From the IMG/VR virus record IMGVR_UViG_3300031994_000025, positions 1-64,000 of that record: a DNA stretch of 64,000 nucleotides; one strand, 5' to 3'. Shown piece by piece: positions 1 to 64,000 of this stretch (positions within the stretch are counted from its first letter, which is position 1; each line of letters starts with the position of its first letter). The DNA comes from a virus. Its lineage: Duplodnaviria > Caudoviricetes. The notes below the pieces were generated by a model that saw only the letters and a program-made list of their open reading frames with translations, made no database searches and was not told the DNA's origin. Both the position numbers and the translations under genes were made by a program.

Positions 1-299
1 CATTCTGCACCCTCCTTCTTGACCAGCTCAATCCAAAACTGAGTCCATACGAATGTAATGTTATCAACCCTGCACCATCCGCCGTCTATCACTTTGTCGG
101 CAAAATACTCGCTTAGTTTCTGTAACACTTCATAGCGTTCAAAATGTTTTTTGTCGATGCAGAAAGCCGCCGTGTCGTTCTCTTTCTCGCTACAGAAAGA
201 ACACCCGTCATCGTCCTGTCGCTTACCTTCGGCGGGTAGCCCGAACAGTTCTCTGAGGTCAGAGATTGCCTGTTTTCTTGAAATAATTGTTTTTGCCAT
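1..299 (-). CDS. hypothetical protein (runs off window edge)
   Basis: ATG at 299 (MAKTIISRKQ...), frame open to position 1. Confidence 0.55.
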   Translation of the reverse strand, partial: MAKTIISRKQAISDLRELFGLPAEGKRQDDDGCSFCSEKENDTAAFCIDKKHFERYEVLQKLSEYFADKVIDGGWCRVDNITFVWTQFWIELVKKEGAE

Positions 300-344
300 A
301 TTTCTTTCTAATGTTGTTAAAATGTTAATACTATTTTTTGCTGA

Positions 345-1193
345 TTATCTCAGCTCTTTCATTTCCAATTCCTTCAGCATCGTGTAGCGGATGCCGTCGA
401 TGTCGGCCTGCCAGGAGTGGTGATAGTGGCCGTAGAGCCAGTGGCGCACGGGGTGGCAGTGCTTGCGCAGACGCTCCAGTAGCGCGTCCATCACTTCTCG
501 GTCGTGGCGCATGTCGTCGGGCAGCGTCGGGTCGTTCTCTATCAGGTACTCCAGCCATGATGGCGGCACCACGTCCTCGCACATCGAAGGCGCGACGTGG
601 GTTACTACCGTGTCCACCGTCTTGCCCTCACGGTGTAGCCGTGCCAGTGCCGAATCGTCGATATAGGGCTGTTCCAGCGGCCAGTAGTCGGCGGTGGTGA
701 GGGCCAGTCTGTGCTCGGCGATTGTCTGCATCGTGGCGGCCATGCGCTCGTCGAACATCTTGGTCCAGTCGGGCTGCAGCACACACGCGGGATGGTTGTA
801 GCTCTCCCGGTTCTTCCTGTCCACGCTCGTCGCCCCGCCGACGCACAGCACGCGGTGACCTGCCACGGTGACGGTCGAGTAGTCGGCGACGGCCACCCAG
901 CGCTTCATGCTGATTTCCTCACCGTCGAAGTAGGCGGGGTTGTCGTGGTTGCCTCTGACGAACACCACGTGGCAGTCGGCACGCTCCAGCTTCGGCAGCA
1001 CGCGGCGGTACACCTCGTCGTAGTAGCCGCGCCGGTGGAACCCGAAGCCGCAGTCACCCGCCACGATGACCACCGTGTGCTCCATCCGGCACAGCTTCGT
1101 CATGCGATACACCAGCTCGTCGAACTTGCCGTGTATGTCGCCGCAAACCACCAGCCCCTCGGCATCTGGAAAATCATAGTTCATCTTTAACAT
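345..1193 (-). CDS. calcineurin-like metallophosphoesterase
   Basis: Motifs GDIHG, GDCG, RGNHD, TH and GHYH in order. Confidence 0.9.
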   Translation of the reverse strand: MLKMNYDFPDAEGLVVCGDIHGKFDELVYRMTKLCRMEHTVVIVAGDCGFGFHRRGYYDEVYRRVLPKLERADCHVVFVRGNHDNPAYFDGEEISMKRWVAVADYSTVTVAGHRVLCVGGATSVDRKNRESYNHPACVLQPDWTKMFDERMAATMQTIAEHRLALTTADYWPLEQPYIDDSALARLHREGKTVDTVVTHVAPSMCEDVVPPSWLEYLIENDPTLPDDMRHDREVMDALLERLRKHCHPVRHWLYGHYHHSWQADIDGIRYTMLKELEMKELR

Positions 1194-1223
1194 ATCGCTC
1201 TTAAATAATAATTAAATGTGTGA

Positions 1224-1577
1224 TTACAGACTAAGAATATTGAGGCGGTTGAGCGCATCGAAGTAGGGGCTGAACAGTTCGCGGAACTGTTCGGACATCT
1301 TGCGGTTCTCTACGTACTCCTTGACAGCCGCGCCGCGTTTCTCGTCAGGCATGTTGACAAACTCCATCAGTCGCTCTATCCATTCCTGCTGAGCGGCAAC
1401 CTTTTCTTTCAGCAGGGCATTCTCGTCATTGAGATCCGACAGTCGTTTGGTTGCGTCGATGTAGTTGTCCCAGCGGTCTTTGGCGAGTTTCTTCAGCCGC
1501 TCGATTTCTTCTTTATATTTCGCGGTCACCTGCTTTCGCACCTCTTCGCGTATTTCGTTAGGCTTCTTTGCTTTCAT
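1224..1577 (-). CDS. hypothetical coiled-coil protein
   Basis: K/E-rich ORF in the co-oriented operon, preceded by the AAGGAGGACTGA junction motif. Confidence 0.75.
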   Translation of the reverse strand: MKAKKPNEIREEVRKQVTAKYKEEIERLKKLAKDRWDNYIDATKRLSDLNDENALLKEKVAAQQEWIERLMEFVNMPDEKRGAAVKEYVENRKMSEQFRELFSPYFDALNRLNILSL

Positions 1578-1580
1578 CGG

Positions 1581-1913
1581 TCAGTCCTCCTTAACAATTA
1601 TAATTTTTACTTTGTCACCAACATCGAGTGTGTTGTGTTGGAGGAACAACATTCCTGCTGATGATTCAATAGATGCTCCACATTCCGCTCCATTAGATAT
1701 ACAAATGCCGTCCACAACATTCTCTGTCATCCGATCAAGCATCATTTGCGCGCCGTCCTTTACTCCTCTCTCGTAAAAGTTTAGCACAATATCAGTAAAT
1801 TTCCTGTCATCGACAAAACCAGGAATCATCTTTTCTAATTCCTCCCTCTTGCTTTTGGCAAAGTTTTCAACGACTTCATCATTCTTTGCTGAAGAAATAA
1901 AAACATTGTTCAT
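1581..1913 (-). CDS. hypothetical phage protein
   Basis: Tight operon packing; ends in KED junction motif. Confidence 0.7.
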   Translation of the reverse strand: MNNVFISSAKNDEVVENFAKSKREELEKMIPGFVDDRKFTDIVLNFYERGVKDGAQMMLDRMTENVVDGICISNGAECGASIESSAGMLFLQHNTLDVGDKVKIIIVKED

Positions 1914-1917
1914 TTGG

Positions 1918-2463
1918 TCAGTCCTCCTTCTTTCCGAAAAGTTCCCTTATTACCCGTTCCAGATTGTTGATGGAGCCTGTAACCAGTCCGAGCATCAGCG
2001 AGTAGGCTACGGCTTCGCGTGTTGACAGCTCCAGTCCTGCCACTCCGATAAGGATGCAGAACAGCAAGGAATATAGCATCCAGCTCGTCAGCCGCTCCAG
2101 CGACCTTATGAACTTGTCGGCCCACGACTCCTTGTGCGGCTTGTCAGTAGGTTTGGACTTGCCGCCTGTCATGTCGGGCTCTGACACGTCGGTTATTATC
2201 TCCGGGTCTGTGTCTGTCGTGTCGTCGGTGAGGGCATCCAACTCCTGCTTAGTCTTCTGTCTTTCCTCTGCCACCACGTCGAGCATCTTGTCCCACACTT
2301 CCTTGCTCACTATCCCATGATATTCTTCACGGCTGTTGGAATAGGTACAGCTGATTTTGATGAGCATTGTGTGGTAATCGGCATTCCTGCTCAGCAGCAA
2401 ATCTCCGTATTCACTGATGTCGTGTTCAAGGTTCTTCGCCTTTTGTAATGTCTCTTGTTTCAT
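1918..2463 (-). CDS. hypothetical membrane protein
   Basis: Two hydrophobic segments near the C-terminus. Confidence 0.7.
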   Translation of the reverse strand: MKQETLQKAKNLEHDISEYGDLLLSRNADYHTMLIKISCTYSNSREEYHGIVSKEVWDKMLDVVAEERQKTKQELDALTDDTTDTDPEIITDVSEPDMTGGKSKPTDKPHKESWADKFIRSLERLTSWMLYSLLFCILIGVAGLELSTREAVAYSLMLGLVTGSINNLERVIRELFGKKED

Positions 2464-2473
2464 ATCTCAAAAA

Positions 2474-2737
2474 TTATTTACTCTTCACTGTTTCTGCCTC
2501 GCCTCCATAGACCACCTTCATCTTGGGCTTGCGGCACGGCTTATCGACGAACTTGTAGTGTACCCAGTAGTCCCTGTCCTCGTACCACTCCTGGTCGAAC
2601 GGCACGAGATGGAACATCTCGCCCTCGAAGTCCACCCCGATGAGCATACACTCCACGTTGTGATCGGGATGCTTCGTGTGCCACAGCATCACCTCAGAAT
2701 GACGGTAGTGGTAGCTGGCGAACTGGTTCTGGGTCAT
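2474..2737 (-). CDS. hypothetical protein
   Basis: ORF overlaps the upstream stop by 4 bp. Confidence 0.7.
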   Translation of the reverse strand: MTQNQFASYHYRHSEVMLWHTKHPDHNVECMLIGVDFEGEMFHLVPFDQEWYEDRDYWVHYKFVDKPCRKPKMKVVYGGEAETVKSK

Positions 2738-2934
2738 ATCATCTTGTATTTCTCCATTACCTGTTTCATTTCCCGAACCATGTGGTAATAGTCCTCGTGG
2801 ATCAGGTAGGTGTTAGGCTTACTGCGTAGCGAACTCATTACGAGCTGCCACTGCTCGTCTATTTCCTCCGCCACATCCAGTGCTTTCGCCTGCCAGAAGC
2901 GGCTTTCCGTCGATTGGTCAAATTCCTTTGGCAT
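2734..2934 (-). CDS. hypothetical protein
   Basis: Short ORF in operon. Confidence 0.6.
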   Translation of the reverse strand: MPKEFDQSTESRFWQAKALDVAEEIDEQWQLVMSSLRSKPNTYLIHEDYYHMVREMKQVMEKYKMI

Positions 2935-2962
2935 GATATTTTCTAATATCGTTCACTCCTCC

Positions 2963-3319
2963 TTATCTGCAATCCCAATAGTCGAACAGTTCCTCCAGCT
3001 TGGCTCTTGCCGAGATAAAGGCTGCGGCATGGCCTCTGTCGTAATGGCTTCCCTCCGGGCTGGCATCGTCGGCCTTCGCCTGATGCTGAAAGCGTTCGGT
3101 CTCCTCTACGAGCCACTGGCGGAACTGCATGAGTTTGTCGATTTCGGGGAAGCCTACCTTGGCGTTCAGCAGGAACCCGTCGGTAAACTGGTTGAAACTT
3201 GTGATATCGGCTTTTGTGTACGACTTGGCATCGTCGCCGAAATTCACGCGGACGCTGACGGGCAGCGTCGGCTTTGCATTCATGTTGGTCACTATCGACC
3301 GTAAATCTTGTACGTTCAT
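2963..3319 (-). CDS. hypothetical protein
   Basis: ORF with A-rich upstream region. Confidence 0.7.
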   Translation of the reverse strand: MNVQDLRSIVTNMNAKPTLPVSVRVNFGDDAKSYTKADITSFNQFTDGFLLNAKVGFPEIDKLMQFRQWLVEETERFQHQAKADDASPEGSHYDRGHAAAFISARAKLEELFDYWDCR

Positions 3320-3479
3320 ATCGCTCTTTTTTTATCCTGCTTTCGCAGGGAAATTGATTAAAAATTAGATTAAAAATTATTCAGACATATTGTCGCTTAT
3401 TAGTTTCTCCGTGAGAGCCATCACGTTCTTAATTTCCTCTTCTACGGGAATGTCGCCGCGACGGCGCCCTGCATCTTTT

Positions 3480-4202
3480 CTATTCCCCATGTAAATACCG
3501 TCTGAAGGCATCGGTGAAGCCGGAGCGTTGGCGGTACACCTTTATCAGATTTTTCAGTGCTTTCTGCTTGTCGAGACTGATGATGAAAGCGCTGCCGTCA
3601 TCTGTTATCGCATCGGCGGTCGTTCCCATCCTTTTGCAGAAGTTGGCAATCATTCTTTCAGAAGGTGCCACACATATATACCCCGTCTTGTCGTAGGGTT
3701 GTAGATAACCTTTCGAATCACCCATGTGAGGGTAGAAGCGTCGAAATCCGTTGAAATCGCCGAGAAGCGATTGGAAGAGTTTTGGCTTCTCGCCTTTCGC
3801 CTTCACAAAATAATACGATGTCTCCCCTCTGAACCCCAGTTCGCGCATCACGTGGGCAATGGCGAAGTCGATATATCCGTCGTTCACCTGCTGGCGGATG
3901 GGATCGAACACGGAGTGGCTGTCGCGGACGACATAGCCCTTCAGTTTGCGAGCCATGATGAACAGCTTCACGAACCGTTCCTTCTCCGCATCCCACCGCA
4001 TCGTGTATTCGCCCTCTAATATTCTGCCCTGTGTGAACGCTATCTTCACGTTCACGTCGGGTCTTACACCCTCAGAGGGCGATATGATGTAGCCGAGACT
4101 GCGACAAAACACCGTCTCCGCATCCACGCCCTCCACGGCGGCCACCGCCTCGCGCACTTTCTTAACCCTTTCGTCGTCCGTCAGTTCAAGGAATTGTTTC
4201 AT
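3480..4202 (-). CDS. hypothetical protein
   Basis: 240-aa ORF. Confidence 0.75.
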   Translation of the reverse strand: MKQFLELTDDERVKKVREAVAAVEGVDAETVFCRSLGYIISPSEGVRPDVNVKIAFTQGRILEGEYTMRWDAEKERFVKLFIMARKLKGYVVRDSHSVFDPIRQQVNDGYIDFAIAHVMRELGFRGETSYYFVKAKGEKPKLFQSLLGDFNGFRRFYPHMGDSKGYLQPYDKTGYICVAPSERMIANFCKRMGTTADAITDDGSAFIISLDKQKALKNLIKVYRQRSGFTDAFRRYLHGE

Positions 4203-4334
4203 ATCACTTTATCGTTTCTGTTCGTGTTAATCCGTTGCTTGTTAAAAAATGCAGCCTCCGACTGTGGACTCGAACCACAAACCCGCCATTACCTCGCGCT
4301 TCATGACCATGCGCTCGACTTTGCATTACTGCTT

Positions 4335-4583
4335 TCATCGCAGCACTACGCCGAAATCTATTCTTCGTTTCTCCTGCTCGAAGTATCGCAACTGTTCTAT
4401 CGTGGTCTGGCTAATCCATTCCTCGCAATACTTGTGATACTTCGGGTGGTTGTTGCGCCTGAACCGCTCGGCCAGGTAGTCGTGCAGCTGCTGACGGTAA
4501 AACGTCAACCGTCTGACCCGGCAACGTCGTTCTTCGTTCGCCCAGTACTTGTACTCGTCCATAAATTCATCCACCAGTCCCAT
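4335..4583 (-). CDS. hypothetical protein
   Basis: ORF after junction motif. Confidence 0.7.
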   Translation of the reverse strand: MGLVDEFMDEYKYWANEERRCRVRRLTFYRQQLHDYLAERFRRNNHPKYHKYCEEWISQTTIEQLRYFEQEKRRIDFGVVLR

Positions 4584-4587
4584 ACGC

Positions 4588-5250
4588 TCAGTCCTCCTGC
4601 TCCATCTTGACCACCTCCAGGTATTTCACGTTCAACACATAGATACTGCCGTCGCTGTCCATCTTCACGTCGGCGATGTAGCCGTGACTGCGGCTAAAAC
4701 CAAGGGATGTCACGACGCCCGTGCGGCCTTTCTCTGATGCGATATCACAGACCACCCTGTCGCCTGCCTTCATCTGGTGCCACTTCTCATAGCCTTCAAG
4801 CAGCCTGGTCCAATCCTCGGCCCAATAGCGCACAGCCTGCCATACGTCACGCTCACTGGCGGCGTCGAATCGGTTCATCCATTCAAACACGGCCTGTCTC
4901 ACTTCGTCGCGCAGGAAAAGCGTCATCTGATTGAAGGCGGGCTTACTCTCGCCATCCCTGTGTCCGAACAGGCGCACCCTGACGGCTTGCGGCAGGTCGG
5001 CGGAGCCGTTCTCCAGTTTTGTTATCTTCACGCGCTCACAGCCTGGTCCGTAGTATTCTTCCAGTGCCATCACCTTTCCAAGCACCGTCATGAGAGAGTC
5101 CGTGCCACCGCAGTCCACCATCTGACCTTTCTCATTCATCACATACTCGAAGTCCGAGGTGTTGTCACAGTACACGTAGAGCGTCTGCTCGCTCGTGGTC
5201 GAGTCGTTGTTGTCGTAGCGGATTTCCGCCTTGTAAAATGCTTTTGACAT
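4588..5250 (-). CDS. hypothetical protein with KOW-like C-terminus
   Basis: MKAGDRVVC...GRTGVV segment. Confidence 0.7.
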   Translation of the reverse strand: MSKAFYKAEIRYDNNDSTTSEQTLYVYCDNTSDFEYVMNEKGQMVDCGGTDSLMTVLGKVMALEEYYGPGCERVKITKLENGSADLPQAVRVRLFGHRDGESKPAFNQMTLFLRDEVRQAVFEWMNRFDAASERDVWQAVRYWAEDWTRLLEGYEKWHQMKAGDRVVCDIASEKGRTGVVTSLGFSRSHGYIADVKMDSDGSIYVLNVKYLEVVKMEQED

Positions 5251-5286
5251 AATCGTATCGTTTATTCTTTTGTTCCATTATATCGC

Positions 5287-5928
5287 TCACTCCTTATTCT
5301 TTTTCAACAGCGAATAAAATCCGTCGTAGTAGTTCAGCGGTTCCTCCGGCACGGTATAAGGTCCATAGCCGCCGACCCTCTGAAAGTGCTCCTCGTCTAT
5401 CGCCTCCCGCGAGAGGATGAAACGGCCCTTCTCCGGGTCTATGATCTCGCCGGTACGGAAGTTGTAGTAGGGTCGGCACAGCCGCGTCACGTCGTTGTCG
5501 AGCGGCTGATAGATGGCCTGGTGCAGATACTTGAACCAGCCGGCCTTCATCCTCTCCTGAATGCTCTCGAACATCAGCCGGGCAAACTCCTCGGCTTCGT
5601 CCCTGTTCGTGGCAAGGAAGTATATAGACATGTTGTGGTCGAAGGGCGATCGAAGCGTGCCGATACGGTCGCTAAAGACATCCATATCCTCCCTGTCCAC
5701 GTCCACCCTCCTGATGCCGTCCTTGTCGAACTGTATTGCCTGCCACAGCACGGGCTTCTCCTCAAACGGCCCGCCCAGCGACACCGCCTCGATGGTCAGC
5801 CGCCACGGATCTTCCTGCTGCTCCTCGTATGCCTTTGCTTCTTCCCACGTCTCAAAGGCCGCCAGCAGCTTTACATCCTGCGCATCTTCACAGCTCACGT
5901 CCAGCACTACGTAAATCTTCTTCTCCAT
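5287..5928 (-). CDS. hypothetical phage protein
   Basis: 213-aa acidic ORF. Confidence 0.75.
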   Translation of the reverse strand: MEKKIYVVLDVSCEDAQDVKLLAAFETWEEAKAYEEQQEDPWRLTIEAVSLGGPFEEKPVLWQAIQFDKDGIRRVDVDREDMDVFSDRIGTLRSPFDHNMSIYFLATNRDEAEEFARLMFESIQERMKAGWFKYLHQAIYQPLDNDVTRLCRPYYNFRTGEIIDPEKGRFILSREAIDEEHFQRVGGYGPYTVPEEPLNYYDGFYSLLKKNKE

Positions 5929-5957
5929 ATCGCCATTTGTTGTTTAGGATGTAAATA

Positions 5958-6440
5958 CTACTCTTTCGGGTTCACCAGCTCCCAGTCGTCGGTGAGCATG
6001 TCGGTCTGCGAAGCCAGCCATCCGTTGACTATCGTGCCGTCGGCGGCCTTCATGCAGATGTATGACCCGAGAAGACGATGGTGAGTCTCATTGGGATGCG
6101 CCTTTACCCACTCCTTGAAGCTCCAGGGCAGCGACTTCACCTGCTCGGTGATCATCTTGTCGGACAGCGCGTCAAGGGGTCGCATGAAGAGGAACATCCC
6201 CTTGCCATTCCATCCCTGTCGGCGCACGAGGAAGCCGTTCTTGAGCGAGCCGATGGCCTGTCCGAACGTGCCCTGGCAACCCTCCTGCAGCCGTTCCATC
6301 GACTGTGCGCCGCAGACGAAGCACGTCTCCATGTCGCCGCGCGTGAATGACTGGTCGGGAGTGTAGCCCTCCGACTGTTTCTGATTCTCTACTGCCGAGA
6401 TGTACTGCTCGGCCATCTGGTCATGATTCTGTTGTTCCAT
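5958..6440 (-). CDS. DUF2829 family protein (Tad2/AcrIIA7-like anti-defence sponge)
   Basis: FGQAI..LKNG..VRRQGWNGKGMFL and GWLASQTDMLTDDW signature. Confidence 0.8.
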   Translation of the reverse strand: MEQQNHDQMAEQYISAVENQKQSEGYTPDQSFTRGDMETCFVCGAQSMERLQEGCQGTFGQAIGSLKNGFLVRRQGWNGKGMFLFMRPLDALSDKMITEQVKSLPWSFKEWVKAHPNETHHRLLGSYICMKAADGTIVNGWLASQTDMLTDDWELVNPKE

Positions 6441-6467
6441 AATCGTTTTGTTTTATTGGGGTTGATA

Positions 6468-6725
6468 CTAAAGTGATTTCACAAACTCGTCGATGTTCTT
6501 TATCTCCTTCTCCACGAGGCCGGCCATGAGGGCGTTGAAGGTGTCGCTCTGGATGTCGGCCTCCTTCTGCTTGCGCCCGTCGGCGGCGTAGTTGGTAGGC
6601 ACGGTGACGGTCACGATGGCCTGGCTTGGGTAGCTGCTCAGCAGGTTGTAGAGTGCCTGAAGCTCGCGGCGCTTGCGGGCCATGCGCTCCGCCGCTTCAA
6701 GATTCTTGGGTTCCATATTGCTCAT
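6468..6725 (-). CDS. hypothetical protein
   Basis: ORF overlaps upstream stop. Confidence 0.65.
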   Translation of the reverse strand: MSNMEPKNLEAAERMARKRRELQALYNLLSSYPSQAIVTVTVPTNYAADGRKQKEADIQSDTFNALMAGLVEKEIKNIDEFVKSL

Positions 6726-7255
6726 TCCTCCCTATTGTTATTCTTCACGCACAGCCTGACGATAGCCTCGGTCAATACGTCGCCGTTGTCGCGGGCCATC
6801 TGGTCGAGTTTCTCCACGTCAAACTCCTCGGCAGAGAACTTGAACTGAATCCAGTTCGGTTCAAACTCGCGGTAGTCGAGGTATGTCTTCGGCTCGTCTG
6901 TTTCGAGGATGTACTTCACCATGCGCAGCAAACGCTCACCTGCAGGTTTCGATTCCACAAAGCCACTGACATCATACGAGCTGGCTCCACGACTCTTCCA
7001 ATACTCGCCGCCGCCTTCCGGACGCTTGTCCTTCGGGTCGAAGCGCACAATGTCACTGTCGAAATACTCTATACGCACCGATACGCCCTTATTCCCGAAA
7101 CCGAGACTGCCGGTAAAAGGACGATACCTGCGGTTTTTGTTCTCGATATAGAAGGGCACATCTTTGGGATCAACATGGTTTATCCCGCAAGTGTGCATCC
7201 AGTCTTGCACCCACTTTATCAGGTCGTGAAGGGTGATTACTTCTTGTTCATTCAT
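6722..7255 (-). CDS. hypothetical protein
   Basis: Likely start MNEQE at 7255, just after the upstream stop. Confidence 0.7.
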   Translation of the reverse strand: MNEQEVITLHDLIKWVQDWMHTCGINHVDPKDVPFYIENKNRRYRPFTGSLGFGNKGVSVRIEYFDSDIVRFDPKDKRPEGGGEYWKSRGASSYDVSGFVESKPAGERLLRMVKYILETDEPKTYLDYREFEPNWIQFKFSAEEFDVEKLDQMARDNGDVLTEAIVRLCVKNNNREE

Positions 7256-7259
7256 ACTT

Positions 7260-7466
7260 TTATTCCTCCAACTTTTTGATTTTATCAATAGCACTTGCCA
7301 CCTCCAGCCAACTGCGGTTGTATGCCTGTTGCTTGTATCTGATGGCTTCGCGCTCCATCTCAAACTTATGTTCGTTCATGTATGCCATCTGCCGATAGCA
7401 CTCATTCTCGTAGTCCTGCAACGTCTTGACGAGGTTGGTCAGGATGGTTTCTTCTTTCTCGGTCAT
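7260..7466 (-). CDS. hypothetical protein
   Basis: ORF after junction motif. Confidence 0.7.
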   Translation of the reverse strand: MTEKEETILTNLVKTLQDYENECYRQMAYMNEHKFEMEREAIRYKQQAYNRSWLEVASAIDKIKKLEE

Positions 7467-7469
7467 CGG

Positions 7470-7835
7470 TCAGTCCTCCTTCTTTGGATATTCAATAATC
7501 AGGCAGCCCGGTGTTTCCGTCCGTTTGCCTTTGTCCCATCGGTTCTTGAAGAACTCGCGGCCCCAGCCTGTGCCTTGCGGAAAGTAGCAGTTGCACATCC
7601 AGTACACGTTACCATGGTCGATGAAGTCCAGCCGATAGTCAATGTAGTCAATGAGCACCGTCTTGATGTGGTCAATCAGTTTTGCGGGATATTCTATCTT
7701 GATGATGTTCTCTGCCAGCATCGTGATGGTCGTTCCCTCAGTCACCTTCCTTATGTGTTCCTTGGCATCCTCTGTGAGTCCGTCCGTATCAGGTGCCTTG
7801 AACGTCAGTTTTCTTGGGTATTCGTTGTTTGCCAT
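7470..7835 (-). CDS. hypothetical protein
   Basis: ORF flanked by junction motifs. Confidence 0.7.
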   Translation of the reverse strand: MANNEYPRKLTFKAPDTDGLTEDAKEHIRKVTEGTTITMLAENIIKIEYPAKLIDHIKTVLIDYIDYRLDFIDHGNVYWMCNCYFPQGTGWGREFFKNRWDKGKRTETPGCLIIEYPKKED

Positions 7836-7869
7836 AGCTCAGTCCTCCTTTGCTCAGAATAATATTTTT

Positions 7870-8199
7870 TTATTGTTGCGCTGGTACTGCAAATTCCAAT
7901 TCCTCAGAACGCTCAATCTCATAATGGAGACAAAACCTCCCGTCTGAGTACCGTGCGCAAAAGCCACCGTAGCGAATCTCCAGTTCTTTCCCGCAGTTCT
8001 CTTCTTTCTGCAGACTGTCGTACAGAGACTCCAGTAGTTGCTCACACCGCACCACCATGTCGTATATCGACGGGACCTCATTGCGCCCGTCCTCGCACAG
8101 CCATTTCGCGTCGGTCTGTTTCATCACCCGCTGCACCTTTGCGAAGTCGAACCCACGAAGGATGCTGACCAGCCTTTTCTTGTCTATCAGTTGTGCCAT
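7870..8199 (-). CDS. hypothetical protein
   Basis: ORF after junction motif. Confidence 0.7.
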   Translation of the reverse strand: MAQLIDKKRLVSILRGFDFAKVQRVMKQTDAKWLCEDGRNEVPSIYDMVVRCEQLLESLYDSLQKEENCGKELEIRYGGFCARYSDGRFCLHYEIERSEELEFAVPAQQ

Positions 8200-8202
8200 C
8201 GT

Positions 8203-8691
8203 TCAGTCCTCCTTCTTCTCTTCATTCGCTTTCTTGGCAAATGCCATTAGCCGTGCCTGGTAAACGTCTTTGTCCTTGATGAACTGCACGTAGTCGAAAT
8301 CGAGGCGGTAGAAAGCGCAAATGTAGTAGCAATTCTCGTAGCCTTTCAGCTCTTCCTGAAGCATCAGCAGCGTCAGCACATAGTCGTTGCCGATGAAATG
8401 TCTGTTGACCACCCTTACGATGTCGTCGACATGGTACTTATACATCCACCTGTCCTCTTGCTCGTCGCGCTCCCAGCTCTTGACATTATCAGTCCCGATT
8501 TCACGAATCAGTCCGAGCAGGAAGTTCGCATGGTCGTGCTTGATGATGTACTTGCCAAGACGGAACCACGATGTAAGGTTCTGACAGGCATAGGCGTGCT
8601 GCCCCCCAATCTTTTCTGCAGACTTCGACGACAGGATTCTGCGCCCGCCGTAATCTGACTTGTTCCATTCCTGGATAAAAATCTCTGCCAT
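8203..8691 (-). CDS. hypothetical protein
   Basis: 162-aa ORF ending in KED. Confidence 0.7.
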   Translation of the reverse strand: MAEIFIQEWNKSDYGGRRILSSKSAEKIGGQHAYACQNLTSWFRLGKYIIKHDHANFLLGLIREIGTDNVKSWERDEQEDRWMYKYHVDDIVRVVNRHFIGNDYVLTLLMLQEELKGYENCYYICAFYRLDFDYVQFIKDKDVYQARLMAFAKKANEEKKED

Positions 8692-8700
8692 ACGCTCTCG

Positions 8701-9024
8701 TCAGTTAATCCTTATTCCTAAGTCACATTCGCCAGTAAACACGCTGGATATAGAGTTGTGCGAACACTCGGAGCATATATCTCCGTCTTCGTCGGGGAAG
8801 GGACAGCCGAGCGATGCAAGGTCTTTGCGCTCGATACCTGGGTACGGGTCAAAACCCTTAGTGTTGATACAATGCTGGGTTGCAGGATGGTTGGCAATCT
8901 CCGCGTTGGCACAATGGCTGCACAGCTGGTGGGTATCATCTACCCACCAGCAGTTACCATATTCTGGATTGTGGCACGGGTCGTTGTCCGTGCATCCACA
9001 TACTTTACATACTCCGTAAGGCAT
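8701..9024 (-). CDS. Cys-rich putative zinc-binding protein
   Basis: CKVCGC..PC, CSHC and CSEC motifs. Confidence 0.65.
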   Translation of the reverse strand: MPYGVCKVCGCTDNDPCHNPEYGNCWWVDDTHQLCSHCANAEIANHPATQHCINTKGFDPYPGIERKDLASLGCPFPDEDGDICSECSHNSISSVFTGECDLGIRIN

Positions 9025-9056
9025 AGTCGTCTCGAATTATATTTAACTTTTAATGA

Positions 9057-9650
9057 TTATTGTTTCTCCAACTTAAACCGATAGCAGCGGGATTGCTGCC
9101 AGTGGGTCTTGCACCACGCGGCGTTGCTCGTCGTGCCGAAGCGGTGGTGGCAGCGGGCGCACGAGGGACCGGTGAACTCCGGCTGGCGCGGGCTTACGGG
9201 GCGATGGAAGTCAGCGTAGGGATTCGTCAGCACATGGACGGTCTCGCCCGGCTGAGCCGCCATCGGCAGCGCCACGTATTCGCCCGTCTCGAAGGCCCCC
9301 GCGAGGTAGCGCTCCTCAATCTCGTCGTTGAAGGCACTGCCGCTCTTGGGGTGAGCCGTGGTCAGCACCATGTCGCGCTCAGCATCGTAACCACGAATCT
9401 CAAAGAAGTCGATGTTACTGCTGAACGTCGGACGGAACCTGCGGCCTTTCAGGTCGGCATACTGTGCAGCCTTCCATTCTCGGCGGAATCGCTCCGTGAC
9501 TTCCTTGTCCTCCATCTTGTCAATGTCAATCTCCGGCACGTCGGCCACCTGGCGCACGTTTAGGCTGTCAAGCAGCCCTGCGGCAAGCGCCTGCTCCTGT
9601 ATGCGCCCCAGCCGCCCGAAGCCGTCGAGCTGTATTATGTTCTTTGCCAT
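9057..9650 (-). CDS. hypothetical protein with C-terminal Cys cluster
   Basis: 197-aa ORF; CARC...C...C. Confidence 0.7.
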   Translation of the reverse strand: MAKNIIQLDGFGRLGRIQEQALAAGLLDSLNVRQVADVPEIDIDKMEDKEVTERFRREWKAAQYADLKGRRFRPTFSSNIDFFEIRGYDAERDMVLTTAHPKSGSAFNDEIEERYLAGAFETGEYVALPMAAQPGETVHVLTNPYADFHRPVSPRQPEFTGPSCARCHHRFGTTSNAAWCKTHWQQSRCYRFKLEKQ

Positions 9651-9653
9651 CGT

Positions 9654-10112
9654 TCAGTCCTCCTTACTTATGATTTCTCTTACATCTTCCTGGTCGAAGC
9701 GGAAGTCCATGCAATAGCGCTGCAGGCAGCAGCAGACTTTCTCCACGCCAACAGACTCGTAGTATTCTGCGACATGATAGAGGTCTGGGATGGTAAGGGG
9801 GTCGAACTGTTCCTTGTGCTCCTTGATGCGGTGGATGGCATTGTAGCGATGCAGCCCGATTTCACCCATTGTCAGGCCGTAGTCCAGCCAACCTTTTTTC
9901 TGGCTTTCCTCTTCGATGCCGGGAGGCAGGGGCTGTTCCTGCTGCATACTTTCGACAAAGTGTAAAACTTTGTTGAGCCCGTGAAAATAGTAGTGCAGGT
10001 GCTGCTTTTCGTCCTCGGTAAACGTGAGAGGCCATTCGTGTCTTAACCGTTCTATGTAGGCCTTGATTTTATCTGCGTCAATGTACTTCATTCTCTTTTC
10101 TTCTGTTTTCAT
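9654..10112 (-). CDS. hypothetical phage protein
   Basis: YIDADKI N-terminal motif common in phage accessory proteins. Confidence 0.7.
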   Translation of the reverse strand: MKTEEKRMKYIDADKIKAYIERLRHEWPLTFTEDEKQHLHYYFHGLNKVLHFVESMQQEQPLPPGIEEESQKKGWLDYGLTMGEIGLHRYNAIHRIKEHKEQFDPLTIPDLYHVAEYYESVGVEKVCCCLQRYCMDFRFDQEDVREIISKED

Positions 10113-10119
10113 ATCGCTC

Positions 10120-10296
10120 TTATTCTAATGCTTTTAATAATTTCTCTGCGCTCTCCCTGTCACCGAAGCCTTTGACGTCAACCCACTTGTCGGTGAAGAA
10201 TCCCTCCTGCAGCACCTGTACGAAGTAGCCGTCGTAGGGGATGCAGCCACCGCCGGGGTAGCAAGGGTATCGGTGTTCAATCCTGTATCGGGGCAT
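10120..10296 (-). CDS. small hypothetical protein (58 aa)
   Basis: MPRYRIEHRY...KALE*, fills the gap between neighbours; below the ORF-track cutoff. Confidence 0.6.
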   Translation of the reverse strand: MPRYRIEHRYPCYPGGGCIPYDGYFVQVLQEGFFTDKWVDVKGFGDRESAEKLLKALE

Positions 10297-10299
10297 AGC

Positions 10300-10725
10300 T
10301 CAGTCCACTCCTTTATTCCAAAGTCTGTCCCACCAGTTGCGCTTCATCAGGCGGTCGATGCGCCCGAGCGAACTGTCAAGATGCTCCTGGCTACGCTTCA
10401 ACTGCTCTTTCAGTTCTGAGATTTCCTGCCGCTCCTGGCTCTGGATGCGGTTGGCCATGTCCTTATAGAACTGGCTCTTGGCCTCCTGCTCAATATCGTC
10501 GAAATTCAGGAACTCGTACTCCTCAGTGCATGAGTCCAATGCGTGTTAGTTGAACGCCTTCCACGGGTTGCGCGTTATCGTCACCGTCTTCTTGATAACC
10601 CTCAGACGACCATCCTCTGCTTTTTCTTCGATGGCCTCCGAAAGGTTCCTGTTCTCACTCTCCAATTGTTTTACTCTGTCTCTGAGCGCATCATAATCAC
10701 TCAGTTCAATGTTTAATATTGGCAT
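10300..10725 (-). pseudogene. coiled-coil gene interrupted by an in-frame TAA at 10546-10548
   Basis: MPILNIELSD...KAFN* continues in the same frame as HALDSCTEEY... Confidence 0.6.
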
Positions 10726-10728
10726 AGT

Positions 10729-11349
10729 TCAGTCCTCCTTATTTTTACTCTTTTCTATCATCCCGTCCACGATGTCACGGATGGTCTGCGGTATCTGCTC
10801 TATTTCCTGCCGCATGCCGTCGAAGCCGTCGGCGGCATAGCCTATGCGGTAGATGCCGTAAAGCAAGGCGAGCTTCATGGGCAGCGGCTCGTTGAAGAAG
10901 CTGTTCAGCCACATGGCGGCACTGTACTTCAGGCAGTCGTTTTCGTGCTGATAGAGCTGGTGATCGGCGGCACCCTTGTTGTCGCGGTCAAACTCCTGCT
11001 CCACGGTCTCTCGGTAGTTCACCCAGTACTTGCGGAACAGCTCGTCGACTGTCAGCCCGCTGCGGTTGGCTATGCGGCCTTCCACTTCGCGCAGGAACTC
11101 GTCGGCGTGGGTGGAACCGAAGTTAACGATTTTCTCCCAGCTCATAATGATTCGCGCCAGCTGCTCCAGATCGCTGGCCGACGTGGACCGGACCCGTTTG
11201 TAATGGAACCGCTTGCCGCCGAACACCTTGCCACCGACCTTCATCAGAAACTGTACATCGACGTAGCGGACGGTGCAGTCCTTCAGACTCAGCTCGCCCA
11301 CCTTTATAGCTCGCTTGCGGTTCTTGCGGTCTCGTTGTTTCTTTGTCAT
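10729..11349 (-). CDS. hypothetical protein
   Basis: 206-aa ORF. Confidence 0.75.
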   Translation of the reverse strand: MTKKQRDRKNRKRAIKVGELSLKDCTVRYVDVQFLMKVGGKVFGGKRFHYKRVRSTSASDLEQLARIIMSWEKIVNFGSTHADEFLREVEGRIANRSGLTVDELFRKYWVNYRETVEQEFDRDNKGAADHQLYQHENDCLKYSAAMWLNSFFNEPLPMKLALLYGIYRIGYAADGFDGMRQEIEQIPQTIRDIVDGMIEKSKNKED

Positions 11350-12005
11350 ATTGGTCTTTGCATAATTAGTTCAAACTCGTAGGCCACGACCCAGGGATTG
11401 CTCTTCCATGTGCCGCGCCCGCTGATGCGGTCGATGAGGGCGGCGAAGGCTTCGCGTGGGGTGTCGAAGCAGACGTTGCTCTTACCGCCGCGCTCCATGA
11501 TGCCGCTCACGATGTAGCAGTCCATCCACTTCTCCACTCCCTCCTTCAGACAGTCCTCGTCGCTGATGTCCTGCAGCCGCTCGAACCACAGGTCTGTGAT
11601 GCGGATGCGGTGGGGCATGAGGTCGGCGCGGACGAACATCTTATTACGGTAGCCCGGTGATTTCAGCATTTCCTGATGGCGCTTGTGCCCGTCTTTTCTC
11701 GGCTGCCCGTCGCCGTCGTAGGCGTTGAAGGTCAGCACGTCGTCGTTTCCGTACCGCTGCGCCACGGCCACCATGTCGCCCACCTCGAAGGGCAGGGGCA
11801 GTTGGCCGAGCTCATGTCCGTCTGCATCGCACACCACGCAGTCGTACCAGATGTCGCTGCCCAGTCGCTTGTGGAACTCCAGGCACGTGTCCTCGCAGCC
11901 CTTGAAGCGGCGCGGCCCCTTCACGATGTGTCGCGTTATCGTCTTGCGTCCGGAGATCACGGCCTCGGTCAGTCCGTAGCGGTCATTGAACATTATCTTC
12001 TTCAT
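11346..12005 (-). CDS. ASCH/PUA-like phage protein
   Basis: IMFN...AVISGRKTITR start; ERLQDISDEDCLKEG; NPWVVAYEF end. Confidence 0.75.
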   Translation of the reverse strand: MKKIMFNDRYGLTEAVISGRKTITRHIVKGPRRFKGCEDTCLEFHKRLGSDIWYDCVVCDADGHELGQLPLPFEVGDMVAVAQRYGNDDVLTFNAYDGDGQPRKDGHKRHQEMLKSPGYRNKMFVRADLMPHRIRITDLWFERLQDISDEDCLKEGVEKWMDCYIVSGIMERGGKSNVCFDTPREAFAALIDRISGRGTWKSNPWVVAYEFELIMQRPI

Positions 12006-12018
12006 CGCTCAGTCCTCC

Positions 12019-12249
12019 TTATTCTTCTATTGTCACTTCGTAGGTCTTGATATTCACACCGTTCTTAACTTCGGCGCTGACTTGCGTCACGTCAACGTAG
12101 ACAGGATGAACGCATTCGAGCGGGTGAACTGGCTCGTCGGGGGACATGGGTGTCACAACCCGTCCGATGGTGGCGTCGCCGTGTTCACGAAGTGCCTGTC
12201 CGATACGACCGTACAGGTCGCTGAGCATCATTAGATGTTTTCTTGCCAT
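12019..12249 (-). CDS. hypothetical protein
   Basis: Likely start MARKHL directly after the upstream stop. Confidence 0.6.
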   Translation of the reverse strand: MARKHLMMLSDLYGRIGQALREHGDATIGRVVTPMSPDEPVHPLECVHPVYVDVTQVSAEVKNGVNIKTYEVTIEE

Positions 12250-12251
12250 AT

Positions 12252-12629
12252 TCATTCCTCCCATAGCTTTGTTCCGTCGAGCGTGGTGCGTCGGCCCAGC
12301 ACTTCGACGATGTATTTCTTGCCTTTCTCCGCTCCCCATTCCTCACGGCCCTCGCGGTACTCGATGGCTTTCAACTCGAAGGTCATGCGGCGCGACTCAT
12401 CGTCCTTCTTCGGGTAGCCGAGGGAGAACTGGACGTGGGTGTAACCAAACTTATTTATATCACTGTAGCCATTGCGATATGAAAACAAAAGTTTTTCATA
12501 TCCTACAAACCGCTTGCACCAAAATGGTGTTTCCTCTCGGTACTCCTCCGTCTTGATGCCAACCTCTATCATTCTGTACCACTTAGCCTTCAGTGGCTGG
12601 TGCAGTATCTTGATTGGTTTCTGTTCCAT
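12252..12629 (-). CDS. ASCH domain protein
   Basis: L..KWYRMIEVGIKTEEYRE (GxKxxExR) motif. Confidence 0.8.
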   Translation of the reverse strand: MEQKPIKILHQPLKAKWYRMIEVGIKTEEYREETPFWCKRFVGYEKLLFSYRNGYSDINKFGYTHVQFSLGYPKKDDESRRMTFELKAIEYREGREEWGAEKGKKYIVEVLGRRTTLDGTKLWEE

Positions 12630-12685
12630 AGGTTCTATTTGTTTGATTCCGTTTCCTTGTTCAGTGCCATAAGCCAGATCTGTTT

Positions 12686-14305
12686 TTACACCGCCTCGGC
12701 GCGGACTCTCTGCAAGCGGTGGGAGAGGGCTTCGCAGAGTACGCGGCTCATATTGACCTCGACGGCGTTACCGATGAACTTCTTCTGTTCTGCCTGCGTG
12801 CCGATGAGGATATAGTCTTCGGGGAAGCCCATGATGCGCTTCAGTTCGATAATCTTCAGCATGCGCATCTTGATGTCGATGATGCCGTAGACCGCCATGA
12901 ACTCCTTAATTTTGCGCATCATCGGCGTGTCGTCGTCGAAGATCTTGATGCCCACGCCCTGCTCGGTGCTGACCAGGTAGGGTGGCATCTTGTCCATGCG
13001 GGCGATGAGCGTGAAGCAGGGGTTGTCGATGCTGCCGCCGTCGCTCTTGAACGAATAGGGGTTCATCAGGTACTGGGCCGACACAAGCTTCTGCTTGGGC
13101 GTGGTGAGCACAGCCGGATTCGGCTGATTGATATCCGAGAGTTGACCGCCGCCACTATACTCGTTGGCGATGAACTGGCAGTTGACAATGCCTATTCTGT
13201 CCTTCGTCGTGACCGTCGGGGCGGGTTCGTCCACGCTCGAATTGAAGCCATTACCATAGTACGCTGTGATGAAGGCATGATGATCCACGGTGGTCACGGT
13301 GCCTGCGGGCTGGTCGATGCCCACGTTCTTCGACATGGGGTCGCCGCTGAACTGCTTGGAGAGGAACTGGGCCTTGACCACGCCGATGGCATTGCGGCAT
13401 GGAAGGGTGGGGCAGGGCTCGTCAACCGACGGCGCACGATAAAACCCGTCCTTCATCGAGTTCCACTTCACCAGGAAGTTCTCCTTACCTCCCGCCACGA
13501 ACTTCACCAGTCCTGCATAGATGCGTTCCAGTGTCTTCTCGCAGAGCGGCTTCTTCTTGGTGAAGATGCTGCCGCCCTCGTCTCCGAGGTCGAGCACTTC
13601 GCGCACGGGGCGCCATGGCTGGTACTGGTTAGGGAAGAGGTTGCCGACGACCTGTGACTGGAAGGCAATGTCGGCCTTGGCGTGCGTCTGCTGCGGGAAG
13701 GCGATGGGCAGTCCCTTGCGGGCGAACTGTCCGAAGAACCGCTTGCGCGAGGTGTAGGCTCCGAAGTCAGCAGCGTTCAGCAGGTGCCAGTCGTAGTCGT
13801 AGCCGTACTGACAGACGTTCCTTACCCAGCGCATGTACGACGATCCCTTGTGCTTGGATATGGGATGGCCGTTCTCGTCGAGTTCACCCCAGCACATGAA
13901 CTCCTCCACATTCTCAATCTGGATGTAGTCTGGACGCAGGGACTCGATGTAGCGGAACAGGTGCTCTGCCAGCGTTCGGCTGTCGGCATCACGGGGCTGA
14001 CCTCCCTTGGCGCGGCTGAAGTTCGTACATTCCAGACTGGCCCAGAGTACGATGTAGTCATCCGGGTACTCTGTGCGTGTACGGTTCACCAGTTCCACCA
14101 TTGGTGTCAGGTCCAGCGTGCGGATGTCCTCGGTGAAGTGGAGCGCGTCGGGGTGGTTGGCCTTGTGCGAGAGGATAGCATTCCTGTCGTGGTTGACGCA
14201 GGCAATCACCTTGGCGCACTTCTCGTCGTTCACCCGTGCATACTCCACGCCACTGGTCGTACCGCCAGCGCCGCAGAAGAGGTCGATGTATCGCAGGTTT
14301 ATCAT
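12686..14305 (-). CDS. DNA (cytosine-5) methyltransferase
   Basis: DLFCGAGG, SLEC (catalytic variant), ENV, R.RFF, GNAV; repeated PxxTxTT segments in the TRD region. Confidence 0.92.
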   Translation of the reverse strand: MINLRYIDLFCGAGGTTSGVEYARVNDEKCAKVIACVNHDRNAILSHKANHPDALHFTEDIRTLDLTPMVELVNRTRTEYPDDYIVLWASLECTNFSRAKGGQPRDADSRTLAEHLFRYIESLRPDYIQIENVEEFMCWGELDENGHPISKHKGSSYMRWVRNVCQYGYDYDWHLLNAADFGAYTSRKRFFGQFARKGLPIAFPQQTHAKADIAFQSQVVGNLFPNQYQPWRPVREVLDLGDEGGSIFTKKKPLCEKTLERIYAGLVKFVAGGKENFLVKWNSMKDGFYRAPSVDEPCPTLPCRNAIGVVKAQFLSKQFSGDPMSKNVGIDQPAGTVTTVDHHAFITAYYGNGFNSSVDEPAPTVTTKDRIGIVNCQFIANEYSGGGQLSDINQPNPAVLTTPKQKLVSAQYLMNPYSFKSDGGSIDNPCFTLIARMDKMPPYLVSTEQGVGIKIFDDDTPMMRKIKEFMAVYGIIDIKMRMLKIIELKRIMGFPEDYILIGTQAEQKKFIGNAVEVNMSRVLCEALSHRLQRVRAEAV

Positions 14306-14316
14306 AGGTTATATTT

Positions 14317-15108
14317 TTAAAGTCCGTTCACGATGGGATTATCCAGCAGTTGCATCTCCTTCGGGAAGCGACGCTCGAAGTTCCTATAGAGTTGGCAACC
14401 CTTGCATGGGCGGCTCGCCTGCATCTTGCGGAAGGCTTCCGTCACGCCGTCGCTGACGTGGGCGACCTTCTGACACAGCCACGACTCCGACATGTGGATG
14501 CCTCCGTCGGGGTCGATGAGCGGACGGCAGAACTTGCCGGCCTGTGCCGTCATCGAGAGGAAGTGCTGCATGGAGCGGGCCTGCACGGCTATCAGGTGAC
14601 TGTTGATGCAGGATGGTACATGGTCGCTCTCGCGCACCTCGTCCTGACAGTTCTTTCGGGCACGGCCCAGATCCTGCATAAAGATGGGCGACCCGAAGTC
14701 CGGCCCGCAGCCGATGCTACGGAACTGCTGCTCATGGGCAACCGTCCATTCGTGATCCTGGTAATACTTGGGGTGCGAGTACACCTGCACCTTCAGCCGG
14801 CCTCGCGACTCGCGGATAAGGCGGGACATCTTCAGCCGCTCCTTCTGGTCCTCTATCCATGCGCCGTTGGTGAGGACGGTGACGATAGACTTCTGCGACA
14901 GGCGCAGCAGTTCCTTCACCATCTCCGCCCAGAGCGGATGCTCAGTGGGCTCGCCGCCCGACACGTTGACAATCCAGGGACCGGCCTCGCGGCAGAAGTC
15001 GAGCACCTGTCCGAAGGTCTCTTCGCTCATGTGCCTGCCCTGCGGGTCAGAGTCCTGCAGGCAATGCGGGCACATCATGTGGCATCGGTTTGTAATCTGT
15101 ATCAGCAT
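14317..15108 (-). CDS. radical SAM protein
   Basis: CHMMCPHC (CxxxCxxC), SGGEP, TNG; C-terminal Cys residues. Confidence 0.9.
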   Translation of the reverse strand: MLIQITNRCHMMCPHCLQDSDPQGRHMSEETFGQVLDFCREAGPWIVNVSGGEPTEHPLWAEMVKELLRLSQKSIVTVLTNGAWIEDQKERLKMSRLIRESRGRLKVQVYSHPKYYQDHEWTVAHEQQFRSIGCGPDFGSPIFMQDLGRARKNCQDEVRESDHVPSCINSHLIAVQARSMQHFLSMTAQAGKFCRPLIDPDGGIHMSESWLCQKVAHVSDGVTEAFRKMQASRPCKGCQLYRNFERRFPKEMQLLDNPIVNGL

Positions 15109-15147
15109 AGATTCGTTTCTATTACCTTATATTATATATACACAAAC

Positions 15148-15321
15148 AGGCACCGCACTTAGAGTTGTCAGGTTCAGTGTGCTGAGACCCGGAGGCATTG
15201 CTGCTACTCCACTCGTCGGTGCGGTGCGCTGTTGAACGTATTTCTAAATTTATGGCACTAAAAAAGGCCGCTGTGAAAGGCGGCATCTGATCCGCACACT
15301 TGATTTGACGGTGCAAAGATA
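15148..15321 (-). ncRNA. c4-like antisense cassette (promoter, target, terminator, antisense RNA) upstream of the radical SAM gene
   Basis: TATCTTTG promoter 15314-15321; target 15294-15309 is largely complementary to 15167-15182; enclosing stem 15150-15160/15218-15227. Confidence 0.6.
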
Positions 15322-15427
15322 CAAATAAATCCGTAAAAGTCGAACAATTTTAGGACTTTTTTCTAAAAATTATTATATCAAGTCCTAAAATTATTGTGCT
15401 TCGCTCTGCTCTGCACCCACAAAAAAC

Positions 15428-15463
15428 AAAGCACGGTGGCGCATCTCTGCGGCCCGTGCTTTC
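15428..15463 (-). terminator. intrinsic terminator after portal
   Basis: AAAGCACGG...CCGTGCTTT stem followed by a T-rich run on the minus strand. Confidence 0.55.
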
Positions 15464-15506
15464 GTAAAAATCAAACTAAACGAATCTGTCAACGAAGTTA
15501 AAATGG

Positions 15507-17345
15507 TCACGCCCCCTGCCCTGCCACCGTTTCGACCATACCCGTCGGGTTGCGGTCCAAGGTCGTGAAACTCATCTGACGTATGGCTGGCTCCAGATGC
15601 GAGTCGAACCTGTTGAACGCGAAGACATCCATCAGGAAGCGGAGGTACATGCGCTGCCGCACGTTGAGCAGCTGCTGCTTCATCAGGCGTATCTCGCGCA
15701 ATGCTGTTCCGCCGTTAGAGGCGCTGACCATCGGCACACCGATGTCGCGGGGGTCAACACCGAAGGCGAGGAACATGGGCGAGGTGGAGAGTTCCAGCTC
15801 CTCCTTGCCAGCCTTCACAGCGTCGTTGGTGGCTTCTTTGATATCGACCACCTCCACGTTGTGATGCTCCTTGCCGTCTGGACCAATCCACATGAATTGG
15901 CGCATGGTCTTGCCCATATTCTCGCGCCGCTGCAGGAAGTCCTCTACATTCTGGTCCAGTTGGTCGATAAATTCCTGCTGTTTATCCTTGTCGCCAGCGA
16001 TGCCTTCATCAGCAAAGCACATCTGCAAGTAATCAAGACTGATGTACAGCACTCTCGACCAGGTGGTGTTGTTCTCGCGCTGCTTCGCCTTGTCGTAGAG
16101 AATGGTGCTGGAGAAGTCATAAGCCTTGGATGTAAAGATACTCCACCAGTCGGGCTGCTGATAGTAGTTCTTGTTGCCGTAATACACGGGACAGACGGCC
16201 CACGTCGGACGGGCATTGATGCGTGTGCGCTGATTCGACGAGACGAGGTAGCGCATGTCGCCGACGCGGGCGGTGGCCTCGCAGACGGGGTACATCGTCA
16301 CCTTGTCGTCGTTGGTCCCGATGGTGTGGTGCTCGCCGATACCCTTCGCTCTGAAGCGTTCACCGAAATAAACGTGTTGATGGTGTCTATATTCCGACAT
16401 CGCCTCATAGCGCACGCCATCTATGATTCTCAGTTGGCCTATCTTTACGATGCGTGGGTCCCAGCGGCCACGGCGGCCGCGCTCAAAGCCGACGGTGGGG
16501 AAGAAGAGGTCGTAGTACATGAAGTCGAGCATGCACTGCGAGAGGTGCAGGTCGAGGTTGTTCTCCTCCAGGAACTGCTTCACGCCAGGCACGTGGCGCT
16601 CCATGCCGCCGTCGTCGGTCTCGTCGTAGCCCTCCCACGTGCGTTCCCACTCATAGTAGGCCTGCTCCCAGTAGTCGGGGCCGATGCCCTGCAGCCGCTT
16701 CTTCGGACGGTTCTCGGGGGCTATCTCGGTGATGGGCTTCAGCGGATCCTCACCGGGGGCGGCAGCGGGGTCGATGGCCATGTCGCCGCCGTACTCGTCC
16801 TGCTGCTCTCCCTTGCGGGTCTGCTCGTAGCGCAGCCGCAGGTTGAAACCTGCGTGCTGGAATTCGCAGTAGGTGTCGTCCTCGAAGTGGTACATCAGCC
16901 TTACGCCCAGTCCCGTGGCCAGGTCGGCCAGGTAGCGCAGCGGTGCGGCGGTGTAGGGGCTTGCCTTCGCCAGCGAGTAGATAACACCGGGCAGATTGTC
17001 CTTCGGTCCCCACTTGATGTAGCCGCGTCCGAGCGGCTTGCCGTCGGGTCCGCTGACGGGTGTCGGCTGGGAGTCGGTGCTGTCGAAGCTCCATGCCACC
17101 TGCGACAGCGGGCCGTTGCTCAGCGTGCCGCAGCTCATGCCGGAGGCCATCGACTGTGCCTCACCCTTCGACGGATCGCGGTCGCCAAGTGAGAGCGAGC
17201 GCACCAGTCCTGGCTTCAGGGCGTCGAGTGCCACGAACCCGCGCTCCCGCATCGAACGGTCGAGCTTCTGATATTCTGAAAAGGTTTTCGGGCGGTGGAT
17301 AATGCTGCCCGAACTCATGCCTTTGTTGTCCTTGTGCTTAGCCAT
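15507..17345 (-). CDS. phage portal protein
   Basis: WG..DNLP, YYQQPDWWS and AFGVDPRDIG motifs of Bacteroidetes phage portals; adjacent to terminase. Confidence 0.8.
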   Translation of the reverse strand: MAKHKDNKGMSSGSIIHRPKTFSEYQKLDRSMRERGFVALDALKPGLVRSLSLGDRDPSKGEAQSMASGMSCGTLSNGPLSQVAWSFDSTDSQPTPVSGPDGKPLGRGYIKWGPKDNLPGVIYSLAKASPYTAAPLRYLADLATGLGVRLMYHFEDDTYCEFQHAGFNLRLRYEQTRKGEQQDEYGGDMAIDPAAAPGEDPLKPITEIAPENRPKKRLQGIGPDYWEQAYYEWERTWEGYDETDDGGMERHVPGVKQFLEENNLDLHLSQCMLDFMYYDLFFPTVGFERGRRGRWDPRIVKIGQLRIIDGVRYEAMSEYRHHQHVYFGERFRAKGIGEHHTIGTNDDKVTMYPVCEATARVGDMRYLVSSNQRTRINARPTWAVCPVYYGNKNYYQQPDWWSIFTSKAYDFSSTILYDKAKQRENNTTWSRVLYISLDYLQMCFADEGIAGDKDKQQEFIDQLDQNVEDFLQRRENMGKTMRQFMWIGPDGKEHHNVEVVDIKEATNDAVKAGKEELELSTSPMFLAFGVDPRDIGVPMVSASNGGTALREIRLMKQQLLNVRQRMYLRFLMDVFAFNRFDSHLEPAIRQMSFTTLDRNPTGMVETVAGQGA

Positions 17346-17396
17346 ATTTCTGTGTCGGATTTTTGAGAGGAAGATAGGGGCGAAAGGGCTGGAAAT

Positions 17397-17520
17397 CAAG
17401 GGCAGTGCGAGCCGAGAGCAGAGATGCAAGCCGCGCTTGCAATCTATGCCGAAAGGCTACGGGTAGGCGACGGAACGTCGGGAATGGCGAAGCCTGCACT
17501 CGGCGAAGCCAAGGGCAGGA
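17397..17520 (+). repeat. composite Prevotella-type palindromic repeat (REP/MITE-like)
   Basis: CAAGGGCAG-bounded unit; related copies at 27268-27430 and 34150-34273 (inverted). Confidence 0.8.
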
Positions 17521-17536
17521 GAAGTGCCGCCATACC

Positions 17537-19471
17537 CTACCTCGGTATCACCAAGATGTTTGAGAACCGTCCCCTGAGTGCGCCGCCAATCTTTGTCTCC
17601 GCCCCCTCCCTGATGCCAATCACCAAATCGTCGAAGGCATCGGAAATGTCGCTACGACTGGCCCTTGGCCCCGCAACACCCTCTTCGCTCTGGTACTTCT
17701 CTAAGTGCTTGTCCTTCTTGAAACTGCCGGGCAGCACGGCTGTCGTTTCCAGACTTTCCATGAGATTATCGCACCGACCTTCACGGTTGATGAAAATGCT
17801 GGGCGTGGCGGTGAACGACAGCATATCGTTAATCAGCTGGTACTTGCGTTCGTGCCGCCATACGGGGAACTCGGCAGCCGTGACAGTCCAGCCGTACTGC
17901 TCCAGCTCGCGGATGACCACGCGGTCGAAACGGGAGTCCTCGCTGCCCTCCACAGCGTATGCGGTTGCGCCGCCCTGCTTTACGGTCGGCGTGTAGTAGA
18001 AGATGACTTGTGCGCCGCCGGTCTTGCCGTGGTTGCGACGCAGGTAGGGGCGGTAGTATTGCGTGAACTGCTTGACCAATCCCATCAGTCGGACGGGTGC
18101 CTGTACCCAGAACTCCTTCAGTATCATTATCGACGGCTTGCCCTGATACATACGGGTCTGAGCCACGATGAGGAAATTGGTGGTAGTGCCGGCGTCGATG
18201 GCTATGCGCAGCGGCTCTGAGTAGTCGAGGTCGAGGTCGAGCGAGCAGTCTTCTCCGGCCAGCTGCATCTCGTCGAGGTCGAGCGTCTCGGTCTCGTAGT
18301 CGGTGGGCCAGTTCTGTCCGTCGAGTGTGCGGCCCTTTACCTTATGCAGAAAACGGTCTTTCACCAGCGTCTCGCAGTCGGCACTGATGTAGGTATTGGT
18401 CTCTTCCGAATAGTTGCAGTAGAAGCCGTCTTTCAGCGCGGTCTCCATGATGCCCAGTATCTGCACGTTGAACATACGCTCGGTAAGGCTGCGCTGCATG
18501 TCGCGGACCCACGACTGGCCCCCCAGCATAGCGGCATTCTCAATGCTGCTCCAGTTCCAGAAGGTCTCTGATTCGTGACGCAGGCGGTGGAGCTTCTTCA
18601 GGAACATCTCGTTCTTTGCCAGTTCCACGGCCATGCGGGGATTGGTCTTTTCAAGATATTTCAGTTCGGCCAGCATGTCGGCTATCTGCTCGTTCACGCA
18701 GCGCACCTCGTCCTCGTGCTGCCGCTGCTCCTCCTTCTCCCATTCCCGTTGGCGGTTGGTCAGGCCCGCGTCGCTACAAAAGAGGCGGCTCTTATAGTAA
18801 GGGTTCATCATCGGGTCGGTGCCGTAGCCCCACATCTTCTTCTCCACCTTGCGGGCGGCAGCCGGTATGAACTCGCCGCGCAGGGTGGGTATCACCTCTT
18901 CCTTGACGCGCCCCCATGGCTGATACTTCGTCTCGTCGTCGAGCAGAAACGACAGGTTCAGGCCGTTGGCACTGCCCGGGACGGCCATGCTCAGGAGCTG
19001 AACGGCAGCGCCATTCTGAAATGATACTACGTTTTCCCAGTTCCTCGGCTCGGCAAACGGAGTGTCCCAGTGCAGTCGTGCCGGCGGTCGCCCGAAAAAC
19101 CAGAACACCTCCTTCTGATATCCCAGTCCGTTGACCACCTTCATCACGTTGGGCATCGTGCGGGTATATACCTGCTTGGCACTGGCACCTACAAAACCGC
19201 CGAGGTGGCGGCGCAGGCCAAGCACGCACTTCATCAGGTGCAGGCCGATGAACGACGACTTACCGAAGCCACGGGCGGCACGTATATAGGTGATACGGCT
19301 CTGCCAGTTATACATCTCCAGCTGTGCCCGGTGCAGGTAAATCTTATGCACACCGTCGCCCATCAGGTCTATCTCGCCGCCGCGCTGGGGTACAGGTTCC
19401 TTCACGTCGGGCAGCATCCTCGACTCAAACTGGTCGCTGCTTTTGTTGGGGTCAGTGCCTAATCTACTCAT
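17537..19471 (-). CDS. terL: terminase large subunit
   Basis: Walker A ARGFGKS, Walker B LLDDE, RNase H-like IAIDAG and SDAFD. Confidence 0.88.
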   Translation of the reverse strand: MSRLGTDPNKSSDQFESRMLPDVKEPVPQRGGEIDLMGDGVHKIYLHRAQLEMYNWQSRITYIRAARGFGKSSFIGLHLMKCVLGLRRHLGGFVGASAKQVYTRTMPNVMKVVNGLGYQKEVFWFFGRPPARLHWDTPFAEPRNWENVVSFQNGAAVQLLSMAVPGSANGLNLSFLLDDETKYQPWGRVKEEVIPTLRGEFIPAAARKVEKKMWGYGTDPMMNPYYKSRLFCSDAGLTNRQREWEKEEQRQHEDEVRCVNEQIADMLAELKYLEKTNPRMAVELAKNEMFLKKLHRLRHESETFWNWSSIENAAMLGGQSWVRDMQRSLTERMFNVQILGIMETALKDGFYCNYSEETNTYISADCETLVKDRFLHKVKGRTLDGQNWPTDYETETLDLDEMQLAGEDCSLDLDLDYSEPLRIAIDAGTTTNFLIVAQTRMYQGKPSIMILKEFWVQAPVRLMGLVKQFTQYYRPYLRRNHGKTGGAQVIFYYTPTVKQGGATAYAVEGSEDSRFDRVVIRELEQYGWTVTAAEFPVWRHERKYQLINDMLSFTATPSIFINREGRCDNLMESLETTAVLPGSFKKDKHLEKYQSEEGVAGPRASRSDISDAFDDLVIGIREGAETKIGGALRGRFSNILVIPR

Positions 19472-20135
19472 CTGGGTCTATGGTTTCCATGTTGCTATTG
19501 TCGATGTCCGTTCCCCGTCGTGCCATCATGGCATCTACGCGCTCGTCCACCATCGTGCGCTTCTCGTCGATGTATGCACCGTATTTTTTCAGGATAAGCC
19601 GCGCCTGCTCATCGTTCACGTCCTCCTTCGTGGGGTCAACCTCGCTGGCCACGGTTGTCACCACCGGCGGCAGGAACACCGTCTTGGCCATGTCTATCTG
19701 TTCATTCTCCGGCTTGTCCAGCCCAGCCACCTCATACAGCCGTTTCGAGCCTTTGTCGAGTGCCATCACGTTGTCGGTCTCCAGTCCGATGCGTATCAAC
19801 TTCTCGGCGGCGTGGCGCACCTTCAACTCGTCCTGGCGGCGCGAGCCCGACTGTATGTGGTCGATTACGAAGTCGAACAGCATCTTGTCCTTCTGTGCCG
19901 CCACGGTGACGGCTGCCGCGTCGCTGTAGCTTCCCGTCTGCTTCACCAGTTGGCGCAGCATCTGGTAGGCGTCGAGCATCGGGTCCTTAATCCAAACCCA
20001 GTACACATGTGCCACGCGGGCCAGCCGGTCCTTATGCTCTCGTCGCATATCGAGGTCCTTGATGGGCACTCCGCTCTGGAAGTGCAGCAGTGCCCCGGAC
20101 ATCAGCGATTGCGACATTCCTGTTTCTCTTGCCAT
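19464..20135 (-). CDS. probable terminase small subunit
   Basis: Overlaps the terL start; helical, 223 aa; call is positional. Confidence 0.5.
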   Translation of the reverse strand: MARETGMSQSLMSGALLHFQSGVPIKDLDMRREHKDRLARVAHVYWVWIKDPMLDAYQMLRQLVKQTGSYSDAAAVTVAAQKDKMLFDFVIDHIQSGSRRQDELKVRHAAEKLIRIGLETDNVMALDKGSKRLYEVAGLDKPENEQIDMAKTVFLPPVVTTVASEVDPTKEDVNDEQARLILKKYGAYIDEKRTMVDERVDAMMARRGTDIDNSNMETIDPDE

Positions 20136-20138
20136 AGC

Positions 20139-20876
20139 CTATATCATTCTATATTCCGTCTTGGCATCAAAACTCGGACAATCCTTGATCCACTCACTTG
20201 GCTCTATCGTGCCGTTGCCGTTCCTGTCGGGCGAGAAGTCGCGGTGTCCCTGTATCTTTGCATAAGGGTAGAATCTGCGCAGGGCCATGAGCAGACTGAG
20301 CAGTGCAGCCTTCTGTGCCTTGGTGCGCGTGTCCTTCGCCTTCAGTCTGTTGTAGGGTACGCCCGGACGGTTCTCCAGACCGCCGACATACGAGATACCT
20401 ATCGAGTTGGAGTTATAGCCGCTGACGTGCGCCCCCGCCACATCCACGTCGCGTCCCAGGTGTACCCGCCCGTCGAGCGTCACCACATAGTGATAGCCGA
20501 TATCGCTCCACCCCTGCGCCTTGTGGACGGCGCGTATCTGTTCCACGGTCATCACCTGCCTCTCGCGGGTTGCCGTACAATGCACGGCGATGTAGTCGAT
20601 ACGTCGGCGCGATTTCTTCAGTACGATGCCGTTAGGCCCCTCTATCGTCGATGCCTTTGCCGATGGTGTCACCGCCTGCGCCGTCGCCTGCAGCCCCATC
20701 TTCGCCAACGTCTTCACGCCCACGATGCCGTCGGCTGTCAGTCCGTGAGCCGCCTGCCAGCGGCGCACACATTCGGTCGTCACTGCGCCCCAGATACCGT
20801 CAGGGTAAGCCCCCACCACCTTCTGTATCTGTTTCACTATCGCTCCCTTCGAGCCTTGTCTGTAAGTCGTTGCCAT
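20139..20876 (-). CDS. endolysin: PG-binding domain plus N-acetylmuramoyl-L-alanine amidase
   Basis: DGIWG/ADGIVG..T PG_binding repeats; VHCTA, IGYHY, GAH, GHRD, KDCP (T7-type amidase). Confidence 0.93.
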   Translation of the reverse strand: MATTYRQGSKGAIVKQIQKVVGAYPDGIWGAVTTECVRRWQAAHGLTADGIVGVKTLAKMGLQATAQAVTPSAKASTIEGPNGIVLKKSRRRIDYIAVHCTATRERQVMTVEQIRAVHKAQGWSDIGYHYVVTLDGRVHLGRDVDVAGAHVSGYNSNSIGISYVGGLENRPGVPYNRLKAKDTRTKAQKAALLSLLMALRRFYPYAKIQGHRDFSPDRNGNGTIEPSEWIKDCPSFDAKTEYRMI

Positions 20877-21029
20877 AGTCTCGTTTTCGTTTTTGTGTTT
20901 ATGTTGTTCTACCTATTATATATAATGAGCATCCAAAAGACAAGGGCAGGAGGCTACAGAGAATGAAAGAAAAAGATACCGACGAAAAATTTTTCTGCCA
21001 AAATGCTTGCACGGTTCAGAAATTATGCT

Positions 21030-21235
21030 TATCTTTGCAACGTCAAAAATCATTCAGGCGGCACGAAGTGAGCCGCCGACGAAGCGGCATTTTTTGTGCC
21101 CGTACCGCTGAGGTACATCTTAGAAAAGAAAATTCGACCACGCCGGGTGGGGTATCGGACAACGACCCCAAAGGTCTTCGCCTGAATGAACCTTGACAGC
21201 CCGTAGCGTGGTTTTTAATTGTCAAAAAATTCAGG
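21030..21235 (+). ncRNA. c4-like antisense cassette
   Basis: TATCTTTG 21030-21037; target 21042-21060; terminator 21072-21095; antisense 21179-21197 inside stem 21137-21212; second target 21220-21235. Confidence 0.7.
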
Positions 21236-21239
21236 TATT

Positions 21240-21707
21240 ATGAAACGAATCAAAACCCCGCAGTCGCAGGGACGCGACTACAAGCAGATGCTGAAGGACT
21301 ACTTCGGCAAGTTCCTCTATGGCCTTCAGGTGGAGCAAGACGGAGGCCGCGTGCTGGTGCAAATCGTCTATTACGACTTCAAGCACATCAGCACCGTGCG
21401 CCGCGAACTGGCACAGATGATGCCGGAGGTGGAATTTACAAAACTGAAGCGCGACTTCACTGAGGATGCCGAATTATGGGCCCTGCGCCAACTCTATAAC
21501 GGAGAGCGCGAAGACAGCAAGAACACTCCGATCATCTACGTGCAGCGGGGCGACGCCCTTGTCAAGTCGTCGCTGCGCAACATCGCCCGCTCAGAACTGA
21601 GCCAACTCGAAATCGAAGACGACGAAATCACTTACCCAGACAACAGCCTGTTGCACTGCTTCCGCAAGTTCAGCGACAATCAGTTGGAGGAAAACTCATG
21701 GGATTAA
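21240..21707 (+). CDS. hypothetical protein X (copy 1)
   Basis: Protein identical to 38707..39174. Confidence 0.85.
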   Translation: MKRIKTPQSQGRDYKQMLKDYFGKFLYGLQVEQDGGRVLVQIVYYDFKHISTVRRELAQMMPEVEFTKLKRDFTEDAELWALRQLYNGEREDSKNTPIIYVQRGDALVKSSLRNIARSELSQLEIEDDEITYPDNSLLHCFRKFSDNQLEENSWD

Positions 21708-21724
21708 TAAAGGAGGACTGACGT

Positions 21725-22165
21725 ATGAAACTAATCAAGATATATAAGTGGAAAATCTTCGGCTGGTGCGTGTTGGTCAGCCGGAAGAACATCCGGTACT
21801 TCCCCTCCTCGCGCCACGACTCCGTGACGGCTCGCACCATGCACAACCTGCGCAATCAGCGATACAACAAGCATAAGGGCTGCTGCGAGTTGTGCGGCGA
21901 GCAATACCCCAAGGAGTCGATGCAGATGCACCACGTGCTACCCTACGCCATCTTCCCACGACTCATCCGCAAGAAGTGGAACCTCATGATGCTCTGCCCC
22001 CGCTGCCATTTCCTCGTCCACCACGACATACCCATGCAGATGAATTTGATGCAGCGCATGGCCTACCGGCACGGTGTCAATTTGGAACAAGGTTATCACC
22101 GCTCCTCCGTCGGATTCTGGAACAAGAAGCAGGAGATCAGAGAAGCAATGAAGAAAGAACAATAA
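21725..22165 (+). CDS. HNH endonuclease
   Basis: CELC...MHHVLP...NLMMLCPRCH...H. Confidence 0.88.
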   Translation: MKLIKIYKWKIFGWCVLVSRKNIRYFPSSRHDSVTARTMHNLRNQRYNKHKGCCELCGEQYPKESMQMHHVLPYAIFPRLIRKKWNLMMLCPRCHFLVHHDIPMQMNLMQRMAYRHGVNLEQGYHRSSVGFWNKKQEIREAMKKEQ

Positions 22166-22179
22166 ACAACGAAACGCTT

Positions 22180-23583
22180 ATGCTACGCGCTTACAAATAC
22201 CGCATCTATCCCACCGACGAGCAAAAAGTGATGCTCGCCAAGACCTTCGGCTGCTGCCGGTATGTGTATAACTGGGCACTGGAGATGAGGGAGACGCTGT
22301 ATTGGAAACACCATACCAGCGTGTCGGAGTACGACATGAACGCGCTGGTGCGTAGTGAACTGCGAGAACATGCACCGTGGCTGACGGAGGTGAGTTCAAA
22401 GGCTATCGAGTTCACCATGGCCGACCTCTACGACGGCTATGACAACTACTTTGAAGGCAGGGCAGAGAAGCCTGTCAAGCGACGCAAGCATGACCGCCAG
22501 CACTACCACACGCGGGGCAGCATCAAGGTGAACTTCAAGCGCGGACTGCTCACCATCCCTGGAATCAAAGACATCCCGTGCTTGTTCCACCGCCGCTTCA
22601 ATACCAAGGAATGCAAAATCAAGCAGGTGGGCATAGAGCTGTTGAAGTCGGGTGTCTATCATGCCAGCATCCTTGTGGACGATGGAAAGCCCGTGCCCAC
22701 GAAAGCACTCATCGACCCCGACAAGACCATCGGCATAGACACAGGGCTGAAGCACTACGTGGTGACGAGCGACGGCCTGACCGACGAGCCAATGCACTAC
22801 GGCAAGGAGCAGAAGCGCAAGATGAAACTCCTGCAGCGAAGACTGAGCAAGAAGGAGATTGGCAGCCGCCAGTTCCGGGTGCTGAAGCGGCGCATAGCCC
22901 GGCTGCATCAGCACATTGCCAACAAGCGCCGTGACCATATACACAAGCTGACACACTATCTCGCCTACGAGAACCAAGCGACGACGATCTGTGTGGAGGA
23001 CTTGAACGTGAAGGGAATGGTGAAGAACAAACACCTGGCCTACGACCTGCAGGATGCCAGCATCGGCGAGTTCTACCGTCAGCTGGAGTACAAATGCAAG
23101 TGGGCAGGGAAGAACTACATCAAGATTGACCGCTTTGCACCGTCGTCAAAGACGTGCAGCCACTGCGGTTATGTCTATCGGCAGCTGACATTGAAGGACA
23201 GGGAGTGGACGTGCCCCGTGTGCGGCACCCACCACGACCGCGACTTCAATGCAGCCGTGAACATCAAACACTTTGGTCTGAGTGAAAATAAGACTGTCCC
23301 ATTGGTACGATGGGCCAAGCCTGTGGAGCAATCCCTGATGGACGACCGTTCTCCCGCTTCGGCGGCAGGACCTAAGAAGTCATGTTGTTGTGGTTCCACC
23401 CGACGGGTTCGGGAGGATAATCAGCAGCCACCATTGCGAAACCGCAAGACGAGTTCAAGCGGTCGAAACAGGAAAAGTGAAGGGCAAAGGTGCTCAAACG
23501 GAGCGCCCGACACCCCGATGCCTCAGTTTTTAAAGTCGAAACCAACTACAAGCCGCACAACCTCAGAGGCTTCCGGCTTATAG
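22180..23583 (+). CDS. tnpB: TnpB-family RNA-guided endonuclease (Cas12-like), 467 aa
   Basis: AYKYRIYP HTH start; RuvC GIDTG, VEDL and DRDFNAA all intact; CSHC/CPVC zinc finger; long tail overlapping the omegaRNA region. Confidence 0.93.
   Translation: MLRAYKYRIYPTDEQKVMLAKTFGCCRYVYNWALEMRETLYWKHHTSVSEYDMNALVRSELREHAPWLTEVSSKAIEFTMADLYDGYDNYFEGRAEKPVKRRKHDRQHYHTRGSIKVNFKRGLLTIPGIKDIPCLFHRRFNTKECKIKQVGIELLKSGVYHASILVDDGKPVPTKALIDPDKTIGIDTGLKHYVVTSDGLTDEPMHYGKEQKRKMKLLQRRLSKKEIGSRQFRVLKRRIARLHQHIANKRRDHIHKLTHYLAYENQATTICVEDLNVKGMVKNKHLAYDLQDASIGEFYRQLEYKCKWAGKNYIKIDRFAPSSKTCSHCGYVYRQLTLKDREWTCPVCGTHHDRDFNAAVNIKHFGLSENKTVPLVRWAKPVEQSLMDDRSPASAAGPKKSCCCGSTRRVREDNQQPPLRNRKTSSSGRNRKSEGQRCSNGAPDTPMPQFLKSKPTTSRTTSEASGL
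23290..23583 (+). ncRNA. putative omegaRNA/tracrRNA scaffold containing an anti-repeat (23519-23546)
   Basis: Lies in the 3' end of tnpB; anti-repeat pairs 22/28 (18 Watson-Crick, 4 GU) with the repeat; hairpin CTACAAGCCG/CGGCTTATAG; 5' boundary approximate. Confidence 0.6.
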
Positions 23584-23675
23584 GTTGGAAGTGGCTCTAA
23601 AAATGAAGGTAGTAACAACCTGTTTGAAAATTACCCCCCGTTGGAAGTGGCTCTAAAAATGAAGGTAGTAACAAC
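23584..23675 (+). CRISPR. CRISPR mini-array: two identical 36-bp repeats and one 20-bp spacer
   Basis: GTTGGAAGTGGCTCTAAAAATGAAGGTAGTAACAAC at 23584-23619 and 23640-23675; spacer CTGTTTGAAAATTACCCCCC. Confidence 0.85.
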
Positions 23676-24112
23676 TAGTAGTCCTTGTCCGCCCGCTCAT
23701 GCTCGCAGTGGTTCGATGCCCCGATAGTCTTGAAAGTGGAAGCCGAGCCTCCTTTCCAGTCGCGTGCCATAGTCTATTCATTCATAGCGTTAGCCTTCTC
23801 GCGATAATAATTACGCTCCTCAGTGATAGCATTCACGAGGTCGATCATTGCACGCAGTGCTTCTTGATAAGCCTTCTCCGTATTCCTGCGGAGTCTTTCT
23901 TCGTCTGTCATATTGCTTCGCCTTTTGCAGCGCGATTGTATCGCGCCATCGTCGTAAGTATTCGCAGCGGCCCATGCCGAGGATAACATAAGGCGGCAGG
24001 AGCCGCTGCGGTAATCACACAAAGTATAAGTTTCTCGTCACGGTTTTAGAGACCGTCGAGCCTTTGTGGGGATGGGATACAGGCCCGATAAGACCTGCGA
24101 AGCCCATCCCCG

Positions 24113-24763
24113 TTACTTTCGCGAGAAGGCAGGATTGTAATCTCTGATCTCGCCCGTCACCGCGTCTATAAACAGCACGTCGTCCACATCGCCGAAAGTC
24201 CACTGAGGGTTACAATCCTTCGGGCCGACAGGAAGGCGCAGAATGATAAAGTTGCAGTCCTTGGGGAGAATACCGTTATACTCTTTAAGTCTCATCAGCG
24301 CCTGCTCGGCAGAGAGCTTAATCGGCTGTTCGCTCATGTCGGCATCCTCAATCCACACATCGTTAATAGGGTATGGAATCTGCACACCGTACTTCACGTG
24401 CGAGTTGATGTACTGCACCATCGGCCCCTTCACGCTGTCCCAATAGAAAAACACATCGTTCACAGCCACCACATGCAGGTCGTCAATATTCTCAGCGGTC
24501 ACCGTGTCATTCAGAATCACGCGGCTGTTGCGCCACTGATACTCCTTGCCGCCAGTCAGCGAAGCCATCGTCTGCCTGTGCAGCGCCTGGATATGGCCGA
24601 CACCCGCCGTGAAGTCCTGCACGACGCCATCATAATCATGATACACCACCACGGGGTCATCAATCATAGCCGTCTCTCTCTTGCAGCCGTTACAGCTGCA
24701 CACGAGGGCCATCACTGCCAACAGCAGCACCCCCATCAACTTTCCGAAAAAATCCTTTTTCAT
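24113..24763 (-). CDS. lipoprotein
   Basis: Signal peptide with LVCSC lipobox; PepSY-like FIDAVTGEI end. Confidence 0.7.
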   Translation of the reverse strand: MKKDFFGKLMGVLLLAVMALVCSCNGCKRETAMIDDPVVVYHDYDGVVQDFTAGVGHIQALHRQTMASLTGGKEYQWRNSRVILNDTVTAENIDDLHVVAVNDVFFYWDSVKGPMVQYINSHVKYGVQIPYPINDVWIEDADMSEQPIKLSAEQALMRLKEYNGILPKDCNFIILRLPVGPKDCNPQWTFGDVDDVLFIDAVTGEIRDYNPAFSRK

Positions 24764-24869
24764 CGTCGTTAAAATTTTTGTTTGTTAATACTATGGGCTT
24801 CAAGCCCGGGTTATATCTTCCGTTTTGTTGGTGAATAAATTCGTATAATTCGTTTAATTCGTAGTCCCT

Positions 24870-25211
24870 TTATTCTTCACTCTTCACTTCTTCAGGAACC
24901 TCCCACCCCGTGTCCGGCACGAAGTCCTCCCGCTCTTTCAGATACATCACCCGCTGCCCGCCAAGCCAGTGCCATCGGAACCCATGCGCTATCAGTTCCT
25001 GTTCCGCCGCCGGCCACGGGTCGCCCCAGTCGATAGAGGCCCTGAGTCCCATCGCGTCGCGCAACTGGCTCACACTCATCACCTCCACGTCGAGTCCGAA
25101 CTCCGGCATCGAGATCCACCTTTTGGCAAACTCCTCCACCGCCATCCGTACATTCTCCTTCAGTGCGTCGATGTCCGTCACCTTCAGCGGTGCCTTCTCT
25201 TCGTCAGGCAT
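24870..25211 (-). CDS. hypothetical protein
   Basis: ORF in operon. Confidence 0.7.
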   Translation of the reverse strand: MPDEEKAPLKVTDIDALKENVRMAVEEFAKRWISMPEFGLDVEVMSVSQLRDAMGLRASIDWGDPWPAAEQELIAHGFRWHWLGGQRVMYLKEREDFVPDTGWEVPEEVKSEE

Positions 25212-25214
25212 AGT

Positions 25215-25802
25215 CTATCCGTTTTGGTTCGTATCGTCATCATCTGTCGGTCTGACATCCTCCGGCTTCGGCCCGTTCGGTGTCGGCACGAAGTCGTCGG
25301 ACATATACTCGTCCTCGTTGACACAGAGGTTCATCGGTTCCATGCGCTCGAACTGCAGTACCACGCCGAACCAGCCGTTCTCCAGTGGGCCGACCGAGTC
25401 AATCATCAGCCGCGACTGTTCCAGGTCTATCATCGCGAAGTCGCCCGTGATGTTCTCCGCCATCTCCTCCTGGTGCTTGTGCCAGAGCCAGGTGCAGAAC
25501 TTCTTTGCATGATACAGCGCTTCCTCGTAGGCTACCGATGCGTCGTCGCCGTCCGCCATCTTGTCCGCCTTCACGATGAAGTAAATCGGGTAGTTGCGAT
25601 AAGGCTTGGTGAACTCGCCCTCTATCTCCACCGCACTCTCCATCATGACGAACGGGTTGAACTTGTTCGAGATGCTTTTCGCCATATCCACCACCCCCGT
25701 CCGCGAGTCCGTCAGGTAGAACCGCCGGTTGCCGTTGTACGGATTGTCAAGCATTGGCTTGTATATCTGGCACCACCGCCTTACAATTCCTTGGAATGTC
25801 AT
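25215..25802 (-). CDS. hypothetical phage protein (possibly tail completion/terminator-like)
   Basis: 195-aa ORF; the structural guess is weak. Confidence 0.6.
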   Translation of the reverse strand: MTFQGIVRRWCQIYKPMLDNPYNGNRRFYLTDSRTGVVDMAKSISNKFNPFVMMESAVEIEGEFTKPYRNYPIYFIVKADKMADGDDASVAYEEALYHAKKFCTWLWHKHQEEMAENITGDFAMIDLEQSRLMIDSVGPLENGWFGVVLQFERMEPMNLCVNEDEYMSDDFVPTPNGPKPEDVRPTDDDDTNQNG

Positions 25803-25828
25803 AGTCTGTTCCTGTATTTATGTTTGTG

Positions 25829-25899
25829 TAGGAGATAGAGGACTCGAACCCCTGCCCTGAGAGCCAGAATCTCATGTGCTGCCATTACACCAATCTCCT
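25829..25899 (-). tRNA. tRNA-Gln(CTG)
   Basis: Acceptor AGGAGAT/ATCTCCT, D-arm GTGT/GCAC, anticodon arm TGAGA-TTCTGGC-TCTCA, T-loop TTCGAGT. Confidence 0.9.
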
Positions 25900-25905
25900 G
25901 TCTTG

Positions 25906-27144
25906 TTATTCCTTCTTCACACCGTCCGCGTCCTTCCCGTGTTCGGCGGTATTTTCGCCGATGTCAATCCCGAAGTGCTTCGCCGCCTCCAGGATCTTCT
26001 CGTCCTCCAAAGCCTTCTCACGCGGCTCCAGCGTCAGGTACTCCTGCCAGTTCACGCGCCACTGCTCGATGCGCTTCTCCCTGTCCTTCCCCTCCTTACC
26101 GCGTCGCAGGTCGATGAGCCACTTCCGCAGGTCGCGGCGGCGCTTCTTCTGCTCGCTTGTCAGCTCCACCGGCTCCTGTTCTCCGCCTTCACCGTCAGCC
26201 GATGCGCCGTCCTCGTTCTGCGCCACGTTGCATTGCGGCGTGGAAACAAGATGCGCCATCCCCAGGTCATCAATCACCACGCGCCCGCTCTCCGCCACCT
26301 TCTCCCACTCGCGGTCCAGTTCGTCTCGTATCGCCCGTATCTTCTTGTCAATCTTCGTCGCCTGTTTCGCCCACTGCTCGCGGCTCTTCGCACTTGCATG
26401 GTCATCGTCCATCAGCAGCTGCATGTTATCTCGTGCCTCGCCCAGCTGCCGCATCAACTCACCATACTCAGCCGCCCGCTCCTGCGTCGCCTTCGGCAAC
26501 AGATGAACGTACTGGTCGATATGCTTCGGACGTGCCGGCACCATCCCGCTTGATGGCTGATGGCTGATGGCTGAAAGGTTACGGATAGGCGCGACAGCGG
26601 GAATTGGTTGATATTCCTTCTTTGTCTGTTTCGCGGTGATGCCCTCGCCGCCCTGCCTCTTACTGCCAGGACTGGCTGTCGCTCCAACGGAAGAAGGGAG
26701 TGCCTGACCCGTAGCCTTTCCCCTCTGTCCCGTTGCAGCGTTATTCGTCATGGGCATCGGAGCCCCCGTCGCAGGATTCACCAGCAAGTTCAGTCCGTTG
26801 ACCTGCCCCTTTGCGCTTTCCATCAAGACGCCCACCACCTGCCGCACCGCCCTGTACGCCGACTTCATATATATCTGCGACGGCAGCCACGTCTCGGCCA
26901 CCGCCACCATTGCCGACAGCAGACTGATGCCCCGATCCATCGCCGCCACGTCCTCCTTCGCCCACCTGGTAGAGATAGTAATGAGGTTCTGACTCTTCGC
27001 CATCGGTCTGTCCGTGATAGCCAGCAGCCGCGTCCCGTCGGAGGCCAGCCACTCCCCCACCCTGCCGACGAACGCCTCGCGTTCCTCCGCCGTCATATCG
27101 TTGTACCCCTTCAGGTAATCGCGCACAAGTATCTTCCTGATCAT
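25906..27144 (-). CDS. hypothetical coiled-coil phage protein with in-frame repeat insertions
   Basis: 412-aa ORF; REP-like and heptamer repeats at 26551-26610. Confidence 0.8.
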   Translation of the reverse strand: MIRKILVRDYLKGYNDMTAEEREAFVGRVGEWLASDGTRLLAITDRPMAKSQNLITISTRWAKEDVAAMDRGISLLSAMVAVAETWLPSQIYMKSAYRAVRQVVGVLMESAKGQVNGLNLLVNPATGAPMPMTNNAATGQRGKATGQALPSSVGATASPGSKRQGGEGITAKQTKKEYQPIPAVAPIRNLSAISHQPSSGMVPARPKHIDQYVHLLPKATQERAAEYGELMRQLGEARDNMQLLMDDDHASAKSREQWAKQATKIDKKIRAIRDELDREWEKVAESGRVVIDDLGMAHLVSTPQCNVAQNEDGASADGEGGEQEPVELTSEQKKRRRDLRKWLIDLRRGKEGKDREKRIEQWRVNWQEYLTLEPREKALEDEKILEAAKHFGIDIGENTAEHGKDADGVKKE

Positions 27145-27160
27145 ATCGCCTTCGTTTTAA

Positions 27161-27430
27161 ACTTCGTTTGAATTTGCTCACGCTCAGCCGTCGATGCAAG
27201 CATCACGGCCTTCGCTTAATCGCAAATTTGTCTTTTCGCACAAGATAGTATAGACACAATCCAAATGCAAGGGCAGGGTTAAGCGAGAGGAAAGCCATGC
27301 TCGCATGAGCTTTCCCGAGCGTGACTGCTCTCGGTAAAGCCAAGGGCAGTGCAAGGCGAGAGCAGAATCCACGAGCTTGCTCGATGGTTATGCCGAGCCG
27401 ATGCCTGCACTCGGTAAAGCCAAGGGCAGG
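27161..27430. repeat. cluster of Prevotella-type palindromic repeats
   Basis: 27161-27230 is an inverted relative of 46066-46133; CAAGGGCAG occurs three times. Confidence 0.8.
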
Positions 27431-27611
27431 TAAAGATGGCTAATGTATGATGGATGATGCCTGATGTACGACATTGCTGCTGTACTTGTATCTGTTAATA
27501 ATGTATAATTGTTTATCTGAACATTTGTATATTTGAACAATTATACATATCTTTGCATCGCTACAACGGAAATTATTCCTATTATATTCATATTTTAAAA
27601 GCTACACAACT

Positions 27612-28451
27612 ATGGCAAAGAAAATCAAGACACACCAGCTGCGCCACGTCGTATGTGTGTCAAACAACAAAGGTGGAGCCGGCAAAACCTCCACGGTACT
27701 CAATCTCGCTGCAGCCATCACACTCCGCACGGAGGGTTACCGCGTACTTGTCATCGACTGCGATCCGCAGCGCAACCTCTCCTACTTCCTCGGATGGGAC
27801 GACCGCCGCGAACTGGAAGGCTCCCCCACCCTCTACACCGCCTTATGCCAGGAACAACAGGGACTACCCGTTTATCGCGCAGACAACAGAGTGTTCTACA
27901 CCCCCGCCTCCGTCAATCTCAATGGCATCGACGCCATCCTTTCCCTCCGCCCCAACCCCAGTAAGGCTCTGAAGGAAATCCTGCAGCGCCCCATCGACGA
28001 CCGCACCGATGGTTCTGTGCTCAGCAATAGCATTGCTGAGAGTTTCGACTTCATCTTCATCGACACCCAGCCCGCCATGAGCCGCATGACCTACAATGCC
28101 CTCTACGCCTCCGACGGCTTCATCATCCCCACCGAGCTGGAGGAAGCCAGCGTCAAGGGTATGGCTAACATCGCCGTTGCCGCAGGAAAGGTAGGTGCCG
28201 ACACGGGTCACCTCGACTGTCACGGCATCCTTATCACCAAGGTCGATGCAAAACTGCGCTCAGCCAAGATGTACGAGCCGCAGATACGCCAGTCGTTCAG
28301 CGAGACTTTCCAGACTGCCATCCGCCGCTCTAAGGACATCATCGAGAGCCAGGCCCTGCGCGAGGACGTTTTCACATCCTATGCCGGAGGACGTGCCGCC
28401 GAGGATTACATCGCCCTTGCCACGGAGTATCTGGAGAAGTTCGGTAAATAA
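27612..28451 (+). CDS. parA: ParA partition ATPase
   Basis: KGGAGKT deviant Walker A, IDCDPQRN, FIDTQP. Confidence 0.95.
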   Translation: MAKKIKTHQLRHVVCVSNNKGGAGKTSTVLNLAAAITLRTEGYRVLVIDCDPQRNLSYFLGWDDRRELEGSPTLYTALCQEQQGLPVYRADNRVFYTPASVNLNGIDAILSLRPNPSKALKEILQRPIDDRTDGSVLSNSIAESFDFIFIDTQPAMSRMTYNALYASDGFIIPTELEEASVKGMANIAVAAGKVGADTGHLDCHGILITKVDAKLRSAKMYEPQIRQSFSETFQTAIRRSKDIIESQALREDVFTSYAGGRAAEDYIALATEYLEKFGK

Positions 28452-28640
28452 ACATCTGTTCAAACGTACATATATACAAACGTACAAACGAATAAAAGTA
28501 TAATTAAACATTAAAACAATTACACTAATAAACAAACGAACATTCAAACAATTAAACAAATGTATATAAATACAAATAAATACATGAACAAATATACATA
28601 TATTCAAGTAAACATATAAACAAATAAACATTTATACATT
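28447..28640. repeat. AT-rich AAACA-core short-repeat array, putative centromere (parS)
   Basis: Many degenerate ~8-bp units such as TAAACATA and TAAACAAA; similar units at 27500-27550 and 29113-29140. Confidence 0.6.
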
Positions 28641-29117
28641 ATGGCAAAGAAAGACAAGTTCGCACAGATGAAGCAGGGTGGGGGAGGCTCCACGTTTCAG
28701 GATATGGTAGCCCAGGCCAAGACGGTGGCTGCCATCGAGCAACAGGCCAGCATGGCAACAATACCAACATCAGAGCCCGCGTCGTCCCAACAGGCGCAGG
28801 AAAAACAGTCGTCAACAGCAGTGCAGCCTGCCGCCTCGGCGCAACCCGCGTCGCCCCAGCAGCCCGCCACGGTCAGTGAGCGACTGACGCATCTGCCAAA
28901 CCCCTGGATCTCCATGCGCGAGTACAACCTCGCCAGCAACTACTGCAACACCTTCGACAATATGACCCGAATGGACTGGATGGAGCTCGCCATCATCGAG
29001 AAGCTGCACCGCGACGGCCTCCTGCCCGAAGAGGAGTTTCAGACCCGCCGTGCAGAAATCACTACCCGACCGCCACGCGGACTGCGCAAAAATACAAAAG
29101 TTCAAAAGAACAAATAA
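28641..29117 (+). CDS. putative centromere-binding (type Ib ParB-like) protein
   Basis: Follows parA and the repeat array; disordered N-terminus, compact C-terminus. Confidence 0.5.
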   Translation: MAKKDKFAQMKQGGGGSTFQDMVAQAKTVAAIEQQASMATIPTSEPASSQQAQEKQSSTAVQPAASAQPASPQQPATVSERLTHLPNPWISMREYNLASNYCNTFDNMTRMDWMELAIIEKLHRDGLLPEEEFQTRRAEITTRPPRGLRKNTKVQKNK

Positions 29118-29145
29118 ACAAATGAACATATAAACATTAAATCCT

Positions 29146-29484
29146 ATGAAACAGACAACCTACATCGTCACCGCCATCGAGCACGACGAAATCGAGCCAG
29201 TCAAAAAACCTGAACAGGTAAAGGCAGAAACGCCGCAACAGTCGCAATCAGGTATGGTTACAGAAAGACCTATCGGTGCTCTCTGCTTTCTGCCTAAAAG
29301 CATCCACCGATTAGCAAAGAATTATGCACGAGACCGTGACACAACGGCCAAGCGATTCTTTCTCGAAACGATGCTCCTTGGGTTGAAACAACAGGGAATC
29401 ATCAACGACGAACAATACAAGGAAGCGCTTCGCCTCCCTGACGAATACGGATGGAAGGGAAGAAATAGGGACAGTTCCAAATAG
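29146..29484 (+). CDS. hypothetical protein, possibly ribbon-helix-helix
   Basis: LPKSIHRLAKNYA segment; par operon context. Confidence 0.55.
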   Translation: MKQTTYIVTAIEHDEIEPVKKPEQVKAETPQQSQSGMVTERPIGALCFLPKSIHRLAKNYARDRDTTAKRFFLETMLLGLKQQGIINDEQYKEALRLPDEYGWKGRNRDSSK

Positions 29485-29498
29485 GACAAACCTCCAGC

Positions 29499-29714
29499 CT
29501 ATCCTTCAAACTTTGGGCACGCCCGTTGCGATTGCAGCACACAAAACTCTTCTTCCGGACACCGCCCCAGCGTCGGCTTACGATCCTTCACTGTCAGCGT
29601 GCTAAACTTCGTGACGGGCGTGCATCGTGCGCACTCACCGCACACGTGTTTCTCATACTCCTTATCCTTGCCGCTGTTCTGAGCGGCGGTCGTTGTTCTG
29701 TAGTTCTTTGCCAT
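29499..29714 (-). CDS. small Cys-rich protein
   Basis: CGECARC...GRCP...ACPKF. Confidence 0.55.
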   Translation of the reverse strand: MAKNYRTTTAAQNSGKDKEYEKHVCGECARCTPVTKFSTLTVKDRKPTLGRCPEEEFCVLQSQRACPKFEG

Positions 29715-29777
29715 GCCCGCAATATAGTGCTGCGGGCTGGCAGATGCAAGGCGCAGATCGGAGTAGGGGGGCGAAGG

Positions 29778-30450
29778 TTATAAATCTGTCCGAGTTACGT
29801 GCGGGCGTATGATACGCGCCAAACGCCGCCGCGTTATAAAGATGTCCGAGTTTTGACACTCCTCTTTCTTCTTAAATTCTTAAACTATAAATTTGTCTGA
29901 GTTTAATATGTACAGTTTTAGTGGAGTATAAGGAAATAAAGAGTAAGCGGTTGTGTAACTATCTGATAGCAAATATATTACGCTGTCAAACTCGGACATT
30001 TTTATAGTATTACCAGGACACATTCATAGGGTGTTACGGACAGATTTACAGCCACTTACGGACACATTCACAGGCGTTCTCAGACGGATTCATAGGCGGT
30101 TGCGTGGTCTTGTCCCGGACGGATTCATTGGTTTCTGCGGGTTTCACGGACGGATAAACAGGTTTTTCTCGGACGGATTCATAGGTTCGCCGAACGTTTT
30201 CGGACGGATTTATAGTTTTGTGGGTCGCAATTCGGACGGATTTATAGCTGTTCACGGACATCTTTATAGTTTTCCTGCCAATCGGGACAAAATAGGAATA
30301 GCCCTAAATCTCGGACGTTTATATAGTTTTACTCGGACAAATTTATAACTCCGCAAAATTCGGACAGATTCATAGTTTTAAAACTTTTTTCGTAACTACC
30401 TGAAAATAAATGCAAAAATGTTTGGTAGTTTGCGGACATTTTTATAACTT
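29778..30450. repeat. iteron-containing plasmid replication origin
   Basis: About 15 direct copies of CGGACRNATTYATAG (30015, 30037, 30059 and 30081 are 22 bp apart), 3 inverted copies at 29778-29902, AT-rich gap; one copy overlaps the rep promoter TAACTTTG. Confidence 0.85.
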
Positions 30451-30518
30451 TGCCGACGGATTGCAAAAGGTAACGCTACAACTACCTGAGCATCCGACTC
30501 ATTTAAAGCTACACAACT

Positions 30519-31541
30519 ATGGCAAGAAAATCAAAGAAAGCCGAACAGCGCATGCAGGAACTTATCAGCAATGTGCCTGTTGATCAGCGCCGCATGATTA
30601 CGCAGCCCATCACCTTTGCCTATCTCAACGGTGACATGTCGGTGATGCACGCCAGAATCCAGACTACCATCATGGACAAATTACAGGAGCGCATCGCCAA
30701 GGCCATCAAGAAACAACATGAGAGCGGGTATGCGGGCAGCCTGTTCACCGACGATGACTTCCGCCCCTTAAAAGGCGTGTCGGGCAATTACCTCACCTTT
30801 TCAGTCAAGTACTCGGAACTTGGTGTCGATCCCGCCAACTACCGCTACGTCAGCGAGGCTGCCCGCGCTATGATGGGCACACTCGTCTATGAGAAAGAGG
30901 AGGACGGCTATGTGCGCAGCATCACCGTGTTCCCGGTCGTCGACGTGCCCGACGAGACCAAGAAGGAGCGCCGCACCGACATCAAGCTGCACATGACCGA
31001 GAGCACCGCCAAGGATCTCTTCACGTTCACCCGTTACCAGAAGTATCTGAAGGATGCCGTGTTCTGCTTCTCGTCGGGCTATGCGGGGCGCATCTACCTG
31101 CTTATCAATGCCAACAAGTTCGCAGGCACCTGGACCATCGAGTATGAGAAGCTGCGCAAGATACTGCTCACCACCAAGGACGAGAAGACGGGCAAGTATG
31201 TGGCCGACAAGTACAAGGACATCAACGATTTCAAGAAGCGCGTGCTGGAGCCCGCCAAGAGAGAGATAGCCGAAGCCGCCGACCACATCGACTGCACCTT
31301 CGACTACGAGTTCCGCTATCCAGCAGGCAAGAAGCGCGGCAAGCCCGAGGCTATCATCTTCCATATCAGTCTCACTGATACGGGCCGTAACATGAAGCAG
31401 CAGGACGCCGAAGCCCGAGAGGCCATCGTCCAGCGTGCGGCTGTGACTGGGTCCGGACTGAGTCCGGCGCGTAGGGCCGAGCGCATTGTGGCTACATCCG
31501 AGGAAGTAACCCCCGAACCAACCGACATGCAAATGTTCTAA
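30519..31541 (+). CDS. plasmid replication initiator (Rep_3/RepB family)
   Basis: S.YAGRIY.LI, IEYEKLRKIL and KY...NDFKKRVLEPA motifs; next to iterons. Confidence 0.9.
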   Translation: MARKSKKAEQRMQELISNVPVDQRRMITQPITFAYLNGDMSVMHARIQTTIMDKLQERIAKAIKKQHESGYAGSLFTDDDFRPLKGVSGNYLTFSVKYSELGVDPANYRYVSEAARAMMGTLVYEKEEDGYVRSITVFPVVDVPDETKKERRTDIKLHMTESTAKDLFTFTRYQKYLKDAVFCFSSGYAGRIYLLINANKFAGTWTIEYEKLRKILLTTKDEKTGKYVADKYKDINDFKKRVLEPAKREIAEAADHIDCTFDYEFRYPAGKKRGKPEAIIFHISLTDTGRNMKQQDAEAREAIVQRAAVTGSGLSPARRAERIVATSEEVTPEPTDMQMF

Positions 31542-31553
31542 AACCGAAACGCA

Positions 31554-32453
31554 ATGGAAAACTATCAAGAGCGCTGGGCGAAATGCCTGCAGATGATCCG
31601 CGAATGGCTGCCCAAGGATGTGAAGGTCATCCCGCAGGACGATGCGGAGTGGGTGTATCAGACGTGGTTCGCGCCCATCACCTTCGAGTCGTTCGACCCC
31701 ACCACGGGGGAACTTGTGCTGCGCGTGCCCGACCATCACGTCTGTGAATACATCGAGCACTACCGTATGCCGCTCTGGTCGTGGGTGCTGAAGCAGGCCT
31801 TCAGTCCGAACGTCCGGCTGGGCTACCGCATCCAGCAGCCGTCTCCCGACCATCCGGAGGGCTATATCTCCGACGTGTCGCCTGAGCGTCCACGGTTCTC
31901 CATACCCGATGCCCGGCAACAACTGGAGAGTGACATGCGCCGCGTCGTCGGCGACGGCTTCCGGTGGATGCCCGCCTACGACAAAGTGGCGGCGTGGCTG
32001 ACCGACAACGAGGGTAGGGGACTGTTGTGTCTGGGAACGCCCGGCATGGGCAAGTCAACCATCTGCTGCGACGTGCTGCCGCCCATCCTCGGCGGTCCTG
32101 ACTGGCGACGGAAAATACCCGTCGTACAGGCTGGAGAACTGCGAAGCCGTCTCGACGAACTGAAGCGTGCCCGCTGTGTGGTCATCGACGATCTGGGCAA
32201 GGACGACCGCAAGCACTACGGCAACCAGGACAACTCCTTCTACGAGCTCTGCGAGGCGTCGGTGCATGGAGGCCCGCTGCTCATCATCACCACCAACCTC
32301 TCCACCACCACCATCGCGCCACAGTTCCCGACGGCCGTCCTCTATCCCGATAGCATACAGCACCGCTACGGCGACGATGTGCTCAGCCGACTGGCAGCCT
32401 GCACCACTGTAGCCCGCTTCGAGGGAGCAAACTTCTGGAAGTCCAAAAACTAA
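31554..32453 (+). CDS. DnaA N-terminal domain plus AAA+ ATPase (helicase-loader-like)
   Basis: W..CL..IR...YQTWFAPI DnaA_N; GTPGMGKS; IDDLG; TTNL; RYG..VLSRL. Confidence 0.8.
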   Translation: MENYQERWAKCLQMIREWLPKDVKVIPQDDAEWVYQTWFAPITFESFDPTTGELVLRVPDHHVCEYIEHYRMPLWSWVLKQAFSPNVRLGYRIQQPSPDHPEGYISDVSPERPRFSIPDARQQLESDMRRVVGDGFRWMPAYDKVAAWLTDNEGRGLLCLGTPGMGKSTICCDVLPPILGGPDWRRKIPVVQAGELRSRLDELKRARCVVIDDLGKDDRKHYGNQDNSFYELCEASVHGGPLLIITTNLSTTTIAPQFPTAVLYPDSIQHRYGDDVLSRLAACTTVARFEGANFWKSKN

Positions 32454-33070
32454 TCCTTGATCCGCTTCGCCCTCCGTTGCCACTCGCGGCGCATCGCATC
32501 GACGTAGAGGTCGCTCGTGCCCATGTCGCGGCAGAACGCCTCTATCATATCCACGGCGGCATACTTCTCGCCGTCCATCCTCCTGGCATACTCACGGTCG
32601 TACTCCGCCACGCCGCGCCAGAACGCCTCGCGCAGCACCTTCAACAGTGCCGCCGACTGCTGCCGTCCGAAGCACGTGTCGCTGGTCCACGGGCGCAGCA
32701 CGCCGTTCTTCGTCAGACACGTCCTCGGACACTCTATCGGTACGAACAGCGCCAGTTCCTCGCGCCCCATGCCGTAGTGCCGCTGCACCGTCTTCGGGTC
32801 GAGCGCCAGTCCTGCGTCGATGCAGCCGTAGCGCGTCGCCGACAGCGAGTTCTCCTGCACGTCGGGCTCTTCCGTCTCGTCGTCGCCCGTCACGTCATTG
32901 CACGTCTCCATGCGGAGCACGTCGCGCGCACCGTCCAGATGTTGCAAACAAACCACCTTCTTTCCCCCAATTCTCGTCCCGCCTACGAGTTCCTTTTGCA
33001 GCCAGCCGTGCATGTAGTCCGTCACCTTCAGCCACGCCACGACCGGCATCTTGTAACCCTTCTCAGACAT
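32450..33070 (-). CDS. hypothetical phage protein
   Basis: 206-aa ORF downstream of a TAACTTCG-like promoter. Confidence 0.7.
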   Translation of the reverse strand: MSEKGYKMPVVAWLKVTDYMHGWLQKELVGGTRIGGKKVVCLQHLDGARDVLRMETCNDVTGDDETEEPDVQENSLSATRYGCIDAGLALDPKTVQRHYGMGREELALFVPIECPRTCLTKNGVLRPWTSDTCFGRQQSAALLKVLREAFWRGVAEYDREYARRMDGEKYAAVDMIEAFCRDMGTSDLYVDAMRREWQRRAKRIKD

Positions 33071-34149
33071 CGTATGTAGTAATAACGGCTGCGAAGTTAC
33101 GAAAAATTTCTGAGACTACGACTACGAATTGCACGAATTTTACGAATTATTTTTTTTCCCCGTAGGCATTCCCCGTCCCTTTGAGGGGAGGGGGTGGGGC
33201 GGGGTCTACCTCTCAAAGTAAGAATAGTTTACATCGAAATTTATCTGAAATTTTACGTTTTTCCTTGGAAATACCCGTTTCTGATAACAGTTTTGCAAAT
33301 TTCTGATAACGCTGATGTTCAGCAAGTTAGGTGCGATTTACCCCGATTTTGCCCGAAAAAGTTATCAGAAGCCCTGATAACTGCAACACCGCTGACACTC
33401 AAATAGTTACCCGCTTTTAGGGGTATTTCCCAGAAATCGCCCTTTTTCGCTGAGACCACTTTTAAAATATATTCTATTTCTATCAGAAATTCTGTACATA
33501 TCTCATCACGACCGCGCGGAAACTCCCTGATACCCACTATATATAAATAGAAATAGGACAATTAGAATAAAACGCTAATAATCAGATAGTTATACTATAT
33601 ATATAGGGAAATAAATTTTTATTTTTCAAATCACTTTTTTATAAAAAACCGCAAAATAACAGCGCAAAACAATATATAAATAACTGATATTCAACACTTT
33701 AGCGCGTTCCATCGGCGCAAAATAAGCGCAAATAACCTGGGAAATCAGCGCAAAATCTTTTCCGGCGCGCGCCTTTTCTGTTCAGATAACTCGCTGAACG
33801 CTTGCGCATTACGCAAGAAATGACTACCTTTGCAGCGCAAAATCAGGCTCTGATAACTCTCAGGCCCGATGCGCAAGCAATACTGCGATCACAGCGGCGG
33901 AGTTTTCCCGTCACCATAAAACGCGGGGCCCCGCCCACCACCAACGCCCTGCGTCTCCGCCGCTTTCTTCTTTGACCACATTTAGGTATTTGATGTTATA
34001 ACAATCGCCGCCGCGATGGCGCCACCCACAAAGATTTGTTTTAGTAGATTAGTAGTTTGTTTTCGCCGGGTCACTCCGGCAACCCATCGGGAGGTTCACG
34101 TGTAGCTCCTCTCGTTCCGGCAGCCGCTCCGTTGTAGCATTCTGGGCGG

Positions 34150-34273
34150 CTGCCCTTGGCTTGCGCCGAGTGCTATCCTCGCCATTCCCGACGTTCCGTC
34201 GCCTACCCGTAGCCTTTCGGCATAACCATCGAGCAAGCTCGTGGATTCTGCGCTCGGCTCGCACTGCCCTTGT
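34150..34273 (-). repeat. composite palindromic repeat, inverted relative of 17397-17520
   Basis: Shares GCCGAAAGGCTACGGGTAGGCGACGGAACGTCGGGAATGGCGA. Confidence 0.85.
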
Positions 34274-34317
34274 TTTAAATGCTTCCAACGGATATTTTGC
34301 CGAAAACATTCAGCGAA

Positions 34318-34926
34318 ATGAACATCCATTACAACCTCATTCTGGCGATTGTAGTCGGAATCCTGCTCGGCTCCTGCGCCACTCCGAAGGCCGTGGAGCG
34401 CACGGAGCACCACCGCGCCGAGGCCGACACGATGGCCATCCAGGCTGCCGTCGATGCCCACATGTCATCATGGCACGAACGCATCGACTCCATCTTCCGC
34501 GAGCGTATCAGCCAGTACAGTGAGCAGCAGTCGTCGCACTCTGAGGAGCGCGAGACGATCCAGGAGACCATCACCACCACCACCGACTCGCTGGGCCGCG
34601 CCGTCCGACAGGAGCAGCGCACCATCAGCCGTGATATCCAGCGCGAGCAGCAGCAGGCCGTTCAGCGTCTGGAGCGCGAGATGGAGAACCGGCTGCAGAC
34701 CGCCCTCGACCGTCAGGACAGCATCTGGCAACAGCGTCTCGATATCGCCCTGAGCCATAGTGAGCAGTCCGACTCCACTCACAACACCGTCACCCCCGTC
34801 GCCCAGGACAGCCGCCCATGGTACCGCCGCTGGGCCGACCGCCTGCAGTGGCTCGCCGTAGGCATCATCCTCGCCGCCGCCGCCTGGATCACCCGCCGCT
34901 GGTGGCGCAGGATAGCAAATCGTTAA
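34318..34926 (+). CDS. lipoprotein with C-terminal TM helix, unimolecular spanin candidate
   Basis: LLGSC lipobox, long Q/E-rich helix, C-terminal WLAVGIILAAAAWI followed by a basic tail. Confidence 0.65.
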   Translation: MNIHYNLILAIVVGILLGSCATPKAVERTEHHRAEADTMAIQAAVDAHMSSWHERIDSIFRERISQYSEQQSSHSEERETIQETITTTTDSLGRAVRQEQRTISRDIQREQQQAVQRLEREMENRLQTALDRQDSIWQQRLDIALSHSEQSDSTHNTVTPVAQDSRPWYRRWADRLQWLAVGIILAAAAWITRRWWRRIANR

Positions 34927-34942
34927 ATAGTAAATTACCTCG

Positions 34943-35119
34943 ATGAGCTTCATTATATCCCACACGCCAACGCGCGCCTACAACCGTCTGCCTCCCGACC
35001 GCAGCGTCGTCAATACCTTCGACGAACTGATGGCTCTGCAGGACGAACTGGAGTGCGACCTCTACATCACCCTGCCCGACGAGTACAATCAGCGACGGGT
35101 GTATCTGTATGACCCATAA
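34943..35119 (+). CDS. small hypothetical protein (58 aa)
   Basis: MSFIISH...YLYDP*, fills the operon gap. Confidence 0.5.
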   Translation: MSFIISHTPTRAYNRLPPDRSVVNTFDELMALQDELECDLYITLPDEYNQRRVYLYDP

Positions 35120-35146
35120 ACTTAAATTTGTCCAGTACATTTAGCA

Positions 35147-35464
35147 ATGATTAACGATAGTCATCTGAAGACGTTAGCCCTCTCTGAACTGCGCCGCGTG
35201 GCCGAGCGCACAAGGCTGGTGGCCCGCCGCCTGCCCGACAGCAAGGGTGGTTACAAGGTGGAGCAGGTCGTGGAGCGCGTACCGTTCAGAGTATGGTATA
35301 TCGCCGCCTCCAATGGCGACGTGATCCGTGGTGAGGAATGCGTCACCATCTCCGTCGATGTCGCCGCCGGTACCCGCCTCGTGCAGTTCACCGCCAGCGG
35401 CCAGACCCGCCGCCTGAGAGACTGCTGCATCCTGCGGGTAGACGACTTCCGGCTGACGGTGTGA
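35147..35464 (+). CDS. hypothetical phage protein
   Basis: 105-aa ORF with GC3-rich codon usage. Confidence 0.7.
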   Translation: MINDSHLKTLALSELRRVAERTRLVARRLPDSKGGYKVEQVVERVPFRVWYIAASNGDVIRGEECVTISVDVAAGTRLVQFTASGQTRRLRDCCILRVDDFRLTV

Positions 35465-35521
35465 GACGATGGCTGATGACTGAACGGCATCCATCAAAAT
35501 GTCGCACACATTTACAGTAGT

Positions 35522-36802
35522 TTAACTTTGCGGTTTCTTCGGCATTCCCTCATCCTCAGGTGGCTCTTTGCCATATTTCAGCCGGTATGACTCTGGATTG
35601 TGGCGGTGGTAATGGCCGCGAGTCCTATGGCCTCTTCTGATATTTGCCGCAATATTCGACGGAAGCATACCGTAAGCAATTCCGGCATCCTTGATGGACT
35701 TGAAGCTGCCGATGACACTACCGTCGTCGTCCAATATTTCGATAGGCATATTCGACATGCCGCGATAACTTAATCCTGCCTTTGATAGTATATGTATAAC
35801 AGTATTGTATGAACATTCTACATGGTTTGGAATCTCCTTTGGCATCATTCCCTGCTTTGCCAGCTCCACCACTTGCGGTTGAAGATTATTCCTCCTGTAA
35901 CCGCCAATGCCACCTGTTGTAGCCACGTTCAGTATCGTCCATCCCTCTTGCTTGTAACGTTCCAGCCACTCGCCCTCCATGCGCTGCGCCTCCTTTACTG
36001 GCAGAAATCCTGTAAGAGGCTTGAATACAGGCTCTATCCCCGTAGCATTGATGTGTTTTAACACAGCAGAATTACAGTCTTTCATGTGCTGTTTTTCCCG
36101 TTGGTCTGCGTTGCAGGTAAGCCCAACGTATGCCGAGCGGTCATTAAACTCGAATGCGTAAATCATCCTCCTTATCATGTTTCCCCTCGGCTCCATGTGT
36201 CCCAGTGCCTCGTCTATAAAAGCCTTGCCGCGAGTGGTGATAGCGTACAGTATTCTTGGTTCGTGATCCATCAACTCGCCTCTGTCATTATAATGGGATG
36301 CCCTCTCTATCAGGTAGTCTTTGTCGTAAGCCTTTGGTCTGGTGGGTGGGTAGAGCGTCTTCAATATGCCCAGTCTCTTCATGGCCTTAAAGTATGCCGT
36401 ATGGTGTATCCTCAACTGGTCTGCGTCCATGACAGGGTGTTCCCGCTTGAACTGTTCGCAGTCCTCGCGCGTCAGTTTATCAGGGCGGTTCAATCGGTCT
36501 GGATAAAGCTCGTCGATTATTCCCAGGCGCTGCATGGCGGTGTGATATCTATAGTGATGAAATCTCAAGTCTTCCCTCTTCATATCCGGGTGCTCCTGCT
36601 TGAATTGCTCACAGTCCTCGCGTGTCAGGTCGAAACTTCTTTTCTTCTCGTATGGGTACAATTCGTCGAAGATGCCGAGTCGTTTCATTGCTCGCACATA
36701 TCCTTTCTTCTGATGGATGTTCGCCCTGGTAATCTCGGGGTGTTCCCGCTTAAATTGCTCGCAGTCTTCGCGGGTCAGGTTTTTGTGAGTTTTTCTTTTC
36801 AT
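35522..36802 (-). CDS. GIY-YIG-like endonuclease with three N-terminal repeats and a NUMOD1-like tail
   Basis: IYAF...AYVGLT...RE..H...E...LN; LTREDCEQFK.EHP three times; FKSIKDAG. Confidence 0.75.
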   Translation of the reverse strand: MKRKTHKNLTREDCEQFKREHPEITRANIHQKKGYVRAMKRLGIFDELYPYEKKRSFDLTREDCEQFKQEHPDMKREDLRFHHYRYHTAMQRLGIIDELYPDRLNRPDKLTREDCEQFKREHPVMDADQLRIHHTAYFKAMKRLGILKTLYPPTRPKAYDKDYLIERASHYNDRGELMDHEPRILYAITTRGKAFIDEALGHMEPRGNMIRRMIYAFEFNDRSAYVGLTCNADQREKQHMKDCNSAVLKHINATGIEPVFKPLTGFLPVKEAQRMEGEWLERYKQEGWTILNVATTGGIGGYRRNNLQPQVVELAKQGMMPKEIPNHVECSYNTVIHILSKAGLSYRGMSNMPIEILDDDGSVIGSFKSIKDAGIAYGMLPSNIAANIRRGHRTRGHYHRHNPESYRLKYGKEPPEDEGMPKKPQS

Positions 36803-36804
36803 AT

Positions 36805-36996
36805 CACTGAGTTTTGACAACTATAACAAGAACGACCGCACTACGCGTTGTCAAGTCCTCAGTGCTGACTCCGGGGTGTTTCCACTACCCGACGCGGTTA
36901 CGGTCGATGTATTTAACCGACAATAGTATGGGCACAAAAAATGCCGCTGTTGATGCGGCCTGTTCGTCCGCACTGAGATTTGACAATGCAAAGATA
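36805..36996 (-). ncRNA. c4-like antisense cassette
   Basis: Promoter 36989-36996; targets 36970-36986 and 36805-36820; antisense 36848-36865 inside stem 36833-36906; terminator 36931-36959. Confidence 0.7.
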
Positions 36997-37257
36997 GTAA
37001 TTATTTTCCGACAATGCTAATTTGTCACACGCATTTACGATAAATTAACAGAAAGATGTGTGATGCCTGAAAGGCTACGGGTAGGCGCGACAGCGGGAAT
37101 TGGCTGACGGTGGAAGTCCTTTGGAACGACTTTGCCCTTGTGCAGTCTGCGCCCGCACATTATATTATCCCCGTGAATGGCAGTCTTACCGAAGGCCGCC
37201 GTTCATCGTCACCTGAGAGTGACAATCATTGTTCGGTAACTTACAAAAACAGCGATT

Positions 37258-37806
37258 ATGGCACACAACGTTCGTATTAAGTATTATGCCCGCGAGAATA
37301 CCAAGATGTTCCCGCACTCGTTCTATGCCCAGAGCCTGCCCAACGGCACCTACGGCTTCCAGCAGATCTGCCAGCAGGCCAGCAAGAACACCAGCATCGA
37401 GGCTCACACCATCCGCGCCGCCGTCGAGGAGTACATGAAGGTGGCAATGGAGAAACTGCTGGAGGGCTTCCGCGTGGAGGTGGGCGACCAGTTCCTCACC
37501 CTCGGCCCGGCCCTCAACGCCCGCGTGAAGGACGAACTCAACGACGACAACACCGTGAAGCGTGCTGTCACCGCCGACGACCTGAAGGCCACCGGTGCCA
37601 AGAGCCGCATCACCTGCGTGGTAAACGCAGAGTTCACCCACGAGTTCAACCGCAGCGTCCGTTGGCAGAAGACCGACCGCAAGGGTGATCCTCTGGAGCC
37701 CGAGGAAGACGATGCCACCCAGGATTCCACCGATGACACCACCGACCCGACCACCGACCCGACCAACCCTGACGACACCGGCAACCCCATCGACACCGGC
37801 GAATAA
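37258..37806 (+). CDS. Bacteroidetes HU-like DNA-binding protein with D/T/P-rich tail
   Basis: L..G.RV..G...L.P pattern and low-complexity C-terminus. Confidence 0.75.
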   Translation: MAHNVRIKYYARENTKMFPHSFYAQSLPNGTYGFQQICQQASKNTSIEAHTIRAAVEEYMKVAMEKLLEGFRVEVGDQFLTLGPALNARVKDELNDDNTVKRAVTADDLKATGAKSRITCVVNAEFTHEFNRSVRWQKTDRKGDPLEPEEDDATQDSTDDTTDPTTDPTNPDDTGNPIDTGE

Positions 37807-37809
37807 GCG

Positions 37810-38250
37810 ATGAGTCCAGGAAAATACAAAGGCATACTCGTAGCCGCCGTGGTGAAGCGCTCGGGCATCTGCCGCGCCACCGTGGAGCAGGTCTTGTCGG
37901 CCACGTTCGACGAGATCCGCTACCAGATGGCCGAGGGTGCGGGCTGCGTACCAATCGAGTCGTTCGGTACGTTCTACACTATGGATATACCTGAGCGCGA
38001 GCACCTCTATACCTATAAGGGTAAGAGCGAGCTGAAACATCTGCCGCCCACCAAGCGTTTGAAGTTCAAGCCCACGAAGTCGTTTAAGCGCGAGGTCATC
38101 GACGACCAGCGCTTCGACCCCTCGCGCCGCTCCTTCGAGCGCCATCCCGACGACCCGCCCATCAAGGCCCGCATGGCCCTGAAGTACCAGGGTGGCAAGC
38201 ATCAGCCCCCGGCGAAGAGCAAGACCGTATTCGTGAAGACTAAAGAGTGA
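37810..38250 (+). CDS. HU/IHF family DNA-binding protein
   Basis: V.IESFGTF...PER...LP....LKFKP.KSFK. Confidence 0.85.
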   Translation: MSPGKYKGILVAAVVKRSGICRATVEQVLSATFDEIRYQMAEGAGCVPIESFGTFYTMDIPEREHLYTYKGKSELKHLPPTKRLKFKPTKSFKREVIDDQRFDPSRRSFERHPDDPPIKARMALKYQGGKHQPPAKSKTVFVKTKE

Positions 38251-38295
38251 AAGATATCGACCAGTAGTTGTCATAGCCGCGTGCCATTGGCGACG

Positions 38296-38327
38296 GCCTG
38301 CCCTTCGAGCAAGGGCGGGCTTTTTTT
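38296..38327 (+). terminator. intrinsic terminator
   Basis: GCCTGCCCTT-loop-AAGGGCGGGC followed by a T-run. Confidence 0.75.
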
Positions 38328-38464
38328 ATTTGTCCCACACTTTTAACAATCTTTATTTTAATAATGTTCGCACCTCCCTGCGCCCTCGCGTGCGAGGCAA
38401 AAATTTTTTCGGGCCGATGCGAAAAATAATCGGCGAAAAATTTGGAGGTTTCAGAAATTTACCC

Positions 38465-38702
38465 TATCTTTGCCAACGCTAACAAGATGATAGTAACTTC
38501 TATCCGTCGGGGTGCGCGTCAGACGCTCAGCAGAAATGCCGGGCATTTTTTATGCCCAGTATGCAACCGATAAATACGGCTGCCTTCTCGTAAGATTAAA
38601 ACGGCTCCTTCGGAGAAGTCATCATCTTGTTAGCAACGGGAAGTGCAGCCGTTTCTCTGTCTCCGCGCCAGTGCGGATCGCTGGCATGCTAACAAGATGA
38701 TG
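38465..38702 (+). ncRNA. c4-like antisense cassette
   Basis: TATCTTTG 38465-38472; GCTAACAAGATGAT at 38478 and 38688; perfect complement CATCATCTTGTTAGCA at 38620-38635 inside stem ACGGCTGC/GCAGCCGT. Confidence 0.72.
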
Positions 38703-38706
38703 CAAT

Positions 38707-39174
38707 ATGAAAAGAATCAAAACCCCGCAGTCGCAGGGACGCGACTACAAGCAGATGCTGAAGGACTATTTCGGCAAGTTCCTCTATGGCCTTCAGGTGG
38801 AGCAAGACGGAGGCCGCGTGCTGGTGCAAATCGTCTATTACGACTTCAAGCACATCAGCACCGTGCGCCGCGAACTGGCACAGATGATGCCGGAGGTGGA
38901 ATTTACAAAACTGAAGCGCGACTTCACTGAGGATGCCGAATTATGGGCCCTGCGCCAACTCTACAACGGAGAGCGCGAAGACAGCAAGAACACTCCGATC
39001 ATCTACGTGCAGCGGGGCGACGCCCTTGTCAAGTCGTCGCTGCGCAACATCGCCCGCTCAGAACTGAGCCAGCTCGAAATCGAAGACGACGAAATCACTT
39101 ACCCCGACAACAGCCTGTTGCACTGCTTCCGCAAGTTCAGCGACAATCAGTTGGAGGAAAACTCGTGGGATTAA
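38707..39174 (+). CDS. hypothetical protein X (copy 2)
   Basis: Near-identical DNA to 21240..21707. Confidence 0.85.
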   Translation: MKRIKTPQSQGRDYKQMLKDYFGKFLYGLQVEQDGGRVLVQIVYYDFKHISTVRRELAQMMPEVEFTKLKRDFTEDAELWALRQLYNGEREDSKNTPIIYVQRGDALVKSSLRNIARSELSQLEIEDDEITYPDNSLLHCFRKFSDNQLEENSWD

Positions 39175-39191
39175 TGAAGGAGGACTGACGT

Positions 39192-39593
39192 ATGAGCAAG
39201 ACACGTATTTACCGCCTGAAGCTGATGGGCTGGCGGCTCTATCTGACCAACTGCCGCATGAAGAAGATGAACCCCTCTGCCGTCGCCCGCCGCTCGCAGC
39301 GCTACGGAGAGGCCATCACCTGTTTCAAGCATCGGCACTACAAGCAGAACGGCGGCACTTGCGACCTCTGCGGTAAGCCGATTGACTTCGACGAACTGCA
39401 GCTGCACCACGTGCTGCCCTTCGGTGAGTTCCCGCAGTACGGCACCAATCCCGCCAACATGGAGATAGCCTGCGCAGAGTGTCACCATACCCTGCACATG
39501 AACCCCTACGAGAACCTGCACCGCATGGAGCAGAAGGCCCGCGAGCTGGGGTTTGATTTGAGGGAGTATTATCTGAAAGAGAAGAAATGTTAA
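39192..39593 (+). CDS. HNH endonuclease
   Basis: CDLC...LHHVLP...NMEIACAECH..LH. Confidence 0.88.
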   Translation: MSKTRIYRLKLMGWRLYLTNCRMKKMNPSAVARRSQRYGEAITCFKHRHYKQNGGTCDLCGKPIDFDELQLHHVLPFGEFPQYGTNPANMEIACAECHHTLHMNPYENLHRMEQKARELGFDLREYYLKEKKC

Positions 39594-39694
39594 AAACGAC
39601 AGATGAATAGAAACTTTTTCGTTTCTTTTCTTGCAAAATAGAAACATTTTCGTTACCTTTGCAGCGTCTTTTAAGACAAACGTTCTTTATTATT

Positions 39695-39913
39695 ATGCGA
39701 TTCTCTGAGTTCTACAAGTTCATCGAGAGCCATAACTGGCATCTCGAAGGTGGTACAAACCATTACCGGTACGCCCACCCAGACTTCGACTACTCCATCC
39801 CCGTGGGTCGCCACCCGTCACAGGAGATAGGCCCGTGGCTTCTCGACAAGATGCTCCGCGAGACGGGGCTGAAGGAAGCCTACAGGGAGTGGAGGAAGAG
39901 AAAGAAAAAGTAA
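39695..39913 (+). CDS. hicA: HicA toxin
   Basis: W.L..G.NHY.Y.HP....IPVGRH.SQEI. Confidence 0.85.
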   Translation: MRFSEFYKFIESHNWHLEGGTNHYRYAHPDFDYSIPVGRHPSQEIGPWLLDKMLRETGLKEAYREWRKRKKK

Positions 39914-39990
39914 CGCGCGTCGGTCGGCCCGCCTTCAAGCGACGGGCTGACTTTAAGACACTGAATGAAAATCGGAAACAACGTCAATGA

Positions 39991-40392
39991 ATGAATATGA
40001 AAATTAAAGCGATTATCGAAAGAGGATCAGACGGTGGTTACACCGCTTTCTCCGACAGTGTGCCGATGGTGTATGCCAATGGTATGACAGAAGAAGAGGT
40101 AAGGCATGAGTTCCTGCAGATGATGCAGGAGCAGGCAGCGTATGTTGAGCAAAACAGCGGCGAGGCTCCGGCGTGGAAGGATGCCCAGGTAGAGTTCGTC
40201 TATGCCGTGTCGGCGCTGTTTGCTGCCTTCCCGTTTATCAACGTTTCGTCGCTGGCCGAGTGGATGGGCATCAACCCCTCGCTCATGCGAAAGTACAAGG
40301 CGGGGCTGGCCGTGCCGCGTGGCAAGAACCGTGAAATCATTCAGCGTGGCATCAACCTGATGGCAGAACGCCTGAGCCAGGTAAGCATTTAG
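39991..40392 (+). CDS. hicB: HicB antitoxin with C-terminal HTH
   Basis: AIIE.G.DGGY.A...G.T.EE; IN.S.LA..MGINPSLMRKY. Confidence 0.85.
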   Translation: MNMKIKAIIERGSDGGYTAFSDSVPMVYANGMTEEEVRHEFLQMMQEQAAYVEQNSGEAPAWKDAQVEFVYAVSALFAAFPFINVSSLAEWMGINPSLMRKYKAGLAVPRGKNREIIQRGINLMAERLSQVSI

Positions 40393-40586
40393 TTTAGAAG
40401 AATCGAATAAATTAAAGAACGCTGCGAGCCGCCTGTCTGAGAAGATAGGTGGCCCGCTTTATTTTTTTTGTACCTCAAATGTTAAATTTTAGGGGTCAAT
40501 GAAAAATAATCGGGAAAAGGTTTTGAAGGTAAATAAAAAGTTTGTATCTTTGCCGACGGAAATTAAGTATAAAACTACACGTTAAT

Positions 40587-41102
40587 ATGAATAAAACTAA
40601 GGTAACACAAGACACGCTCTATAAGTATCTGCTGGCCCACGACGTCATCCTGACGCGGCTGGCCGAGTTGAGCCACATCGATCAGAAGGTAGTATTATCA
40701 TGCTTCAAGCATCACAACAACTGGCACGGCAACCCCCGCCGGTTTAATGCCGAGCATATAAGTGCCATCAACCAGGCGCTGCCTCTGCTGGCCGACGAGT
40801 TGCGCAGCAGGCTGCTGATCTTTGGCAGTACGCAGACGTTTACCAACAGGCGGGGCAAGACCTACGACCCGGCGCTGGTGGAACCGATAAAGGAACTGGG
40901 TAAGTATCTGAATGTCATGTCGATGACTAAAAGGCTGCTGGGGTGGTCGATGCTAAAAAAGAATAATGTATTGAGCAACACCGCATCGAACATGTACGGC
41001 AATATCAGCCAGGCCGACACCGTAATCATCAACGCCGAGATACTGTCGGTGGCCGGGGTGCTCGACTGTTATGAGGTGGTGGCCGACGGCGATGTCGAAT
41101 AA
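40587..41102 (+). CDS. hypothetical protein, possible HTH regulator
   Basis: Own TATCTTTG promoter; LTRLAELSHI...V segment. Confidence 0.6.
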   Translation: MNKTKVTQDTLYKYLLAHDVILTRLAELSHIDQKVVLSCFKHHNNWHGNPRRFNAEHISAINQALPLLADELRSRLLIFGSTQTFTNRRGKTYDPALVEPIKELGKYLNVMSMTKRLLGWSMLKKNNVLSNTASNMYGNISQADTVIINAEILSVAGVLDCYEVVADGDVE

Positions 41103-41340
41103 GTATCAGTAGCGTGTTAAGATAGTATCAGTAGCAAGTTAAGGTAATACTACTTTGTTTTATGCTGCGGGCTTTCTTTTTAGAAAGTTCGCAGCATTGT
41201 TTTTTTTTGAAAGTACCATATATCATTTTCCATAATACTTTTTTTTTTGAAAACATGTGCGTGTCACGACGAGCATCCCGCGCCTCGCTGTGGCGGACGG
41301 CTGTCCGCGCCCTGATTGCCGTCTGGCGCAAATATGCTGC

Positions 41341-41387
41341 AAAGGTAGGGTGTAAAGGTAGGGTGCAAAGGTAGGGTGTAAAGGTAG
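41341..41387 (+). repeat. 13-bp tandem repeat AAAGGTAGGGTGY, about 3.6 copies
   Basis: Directly visible. Confidence 0.85.
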
Positions 41388-41488
41388 CCAGCCCATTCTT
41401 TAGATAATGTACGCGAAAGGAATATCACTTTTTCTGAAATCTTTACAAAATTTTCTGCCGTTTGTTTTGAAAGTAAATAGAAATTTTG

Positions 41489-41496
41489 TATCTTTG
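41489..41496 (+). promoter_or_regulatory. Bacteroidetes -7 promoter element driving the early region
   Basis: TATCTTTG with upstream TTTG. Confidence 0.7.
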
Positions 41497-41499
41497 CAA

Positions 41500-42085
41500 T
41501 AGTTCCAAACGAAACGAGAACGGAAACAAACAAACGGAACAAGCGAACTTTGAAATACTTACATATCCAAATAAAAAGCGAACGTATTTTTTAGTACGGC
41601 CGTGTAAAGCATACCAATGGGGTCATGTGCGAACGTGTAAGCGGAAACGAACTGCATGGGCAATAGTCATGGGGTCACGTGTGTGGGCGGCTGAAGTTCC
41701 CGATATACTGGGCAAAGGGCTGACAGATAGTAACTTTTATGTATGGATTATGTAATGGACAACGGCGGCAACGGCAAAGTATTGCTATTGTGCCCAGGTA
41801 GCCCGTAAAACGGCTAAAGCGGTAAAACGCTTGCATGGGTGCAAGGTAGTATCGAGCGGACTATAATGCAGTCGGTAGTAAACGAAAGGAATAGTACCCG
41901 CCACGACCTGACGTGATGTCAGATTAGCAGGGAAGGTCCGGGTAGGCACTATAGGCGCCAGCCTATAGGGACAAGTGTATATTGGAGTGAACTGAACTAC
42001 CGCCAGCAATGGCGGACACTATAACCCATAGAGTAAGTGAGCACTATCGGTGCAGGGGGATCGGCACCCCCCTATGGGCACAATG
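41500..42085 (+). ncRNA. putative large structured non-coding RNA or leader
   Basis: About 600 nt with no convincing ORF and a dense run of hairpins. Confidence 0.45.
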
Positions 42086-42121
42086 ACGCTTTTGTCAGAA
42101 TCATCAAAATCAATTAAAGTT

Positions 42122-42802
42122 ATGACACAGAATGCAGTGGTCATGGAGCAGACCGTAAACGCTCCCGCTATCAATGTAGAGAACAATGTCGAGAACGTAT
42201 TGGCTAACATGGAGGCTAACACCCCTGCTATCAGTCTCGACCTGTCATTCACCGCTATGAACAAGGCTCTGGGTGCAGTGTTCACCGAGACTATGAAGTT
42301 CAAGCAGGCCCTCCGTGTATTCGACGGCATGGGCTCCCTCATGGTTCCTATCAGCGACAAGAAGAAGATGAAGTTCGCCGACATCCTCGGACAGGTGGAT
42401 GTGAAGTATAAGGCCGGCCGTATCGACGTCGAGAGCCTGAAGAGCGCATGGAAGGTGTTCACCGAGGACGGCTACATGGCTATCTACCGGGGCGTGCCCG
42501 GCTACGAGGCCACCGAGGGCGACGAGAAAGGCCGCAAGGTCTACACATGGGACGAGAAGAAGAGCCAGTACATGGGTGTATCGGTGCAGAAGATTGTGGC
42601 TGTCGAGAAGTGGAATGCCCGCCTTATCCTGACCGGTATCCTGCAGGCTGCCTTCACCGAGAAGTTTGAGAAGATGGCCCAGGAAAGCCTGGAGGCATGG
42701 GACAAGTTCGAGGGCGAGCTCTATGTGTTCGACAAGGTGACCAACAAGGACGGCATCAGCAACAAGGCCAAGGTTATCCGCAAGAGCCAGGTGGAGTTCT
42801 AA
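42122..42802 (+). CDS. hypothetical protein, first early gene
   Basis: Strong codon bias; A-rich initiation region. Confidence 0.8.
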   Translation: MTQNAVVMEQTVNAPAINVENNVENVLANMEANTPAISLDLSFTAMNKALGAVFTETMKFKQALRVFDGMGSLMVPISDKKKMKFADILGQVDVKYKAGRIDVESLKSAWKVFTEDGYMAIYRGVPGYEATEGDEKGRKVYTWDEKKSQYMGVSVQKIVAVEKWNARLILTGILQAAFTEKFEKMAQESLEAWDKFEGELYVFDKVTNKDGISNKAKVIRKSQVEF

Positions 42803-42922
42803 TCTGGAGCCGGACTATCCGCAAGGTAACAGGGGAGCAGATATGGGCAGCGCCCTCTATGGGCGCAGGCGGGTTCGACTCCCGCCCCTTGTGCAAGTAT
42901 TAACATCTAAACGCAAGAAGAC

Positions 42923-43339
42923 ATGACAGAAAAAGCTATTATTGCACGAATGAGACAGATCCGCGAGAGCCGCACGTTTCATCACGTCAAGACCGTGACC
43001 AAACGCCAGGTGGTGGAGTACGAGAGCACTATGGTGGTCCGGGGTGGCCACAAACTGAAGGGAGCCTATCGCACCAGCCTTCAGGTGATGGAGGCCTATG
43101 AGCAGGAGGAGTGGGGCGGACTGGAGAGCCGCCGCCAGATGTTCGAGGCCGGCAAGGGAACGCGCTTCACTAAGCGCACCCATGTGAACACCGGAGCCCA
43201 CTATACGAAGAGCGGCGGTGTGACATCGACTAAGCGCCCGACGGCGCAGGGCGAGGTGTGCAGCGTGGGCAGGGTTATCACGGTGAAGCGGTTCAGCAAC
43301 AGCCGCCTGACATGTGTATGCAAGAGCGTGATGTATTAA
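42923..43339 (+). CDS. basic hypothetical protein
   Basis: 138-aa ORF. Confidence 0.65.
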   Translation: MTEKAIIARMRQIRESRTFHHVKTVTKRQVVEYESTMVVRGGHKLKGAYRTSLQVMEAYEQEEWGGLESRRQMFEAGKGTRFTKRTHVNTGAHYTKSGGVTSTKRPTAQGEVCSVGRVITVKRFSNSRLTCVCKSVMY

Positions 43340-43512
43340 GCGAGAGATAACTATCGGCACTACTGCGAGGAACCGACGGCAACGTCCATACGCAAGCCCA
43401 GACACTTGAAAGCCCACTTCTATAGGACTATCGGGAGGTGGTGAGCGGAGCGTGTAGGCAATCGGGACAAGGCTATCGGCAGGAAATGGTATGGCCGGGA
43501 AAATATATCGTT

Positions 43513-43692
43513 ATGGCAGAACGGGCACTACTGGTAAAGTTGCGCCCCAAGTTCCAGGAACTGCGGGACGCGAGAACGTATGACGAGGCAGGCGTGAAGC
43601 GCATCCTCATGAAGTTTGCACGCAGTATTGGGTGCAAGTGGAGCGACGCGAAGTTGCAGGCATTTATCGATCAATGCTTCAACTTCGACTAA
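43513..43692 (+). CDS. small hypothetical protein
   Basis: MAERALL start. Confidence 0.5.
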   Translation: MAERALLVKLRPKFQELRDARTYDEAGVKRILMKFARSIGCKWSDAKLQAFIDQCFNFD

Positions 43693-43775
43693 CGGACTAT
43701 CGGGCCTGCCCCCACGACGGAGGCGGGTCTTAATTGTGAAATCTATCAAAAAAAATATTTTCGGAGGGCAAACGT

Positions 43776-43994
43776 ATGAAGACTTTCCTGAAAATGATTG
43801 TGGCCGCTATCGTGGCCGTAGGTATGGCGTGTGTGCTGATTATGCACGGCGCGAGTGACAACCTTGTAATCGTGACGCTGTTTGCGACGGGTATCGCCGT
43901 GAGTGCGCTGCTGGGCGTGTATGACATGCCCGCTGAGCGCACGAAACACACGAGCCTGAAGGACGGGGCGCGCTCCTACGACCAGGCAGCGTGA
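43776..43994 (+). CDS. small two-TM membrane protein
   Basis: Two hydrophobic helices; ends in QAA. Confidence 0.65.
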   Translation: MKTFLKMIVAAIVAVGMACVLIMHGASDNLVIVTLFATGIAVSALLGVYDMPAERTKHTSLKDGARSYDQAA

Positions 43995-44080
43995 CCCCGC
44001 CCCTATCCCCGCCCCTGAGAGGGGTGGGGAACTATCAAGACAAACAAACATTCAAAATCAATAAAAAGCTACACAAGATT

Positions 44081-44224
44081 ATGGCAAAGATTATGCTGGG
44101 CATCGCCACCCTGTTTATTGGCGAGAAGGCTATCTGCGAGGCTATCGCAGCAGGTATGAACAACGAGGGCGCAAACGTCCGCGTGGAGAGTGTGAACGAG
44201 GGAGATGTGTTTAACGTGATATAA
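44081..44224 (+). CDS. small hypothetical protein
   Basis: MAKIML start with a leader similar to those of parA and rep. Confidence 0.5.
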   Translation: MAKIMLGIATLFIGEKAICEAIAAGMNNEGANVRVESVNEGDVFNVI

Positions 44225-44239
44225 TCAGGAGGACAAGTT

Positions 44240-44443
44240 ATGAAAATCAAGAAGATGGCCAGCGCCGCCAAGAAGAGCGCACGTATCGTGACTATGACCG
44301 CAGCCGTGGCTGCCAGTATGAACACCACTATGACCGCCGAGCAGAAGGCCGCTATGGAGTGCGCCTTTGCGGACATGGCGGAGGAGTACGGGCCCAAGGC
44401 TATCATCGTGGACCTGCACCCGTTCCACGGGTTTATCGCATAA
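44240..44443 (+). CDS. small hypothetical protein
   Basis: ORF in operon. Confidence 0.6.
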   Translation: MKIKKMASAAKKSARIVTMTAAVAASMNTTMTAEQKAAMECAFADMAEEYGPKAIIVDLHPFHGFIA

Positions 44444-44460
44444 AGGAGGGAGGAGTGACT

Positions 44461-44727
44461 ATGGCAAAGTTTGATTTCGGCGGATTCGTCCGCGAGTGCT
44501 ATCTGCGCTCTGAGCCGAGCGTGGATCTGAACAACGTGACCAGCGACAACCCCGTGAACTGCTCGAAGCACCGGCTGAGCACGGATGAGTATAAGCGCAT
44601 CCTCGTGGAGTACGGCGTGGCCGACGAGAACGAGAACCCTATCGACGGCAACCGAGACCGGCTTATCGGCTGCAATATGTGGATGCTCCAGAGCGGCCCG
44701 CAACTGTATGACCCTAAGGCTGCGTGA
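44461..44727 (+). CDS. hypothetical protein
   Basis: MAKFDF start; ends in KAA. Confidence 0.65.
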   Translation: MAKFDFGGFVRECYLRSEPSVDLNNVTSDNPVNCSKHRLSTDEYKRILVEYGVADENENPIDGNRDRLIGCNMWMLQSGPQLYDPKAA

Positions 44728-44903
44728 GTATCTATCGGCTTGCAGCCGAGAAATTATCAGACTGCCGCCTGTCGGCGGGAAATTCTAAAATAATGCGCTT
44801 CGCTTGTAAGAAAATTATAAGAAGATTTTTTCAAGCGTAGCGCATTTTCTTACCCCATTTTTTTACAATTTCCACCCGAAAGGGTGCTAAAACAAAATCA
44901 ATT

Positions 44904-45026
44904 ATGGCAAAGACTATCAACATCAACAAGACACGCAAGGCCATCGCCTATGCGTACCGCGTGAGTATCGACAATATCCCCGAGGCTATCGAGGATCAGT
45001 TTATAACCTACAGAAAAGCAGCGTGA
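44904..45026 (+). CDS. 40-aa peptide
   Basis: MAKTININ...RKAA* with A-rich leader. Confidence 0.5.
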   Translation: MAKTININKTRKAIAYAYRVSIDNIPEAIEDQFITYRKAA

Positions 45027-45029
45027 CCT

Positions 45030-45750
45030 ATGAAAACAATAACTATCAATCTGTACGAGTTCGGCGAACTGTCGGACGAGGTGCGCAAGGCTGTCGCGGA
45101 GCGTGAGTGCTGGAGCGTGATGAACATCGCTATGGAGTGCCGTGCGAGCGAGTACGAGGCTTCGCTGGATGAGTTCAAGAGTGCTACGGGCTACGGTGCG
45201 CGAGACTGGCGGGTGGGCTATTGTGAGCACGACTTCAGGCGCAAAGACCCTACAGACCCTGTGATGGGCGCGTATGACTATCCCCTTTATGGCGACGACA
45301 TCAAGGGACGGCTGCTGTGGCGGTGGTGTTACCGCTTTGTGCGCGACAACCGCAGGGGCGAGTGGCAGCACAGCAACTGGGACAAGAAGAAGCGTGTGCT
45401 CTACTGCAAACGTGGTGGAGCTGAGCGCAGGTCGCACATCATCATGGAGCCTATCACCGGCGGCTGGACGCCGTGGACGGGAGTGTACGGACTGCGCCCT
45501 GGTGGAGCCTATCGTGGACTTCTATCTGAACTACCACCGTGGCAAGTATCGTGAGGACTATACGCTGGAGGACCTGATAGACGACTGTCTGGAGAAATTC
45601 TTCAGCGAGTGGGAGAGTGAGTACAACGCCTATGGCGACAATGAGAACGGCATCGTGGAAGAGGACATCGAGGCCAATTCGGACGGCGACTGGTTCTATG
45701 CCGACGGCACGCGATTCACGGGAGATATTGACCAACTTGAAGCAGCGTGA
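45030..45750 (+). pseudogene. acidic early protein, frameshifted near 45483
   Basis: Frame switches between ...PWTGV and CTDCALVEPIV...; restoring one TG at GAGTGTAC joins the two frames. Confidence 0.65.
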
Positions 45751-45754
45751 GACT

Positions 45755-46990
45755 ATGGCAAACGAAGCAATGATGAAGCAATACCGCGACCTGAAGAGCA
45801 AGCATCCCGACGCGATGCTGCTCTTCCGCTGCGGCGACTTCTATGAGACGTATGAGGACGATGCTAAGGAGTGCGCCAAGGTGCTGGGCATCACGCTCAC
45901 TAAGCGTCAGAGCGACGGGGTAGCTATGGCGGGATTTCCCCACCATGCACTCGACACCTATCTGCCCAAGCTGGTACGCACGGGGCATCGTGTCGCTATC
46001 TGCGACCAACTGGACCCACCGCCAGGACCTAAGCGCAAGCGCGGCGAGACTATAGACAAGGCTGCGATTAAGCGAGAGCAGAGTGATGCTTGCATCGACT
46101 CTGCCGAGCGAGAGCAGGCTCAAACGAAGTTTAACAATTCTAACAATCAAAACAATTCGGAGGACAAAGTTATGACTAACGAGACAATGAAGGTGACCGA
46201 CCTTATCGGCAAGAGTGTGTGTAACGGCAATGCCAAGTATGTAATCAAGTCTATCAACGGCGACAAGGTGACTGTCGATTTCGCTATGGGCGACAATGCC
46301 GCCAAGGAAATGAACATGAAGACCGAGCAGATTGAGAAGCTGCTGCAAGGCGGGTGGACTGTGAGCGACGGCACGCAGGAGCCTACCGCCAAGCAGGAGC
46401 AGGCCAAGGCGGAGGAGCCGAAGGCCAAGACGGTGAAGATGGAGAAACCAAAGCAGGAGAATCCCAGGGCAGAGCAGCCGCAGGCTAAGGCTACTGACCC
46501 CACCCCTGGCCCCTCCCCTACAGGGGCGGGGAGTGCTGCCGCCAAGGGCAAGCTGACCTACTCGACCTATACGAACTCGAAGGGCAAGACGTGCGCCAAG
46601 ATCAGCGGGTTCGCCGAGACGGACGCTGCCTATCAGCAAGCAGTCAGCCTGCACGGATCGGCTTCCTACGAGAACACGAAGCAGGGGCGCGTGAACTTCC
46701 TGCTGTTCGGCCCACGCTATGCTGAGGTGGCCAAGACGGTATGCCAGATGCTCAATGAGGGAAAGGGCGTGGATGACTGCCAGGCCGTGGTGGATGCCGC
46801 TACCGAGGAGCGTGCGGCAAAGCGAGAGGAGCGCAAGCAGAAGCGTGAGGGTAGGGCGCAGACAGCCAAGGCGCAGACAGCCAAGCCGCAGGGCAAGACT
46901 TATACCGAGGCGGAGGTGGCCGACCTGATGCGCCGTGTCATCGCCGGCGACAAGGAGGCTATGGCTATCGTCAATGCTATGGCGGCGTAA
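45755..46990 (+). CDS. MutS domain I protein fused to an unknown domain
   Basis: MMKQY..LK.KHPD..LLFR.GDFYE...DA, AGFP.HAL..YL.KLV..G.RVAICDQ. Confidence 0.88.
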
Positions 46991-47080
46991 AGGTCTTAAC
47001 ACGAATTGCCACGAATTATCCATGAATTTTCAAAAATTATTTGTATCTTTGCACTCGTAATCATCTAAAGCGAGTGAATT

Positions 47081-47398
47081 ATGGAACAGAACAAGAGTTT
47101 TAACGAGCATCCGCATCCCTGTGTGGGAGTGATGTACCCCGCTTTCCTAAACGACGTGGATCCTGCCACGGGGCGCGACCTGCCTCCCGACGGCATGACG
47201 CTGGAGGAAATTGAAAGCATGGTGGTGACGGTCAATGAGCCCTTCGATATGTCGAAGGTTATCAACCCCGACGACTATCCACTCCCGAAGGAGGGGACGG
47301 TGGGATATGTGAAAGTAGAAAGAGAACATTATGAAGGACCAGAACTTAAACCACGATTGTTTAAAGTGGACGACTACAGGTTCGAGACTGTCGGCTGA
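47081..47398 (+). CDS. hypothetical protein
   Basis: Own TATCTTTG promoter. Confidence 0.55.
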   Translation: MEQNKSFNEHPHPCVGVMYPAFLNDVDPATGRDLPPDGMTLEEIESMVVTVNEPFDMSKVINPDDYPLPKEGTVGYVKVEREHYEGPELKPRLFKVDDYRFETVG

Positions 47399-47789
47399 GA
47401 CCTTTGGCAGCTATGCCCGCTCTATCGAGATGGACTGCAACATCTGTGTGATGACGGGCGACCGTGAGTTTACAGGTGTAAAAGCGCGTGGACTCTGGGA
47501 CACGGGTACGTCTGTCACTGTCATTACTCCGGCTATTGCCGCCAAGCTGCACATGGAACCGCTGGGTGGCTACTCTATGAATGGGCTGGGCGGTGTGCAA
47601 CAGTCGTGGCTGACGGTGGGATTCCTGCGGTTCCCTAATGGGGCGGTGTGGGGTCCTATCCACATGGCCGTGCATGATCTGCCCAATACGGACGTGCTGA
47701 TAGGCATGGACGTAATCAGCTGCGGCACGTTCACCATCCGGCGCAAGCCAGACGGCGGCACTCTCTTCACGTTCGACATGAACGTGTAA
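47331..47789 (+). CDS. retropepsin-like aspartyl protease
   Basis: LWDTGTS..VI and LIGMDVI motifs; start uncertain. Confidence 0.82.
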   Translation: MKDQNLNHDCLKWTTTGSRLSAETFGSYARSIEMDCNICVMTGDREFTGVKARGLWDTGTSVTVITPAIAAKLHMEPLGGYSMNGLGGVQQSWLTVGFLRFPNGAVWGPIHMAVHDLPNTDVLIGMDVISCGTFTIRRKPDGGTLFTFDMNV

Positions 47790-47884
47790 TCTTATCGACT
47801 ATCTATCAGTGCGGATGGCACGGACTTCTACATGAGGTCTGTGCCGTCTGCTTTTAGTATCAACAATTAAAAACAATTCAAGTT

Positions 47885-48958
47885 ATGGCAACAAAGAGAA
47901 ACAACGGAGGCCAGCAGAAGAAGCGTGGCTTCCAGATGAACGACAAGCAGAAGGCGAAGTATGCCGAGTTATTTACTAATGCGCTCGACGCTATGGAGGA
48001 CGCACAGTGGACGAAGCCGTGGGTAGCGCCACGGCACATGGAGCCCGCGAACTATCAGCGCAGGAGCCGACCCTATCGAGGGATGAACAACTTCATCCTG
48101 ACCCTGCTGTGCGCTATCAAGGGGTGGGAGACACCGCTGTTCCTCACCTTTGAGCAACTTACCGACATGGGGCTATCGCTCAATATGATGACGGACGAGG
48201 AGGGCAATGTGGTGCTGAAGGACAACGGGATGCCGCTGTTCGAGGGCAGCTTTCCGGTGGTGAAGATGCTGCCTCACTTCTATAAGGACGGCAAGCGGCT
48301 CACACCAAAGGAGTATGACGAGCTGGACGAGGAGGAGCAGGAGAAGTGCCGCAAGTTCTTCAGCATGAGAGCCTGGCCGGAGTTCAACCTATCGCAGACG
48401 GACTTCAAGGCGAAGTTCCCCGAGAAGTGGGAGGAACTGACCAGTCTGCCTGAGCACGACTATCAGGCAGGCACCAAGGACGAGGTGCTGGAGCGGATGA
48501 TCATGCAGGGCGAGTGGCGCTGCAAGATTCTCTTCGGCGGTCATTCGTCGCACTACAGCCCCTCGGAGGACATCATCCGTCTGCCGGAGCGCAGCCACTT
48601 CCTCGGCGACCAGCTGTTCTATTCGACGGCTATTCACGAGATGGCGCACTCTACGGCGGGCGAACTGAAGCGTGACATGGGCTCTGAGGGCTTCGGCTCT
48701 GAGGGCTATGCCCGTGAGGAGTTCGTGGCTGAACTGACGGCGGCGTGCGTATGCTCGATGCTCGGCATCGGGCGACTGCTGGACGAACAGCATATTGCCT
48801 ACGTGCAGAACTGGCGGCAAGCTATCCGCGACGACAAGGACTTCATCCCGCAGGTCATCGACCATGTGCAGCGGGCCACGAACTACATCCTTCGCCGCTA
48901 CGACGAGGTGAATAAGGCTATGCACCCGCTGATGCTGCCTATGCCGATGGCGGCGTAG
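47885..48958 (+). CDS. ardC: ArdC-like antirestriction protein (ssDNA-binding domain plus zincin MPTase)
   Basis: W.KPW, PYRG.N, TF.Q, Y.P..D.I.LP, HEMAHST, YAREE.VAEL. Confidence 0.9.
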   Translation: MATKRNNGGQQKKRGFQMNDKQKAKYAELFTNALDAMEDAQWTKPWVAPRHMEPANYQRRSRPYRGMNNFILTLLCAIKGWETPLFLTFEQLTDMGLSLNMMTDEEGNVVLKDNGMPLFEGSFPVVKMLPHFYKDGKRLTPKEYDELDEEEQEKCRKFFSMRAWPEFNLSQTDFKAKFPEKWEELTSLPEHDYQAGTKDEVLERMIMQGEWRCKILFGGHSSHYSPSEDIIRLPERSHFLGDQLFYSTAIHEMAHSTAGELKRDMGSEGFGSEGYAREEFVAELTAACVCSMLGIGRLLDEQHIAYVQNWRQAIRDDKDFIPQVIDHVQRATNYILRRYDEVNKAMHPLMLPMPMAA

Positions 48959-49007
48959 AGACAGAGTAACGGGTTTTTAAGACAGAGTAACAAAATAACA
49001 AACAACT

Positions 49008-49358
49008 ATGGCAAACTATATCGACACGATGGTGCGCAGCATATCGGACAGTTTCAACCGCAGCAAACTAAAGATTATCCGCGACAACCTGGGGCTGAAC
49101 CCTAAAGACGGGAAGTATTGCATAAGCGGGGACTTGGGCTATATTTCTTTAAGGCTCTTCTACTGCGGCGCGGAGGTCAGGCAGTACGACAACGGCAAGG
49201 TGTTCGTGTACTTCGACTACGACGACAGCGTGGGGGCGTGGGGCGGCTATACCCACAAGTACGAGGTGAAAGACCTGGACGTGTTCAAGTCGCCCAGATG
49301 GAAGAGTATCATCAAGAGCGAGGGCGTAAAGGCTTCGCCGGATGTGATAATGATCTAA
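49008..49358 (+). CDS. hypothetical protein
   Basis: ORF in operon. Confidence 0.7.
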   Translation: MANYIDTMVRSISDSFNRSKLKIIRDNLGLNPKDGKYCISGDLGYISLRLFYCGAEVRQYDNGKVFVYFDYDDSVGAWGGYTHKYEVKDLDVFKSPRWKSIIKSEGVKASPDVIMI

Positions 49359-49370
49359 AACGAAACGACT

Positions 49371-49640
49371 ATGGACAGTACACATGGAATGAAGGGCTGG
49401 ACTATAGCCCAGATGGAACGGATGCACCGCCGTATGAACCCGCCGCAGACTGGACGCTACAAGGTGGGCGACAAGGTGCTGGTGCGCAGTTCGTATTACG
49501 GATGCGTCATCAGGACTGAGATCATCGCCTGCTACGACAGCGGCAAGTACGACGTGAGGACGCCGCGCAGCAAGTGGAATATGACCGACAGAAGCTCTTT
49601 CGAGCGAATCGGTGAGGACAGAATAATCGAGAAACTATAA
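49371..49640 (+). CDS. hypothetical protein (SH3/KOW-like)
   Basis: YKVGDKVLV. Confidence 0.65.
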   Translation: MDSTHGMKGWTIAQMERMHRRMNPPQTGRYKVGDKVLVRSSYYGCVIRTEIIACYDSGKYDVRTPRSKWNMTDRSSFERIGEDRIIEKL

Positions 49641-49654
49641 ACAACGAAACGACT

Positions 49655-50275
49655 ATGGCAGAAGAGCTATTCACAAGGAAACAGATGGAGAACGCGGTGA
49701 TGCTGGCCGCCGACCTCTATCAGCAGATGTATAACAGCCCTGAGACCGACGGCGGTGCGTTGGAGGTGGCGGGGGTTATCATTGAGGAAGCGGTGCAGAT
49801 GGAGACGTGGCTCGTCGGGAAGTATGGAGAGGACGACGAGGAGTATCTGGACCGACTGGAGGAGTATGAGGCAATGGTGGTGCAGAAGTACGACCTGCGG
49901 TTGCCGCAGGTGACGGAGCCGAAGGAGGTGGAGTTCTTCTCTATTGAGGACGACGGACAGGGCGGCAAGCAGATACACGTATGGGGCTACACCTATACCG
50001 AGGGCGACGACCAGGGCGATGGGCCGTGGCGCAACGTGGAGTACACGGGATTCATCGAGCCGCTGCAGGAGTTTATCGACCACCTGAACGCCGAAGAGAA
50101 CTATGTGGACAACTACGCATCGCTACTGACTCAGTACATCGGCGACTACTACGACGACGGCATTGTGGACATCATCAACCACTACTTCAACGGCGAGACG
50201 GCCAACGACGTGCTGCGCTACTCTGATATTACTATCGACACCCCTTGCGGGGACTATATGTTTGAAACCAAATGA
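49655..50275 (+). CDS. acidic hypothetical protein
   Basis: D/E-rich 206-aa ORF. Confidence 0.75.
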   Translation: MAEELFTRKQMENAVMLAADLYQQMYNSPETDGGALEVAGVIIEEAVQMETWLVGKYGEDDEEYLDRLEEYEAMVVQKYDLRLPQVTEPKEVEFFSIEDDGQGGKQIHVWGYTYTEGDDQGDGPWRNVEYTGFIEPLQEFIDHLNAEENYVDNYASLLTQYIGDYYDDGIVDIINHYFNGETANDVLRYSDITIDTPCGDYMFETK

Positions 50276-50284
50276 CGAGAGGCT

Positions 50285-50671
50285 ATGGATAAGAAAGATT
50301 TCTATGCAGACATCAAGGAGCTGCACAAGAACATCGTGGCTGAGATGGTGGCTATGATGGTGGAACACGGCGTGAAGGAGGTAGACCTGCTGGGCAGCGA
50401 CTGCGACCATGCCTATGTCGTGGGCTATCCGGGCGACGGGGCCGACGTGATGGAGATGGAGGTGAGCAAGGTGTACTACCGCGACTGTCAGCTGATGCTC
50501 GACGTCATCCTCGACATCGACACCGAGGAACTGGCCGAGCAGAACGAGAACGGCGACATCGGCGATGCCTACCAGTGCTGGGGTGCCAACGACTTCGAGC
50601 ACTTCAAGCCCTGCGCCGGTATCGAGATGGTGTATGAGAGCGTATGGCAGGTGTTGAACAAAAACAAGTAA
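50285..50671 (+). CDS. acidic hypothetical protein
   Basis: ORF in operon. Confidence 0.75.
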   Translation: MDKKDFYADIKELHKNIVAEMVAMMVEHGVKEVDLLGSDCDHAYVVGYPGDGADVMEMEVSKVYYRDCQLMLDVILDIDTEELAEQNENGDIGDAYQCWGANDFEHFKPCAGIEMVYESVWQVLNKNK

Positions 50672-50676
50672 CGACT

Positions 50677-51426
50677 ATGATTATCGAGTACAAGTTTACG
50701 ACCCAAGACGGTCGGGAGATTGAGGGGATGCGGACGGAACTGGACCGCAACTACCCGGACGAGGAACAGGCTCTGGTGCTTATCGCTGACGACGAGAGCG
50801 ACACGGGCGGCTACTTCGAGCTGAACCTGCGCAAAGACGAGGCGGGGCGGCTGACAGGCGGCGGTTACATGGCTGAGTATGACAGCGAGGACGACAGCGA
50901 GCCGGCGTATATCAACACGGATATTATGCTGGACGTGACGGAACACGACTTCGACGAGACGCTGCGCAAGGCCAACGAGACGCTGCGCCCCTTCGGCAAG
51001 CGTATCGTGGCGGACTACGACGGCGAGGGCTACTGGGCTATCGCCAGCACCGACATGGACGGCAGCAACCCGGACTACTATGCGGAGGGCGACTTCGAGC
51101 ATGAGGTGCAGGGCGACATCAACGAGTGCCTGGTGCATGTGCTGGCGAGGGTGAAGAACCCGGAGCAGTGCAAGGAACCTATGGAGAAGTACAAAGTGAC
51201 TATCATCTTCGGAGAGTATGCGGCCAAGGCTTATTGCAATGGCGGCGTGGAGGAAATGGCGGAACACATGAGCGAGGGCCAGCTGACGGTGCGCGAGTTT
51301 GACACCGAGGCAGAGCGACGAGCCTACATCATGGGCATCGACGACAGCGACGGGTGGCTGGGTGCCGCCGTGCTGAGCAAGGAGGATGCAGAGAGTGAGA
51401 CAGTGAAACAACTTTTAGACGAGTAA
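50677..51426 (+). CDS. acidic hypothetical protein
   Basis: C-terminal FDTEAER.AY..GI.D.DGW motif. Confidence 0.75.
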   Translation: MIIEYKFTTQDGREIEGMRTELDRNYPDEEQALVLIADDESDTGGYFELNLRKDEAGRLTGGGYMAEYDSEDDSEPAYINTDIMLDVTEHDFDETLRKANETLRPFGKRIVADYDGEGYWAIASTDMDGSNPDYYAEGDFEHEVQGDINECLVHVLARVKNPEQCKEPMEKYKVTIIFGEYAAKAYCNGGVEEMAEHMSEGQLTVREFDTEAERRAYIMGIDDSDGWLGAAVLSKEDAESETVKQLLDE

Positions 51427-51731
51427 ACATCACAGCCCCGCACGGATTAACCTACCCTTCGATGCGGATGCGGGGCACGAACTTACGATGGATGATGTAA
51501 GATGGAAGATGTCAGAGCACAATCCGCATGGCAACTTCAGCCATCAGCCATCAGACATGAAAAAGCGTTTCATAACTTGTAAATGCCCAAGCCGGGTGCT
51601 CCGGCTGGGCGAATTGATTTTGAATGTTGACTCAAGGCTCGCTTAATCGCAGCCTTGATGGATGCAGCCTGTCGGGATGACACGCTGCATCTTTTTAACT
51701 ACGATTATTTACCCCTAAAAGATATACGACT

Positions 51732-52673
51732 ATGGCATACAAATTTTCAGAACTGAACAAACTGGGCGACAAGTTTATGGCGGTGTTCGGCATCGGCTTC
51801 AAGCCGTTCTACGACGGGCTGATGTCGGTTGTTTCTAAGCAGCTGTGCATCGACACCCTGAAGTTCGACGAGTGGCTGCACGAGAAGCACGGCAACTATG
51901 AGGATGCGGGGCAGAGCATGGAAGACTGCATCCGTGAGCACTATGGCGACGAAGGAGTGAAACTGATAAACGAGGTGATTGGTGCGGACGGCGATGACGT
52001 TCCGCCTGAGCCTGAGCCGGAGAAGCCGAAGAGAAAGCCCAAGGCGAACGTGAAGATTACGGGGAAGACGGTCAACGAGCGGATTGCTATGGCGCTGCTC
52101 ATGCAGTGTGCTATTGTGTGGGAGCACTGCACGAAGCTCGACCGGAATGTGGCGAGCTGTGAACTGGGGTTCGCCGATGTGTGGAACGGCATGGGCGACT
52201 ACAAGATGTGGAAGAAATGTCCTATAGGGCAGATTGAGGTGGACGTGGACGAGTGCGAACATCCGGACGTGCTTATCCGCAGGATGAAGGCGACGGACGG
52301 CGTGGAGGACTTCAGATACGACGGACGCTGGACGATGGTGAAGCTGTTCGTCCAGACCGACGACCGCGACCCCAGGATGGGCTTCGGGTGCGGCTATCCT
52401 CTGGACGGTGTGTTCGGCGTGGCCCGCGACTTCTGTATGATGAATGCCTGCCAGTCGCTGCTGAACAAGACGGTGTTCGGCATGGACGGCAACGGCAAGT
52501 GGGCACGACTGCCGGAGGTGAAGACCGAGGGCAAGAGCAAGGCGGCTACTATTAAGAAAGCAAAGCCCAAGGCGAGGGCTGCTGTGGTACAGCAGCAGAC
52601 GGAACCTGCGGAGCCGACGTTTGCCGAAAGGCTGCGGGAGGCACTTCTGAAGCACTATAAGGCAGCGGCATAA
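51732..52673 (+). CDS. hypothetical two-domain protein
   Basis: 313-aa ORF ending in AAA. Confidence 0.75.
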   Translation: MAYKFSELNKLGDKFMAVFGIGFKPFYDGLMSVVSKQLCIDTLKFDEWLHEKHGNYEDAGQSMEDCIREHYGDEGVKLINEVIGADGDDVPPEPEPEKPKRKPKANVKITGKTVNERIAMALLMQCAIVWEHCTKLDRNVASCELGFADVWNGMGDYKMWKKCPIGQIEVDVDECEHPDVLIRRMKATDGVEDFRYDGRWTMVKLFVQTDDRDPRMGFGCGYPLDGVFGVARDFCMMNACQSLLNKTVFGMDGNGKWARLPEVKTEGKSKAATIKKAKPKARAAVVQQQTEPAEPTFAERLREALLKHYKAAA

Positions 52674-52702
52674 ACTTGAAACTTGAAACTTGAAACTTGA
52701 AA
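52672..52702 (+). repeat. heptamer tandem repeat (AAACTTG)4
   Basis: Directly visible. Confidence 0.8.
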
Positions 52703-52707
52703 CCAAT

Positions 52708-54111
52708 ATGAATTATTTTGCAAACTGTATGACCCACGAGCAGCTGGAGCAGGAGCACCGGCGGCTTGTAATAAAGATGCACCCGGACAGAAACGCTAAC
52801 GACCCGGAGGCAACGGCTAAGTTCCAGGAGATGCAGCAGCAGTATGAGGAACGCAAGGCGGAGCTGAACGGCGACTATACCAAGTCGGCAAGAGGGCGCG
52901 AGCGGAGAGAACGGGAGCGCCGGGAGCGAGAGGAACGGGAGCGCAAGGAGCGCGAACGCAACCGGCTGGCCGAGGTGCTGGAGCAGGCACGGAAGAACAA
53001 GACGAAGAGCCACAAGGCGATTAGCGTAGGCGACTTCATCTATGCACGACGGCTGAATACGCTGAACCTGACGAATGACTCCGGCGATGACGTGCTGCGC
53101 TGTGTGCTGAAGGACGGTGTGCAGGAAGAGACGGTGGTGATGGTGGAGTACATCGTGGAGTGCGACGACTTCTCGCTGATGAACGGCTCGCTGAGCAAGC
53201 TGATAGGCAGCATGGAGTCGGGTATTGTCTATGGTGGATGGGAAACCATACAGCAGGCCGACCCCGCCAGTGGCATCCGCAAGGCGAAGCGCGTGGCAAA
53301 GGTGGTGTTGTTTCGCTCGGATCGCTACTGCATGATGGGCAATCCGAAAGGCGACCCTACCATCCGCGACTATTACGTGATGCCTTACTACGAGGTGATG
53401 TTCAGCGACCAGTTGCACCGCATCAAGGCGCGGCTCGACCACGAGGCAGCGGAGAAGGCACGCATCGAGGCGGAACGCAAGGCGAGGATCGAAGCGGAGC
53501 AAAGGCCGCTGATAGACGAGTGGGCGCCGAAGCTGATCACTATCAGCCGGGGACTGACCGACGCGGAGCAGCAGACGGTGGCCGTGAGCAACCTGAAGGC
53601 GGTGCTGAAGGGGAAGTTCCCTGGGGTGACGTTCACCATCAAGACCAACCGCTACGGCGAGTCATCGGTGACATGGGAAGACGGGCCTACGGTGGAAGAG
53701 GTGGTCGTTGCCGCCGACCTCTTCAACGACTGGCTCCAGCTGACGGAGCCGACTCCCTGGCAGGAGTGCTTTGGACGGGTGACGGTCAACGCTGCCGACT
53801 TCAACCGCAAGATGAACGTGCTGACGAAGGCCCGCATCCTGCAGCAGCTGGGCGGCGTGACGGAGGCGTTCAGCCAGGGCGACATCGACGACGAGGTGAC
53901 AGTCAGCGACGACGACTGGACGATGCTGCACCTGATGGTGGGTGTGAGTGTCGGCGACGAGGGCGCTACGCTATGCCGCTCTACCATGCAGCCCGACGGC
54001 ACACGGCGGGTGCATATCGGCACGGCAGTCCGCTATGTGTTCGAGCGGACAAGCTATGTGAAGGCGAAGGTCACACGGAAATCACAGAAAGTACAGAAGC
54101 AGGCGGCCTGA
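52708..54111 (+). CDS. J-domain plus LPD29-like polyvalent protein
   Basis: HPD motif; NLK..LK.KFPGV.F.I...V.W.DGP. Confidence 0.75.
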   Translation: MNYFANCMTHEQLEQEHRRLVIKMHPDRNANDPEATAKFQEMQQQYEERKAELNGDYTKSARGRERRERERREREERERKERERNRLAEVLEQARKNKTKSHKAISVGDFIYARRLNTLNLTNDSGDDVLRCVLKDGVQEETVVMVEYIVECDDFSLMNGSLSKLIGSMESGIVYGGWETIQQADPASGIRKAKRVAKVVLFRSDRYCMMGNPKGDPTIRDYYVMPYYEVMFSDQLHRIKARLDHEAAEKARIEAERKARIEAEQRPLIDEWAPKLITISRGLTDAEQQTVAVSNLKAVLKGKFPGVTFTIKTNRYGESSVTWEDGPTVEEVVVAADLFNDWLQLTEPTPWQECFGRVTVNAADFNRKMNVLTKARILQQLGGVTEAFSQGDIDDEVTVSDDDWTMLHLMVGVSVGDEGATLCRSTMQPDGTRRVHIGTAVRYVFERTSYVKAKVTRKSQKVQKQAA

Positions 54112-54173
54112 GTAATCGGGTCGCCTGTCGGCGAGAAATTAACTAAAAATTTAATTAAAAATTATTCAAGACT

Positions 54174-54566
54174 ATGCGACACATTAAAGACATCTATCCG
54201 CTGGTGAACGAGGTGCGCCAGCGCATCATCGAGAAAATGAGAGCCGAGAACATCGTGCTCGTACAGTTCTGCCCTGTCAACGAGGATGAGTATTTGGAAG
54301 AGCACGAGGGCGAGGAACATGTGGAAAACTACGAGGACTTCCGCGACAACCACTGTCCGTATGTCATCTGGTTCGACAAGTACAACAGCGGCGAGGACTG
54401 CTGTGTATTCTCTGTCAGCTTCATCGACGGCGAACATCCGCGCTTCAAGATGCAGTGCGAAGGTGAGTATGACGGTCGTGAACTGTTCGACGACGACGTG
54501 GCGCAGCTCACGATGCTCAACGTCTATGAGTGTTTGGAGAGGGAGTTGGGAATTGATAACGATTAA
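54174..54566 (+). CDS. acidic hypothetical protein
   Basis: ORF in operon. Confidence 0.7.
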   Translation: MRHIKDIYPLVNEVRQRIIEKMRAENIVLVQFCPVNEDEYLEEHEGEEHVENYEDFRDNHCPYVIWFDKYNSGEDCCVFSVSFIDGEHPRFKMQCEGEYDGRELFDDDVAQLTMLNVYECLERELGIDND

Positions 54567-54578
54567 AACGAAACGACT

Positions 54579-54845
54579 ATGGAACAGAAGAAACTGAACG
54601 TGGTAATCAGCGGGTGCTTCACGGAGAGCGCCATCGGACATTACGGAAGGACGGCAGCGCGTGAGGCCATCGTCGGCATGGGCTGCACGGTGAAGAGCGA
54701 ACTGAACAAATCGACGGACTATCTGGTAGTAGGCACGGCTAACGTACCGGGGCGCGGCGTTGGACCGGCCAAGCTGAAGATGGCCAAGGCACTCGACATT
54801 CCCGTGGTGACGCTCGACGAACTGAAGCGCCGCCTGGCGGCGTGA
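54579..54845 (+). CDS. stand-alone BRCT domain (ligase type)
   Basis: VVISG.F...R......G......KSTDYLVVG...G..KL..A..L.IPV. Confidence 0.85.
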   Translation: MEQKKLNVVISGCFTESAIGHYGRTAAREAIVGMGCTVKSELNKSTDYLVVGTANVPGRGVGPAKLKMAKALDIPVVTLDELKRRLAA

Positions 54846-54949
54846 GAAAACTTGCTCACGAACAATCTCCAGATTGGGTATAAGCAATCAGGAGATTGTT
54901 CGTGAATGATAGGAAATTGACAACAGACGAAATCAAAACAAGCGAGATT

Positions 54950-57900
54950 ATGAGTAAGTTACAACGGCTACGTGACAATATCGCGGCAATAGAGTATGCG
55001 CTGACTGGGAACGGCGACGCATCGGTGATGGATAAATACACGGGCTTCGGGGGGATGACGTTCGTGCTGAACCCGCTGGATAAGCCATGGAGCAAGAGCG
55101 AACAGATGTATGTGGACGACACCATCGAACTGCATACGCTGCTGAGAGACGCAAGCAATAGCGATAAGGAATATCAGGCATGGGTGGAGAGCCTGAAGGC
55201 GAGCACGCTGACGGCTTATTATACGCCGGAAGTATTGGTGGAAGCCATTATCGGTGCTATCTACGGCGAGGAGAAACATCAGGGCAGGATCAACTACAGC
55301 ACTCACAAGAAGGGCTGGATAAAGCCGAAGACGTTTCTTGACCCTGCGGCTGGCATGGGAGTATTTATGAGAGCCGTGTGCAGTCAGAACATTGCACTGA
55401 CGCAGTTCGGCTATTCGATGACGGCTTTTGAGAAGGACTTGCTGACGGGTATTTTTCTGAATCGCTGGGCTGGTCCACGCACTAATGTTCATGTCGCTGG
55501 CTTCGAGACTATCCCTGCATCTGAGCTGGGCAAGTATGACCTGGTGAGCACGAATGTTCCCTTTGGCGACATCCGCGTGTTTGATCCTGACTATACGAAC
55601 TCGAAGAGCCAGGTGCGCAGGGACGCGGCCCGCATGATCCACCGCTACTATGTGCTGAAAGGACTTGACTGTCTGCGAGAGGGTGGGGTGCTGGCGTATA
55701 TCATCACGAGCAACTACCTGAACCGCGACGGCGAGCAGATAGGTGAGGCACTGAAGCAGGCACGGCTCATCGGAGCGTATCGGTTGGCGAACAACCTGTT
55801 CAAGGAGAGCGGAACGGAGGTGGGCACCGACCTCTTAGTGATGCAGAAGGACTCGAAGCGAGGTGAACTGACGGAGGAAGAGACAATGCTGCTGACGCAA
55901 TATGAGGACGGCGGGTGCCCGACGAATATGTACTTCGACATGTGGCCGGAGCGAGTGATTGCTACGGCGTGGACGGTTGATACGGATGCCTATGGAAAGC
56001 GGGCATTTGTGTATCAGCACCGCGACGGTGTGCAGGGGATTGCACATCAGCTGGGCGAGGTGCTGTCGAAGGACCTGACAGAGAAGCTGAAGGCGACGGA
56101 GGGGGAAGATAGTGACCCCACCCCTGACCCCTCCCCTACAGGGGCGGGGAGCGGCTACCGCAAGAGCGAGCGCAAGGAGGAACGCAAGAGCGAGAAGCAG
56201 GAACAAGGCGGACAGTGGCAGGAGATAGACGCCAGAGCTATGTATTTGGTGGCCATCAACTACCACTATCAGGAGCTTTACAATAGCGAGGCTGCGAAGA
56301 TGGAGGAGAATGTGGATGCCCGCAAGCGGCTGAACGGGGCGTATGATAACTTCAGGGAGAAGTTCGGTCCGCTGAACAAATCCGAAAACTTGAAAGCCGC
56401 GAAGAAGCTGAAACTGAAGGAGCTGCTGACGCTGGAGATACTGGAGGACGGCGAGTGGCGCAAGGCTGACATCTTCAAGAAGCCGGTGGCTTTCTCGACG
56501 GACGAGATGCACAGCGTGACGGACGCTCACGAGGCGCTGGCACAGTCGCTCAATGACTACGGCAAGCCCGACGTGCGCTATATGGCTGCACTGACGGGGA
56601 AGAGCGAGGAAGAGATATGCGACGAGCTGGACGGGGAGATATACTATAACCCCCTGAGCGAGGAGTGGGAGATTAAGGCGCGGTTCGTCAGCGGGAATGT
56701 GATTGAGAAGATTGACGAGATTAAGCGGAAGTACCAGAACCTCGGTGGAACAGAGGCAGAGGAAGCGCGCGGAACGGCAGACGTGGCGAAACGGGGCGAC
56801 AGGACGGAGGCTTATATCCGCCGCTCGCTTGATGCGCTGAAGAAGTCGGTCCCTGAGCCTATCCCATTCGATGACCTGGACTTCAACCTGGGTGAGCGAT
56901 GGGTGGATACGAAGATTTACGAGGACTTTGCCTCAGAGTTCTTCTCGATGGAGGGCGACGAGTGGGGCAGTAAGGTGGAGGTGACGGTGAAGTATGACCG
57001 CAACCTGGACCAGTATGCCTGCGACAGCGACCGTGGCAACGAGAAAATATATACGCAGTATGCCGTGAGCAGCGAGGCGAGCCAGTCGCTCGACGGTATG
57101 GATTTGCTGGTGCATGCACTGCAGAACTCCTGCCCAAAGATGATGAAGTATCGCCGTGACGAGATGGGGCGCAAGATTAAGACCGCCAGCGGTAAGAGCT
57201 ATGAGAAGGACGAGGACCCGGAGGCTACGCAGAAGGCTAACACGCTCATCGAGGAAATCCGACAGGGCTATCAGGACTGGCTGCTCAGACAGCCCAAGGA
57301 GTTGCGCGACGGACTGGCTGATAAATACAACCGACTGTTCAACTGCCATGTGAAGCCGCAGTTCGACGGTTCGCACCAACGATTTCCCGGCATCGACTGG
57401 GCAGGGCTGGAGGCGAAGTACGAAATACCGCAGCCCGTGTATAAGGACGGCAAGAAGGTGAGCGGCGGCCTGTATAAGAGCCAGGAGGACTGTATCTGGA
57501 TGCTGACGATGCAGGGCGGCGGCATCTGCGACCACGAAGTAGGCAGCGGCAAGACGCTCATCATGTGTCTCGCCGCCCACGAGATGAAGCGACTGGGCTT
57601 CTGCCACAAGCCGATGATCATCGGACTGAAGGCTAACGTGGCTGCCATTGCCGAGACGTATATGACGGCTTACCCCAAGGCCCGCGTGCTCTACGCTAAG
57701 CACGCCGACTACTCAGGCAAGGAGCGCGAGAACTTCTTCAACCGCATGAAGAACAACGACTGGGACGTGGTGATCATGTCGCACGACCAGTTCGGCTTTA
57801 TCCCGCAGTCGGACGAGGTACAGGCCGACGTGATACGTGAGGAGCTGAACCACCTGAACGAGAGCCTGAGCGCACTGTATGGCTCGTGGGACAGCGTGTC

Positions 57901-60094
57901 GAGCCGACTGAAGCGCGGTCTGGAGAAGAAGAAGGCCAACCTGGGAGCCAAGCTGCAGGGTCTGTTGCGCTCCATCGAGAAGCGTAAGTCCGACGTGGTG
58001 GACTTCCGCATGATGGGCATCGACCACATCTTCATCGACGAAAGCCACCAGTTCAAGAACCTCGGCTTCACCACCCGCCACGACCGTGTGGCAGGTTTAG
58101 GCAATTCGGAGGGCTCGAAGCGAGCCTACAATCTGCTCATGGCTATACGAACCATTCAGCAGCGCACGGGGCGTGACCTCGGAGCGACGTTCCTGAGTGG
58201 CACGACGATTACGAATAGCCTGACGGAGCTGTATAGTCTGTTCCGCTATCTGCGACCGCAGGCTATGGCCAAGCAGGGCATCACCTGTTTCGATGCCTGG
58301 GCGGCTATCTTCACCCGCAAGACGCAGGAGTATGAGTTCGGACTGACAAACCAGATTGTGCTGAAGGAGCGCTTCCGCTACTTTATCAAGGTGCCGGAGC
58401 TGGCGCAGTTCTACAACGAGATAACCGACTACCGCACGGCAAAGGACGTAGGCATCGAGCGCCCTGAGAAGTACGCACGGCTGATGCACATCGAACCGAC
58501 CCCCGACCAGGCGGAGTTTATCCACACGCTGATGAAGTTTGCCGAGACGGGCAACTTCAAGCTGATAGGCATCGACAACCCCACCAAGCAGCAGGAGATG
58601 GCGAAGATGCTGTATGCAACGGACCTTGCCCGCAAGATGTCGCTCGACATGCGACTGATTGACCCCTCGTATAGTGACCACCCACGGAGCAAGGCCTCGA
58701 TGTGTGCCAAGATGGTGGCCCAGTACTATCACAAGTTCGAGGATGTGAAGGGTACGCAGATGATATTCAGCGACCTCTCGACGTGGCAGAACGACGGGAA
58801 GTTTAACATCTACGAGGAAATCAAGCGCAAGCTGGTGGAAGACTACGGCATACCTGCCTCGGAGATACGCTTCATCCAGGAGGCCCGGTGCGACACGAAG
58901 AAGAAGAAGCTCATCCACGAGGTGAACGACGGCGACGTGCGCATCCTCTTCGGCAGCACCTCTATGCTCGGCACGGGAGTAAACGCCCAGGAGCGAGTCG
59001 TGGCGGTGCATCACCTTGACACCCCCTGGCGCCCCGCCGACCTGGAGCAGCGCGACGGCAGGGCAGTGCGTAAAGGCAACGTGATAGCCCGCGACTATGG
59101 CGACAACAAGGTCGCCGTAATCATCTACGCCGTGAAGCGGTCGTTAGATGCCTACAAGTTCAACCTGTTGCACTGCAAGCAGACCTTCATCCAGCAGTTG
59201 AAGCAGGGACAGTTGGGCAAGCGCACCCTCGACGAGGGCTCGATGGACGAGAAGGGCAATATGAACTTCGCAGAGTATATGGCTATCCTCTCCGGCAACA
59301 CCGACCTGCTGGAAAGGGCCAAGCTCGACAAGAAGATTGCCGCCTTAGAGGTGGAGAAGAAGAACTTCCACCGCGACCAGCGGCAGGCAGAGGAGCGCCG
59401 CGACAGGCTGCAGAAGGACGTGGAGCGGCTGAAGCAGGATGTGAGCGACGCACAGGCCGACCAGCAGCAGTTCGACGCACGGAAGCAGCTGGGCGAGCAG
59501 GGCGAGGTGTTGAACATGCTGGTGCTCGACGGGTTCACCGTGCCAGAGACCGATGCCGACGGCAAGCCTCTCGACTATGCCGGACAGCAGAAGGCTCTCG
59601 GTGAGCGGCTGTGGCGCATCGAGCAGACGGCCCGCACGCAGGGTGTCCGTCTGAAGATAGGCCAGCTATACGGCTTCGACCTGCTGGTGAAGACCAACGA
59701 GCAGATTATTCACGATGCCGATGGCAACGAGTCGATGGAATACACCAACCTCTTCTCGCTGCAGGGCAACCGCATCCTGCACACCGTGAACAACGGCAGG
59801 CTGTCGCACCTCTCACCCCGCCAGGCATCGCTCTACGCCCTGCACTGTCTGCAGGAGCTGCCCCACCGCATCGCCGACTGGCAACGCTGGATAGCCGACA
59901 ACAACGTGACTATCCGCCAACTCGGCGAACTGCTGAAGCAGACGTGGCCCAAGGAGGACGAGCTGCGCCGCGCCAAGGCCGACCTCGCAAAGCTCGACCG
60001 CAAGATCAACGCCGAGATGAACGGGAAGAAGTCTAACGACGGCTCCGAGGGCAACGCCTCCAAGAGCGACGGCGGGCTGAAGCAGGCGGCGTAA
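54950..60094 (+). CDS. N6-adenine MTase plus SNF2 helicase fusion (P1 DarB-like)
   Basis: LDPAAGMGVF, NVPFG, HEVGSGKT, DESH, LSGT..TN, GTGVNAQ, EQRDGRAVRKGN. Confidence 0.9.
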   Translation: MSKLQRLRDNIAAIEYALTGNGDASVMDKYTGFGGMTFVLNPLDKPWSKSEQMYVDDTIELHTLLRDASNSDKEYQAWVESLKASTLTAYYTPEVLVEAIIGAIYGEEKHQGRINYSTHKKGWIKPKTFLDPAAGMGVFMRAVCSQNIALTQFGYSMTAFEKDLLTGIFLNRWAGPRTNVHVAGFETIPASELGKYDLVSTNVPFGDIRVFDPDYTNSKSQVRRDAARMIHRYYVLKGLDCLREGGVLAYIITSNYLNRDGEQIGEALKQARLIGAYRLANNLFKESGTEVGTDLLVMQKDSKRGELTEEETMLLTQYEDGGCPTNMYFDMWPERVIATAWTVDTDAYGKRAFVYQHRDGVQGIAHQLGEVLSKDLTEKLKATEGEDSDPTPDPSPTGAGSGYRKSERKEERKSEKQEQGGQWQEIDARAMYLVAINYHYQELYNSEAAKMEENVDARKRLNGAYDNFREKFGPLNKSENLKAAKKLKLKELLTLEILEDGEWRKADIFKKPVAFSTDEMHSVTDAHEALAQSLNDYGKPDVRYMAALTGKSEEEICDELDGEIYYNPLSEEWEIKARFVSGNVIEKIDEIKRKYQNLGGTEAEEARGTADVAKRGDRTEAYIRRSLDALKKSVPEPIPFDDLDFNLGERWVDTKIYEDFASEFFSMEGDEWGSKVEVTVKYDRNLDQYACDSDRGNEKIYTQYAVSSEASQSLDGMDLLVHALQNSCPKMMKYRRDEMGRKIKTASGKSYEKDEDPEATQKANTLIEEIRQGYQDWLLRQPKELRDGLADKYNRLFNCHVKPQFDGSHQRFPGIDWAGLEAKYEIPQPVYKDGKKVSGGLYKSQEDCIWMLTMQGGGICDHEVGSGKTLIMCLAAHEMKRLGFCHKPMIIGLKANVAAIAETYMTAYPKARVLYAKHADYSGKERENFFNRMKNNDWDVVIMSHDQFGFIPQSDEVQADVIREELNHLNESLSALYGSWDSVSSRLKRGLEKKKANLGAKLQGLLRSIEKRKSDVVDFRMMGIDHIFIDESHQFKNLGFTTRHDRVAGLGNSEGSKRAYNLLMAIRTIQQRTGRDLGATFLSGTTITNSLTELYSLFRYLRPQAMAKQGITCFDAWAAIFTRKTQEYEFGLTNQIVLKERFRYFIKVPELAQFYNEITDYRTAKDVGIERPEKYARLMHIEPTPDQAEFIHTLMKFAETGNFKLIGIDNPTKQQEMAKMLYATDLARKMSLDMRLIDPSYSDHPRSKASMCAKMVAQYYHKFEDVKGTQMIFSDLSTWQNDGKFNIYEEIKRKLVEDYGIPASEIRFIQEARCDTKKKKLIHEVNDGDVRILFGSTSMLGTGVNAQERVVAVHHLDTPWRPADLEQRDGRAVRKGNVIARDYGDNKVAVIIYAVKRSLDAYKFNLLHCKQTFIQQLKQGQLGKRTLDEGSMDEKGNMNFAEYMAILSGNTDLLERAKLDKKIAALEVEKKNFHRDQRQAEERRDRLQKDVERLKQDVSDAQADQQQFDARKQLGEQGEVLNMLVLDGFTVPETDADGKPLDYAGQQKALGERLWRIEQTARTQGVRLKIGQLYGFDLLVKTNEQIIHDADGNESMEYTNLFSLQGNRILHTVNNGRLSHLSPRQASLYALHCLQELPHRIADWQRWIADNNVTIRQLGELLKQTWPKEDELRRAKADLAKLDRKINAEMNGKKSNDGSEGNASKSDGGLKQAA

Positions 60095-60222
60095 ACACCC
60101 CGATTTCGTGAAGTATACTTTCCGCTCGCGGGAAGTATACTTGCCGCACGGCAGAAGTATACTTCACGATTTTGCCCTTTATAACGAACACGAATTAAGA
60201 CTAATTAAAACGAATTGGAACT

Positions 60223-60843
60223 ATGACAAAGAAATCATTCACCTACGGCGGCTACACATTCGAGCCGCGAGGATTGTTCGCAGACTTCGGCCTGAACGAC
60301 GACATTCATGAAATCTGCTGCAAACTGGACAGCAGTAACTTCGGCTATGTAGCCGATGGCGACGAGCCTTATAACTATGACGACTTCTACAAGGCTGCGG
60401 GCGAGAAGGTTGACGACGTGTTCCTGTGTAAGGAGAACGGCATCTTGTACGTCCCATGTCAGTCATCGCTGCAGATTTTTACACCCGGCAAACATGAGCC
60501 AGGCAGTGTGTCAGCAGCATATCACCGTCGGCGTGCAGCCATCGAGGAAGCCAGGAGCGAGCGCAAGCGTGAAGAACTGAAACACGTTATGACTCCCACG
60601 GAAGAGCAGAATCAGACTATCATCGCCCTGCGTCATGCCATTGACGAGTGTCGCAAGCAGGGGCTGGACTTCGCCGTGGATGGCACGGACCTGTATGTGT
60701 TCCGTGCTGACCTGCTGGAGAATTTGACAAGCGACATGGCTCCTGCGGACGGGCAAGAAGGAATCGCCGACAACCTCATCTCAGTCATTGACAACGCATG
60801 GGATGTCTGCGAGGGGTTGTACGCTAATCCGAAAAAAGTATAA
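60223..60843 (+). CDS. hypothetical protein
   Basis: 206-aa ORF. Confidence 0.75.
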   Translation: MTKKSFTYGGYTFEPRGLFADFGLNDDIHEICCKLDSSNFGYVADGDEPYNYDDFYKAAGEKVDDVFLCKENGILYVPCQSSLQIFTPGKHEPGSVSAAYHRRRAAIEEARSERKREELKHVMTPTEEQNQTIIALRHAIDECRKQGLDFAVDGTDLYVFRADLLENLTSDMAPADGQEGIADNLISVIDNAWDVCEGLYANPKKV

Positions 60844-60861
60844 CGATTAAACGATACGACT

Positions 60862-61059
60862 ATGGCATACATGAGTTATTGCAGATTTGAAGGCACCGCC
60901 AGCGACTTCGGCGAGTGCATCGAAGACCTGAAGAAAGGTAAAGTGTTGAACCCGTATGAAGAACCCTACCGCCACACGCTCTACAAGATGGCGAAGGAGT
61001 ACATCACGGCATACGAGAACTATACTCCCAAGCCCGACGATGACGAGGACGAGGACTAA
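60862..61059 (+). CDS. small phage protein
   Basis: MSYCRFE.T..D...C motif. Confidence 0.7.
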   Translation: MAYMSYCRFEGTASDFGECIEDLKKGKVLNPYEEPYRHTLYKMAKEYITAYENYTPKPDDDEDED

Positions 61060-61243
61060 ACACCGACCTTCGCTTGGCCTAAAAACCCGACCGAGGGTCG
61101 GCTTCTGAACGCCTATATCATACCGCTTCAAAACCGATATGATATATCACCTTGCAACTGCATTGAGAGATCACTTTGCAAGTGGATTGAGAGATCACTT
61201 TTCCAATCCCATTTTCCAACCCCAATTAAAACCCAACAAGATT

Positions 61244-62398
61244 ATGACACAGCAAGACTACATCCAGAAAGTAAACGCTGCCAAGCAGCACAGTTATAAC
61301 TACTACGTCCTCTCGGCCCCGACCATCAGCGACGCTGAGTTCGACCGCCTCGTGGACGCTATCGAGCAGACGGAGCGCGAGCACCCCGACTGGACGCTGC
61401 CCGACTCGCCGACGCAGCAGGTGGGCAGCGACCTCGGCGGCAACGGACGGCGCACTATACGCCACCGCACACCGATGCTCTCCTGCCAGAAGGCACAGGC
61501 CACGGAGAAGGTGACGGAATGGCTCGGAAAGATGAAGAAGAAAGTTGGCGGCGGTCTCTCGGCTATGCCCACATGGATGCTCTCATGGAAGGCCGACGGC
61601 ATCTCGTGCTCCCTCGTCTATCAGGACGGTCGGCTCATCGAGGCCAGCACACGAGGCGACGGCCCCACGGGGCAGGACCTGATACAGCACGTCAGGCTGA
61701 TGCACACCGTGCCGCAGACTATCAATGCCAGCGAAATGGCAGGGCGTGTGGAAGTGCGCGGCGAGATAGTATGTCCAAAGGCCAACCTCCAAGGGCTCCG
61801 CGACCAGAACGGCAAACAGTATGCCGACTGCCGAAGCGCAGCCAGCAGTCTGTGCAACCAGGTGACACCGAGCGCCGACATGGCACGGCTGGAGTTCTGG
61901 GCGTGGGACTGCATCGGCGACGACCTGAGCATGAGGTGGCAGGATCACACATGCTACACGCTGCAGAGGATAGGCTTTAAGACCTGCTACCACGAGACTG
62001 ACGACGGCACCCACATAGAGGCTATACTACAGCTGATGGCCGAGAAGCGCGACCTGCTGCTGATTCCCGTCGATGGCATCGTCATACGGCTGAACAGCAA
62101 CAAACAGTTCATCGAGCAGGGCTTCACCGACCACCACCCCAAGGGTTCGATAGCCTATAAGTTCCCGCCGCAGACCACCGTGACCACCGTGCGCCGCATC
62201 GAGATAACCGTGGGAGCCACAGGCCGCCGCACCCCGGTAGCCTGGTTCGACCCCGTGACCATCCTGGGCCGCACCATCGAAAAGGCCAGCCTGGGCAGCG
62301 AGGACACCATGCGCAAGCTCGGCGTCAGTGAAGGCGCAAGGGTGGAGGTGGGCCTGAGCAACGACGTGATACCGAAGGTGTACCGCGTGGTGGCGTAG
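61244..62398 (+). CDS. NAD-dependent DNA ligase, adenylation and OB domains only
   Basis: YY...PTISDAEFD, KADG, TRGDG, EVRGEI, DGIVI, AYKF, DVIPKV followed by stop. Confidence 0.9.
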   Translation: MTQQDYIQKVNAAKQHSYNYYVLSAPTISDAEFDRLVDAIEQTEREHPDWTLPDSPTQQVGSDLGGNGRRTIRHRTPMLSCQKAQATEKVTEWLGKMKKKVGGGLSAMPTWMLSWKADGISCSLVYQDGRLIEASTRGDGPTGQDLIQHVRLMHTVPQTINASEMAGRVEVRGEIVCPKANLQGLRDQNGKQYADCRSAASSLCNQVTPSADMARLEFWAWDCIGDDLSMRWQDHTCYTLQRIGFKTCYHETDDGTHIEAILQLMAEKRDLLLIPVDGIVIRLNSNKQFIEQGFTDHHPKGSIAYKFPPQTTVTTVRRIEITVGATGRRTPVAWFDPVTILGRTIEKASLGSEDTMRKLGVSEGARVEVGLSNDVIPKVYRVVA

Positions 62399-62440
62399 AA
62401 ACAACGAGAGTATTAACCCAACAAAAAAACAATTCAAGTT

Positions 62441-63241
62441 ATGAGTACAATCATCACCAAAGAAAATCCCAACGGAATGAACGAAATCGTTATCGACATG
62501 ACACCTCGACATGAGCCGCACGACCCACAGCGAGGCTTCGGACGAGAGGTGCTGCGCAACGTGTACTACCGCATAGAAGTGCCATTCTACACCTACACTT
62601 TCGGCTACAGCGACAAGTACGAGAAGGAGCGTCAGCAGGGACGTGAGAACGCTCGCCAGTATTTCGACGAGGTGGTAGCTATACTGCAGGCGGCAGGATG
62701 GGCGCTGGTTGACGAAGCATGGCGCAAAGAGCATTCTGGCTCATGTCCGCAACTGACGAAGGACAATCAGAAACTCTACTGCCATCCGCAGAACATCAGC
62801 GGATGTGTAAAGCCCGACGAGGTGGACGCAGTGGGGCGACTCTTCGCCGGAGCCAAGACCTTCCGCCACTACAAGACAGACGACTACCGCGACGTCATCG
62901 TCACCACCAGCACAGCCGACGAGATGCAACTCTACCACCAGACCTTCGACGCCACCGCCAATCAGGTGCTGCAGGAACTGACCACCACCAAGCGTCGAAA
63001 CCTCTACAAGAACGAGGGCACCGTGTGGCACATCCTGATGAACCGCCTGTCTATCGACACCAAGCGGACTGGAGAAATCTACAACTTCGACAACGTGGAG
63101 CAGACATACGCCAACGACGTTATCCAGAAGGCCAAGGCCGACGGCTGGCTGGTGACGGCAAAGGACTGCCGCGATGCTGACATCATCCGCTGGGTAAACA
63201 AGGCCGAACAGCGAGAGATTGAGAAGAAGATGAAACAATAA
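62441..63241 (+). CDS. hypothetical protein
   Basis: 266-aa ORF; LYCHPQNISG. Confidence 0.75.
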   Translation: MSTIITKENPNGMNEIVIDMTPRHEPHDPQRGFGREVLRNVYYRIEVPFYTYTFGYSDKYEKERQQGRENARQYFDEVVAILQAAGWALVDEAWRKEHSGSCPQLTKDNQKLYCHPQNISGCVKPDEVDAVGRLFAGAKTFRHYKTDDYRDVIVTTSTADEMQLYHQTFDATANQVLQELTTTKRRNLYKNEGTVWHILMNRLSIDTKRTGEIYNFDNVEQTYANDVIQKAKADGWLVTAKDCRDADIIRWVNKAEQREIEKKMKQ

Positions 63242-63266
63242 CCCCGATAAAAACAATTCAAGAAAT

Positions 63267-63854
63267 ATGATTACAACAGCAAACTATCTGCTCCGTGCTA
63301 ACGTGAGCAACAGCGATTTCTATTTTGAGTATGCGGACTGCGGCGACGTGTGGACCGCACTCGAACAGTTCTGGCACGACGACTACCCGGAAGTGCTGCC
63401 AGAGCACGACGGATCACCGTTCCCCATTACCGTGACCGCCCTCGACGGCAACGGTGAAGCCTGCGGACAGCACACGCTGACGTTCAACAGCGCCGCCTTC
63501 CATGCCTTCTACGACCACGGACGCAAGGCCAGTGGCCCCCACACCCTCGACGAGTTCGCCCTCGACGTATGCCACCACTCCGGGCCAGTGGCCAACCCCG
63601 TCCAGCAGGCGAAGGATATCATTACCCTCTGGAGCGACTGGTGTATGGACTACGACGACGAGAACCTGTGGCTCGACTATATGGTGCGCCATCCCAAGGG
63701 TCACTGCAACCGCCAGCACCTGCAGCAGAAGTGGGACTACTGCTACGAGAAGTACGGCAACAAGGCCGCCATGCAGATGTTCTGGCGCGAACTCGACAAC
63801 GACAACCACACCATCCTGACCGAGTACATCACGACCGAGTGGCGCAAAGATTGA
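63267..63854 (+). CDS. hypothetical protein
   Basis: 195-aa ORF. Confidence 0.75.
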   Translation: MITTANYLLRANVSNSDFYFEYADCGDVWTALEQFWHDDYPEVLPEHDGSPFPITVTALDGNGEACGQHTLTFNSAAFHAFYDHGRKASGPHTLDEFALDVCHHSGPVANPVQQAKDIITLWSDWCMDYDDENLWLDYMVRHPKGHCNRQHLQQKWDYCYEKYGNKAAMQMFWRELDNDNHTILTEYITTEWRKD

Positions 63855-64000
63855 GAAAAGTTTAACCCTTTAAAAACAAAACGAATGATTGAGAATTGGA
63901 TAATGGGCTTCTTCGCATGGCTGTGGTTCATACAGTGGGCCTGCAAGAAGTAAGTATTAACCCCCGAAATTAAAACATCAAGCGAACTATGGCAAAAGAA

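Follow-up and report, generated by a model that had tools for sequence, protein, structure and literature searches.

The question raised by this locus is whether a tnpB gene carried by a phage, and followed from the base after its stop codon by two identical repeats, forms part of a small CRISPR-like system, or is an ordinary transposon-type gene to which the repeats are incidental. The gene lies in a window of 64,000 nucleotides, the whole stretch of DNA analysed here, which belongs to the genome of a 140-kb rumen phage (140,421 bp; complete at 100% according to CheckV). The original prediction proposed that the gene and the repeats are linked through an anti-repeat in the 3' tail of the gene itself.

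The tnpB gene, its scaffold and the adjoining array

The following features could be distinguished at the locus:

21725..22165, plus strand: HNH endonuclease gene (Pfam PF01844, E=1e-6; PHROG HNH families)
22168..22182, plus strand: phage-type translation leader AACGAAACGCTTATG, tnpB start codon included, from the sequence
22180..23583, plus strand: tnpB ORF, 467 aa (Pfam, PDB match, RuvC motifs)
22180-23280, plus strand: TnpB core, residues 1-367 (RuvC D187/E273/D355 and zinc ribbon)
23290..23583, plus strand: putative omegaRNA-derived (tracr-like) scaffold in the tnpB 3' end, with limits drawn from DNA conservation and fold and an approximate 5' limit
23519..23546, plus strand: anti-repeat, 5' strand of the extended terminal stem (repeat pairing; covariation in 13 lineages)
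23547..23583, plus strand: inner hairpin/loop leading from the anti-repeat to repeat 1 and ending in the stop codon TAG (23581-23583)
23584..23619, plus strand: repeat 1, 36 nt, with nucleotides 1-26 paired to the anti-repeat
23620..23639, plus strand: spacer 1, 20 nt
23640..23675, plus strand: repeat 2, identical to repeat 1
23676..23705, plus strand: terminal guide position (flank beyond the last repeat), preceded by AAC of the repeat in this genome

The protein incorporates the Pfam domains HTH_OrfB_IS605, OrfB_IS605 and Cas12f1-like_TNB, and its best PDB match is ISDra2 TnpB (8H1J/8EXA), with an E-value of 5e-52 over a full-length alignment. The RuvC motifs GID(187), VED(273) and DRD(355) are present along with two CxxC pairs, in agreement with the intact D-E-D triad of the original prediction, and on the basis of these residues TnpB is predicted to be catalytically intact. 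The last ~100 codons of the gene run through the guide-RNA scaffold. The HNH gene ends 14 bp before the tnpB ATG at 22180, as had been stated, and an IS left end could not fit into this narrow gap on the 5' side of tnpB. An HNH gene likewise immediately adjoins tnpB in three related lineages (L083, L084 and L179). The leader that tnpB was said to have in common with other phage genes, AACGAAACGNNTATG, occurs seven times in the window at <=1 mismatch, versus 0.07 expected copies. The lack of an adjacent tnpA extends to the whole complete genome, in which no Y1 transposase was found. Similarly, no Cas1 (PF01867) was detected in the complete genome, while control genomes gave matches, and this absence of adaptation genes counts against reading the locus as a CRISPR system. 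No second copy of the cassette occurs in the genome, the sole TnpB paralogue being 34% identical and lacking an array.

The arrangement of a 36-bp repeat, a 20-bp spacer and an identical repeat directly after the stop codon was recovered as predicted, with the repeat pattern GTTGGAAGT...GGTAGTNACAAC and no such matches (0) expected from shuffles. Recomputing the proposed pairing between the anti-repeat and the repeat gave 22 of 28 pairs (18 Watson-Crick and four GU), and the long hairpin that had been envisaged (23510-23625) folds at -33.4 kcal/mol (z=-3.0). The scaffold DNA is conserved with that of L003, L004 and L005 beyond the protein core, and the inner hairpin/loop is missing in the sister omegaRNAs. 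The repeat closes with 10 nt (TAGTAACAAC) that are the counterpart of the omegaRNA 3' tail ahead of the guide. No omegaRNA or CRISPR-DR family was matched in Rfam at E-values up to 1. A guide-RNA pseudoknot, as expected from TnpB and Cas12, was not convincingly found; the candidate pairing of GTTGTT (~23385) with the ACAAC end of the repeat was rejected, as it is not conserved in L168 or L179.

Array-bearing and single-guide relatives

Searches of IMG/VR with the exact repeat and repeat-junction patterns returned only the window's own record, and no arrays occur among 80 IMG/VR TnpB relatives (at most 69% identity), from which the repeat appeared to be unique to this phage. This was overturned by closer relatives from ENA, JGI and Logan. 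Twelve further lineages (L083, L084, L086-L088, L166, L168, L176, L179, L184, L186 and L187), all of them rumen-type phage contigs with TnpB proteins that are 60-95% identical, carry an array at the same tnpB junction, as the original prediction had anticipated for homologues of this gene. The array begins at the base after the tnpB stop codon in 13/13 lineages, the window included, and comprises two to six repeats in the related loci, where the spacers differ and are mostly 29-30 nt long. The window's array has a single internal spacer, of 20 nt and not 29-30 nt, which also counts against the CRISPR reading. Spacer turnover is faster than that of the protein or the repeat. For example, L084, L087 and L088 have the repeat in common and not the spacers, while the L084 array is that of L086 with a single spacer added on the side nearest tnpB. 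None of the related loci had a cas gene called, and among GTDB genomes the best TnpB relative is 47% identical, with neither a host nor a prophage resulting from the search.

The anti-repeat varies together with the repeat, as had been proposed: across the 13 lineages 88.8% of cells are paired, compared to <=56.5% in slid controls, with fourteen cells changed on both sides, a result reached by 0/500 shuffles. Furthermore, close relatives that are 82% and 63% identical at the protein level end in an ordinary single-guide omegaRNA (GGTAGTAACAC or GGTAGCAGCAAC), and these single-guide ends are homologous to the 3' end of the repeat. Among the sister loci, which lack an array and have a short terminal hairpin, L085 ends in GATGCCTAACATTTAGGTAGTAACAC and L004 in CCTTGAATTTCAAGGTAGCAGCAAC. 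The L085 protein is nested within the array clade, which is interleaved with single-guide TnpBs. For this comparison the omegaRNA ends of the relatives were used directly, in place of the GGTAGTTCAC-type right end named in the original prediction. The 3' end of the repeat is homologous to the scaffold/guide boundary of L085 and L004, and the repeat therefore takes the place of the 3' strand in the last stem of the omegaRNA, as had been proposed.

Targets of the guides and their flanking motif

The original prediction suggested competing elements as possible targets, and this is borne out: both guides of the window match a methyltransferase gene of sibling phages. Spacer 1 is identical over 20/20 positions to a site within the phrog_799 DNA methyltransferase gene of three IMG/VR contigs (L205, L206 and L209), with the 5' flank GCG, and over 19/20 in two more contigs. 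The terminal guide (23676-23705) agrees at 30/30 positions with the intact allele of this gene in L209, a near-sibling, likewise with a 5' GCG flank. The full gene could be read in L203, while in the present genome it is cut off by the array and is represented by a remnant:

23676..23781, minus strand: methyltransferase gene remnant, first ~35 codons only (homology to G003 31909-32015 and L209 7241-7343)

Two simple origins of the array were discarded, tandem duplication on account of the sequence after repeat 2, which differs from the spacer, and a deletion remnant because spacer and flank run in opposite directions with respect to the methyltransferase gene. Apart from the array itself, the window's guides have no matches in their own genome. 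Among the spacers of relatives, L088_S2 matches at 29/29 positions (G000 44333-44361) and L084_S3 at 28/29 (G000 57044-57072), while L168_S1, L087_S1 and L166_S2 have no exact 20-nt match in IMG/VR.

All eight distinct non-self protospacers (8/8) are preceded by the 5' flank K-C-R, a candidate PAM resting on these eight sites, with the position picked after the data had been viewed. A 5' motif of this kind is what a PAM of type V effectors or TnpB would be expected to show. The carriers' own alleles are flanked by AGT, TTG or TTC, and escape from the PAM by a switch of a serine codon from TCA to AGT is possible. The spacers occur on both coding strands (four sense, two antisense), which points to DNA rather than RNA as the target. 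In two relatives, spacers match the carriers' own HNH genes (28/29 and 21/24), which would be tolerable only if the flank motif is truly required.

Interpretation and comparison with known systems

The cassette is most readily interpreted as a mini CRISPR system of the TranC type, derived from TnpB and carried by a phage, to which a probability of roughly 85% can be assigned, and judging by the sequences that its guides match it is apparently used in conflict of phage against phage. From the anatomy, conservation, covariation, spacer diversity, targets and flank motif of the locus, the RNAs formed, their use in cleavage and the course of a mixed infection can be inferred as follows. The tnpB gene would be expressed like an ordinary phage gene, and the 3' part of its transcript would fold as an omegaRNA-type scaffold, the last stem of which would arise by pairing of the anti-repeat within the ORF (23519-23546) with nucleotides 1-26 of repeat 1. 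The remaining 10 nt (UAGUAACAAC) would run on into the guide, an arrangement that matches the single-guide omegaRNAs of the sister loci. Since repeat 1 would both close the scaffold stem and lead into the guide, spacer 1 would be presented in cis, like a natural single-guide RNA, whereas repeat 2 and its guide may base-pair with an anti-repeat supplied by a separate scaffold molecule, or do so after processing. TnpB would then cut double-stranded DNA bearing a 5' K-C-R beside the match. Both guides would be aimed at the intact methyltransferase gene of sibling phages, the gene truncated here by the cassette, and in a mixed infection the rival allele would probably be destroyed or converted, resulting in exclusion or in homing-like copying of the cassette by recombinational repair.

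Three other explanations were considered. Virus-borne mini-arrays that depend on host Cas proteins are known, and the array might serve a host effector (e.g. a type II, V or VI system of Bacteroidota) while the adjacent ordinary tnpB does not use it. The phage lacks Cas1, and a 36-nt GTTG...ACAAC repeat with 30-nt spacers presumably resembles the CRISPR repeats of Bacteroidota; a search of the literature for strings of Cas13b repeats found none. The host search for the repeat gave 0/401 in the order reached via L157, with genomes of ~1 Mb that are clearly not Bacteroidales, and this figure therefore carries no weight either way. A host effector is made highly improbable by the position of the array at the base after the tnpB stop codon in every lineage, the covariation of the repeat with an anti-repeat inside tnpB, the homology of the repeat 3' end to sister omegaRNA ends, the flank motif on the 5' side, as in TnpB and Cas12, and the lack of an Rfam CRISPR-DR match, while an RNA-targeting effector is ruled out by the spacers on both coding strands. 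Host Cas1-Cas2 could nonetheless write the spacers, which is compatible with the TnpB-derived system.

The two repeats and short 20-nt spacer of the window would also suit an ordinary non-autonomous IS200/IS605 tnpB element with a right end duplicated by chance, in which the spacer is junk and only the flank guide matters, the more so as the terminal guide follows the classical TnpB logic, in which the flank serves as guide against the uninterrupted site. Little credence can be given to this explanation, considering that the spacer has a 20/20 match in a conserved gene that other phages carry, flanked by GCG just like the match of the terminal guide, and that relatives reach six repeats with unrelated spacers. 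The sequence after repeat 2 is no copy of the spacer, which argues against tandem duplication, and the locus has neither space for a left end, nor TnpA, nor a second copy beyond the distant (34% identical) paralogue. Domesticated TnpB repressors are also known (PMC10705468), and a nuclease-independent, TldR-like regulator would use the guides to repress phage or host genes without cutting DNA, as the two relatives with spacers against their own neighbouring HNH genes might indicate. This is very unlikely in view of the intact RuvC triad and zinc ribbon and the full-length alignment to the active ISDra2 TnpB; moreover, the window guides match nothing else in their own genome and find their best matches in other phages.

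More speculatively, and with the odds leaning against it, the TnpB-derived cassette may be a homing element directed by several guide RNAs, in effect a gene drive of natural origin among phages, that gains new guides without adaptation genes of its own, through the action of host Cas1-Cas2 on the omegaRNA-derived repeat or through a recombination-based route. Its guides would target the replaced allele and genes flanking cassette sites in sibling phages, and once a co-infecting rival was cut the cassette would be forced in by recombination.

The TranC work now provides the frame for how TnpB gave rise to type V CRISPR, but natural cases that place both states side by side are still valuable. 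Here array-bearing and single-guide forms occur at 82% protein identity, such that the exact change in the RNA is visible, namely the extension of the last omegaRNA stem and the repetition of its 3' strand. The lineage also provides natural targets, in sibling phages and including the allele displaced by the cassette, and a short candidate PAM (5' K-C-R). It raises the question of what writes spacers of 29-30 nt in a phage without Cas1; this spacer writer and the homing-like choice of targets constitute its real interest. The compact effector, with a core of ~370 aa and an apparently simple PAM, is also of practical interest.

Among known systems, autonomous type V CRISPR-Cas differs in possessing a cas1/cas2 adaptation module, which is lacking here, and type V-F loci normally have adaptation genes as well. 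Cas12f (PDB 7C7L, 7L48, 8J12) is likewise a miniature effector derived from TnpB, and it too has a tracrRNA pairing with the repeat as well as a PAM on the 5' side, but its similarity to the present protein is weak (E 1e-4 to 1e-7) and limited to the C-terminal half, and the REC/WED domains are not expanded here. The IS200/IS605 TnpB of ISDra2 (PDB 8H1J, 8EXA) has the same domain architecture, size and catalytic residues. As in IS200/IS605 elements, the scaffold overlaps the 3' end of the gene with the guide 3' of the scaffold (conserved with L004 and L085), and the terminal guide is the flank and matches the uninterrupted site (30/30 here). In contrast to these elements, the phage locus has no TnpA, left end or additional copies, its terminal stem is extended and the 3' strand of that stem repeated, with captured spacers in between, and its flank motif apparently spans 3 nt (K-C-R), compared to 5 nt for the TAM.

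The Cas12r-CRISPR of Thermus Lalka phages (PMC11437467; Trofimova et al., bioRxiv 10.64898/2026.04.20.719267) likewise combines a phage-encoded TnpB-like effector with an adjacent short array in the absence of cas1/cas2, and its spacers are directed against other mobile elements, as here, with interference shown at the bench. It occurs in another host phylum, with an unrelated 29-nt repeat and spacers of 32-33 nt, and targets host integrative elements instead of sibling phages; the comparison is one of organization. TranC, the transposon-CRISPR intermediates (Jin et al., Cell 2025, doi 10.1016/j.cell.2025.09.004), for which several clades have been published (3, 9, 11, 20 and others), include the phage-borne CauTranC9 and LaTranC (PDB 9JFQ/9JFO), according to PMC13565253, 10.1101/2025.09.28.678669 and 10.64898/2026.03.27.714800. 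Bench precedent comes from TranC (PMC13565253, 10.64898/2026.03.27.714800) and the phage Cas12r (10.64898/2026.04.20.719267). TranC effectors are TnpB-sized (~300-600 aa; 467-aa ORF here) and nested among ordinary TnpBs, the functions of their omegaRNA/reRNA are divided between an anti-repeat scaffold and repeat-spacer units, an organization read from the sequence in the present case, and their small arrays, with repeats of 32-38 nt, lack cas1/cas2. Conserved effector-adjacent arrays with varying spacers are a further likeness (here 13 lineages with 2-6 repeats), and CauTranC9 also resides in a Caudoviricetes genome with phage-matching spacers. Differences are evident in the protein, which is far closer to ISDra2 TnpB (full length, E=5e-52) than to LaTranC (partial, E ~1e-28), in the loop, containing the stop codon of tnpB, through which the anti-repeat is connected with the first repeat, and in the targets, which are alleles of sibling phages, including the gene replaced by the cassette. 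With the TranC and phage Cas12r class already published (2025-2026), the locus is not the first of its kind, and constitutes a natural example of a transposon-to-CRISPR step that has already been described.

The tnpB gene and its junction array

The window covers the initial 64 kb of a virus record of 140,421 bp that is complete according to CheckV. The locus under study includes the following features:

21725-22165: HNH endonuclease gene, ending 14 bp upstream of the tnpB ATG
22180-23583, + strand: tnpB, 467 codons, encoding the three IS605-type TnpB Pfam domains
23519-23546: anti-repeat, in the 3' tail of tnpB
23581-23583: tnpB stop codon
23584-23619: repeat 1, 36 nt
23620-23639: spacer 1 (S1), 20 nt
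23640-23675: repeat 2, identical to repeat 1
23676-23705: terminal guide, directly following repeat 2

TnpB incorporates the RuvC motifs GID (D187), VED (E273) and DRD (D355), as well as two CxxC pairs. ISDra2 TnpB (8H1J/8EXA) aligns with residues 3-366 (E = 5e-52), while the matches to LaTranC (~1e-28, partial) and Cas12f (1e-4 to 1e-7) are far weaker. Neither a Y1 transposase nor Cas1 is encoded in the 140,421-bp genome. One further tnpB, located outside the window (G000:C1:133709-134854; 381-aa ORF starting at 133709; the open frame in the search is 406 aa), is 34 % identical to the first and is not followed by a repeat array. The tnpB ATG is embedded in the motif AACGAAACGNNTATG, with seven copies in the window against 0.07 expected. 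These sites, distributed across 5248-60864, precede several phage genes including tnpB, and the motif may be a signal, specific to the phage, for translation initiation or for processing. At 21219-21707 lies a 162-aa ORF of unknown function, which is retained (62-69 % identity) one to two genes upstream of tnpB in the relatives L083, L168, L186 and L187; this probably reflects synteny among sibling phages, with a role in the cassette (small ORFs, HNH gene, tnpB and array) conceivable.

The anti-repeat and the repeat form 18 Watson-Crick and 4 GU pairs over 28 positions (22/28), the very figures of the original prediction, and the predicted folding energy of the complete hairpin is -33.4 kcal/mol (z = -3.0). 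In L004 (63 % identical TnpB), a short hairpin followed by a tail, CCTTGAATTTCAAGG-TAGCAGCAAC, closes the scaffold, and in L085 (82 % identical) the end is CCTAACATTTAGG-TAGTAACAC. The corresponding end in the window runs from GATGCCT through the anti-repeat, inner hairpin and stop codon to GAAGG-TAGTAACAAC. On comparison of these 3' ends, the repeat thus comprises the 3' strand of the last stem, here greatly lengthened, and the 10-nt tail that in ordinary omegaRNAs precedes the guide. When the tail and repeat 1 of thirteen lineages were aligned, three anti-repeat:repeat helices were retained in the consensus fold, with 88.8 % of cells paired, compared to 33-56 % when the partner was slid by one to three columns. 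Double-sided changes occur in 14 cells, against 7.1 in shuffles, and none of 500 shuffles attained the covariation score of the alignment. The original prediction had proposed searching homologues for such covariation and for the same repeat with differing spacers; the covariation is found, as are repeats of the same kind, at the same junction and with different spacers.

Relatives with and without arrays

An initial set of 80 TnpB relatives from IMG/VR (≤69 % identity) is devoid of arrays. Dozens of closer relatives are present in a large protein collection, and all extended-tail relatives with DNA examined carry an array, with its first base directly after the stop codon.

Array-bearing relatives (contig; TnpB identity; array)
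L083; 95 %; 4 repeats
L084; 84 %; 4 repeats
L184; 74 %; array at stop codon
L166; 73 %; 6 repeats
L168; 69 %; 4 repeats
L186; 63 %; array at stop codon
L176; 62 %; 3 repeats
L187; 61 %; array reaches contig end
L179; 60 %; array at stop codon
L086-L088; three JGI rumen-type contigs, found via the repeat junction

Spacers are mostly 29-30 nt in length, with 4/~27 of 20-24 nt, and the 20-nt spacer of the window is therefore not unique. L084, L087 and L088 share a common repeat with different spacers, while the L084 array equals that of L086 plus one extra spacer at the tnpB side, which looks like polarised acquisition. In the protein-core tree, all extended-tail forms fall within one well-supported clade (79 rows) with single-guide forms interleaved, including the L085 protein (array absence verified), which is nested beside the subclade of the window. 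The genes around the relatives' loci are phage-like with a Bacteroidota flavour (HU-HIG, DUF4248, DUF5053, DarB-like, HNH), and no TnpB relative above 47 % identity occurs in the GTDB representative genomes. The 62 %-identical lineage carries a second tnpB (436 aa) ~1 kb downstream of its array (L176 4954-6264; L177 3432-4742).

Targets and candidate PAM

The spacers of relatives match sibling phage genomes, including the window's phage, to which spacers of four sibling arrays (L088, L084, L086 and L176) match at 22/29 to 29/29. The sites in the window are those tabulated and 43947-43966. Two of the genes concerned have these positions in the window:

23676-23781, - strand: methyltransferase gene remnant, only ~35 codons
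54896-60094: DarB-like antirestriction gene, 1732 aa

Protospacers (spacer; site in window and match; three bases 5' of the protospacer, spacer-sense strand)
Window S1; other contigs; GCG
Window terminal guide; other contigs; GCG or GCA
L088_S2; 44333-44361, 29/29; GCG
L084_S3; 57044-57072, 28/29, DarB-like gene; TCG
L084_S1; 14665-14693, 23/29, radical-SAM-like gene; TCG
L084_S2 and L086_S1; 56936-56965, 27/30 and 26/30, DarB-like gene; TCA
L176_S1; 38651-38680, also in L083 and L169, 25-28/30; GCC
L184_S2; non-self protospacer; TCG or TCA

Both coding strands are matched (4 sense, 2 antisense), a distribution that fits DNA rather than RNA targeting.

S1 matches three other IMG/VR contigs at 20/20 (L205, L206 and L209) and two more at 19/20 (G003, the record of L004, and L208), in each case in sense orientation within a phrog_799 DNA methyltransferase gene (peptide context FLEGK..LFENYPP). 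The terminal guide (30 nt) matches L209 (30/30) and L205 (29/30), antisense to the first codons of the same gene. L209 is a near-sibling around the locus, with window positions 20000-20140, 23676-23778 and 24126-24793 matching at 95, 90 and 88 %, and 20141-23675 (small ORFs, HNH, tnpB and array) occupies the place of 1.4 kb in L209 that includes the methyltransferase body. Since the cassette has displaced the gene matched by both guides, both point at the displaced allele. S1 could have been left behind by the deletion, but it and the flank after repeat 2 are oppositely oriented relative to the methyltransferase gene; the deletion-remnant explanation was therefore rejected, and S1 is taken as a captured spacer. 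The S1 protospacer ends in a run of 7 to 9 C, depending on the contig (L205 6888-6915, L206, L208, L209), with a stop soon after it in the reading frame of two contigs, and this methyltransferase may be subject to frameshift variation.

The protospacer flanks have K at -3 (8/8), C at -2 (8/8) and R at -1 (7/8). The carriers' own similar sequences have different flanks, namely AGT (L084, L086), TTG (L083) and TTC (L179), while AAC, the repeat end, precedes every spacer within arrays. At the DarB-like site, the flank is TCA in the window (56933-56935) and AGT in L084 (6999-7001) and L086 (reverse complement, just before 3965), both in-frame serine codons given that 56936-54896 = 2040. Such a multi-base, synonymous change would abolish the candidate motif; L005, which does not have the spacer, likewise has AGT. 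The 5' K-C-R is a candidate 3-nt PAM, in keeping with the 5' motifs used by TnpB and Cas12, but is suggestive rather than proven because its position was selected post hoc. Spacers also match the HNH genes beside their own tnpB, in L083 (2865-2892, 28/29, flank TTG) and for the L179 spacer its HNH_3 gene (site L183 about 2176-2199, 21/24, flank TTC).

Proposed function and known systems

The tnpB transcript would supply the guide-RNA scaffold, with repeat 1 pairing in cis to present spacer 1 as in a natural single-guide RNA, and later repeats pairing either in trans or once the RNA has been processed. With its RuvC site intact, TnpB would then cut K-C-R-flanked DNA of co-infecting sibling phages, resulting in exclusion or in copying of the cassette by recombination. 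Protospacers lie within 2.5 kb of a cassette site in some sibling phage in 6/~10 mapped cases, a proximity that would fit homing. The stronger homing or gene-drive reading is possible, if less likely than not. The obvious candidate for the spacer writer is host Cas1-Cas2 acting in trans; the hosts are presumably Prevotella.

Transposon-CRISPR intermediates (TranC) are summarised as having arisen repeatedly from IS605 and IS607 TnpB by right-end RNA splitting (PMC13565253, summarising Jin et al., Cell 2025). According to a 2026 preprint, TranC clades lack linked adaptation genes, their repeats are 32-38 nt long and their arrays hold median counts of ~5 repeats (range 3-20); it also reports an array aimed at phages in the phage-borne, ultra-compact CauTranC9 (10.64898/2026.03.27.714800). 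In Thermus Lalka phages, tnpB-like genes sit beside short arrays without cas1/cas2 (PMC11437467); this system, Cas12r, is functional at the bench and is directed against other mobile elements (10.64898/2026.04.20.719267). As TranC and Cas12r have been described, the window locus belongs to a known class, and a TranC-like reading is highly probable (roughly 0.85). The observation of a phage tnpB joined to a mini-array is confirmed and its interpretation as a TnpB-to-Cas12 intermediate supported. The locus is set apart from these systems by its very close single-guide sister forms, the loop-joined anti-repeat and repeat with the stop codon at their junction, the identified natural targets, including the displaced allele, and a candidate 3-nt PAM readable from the data.
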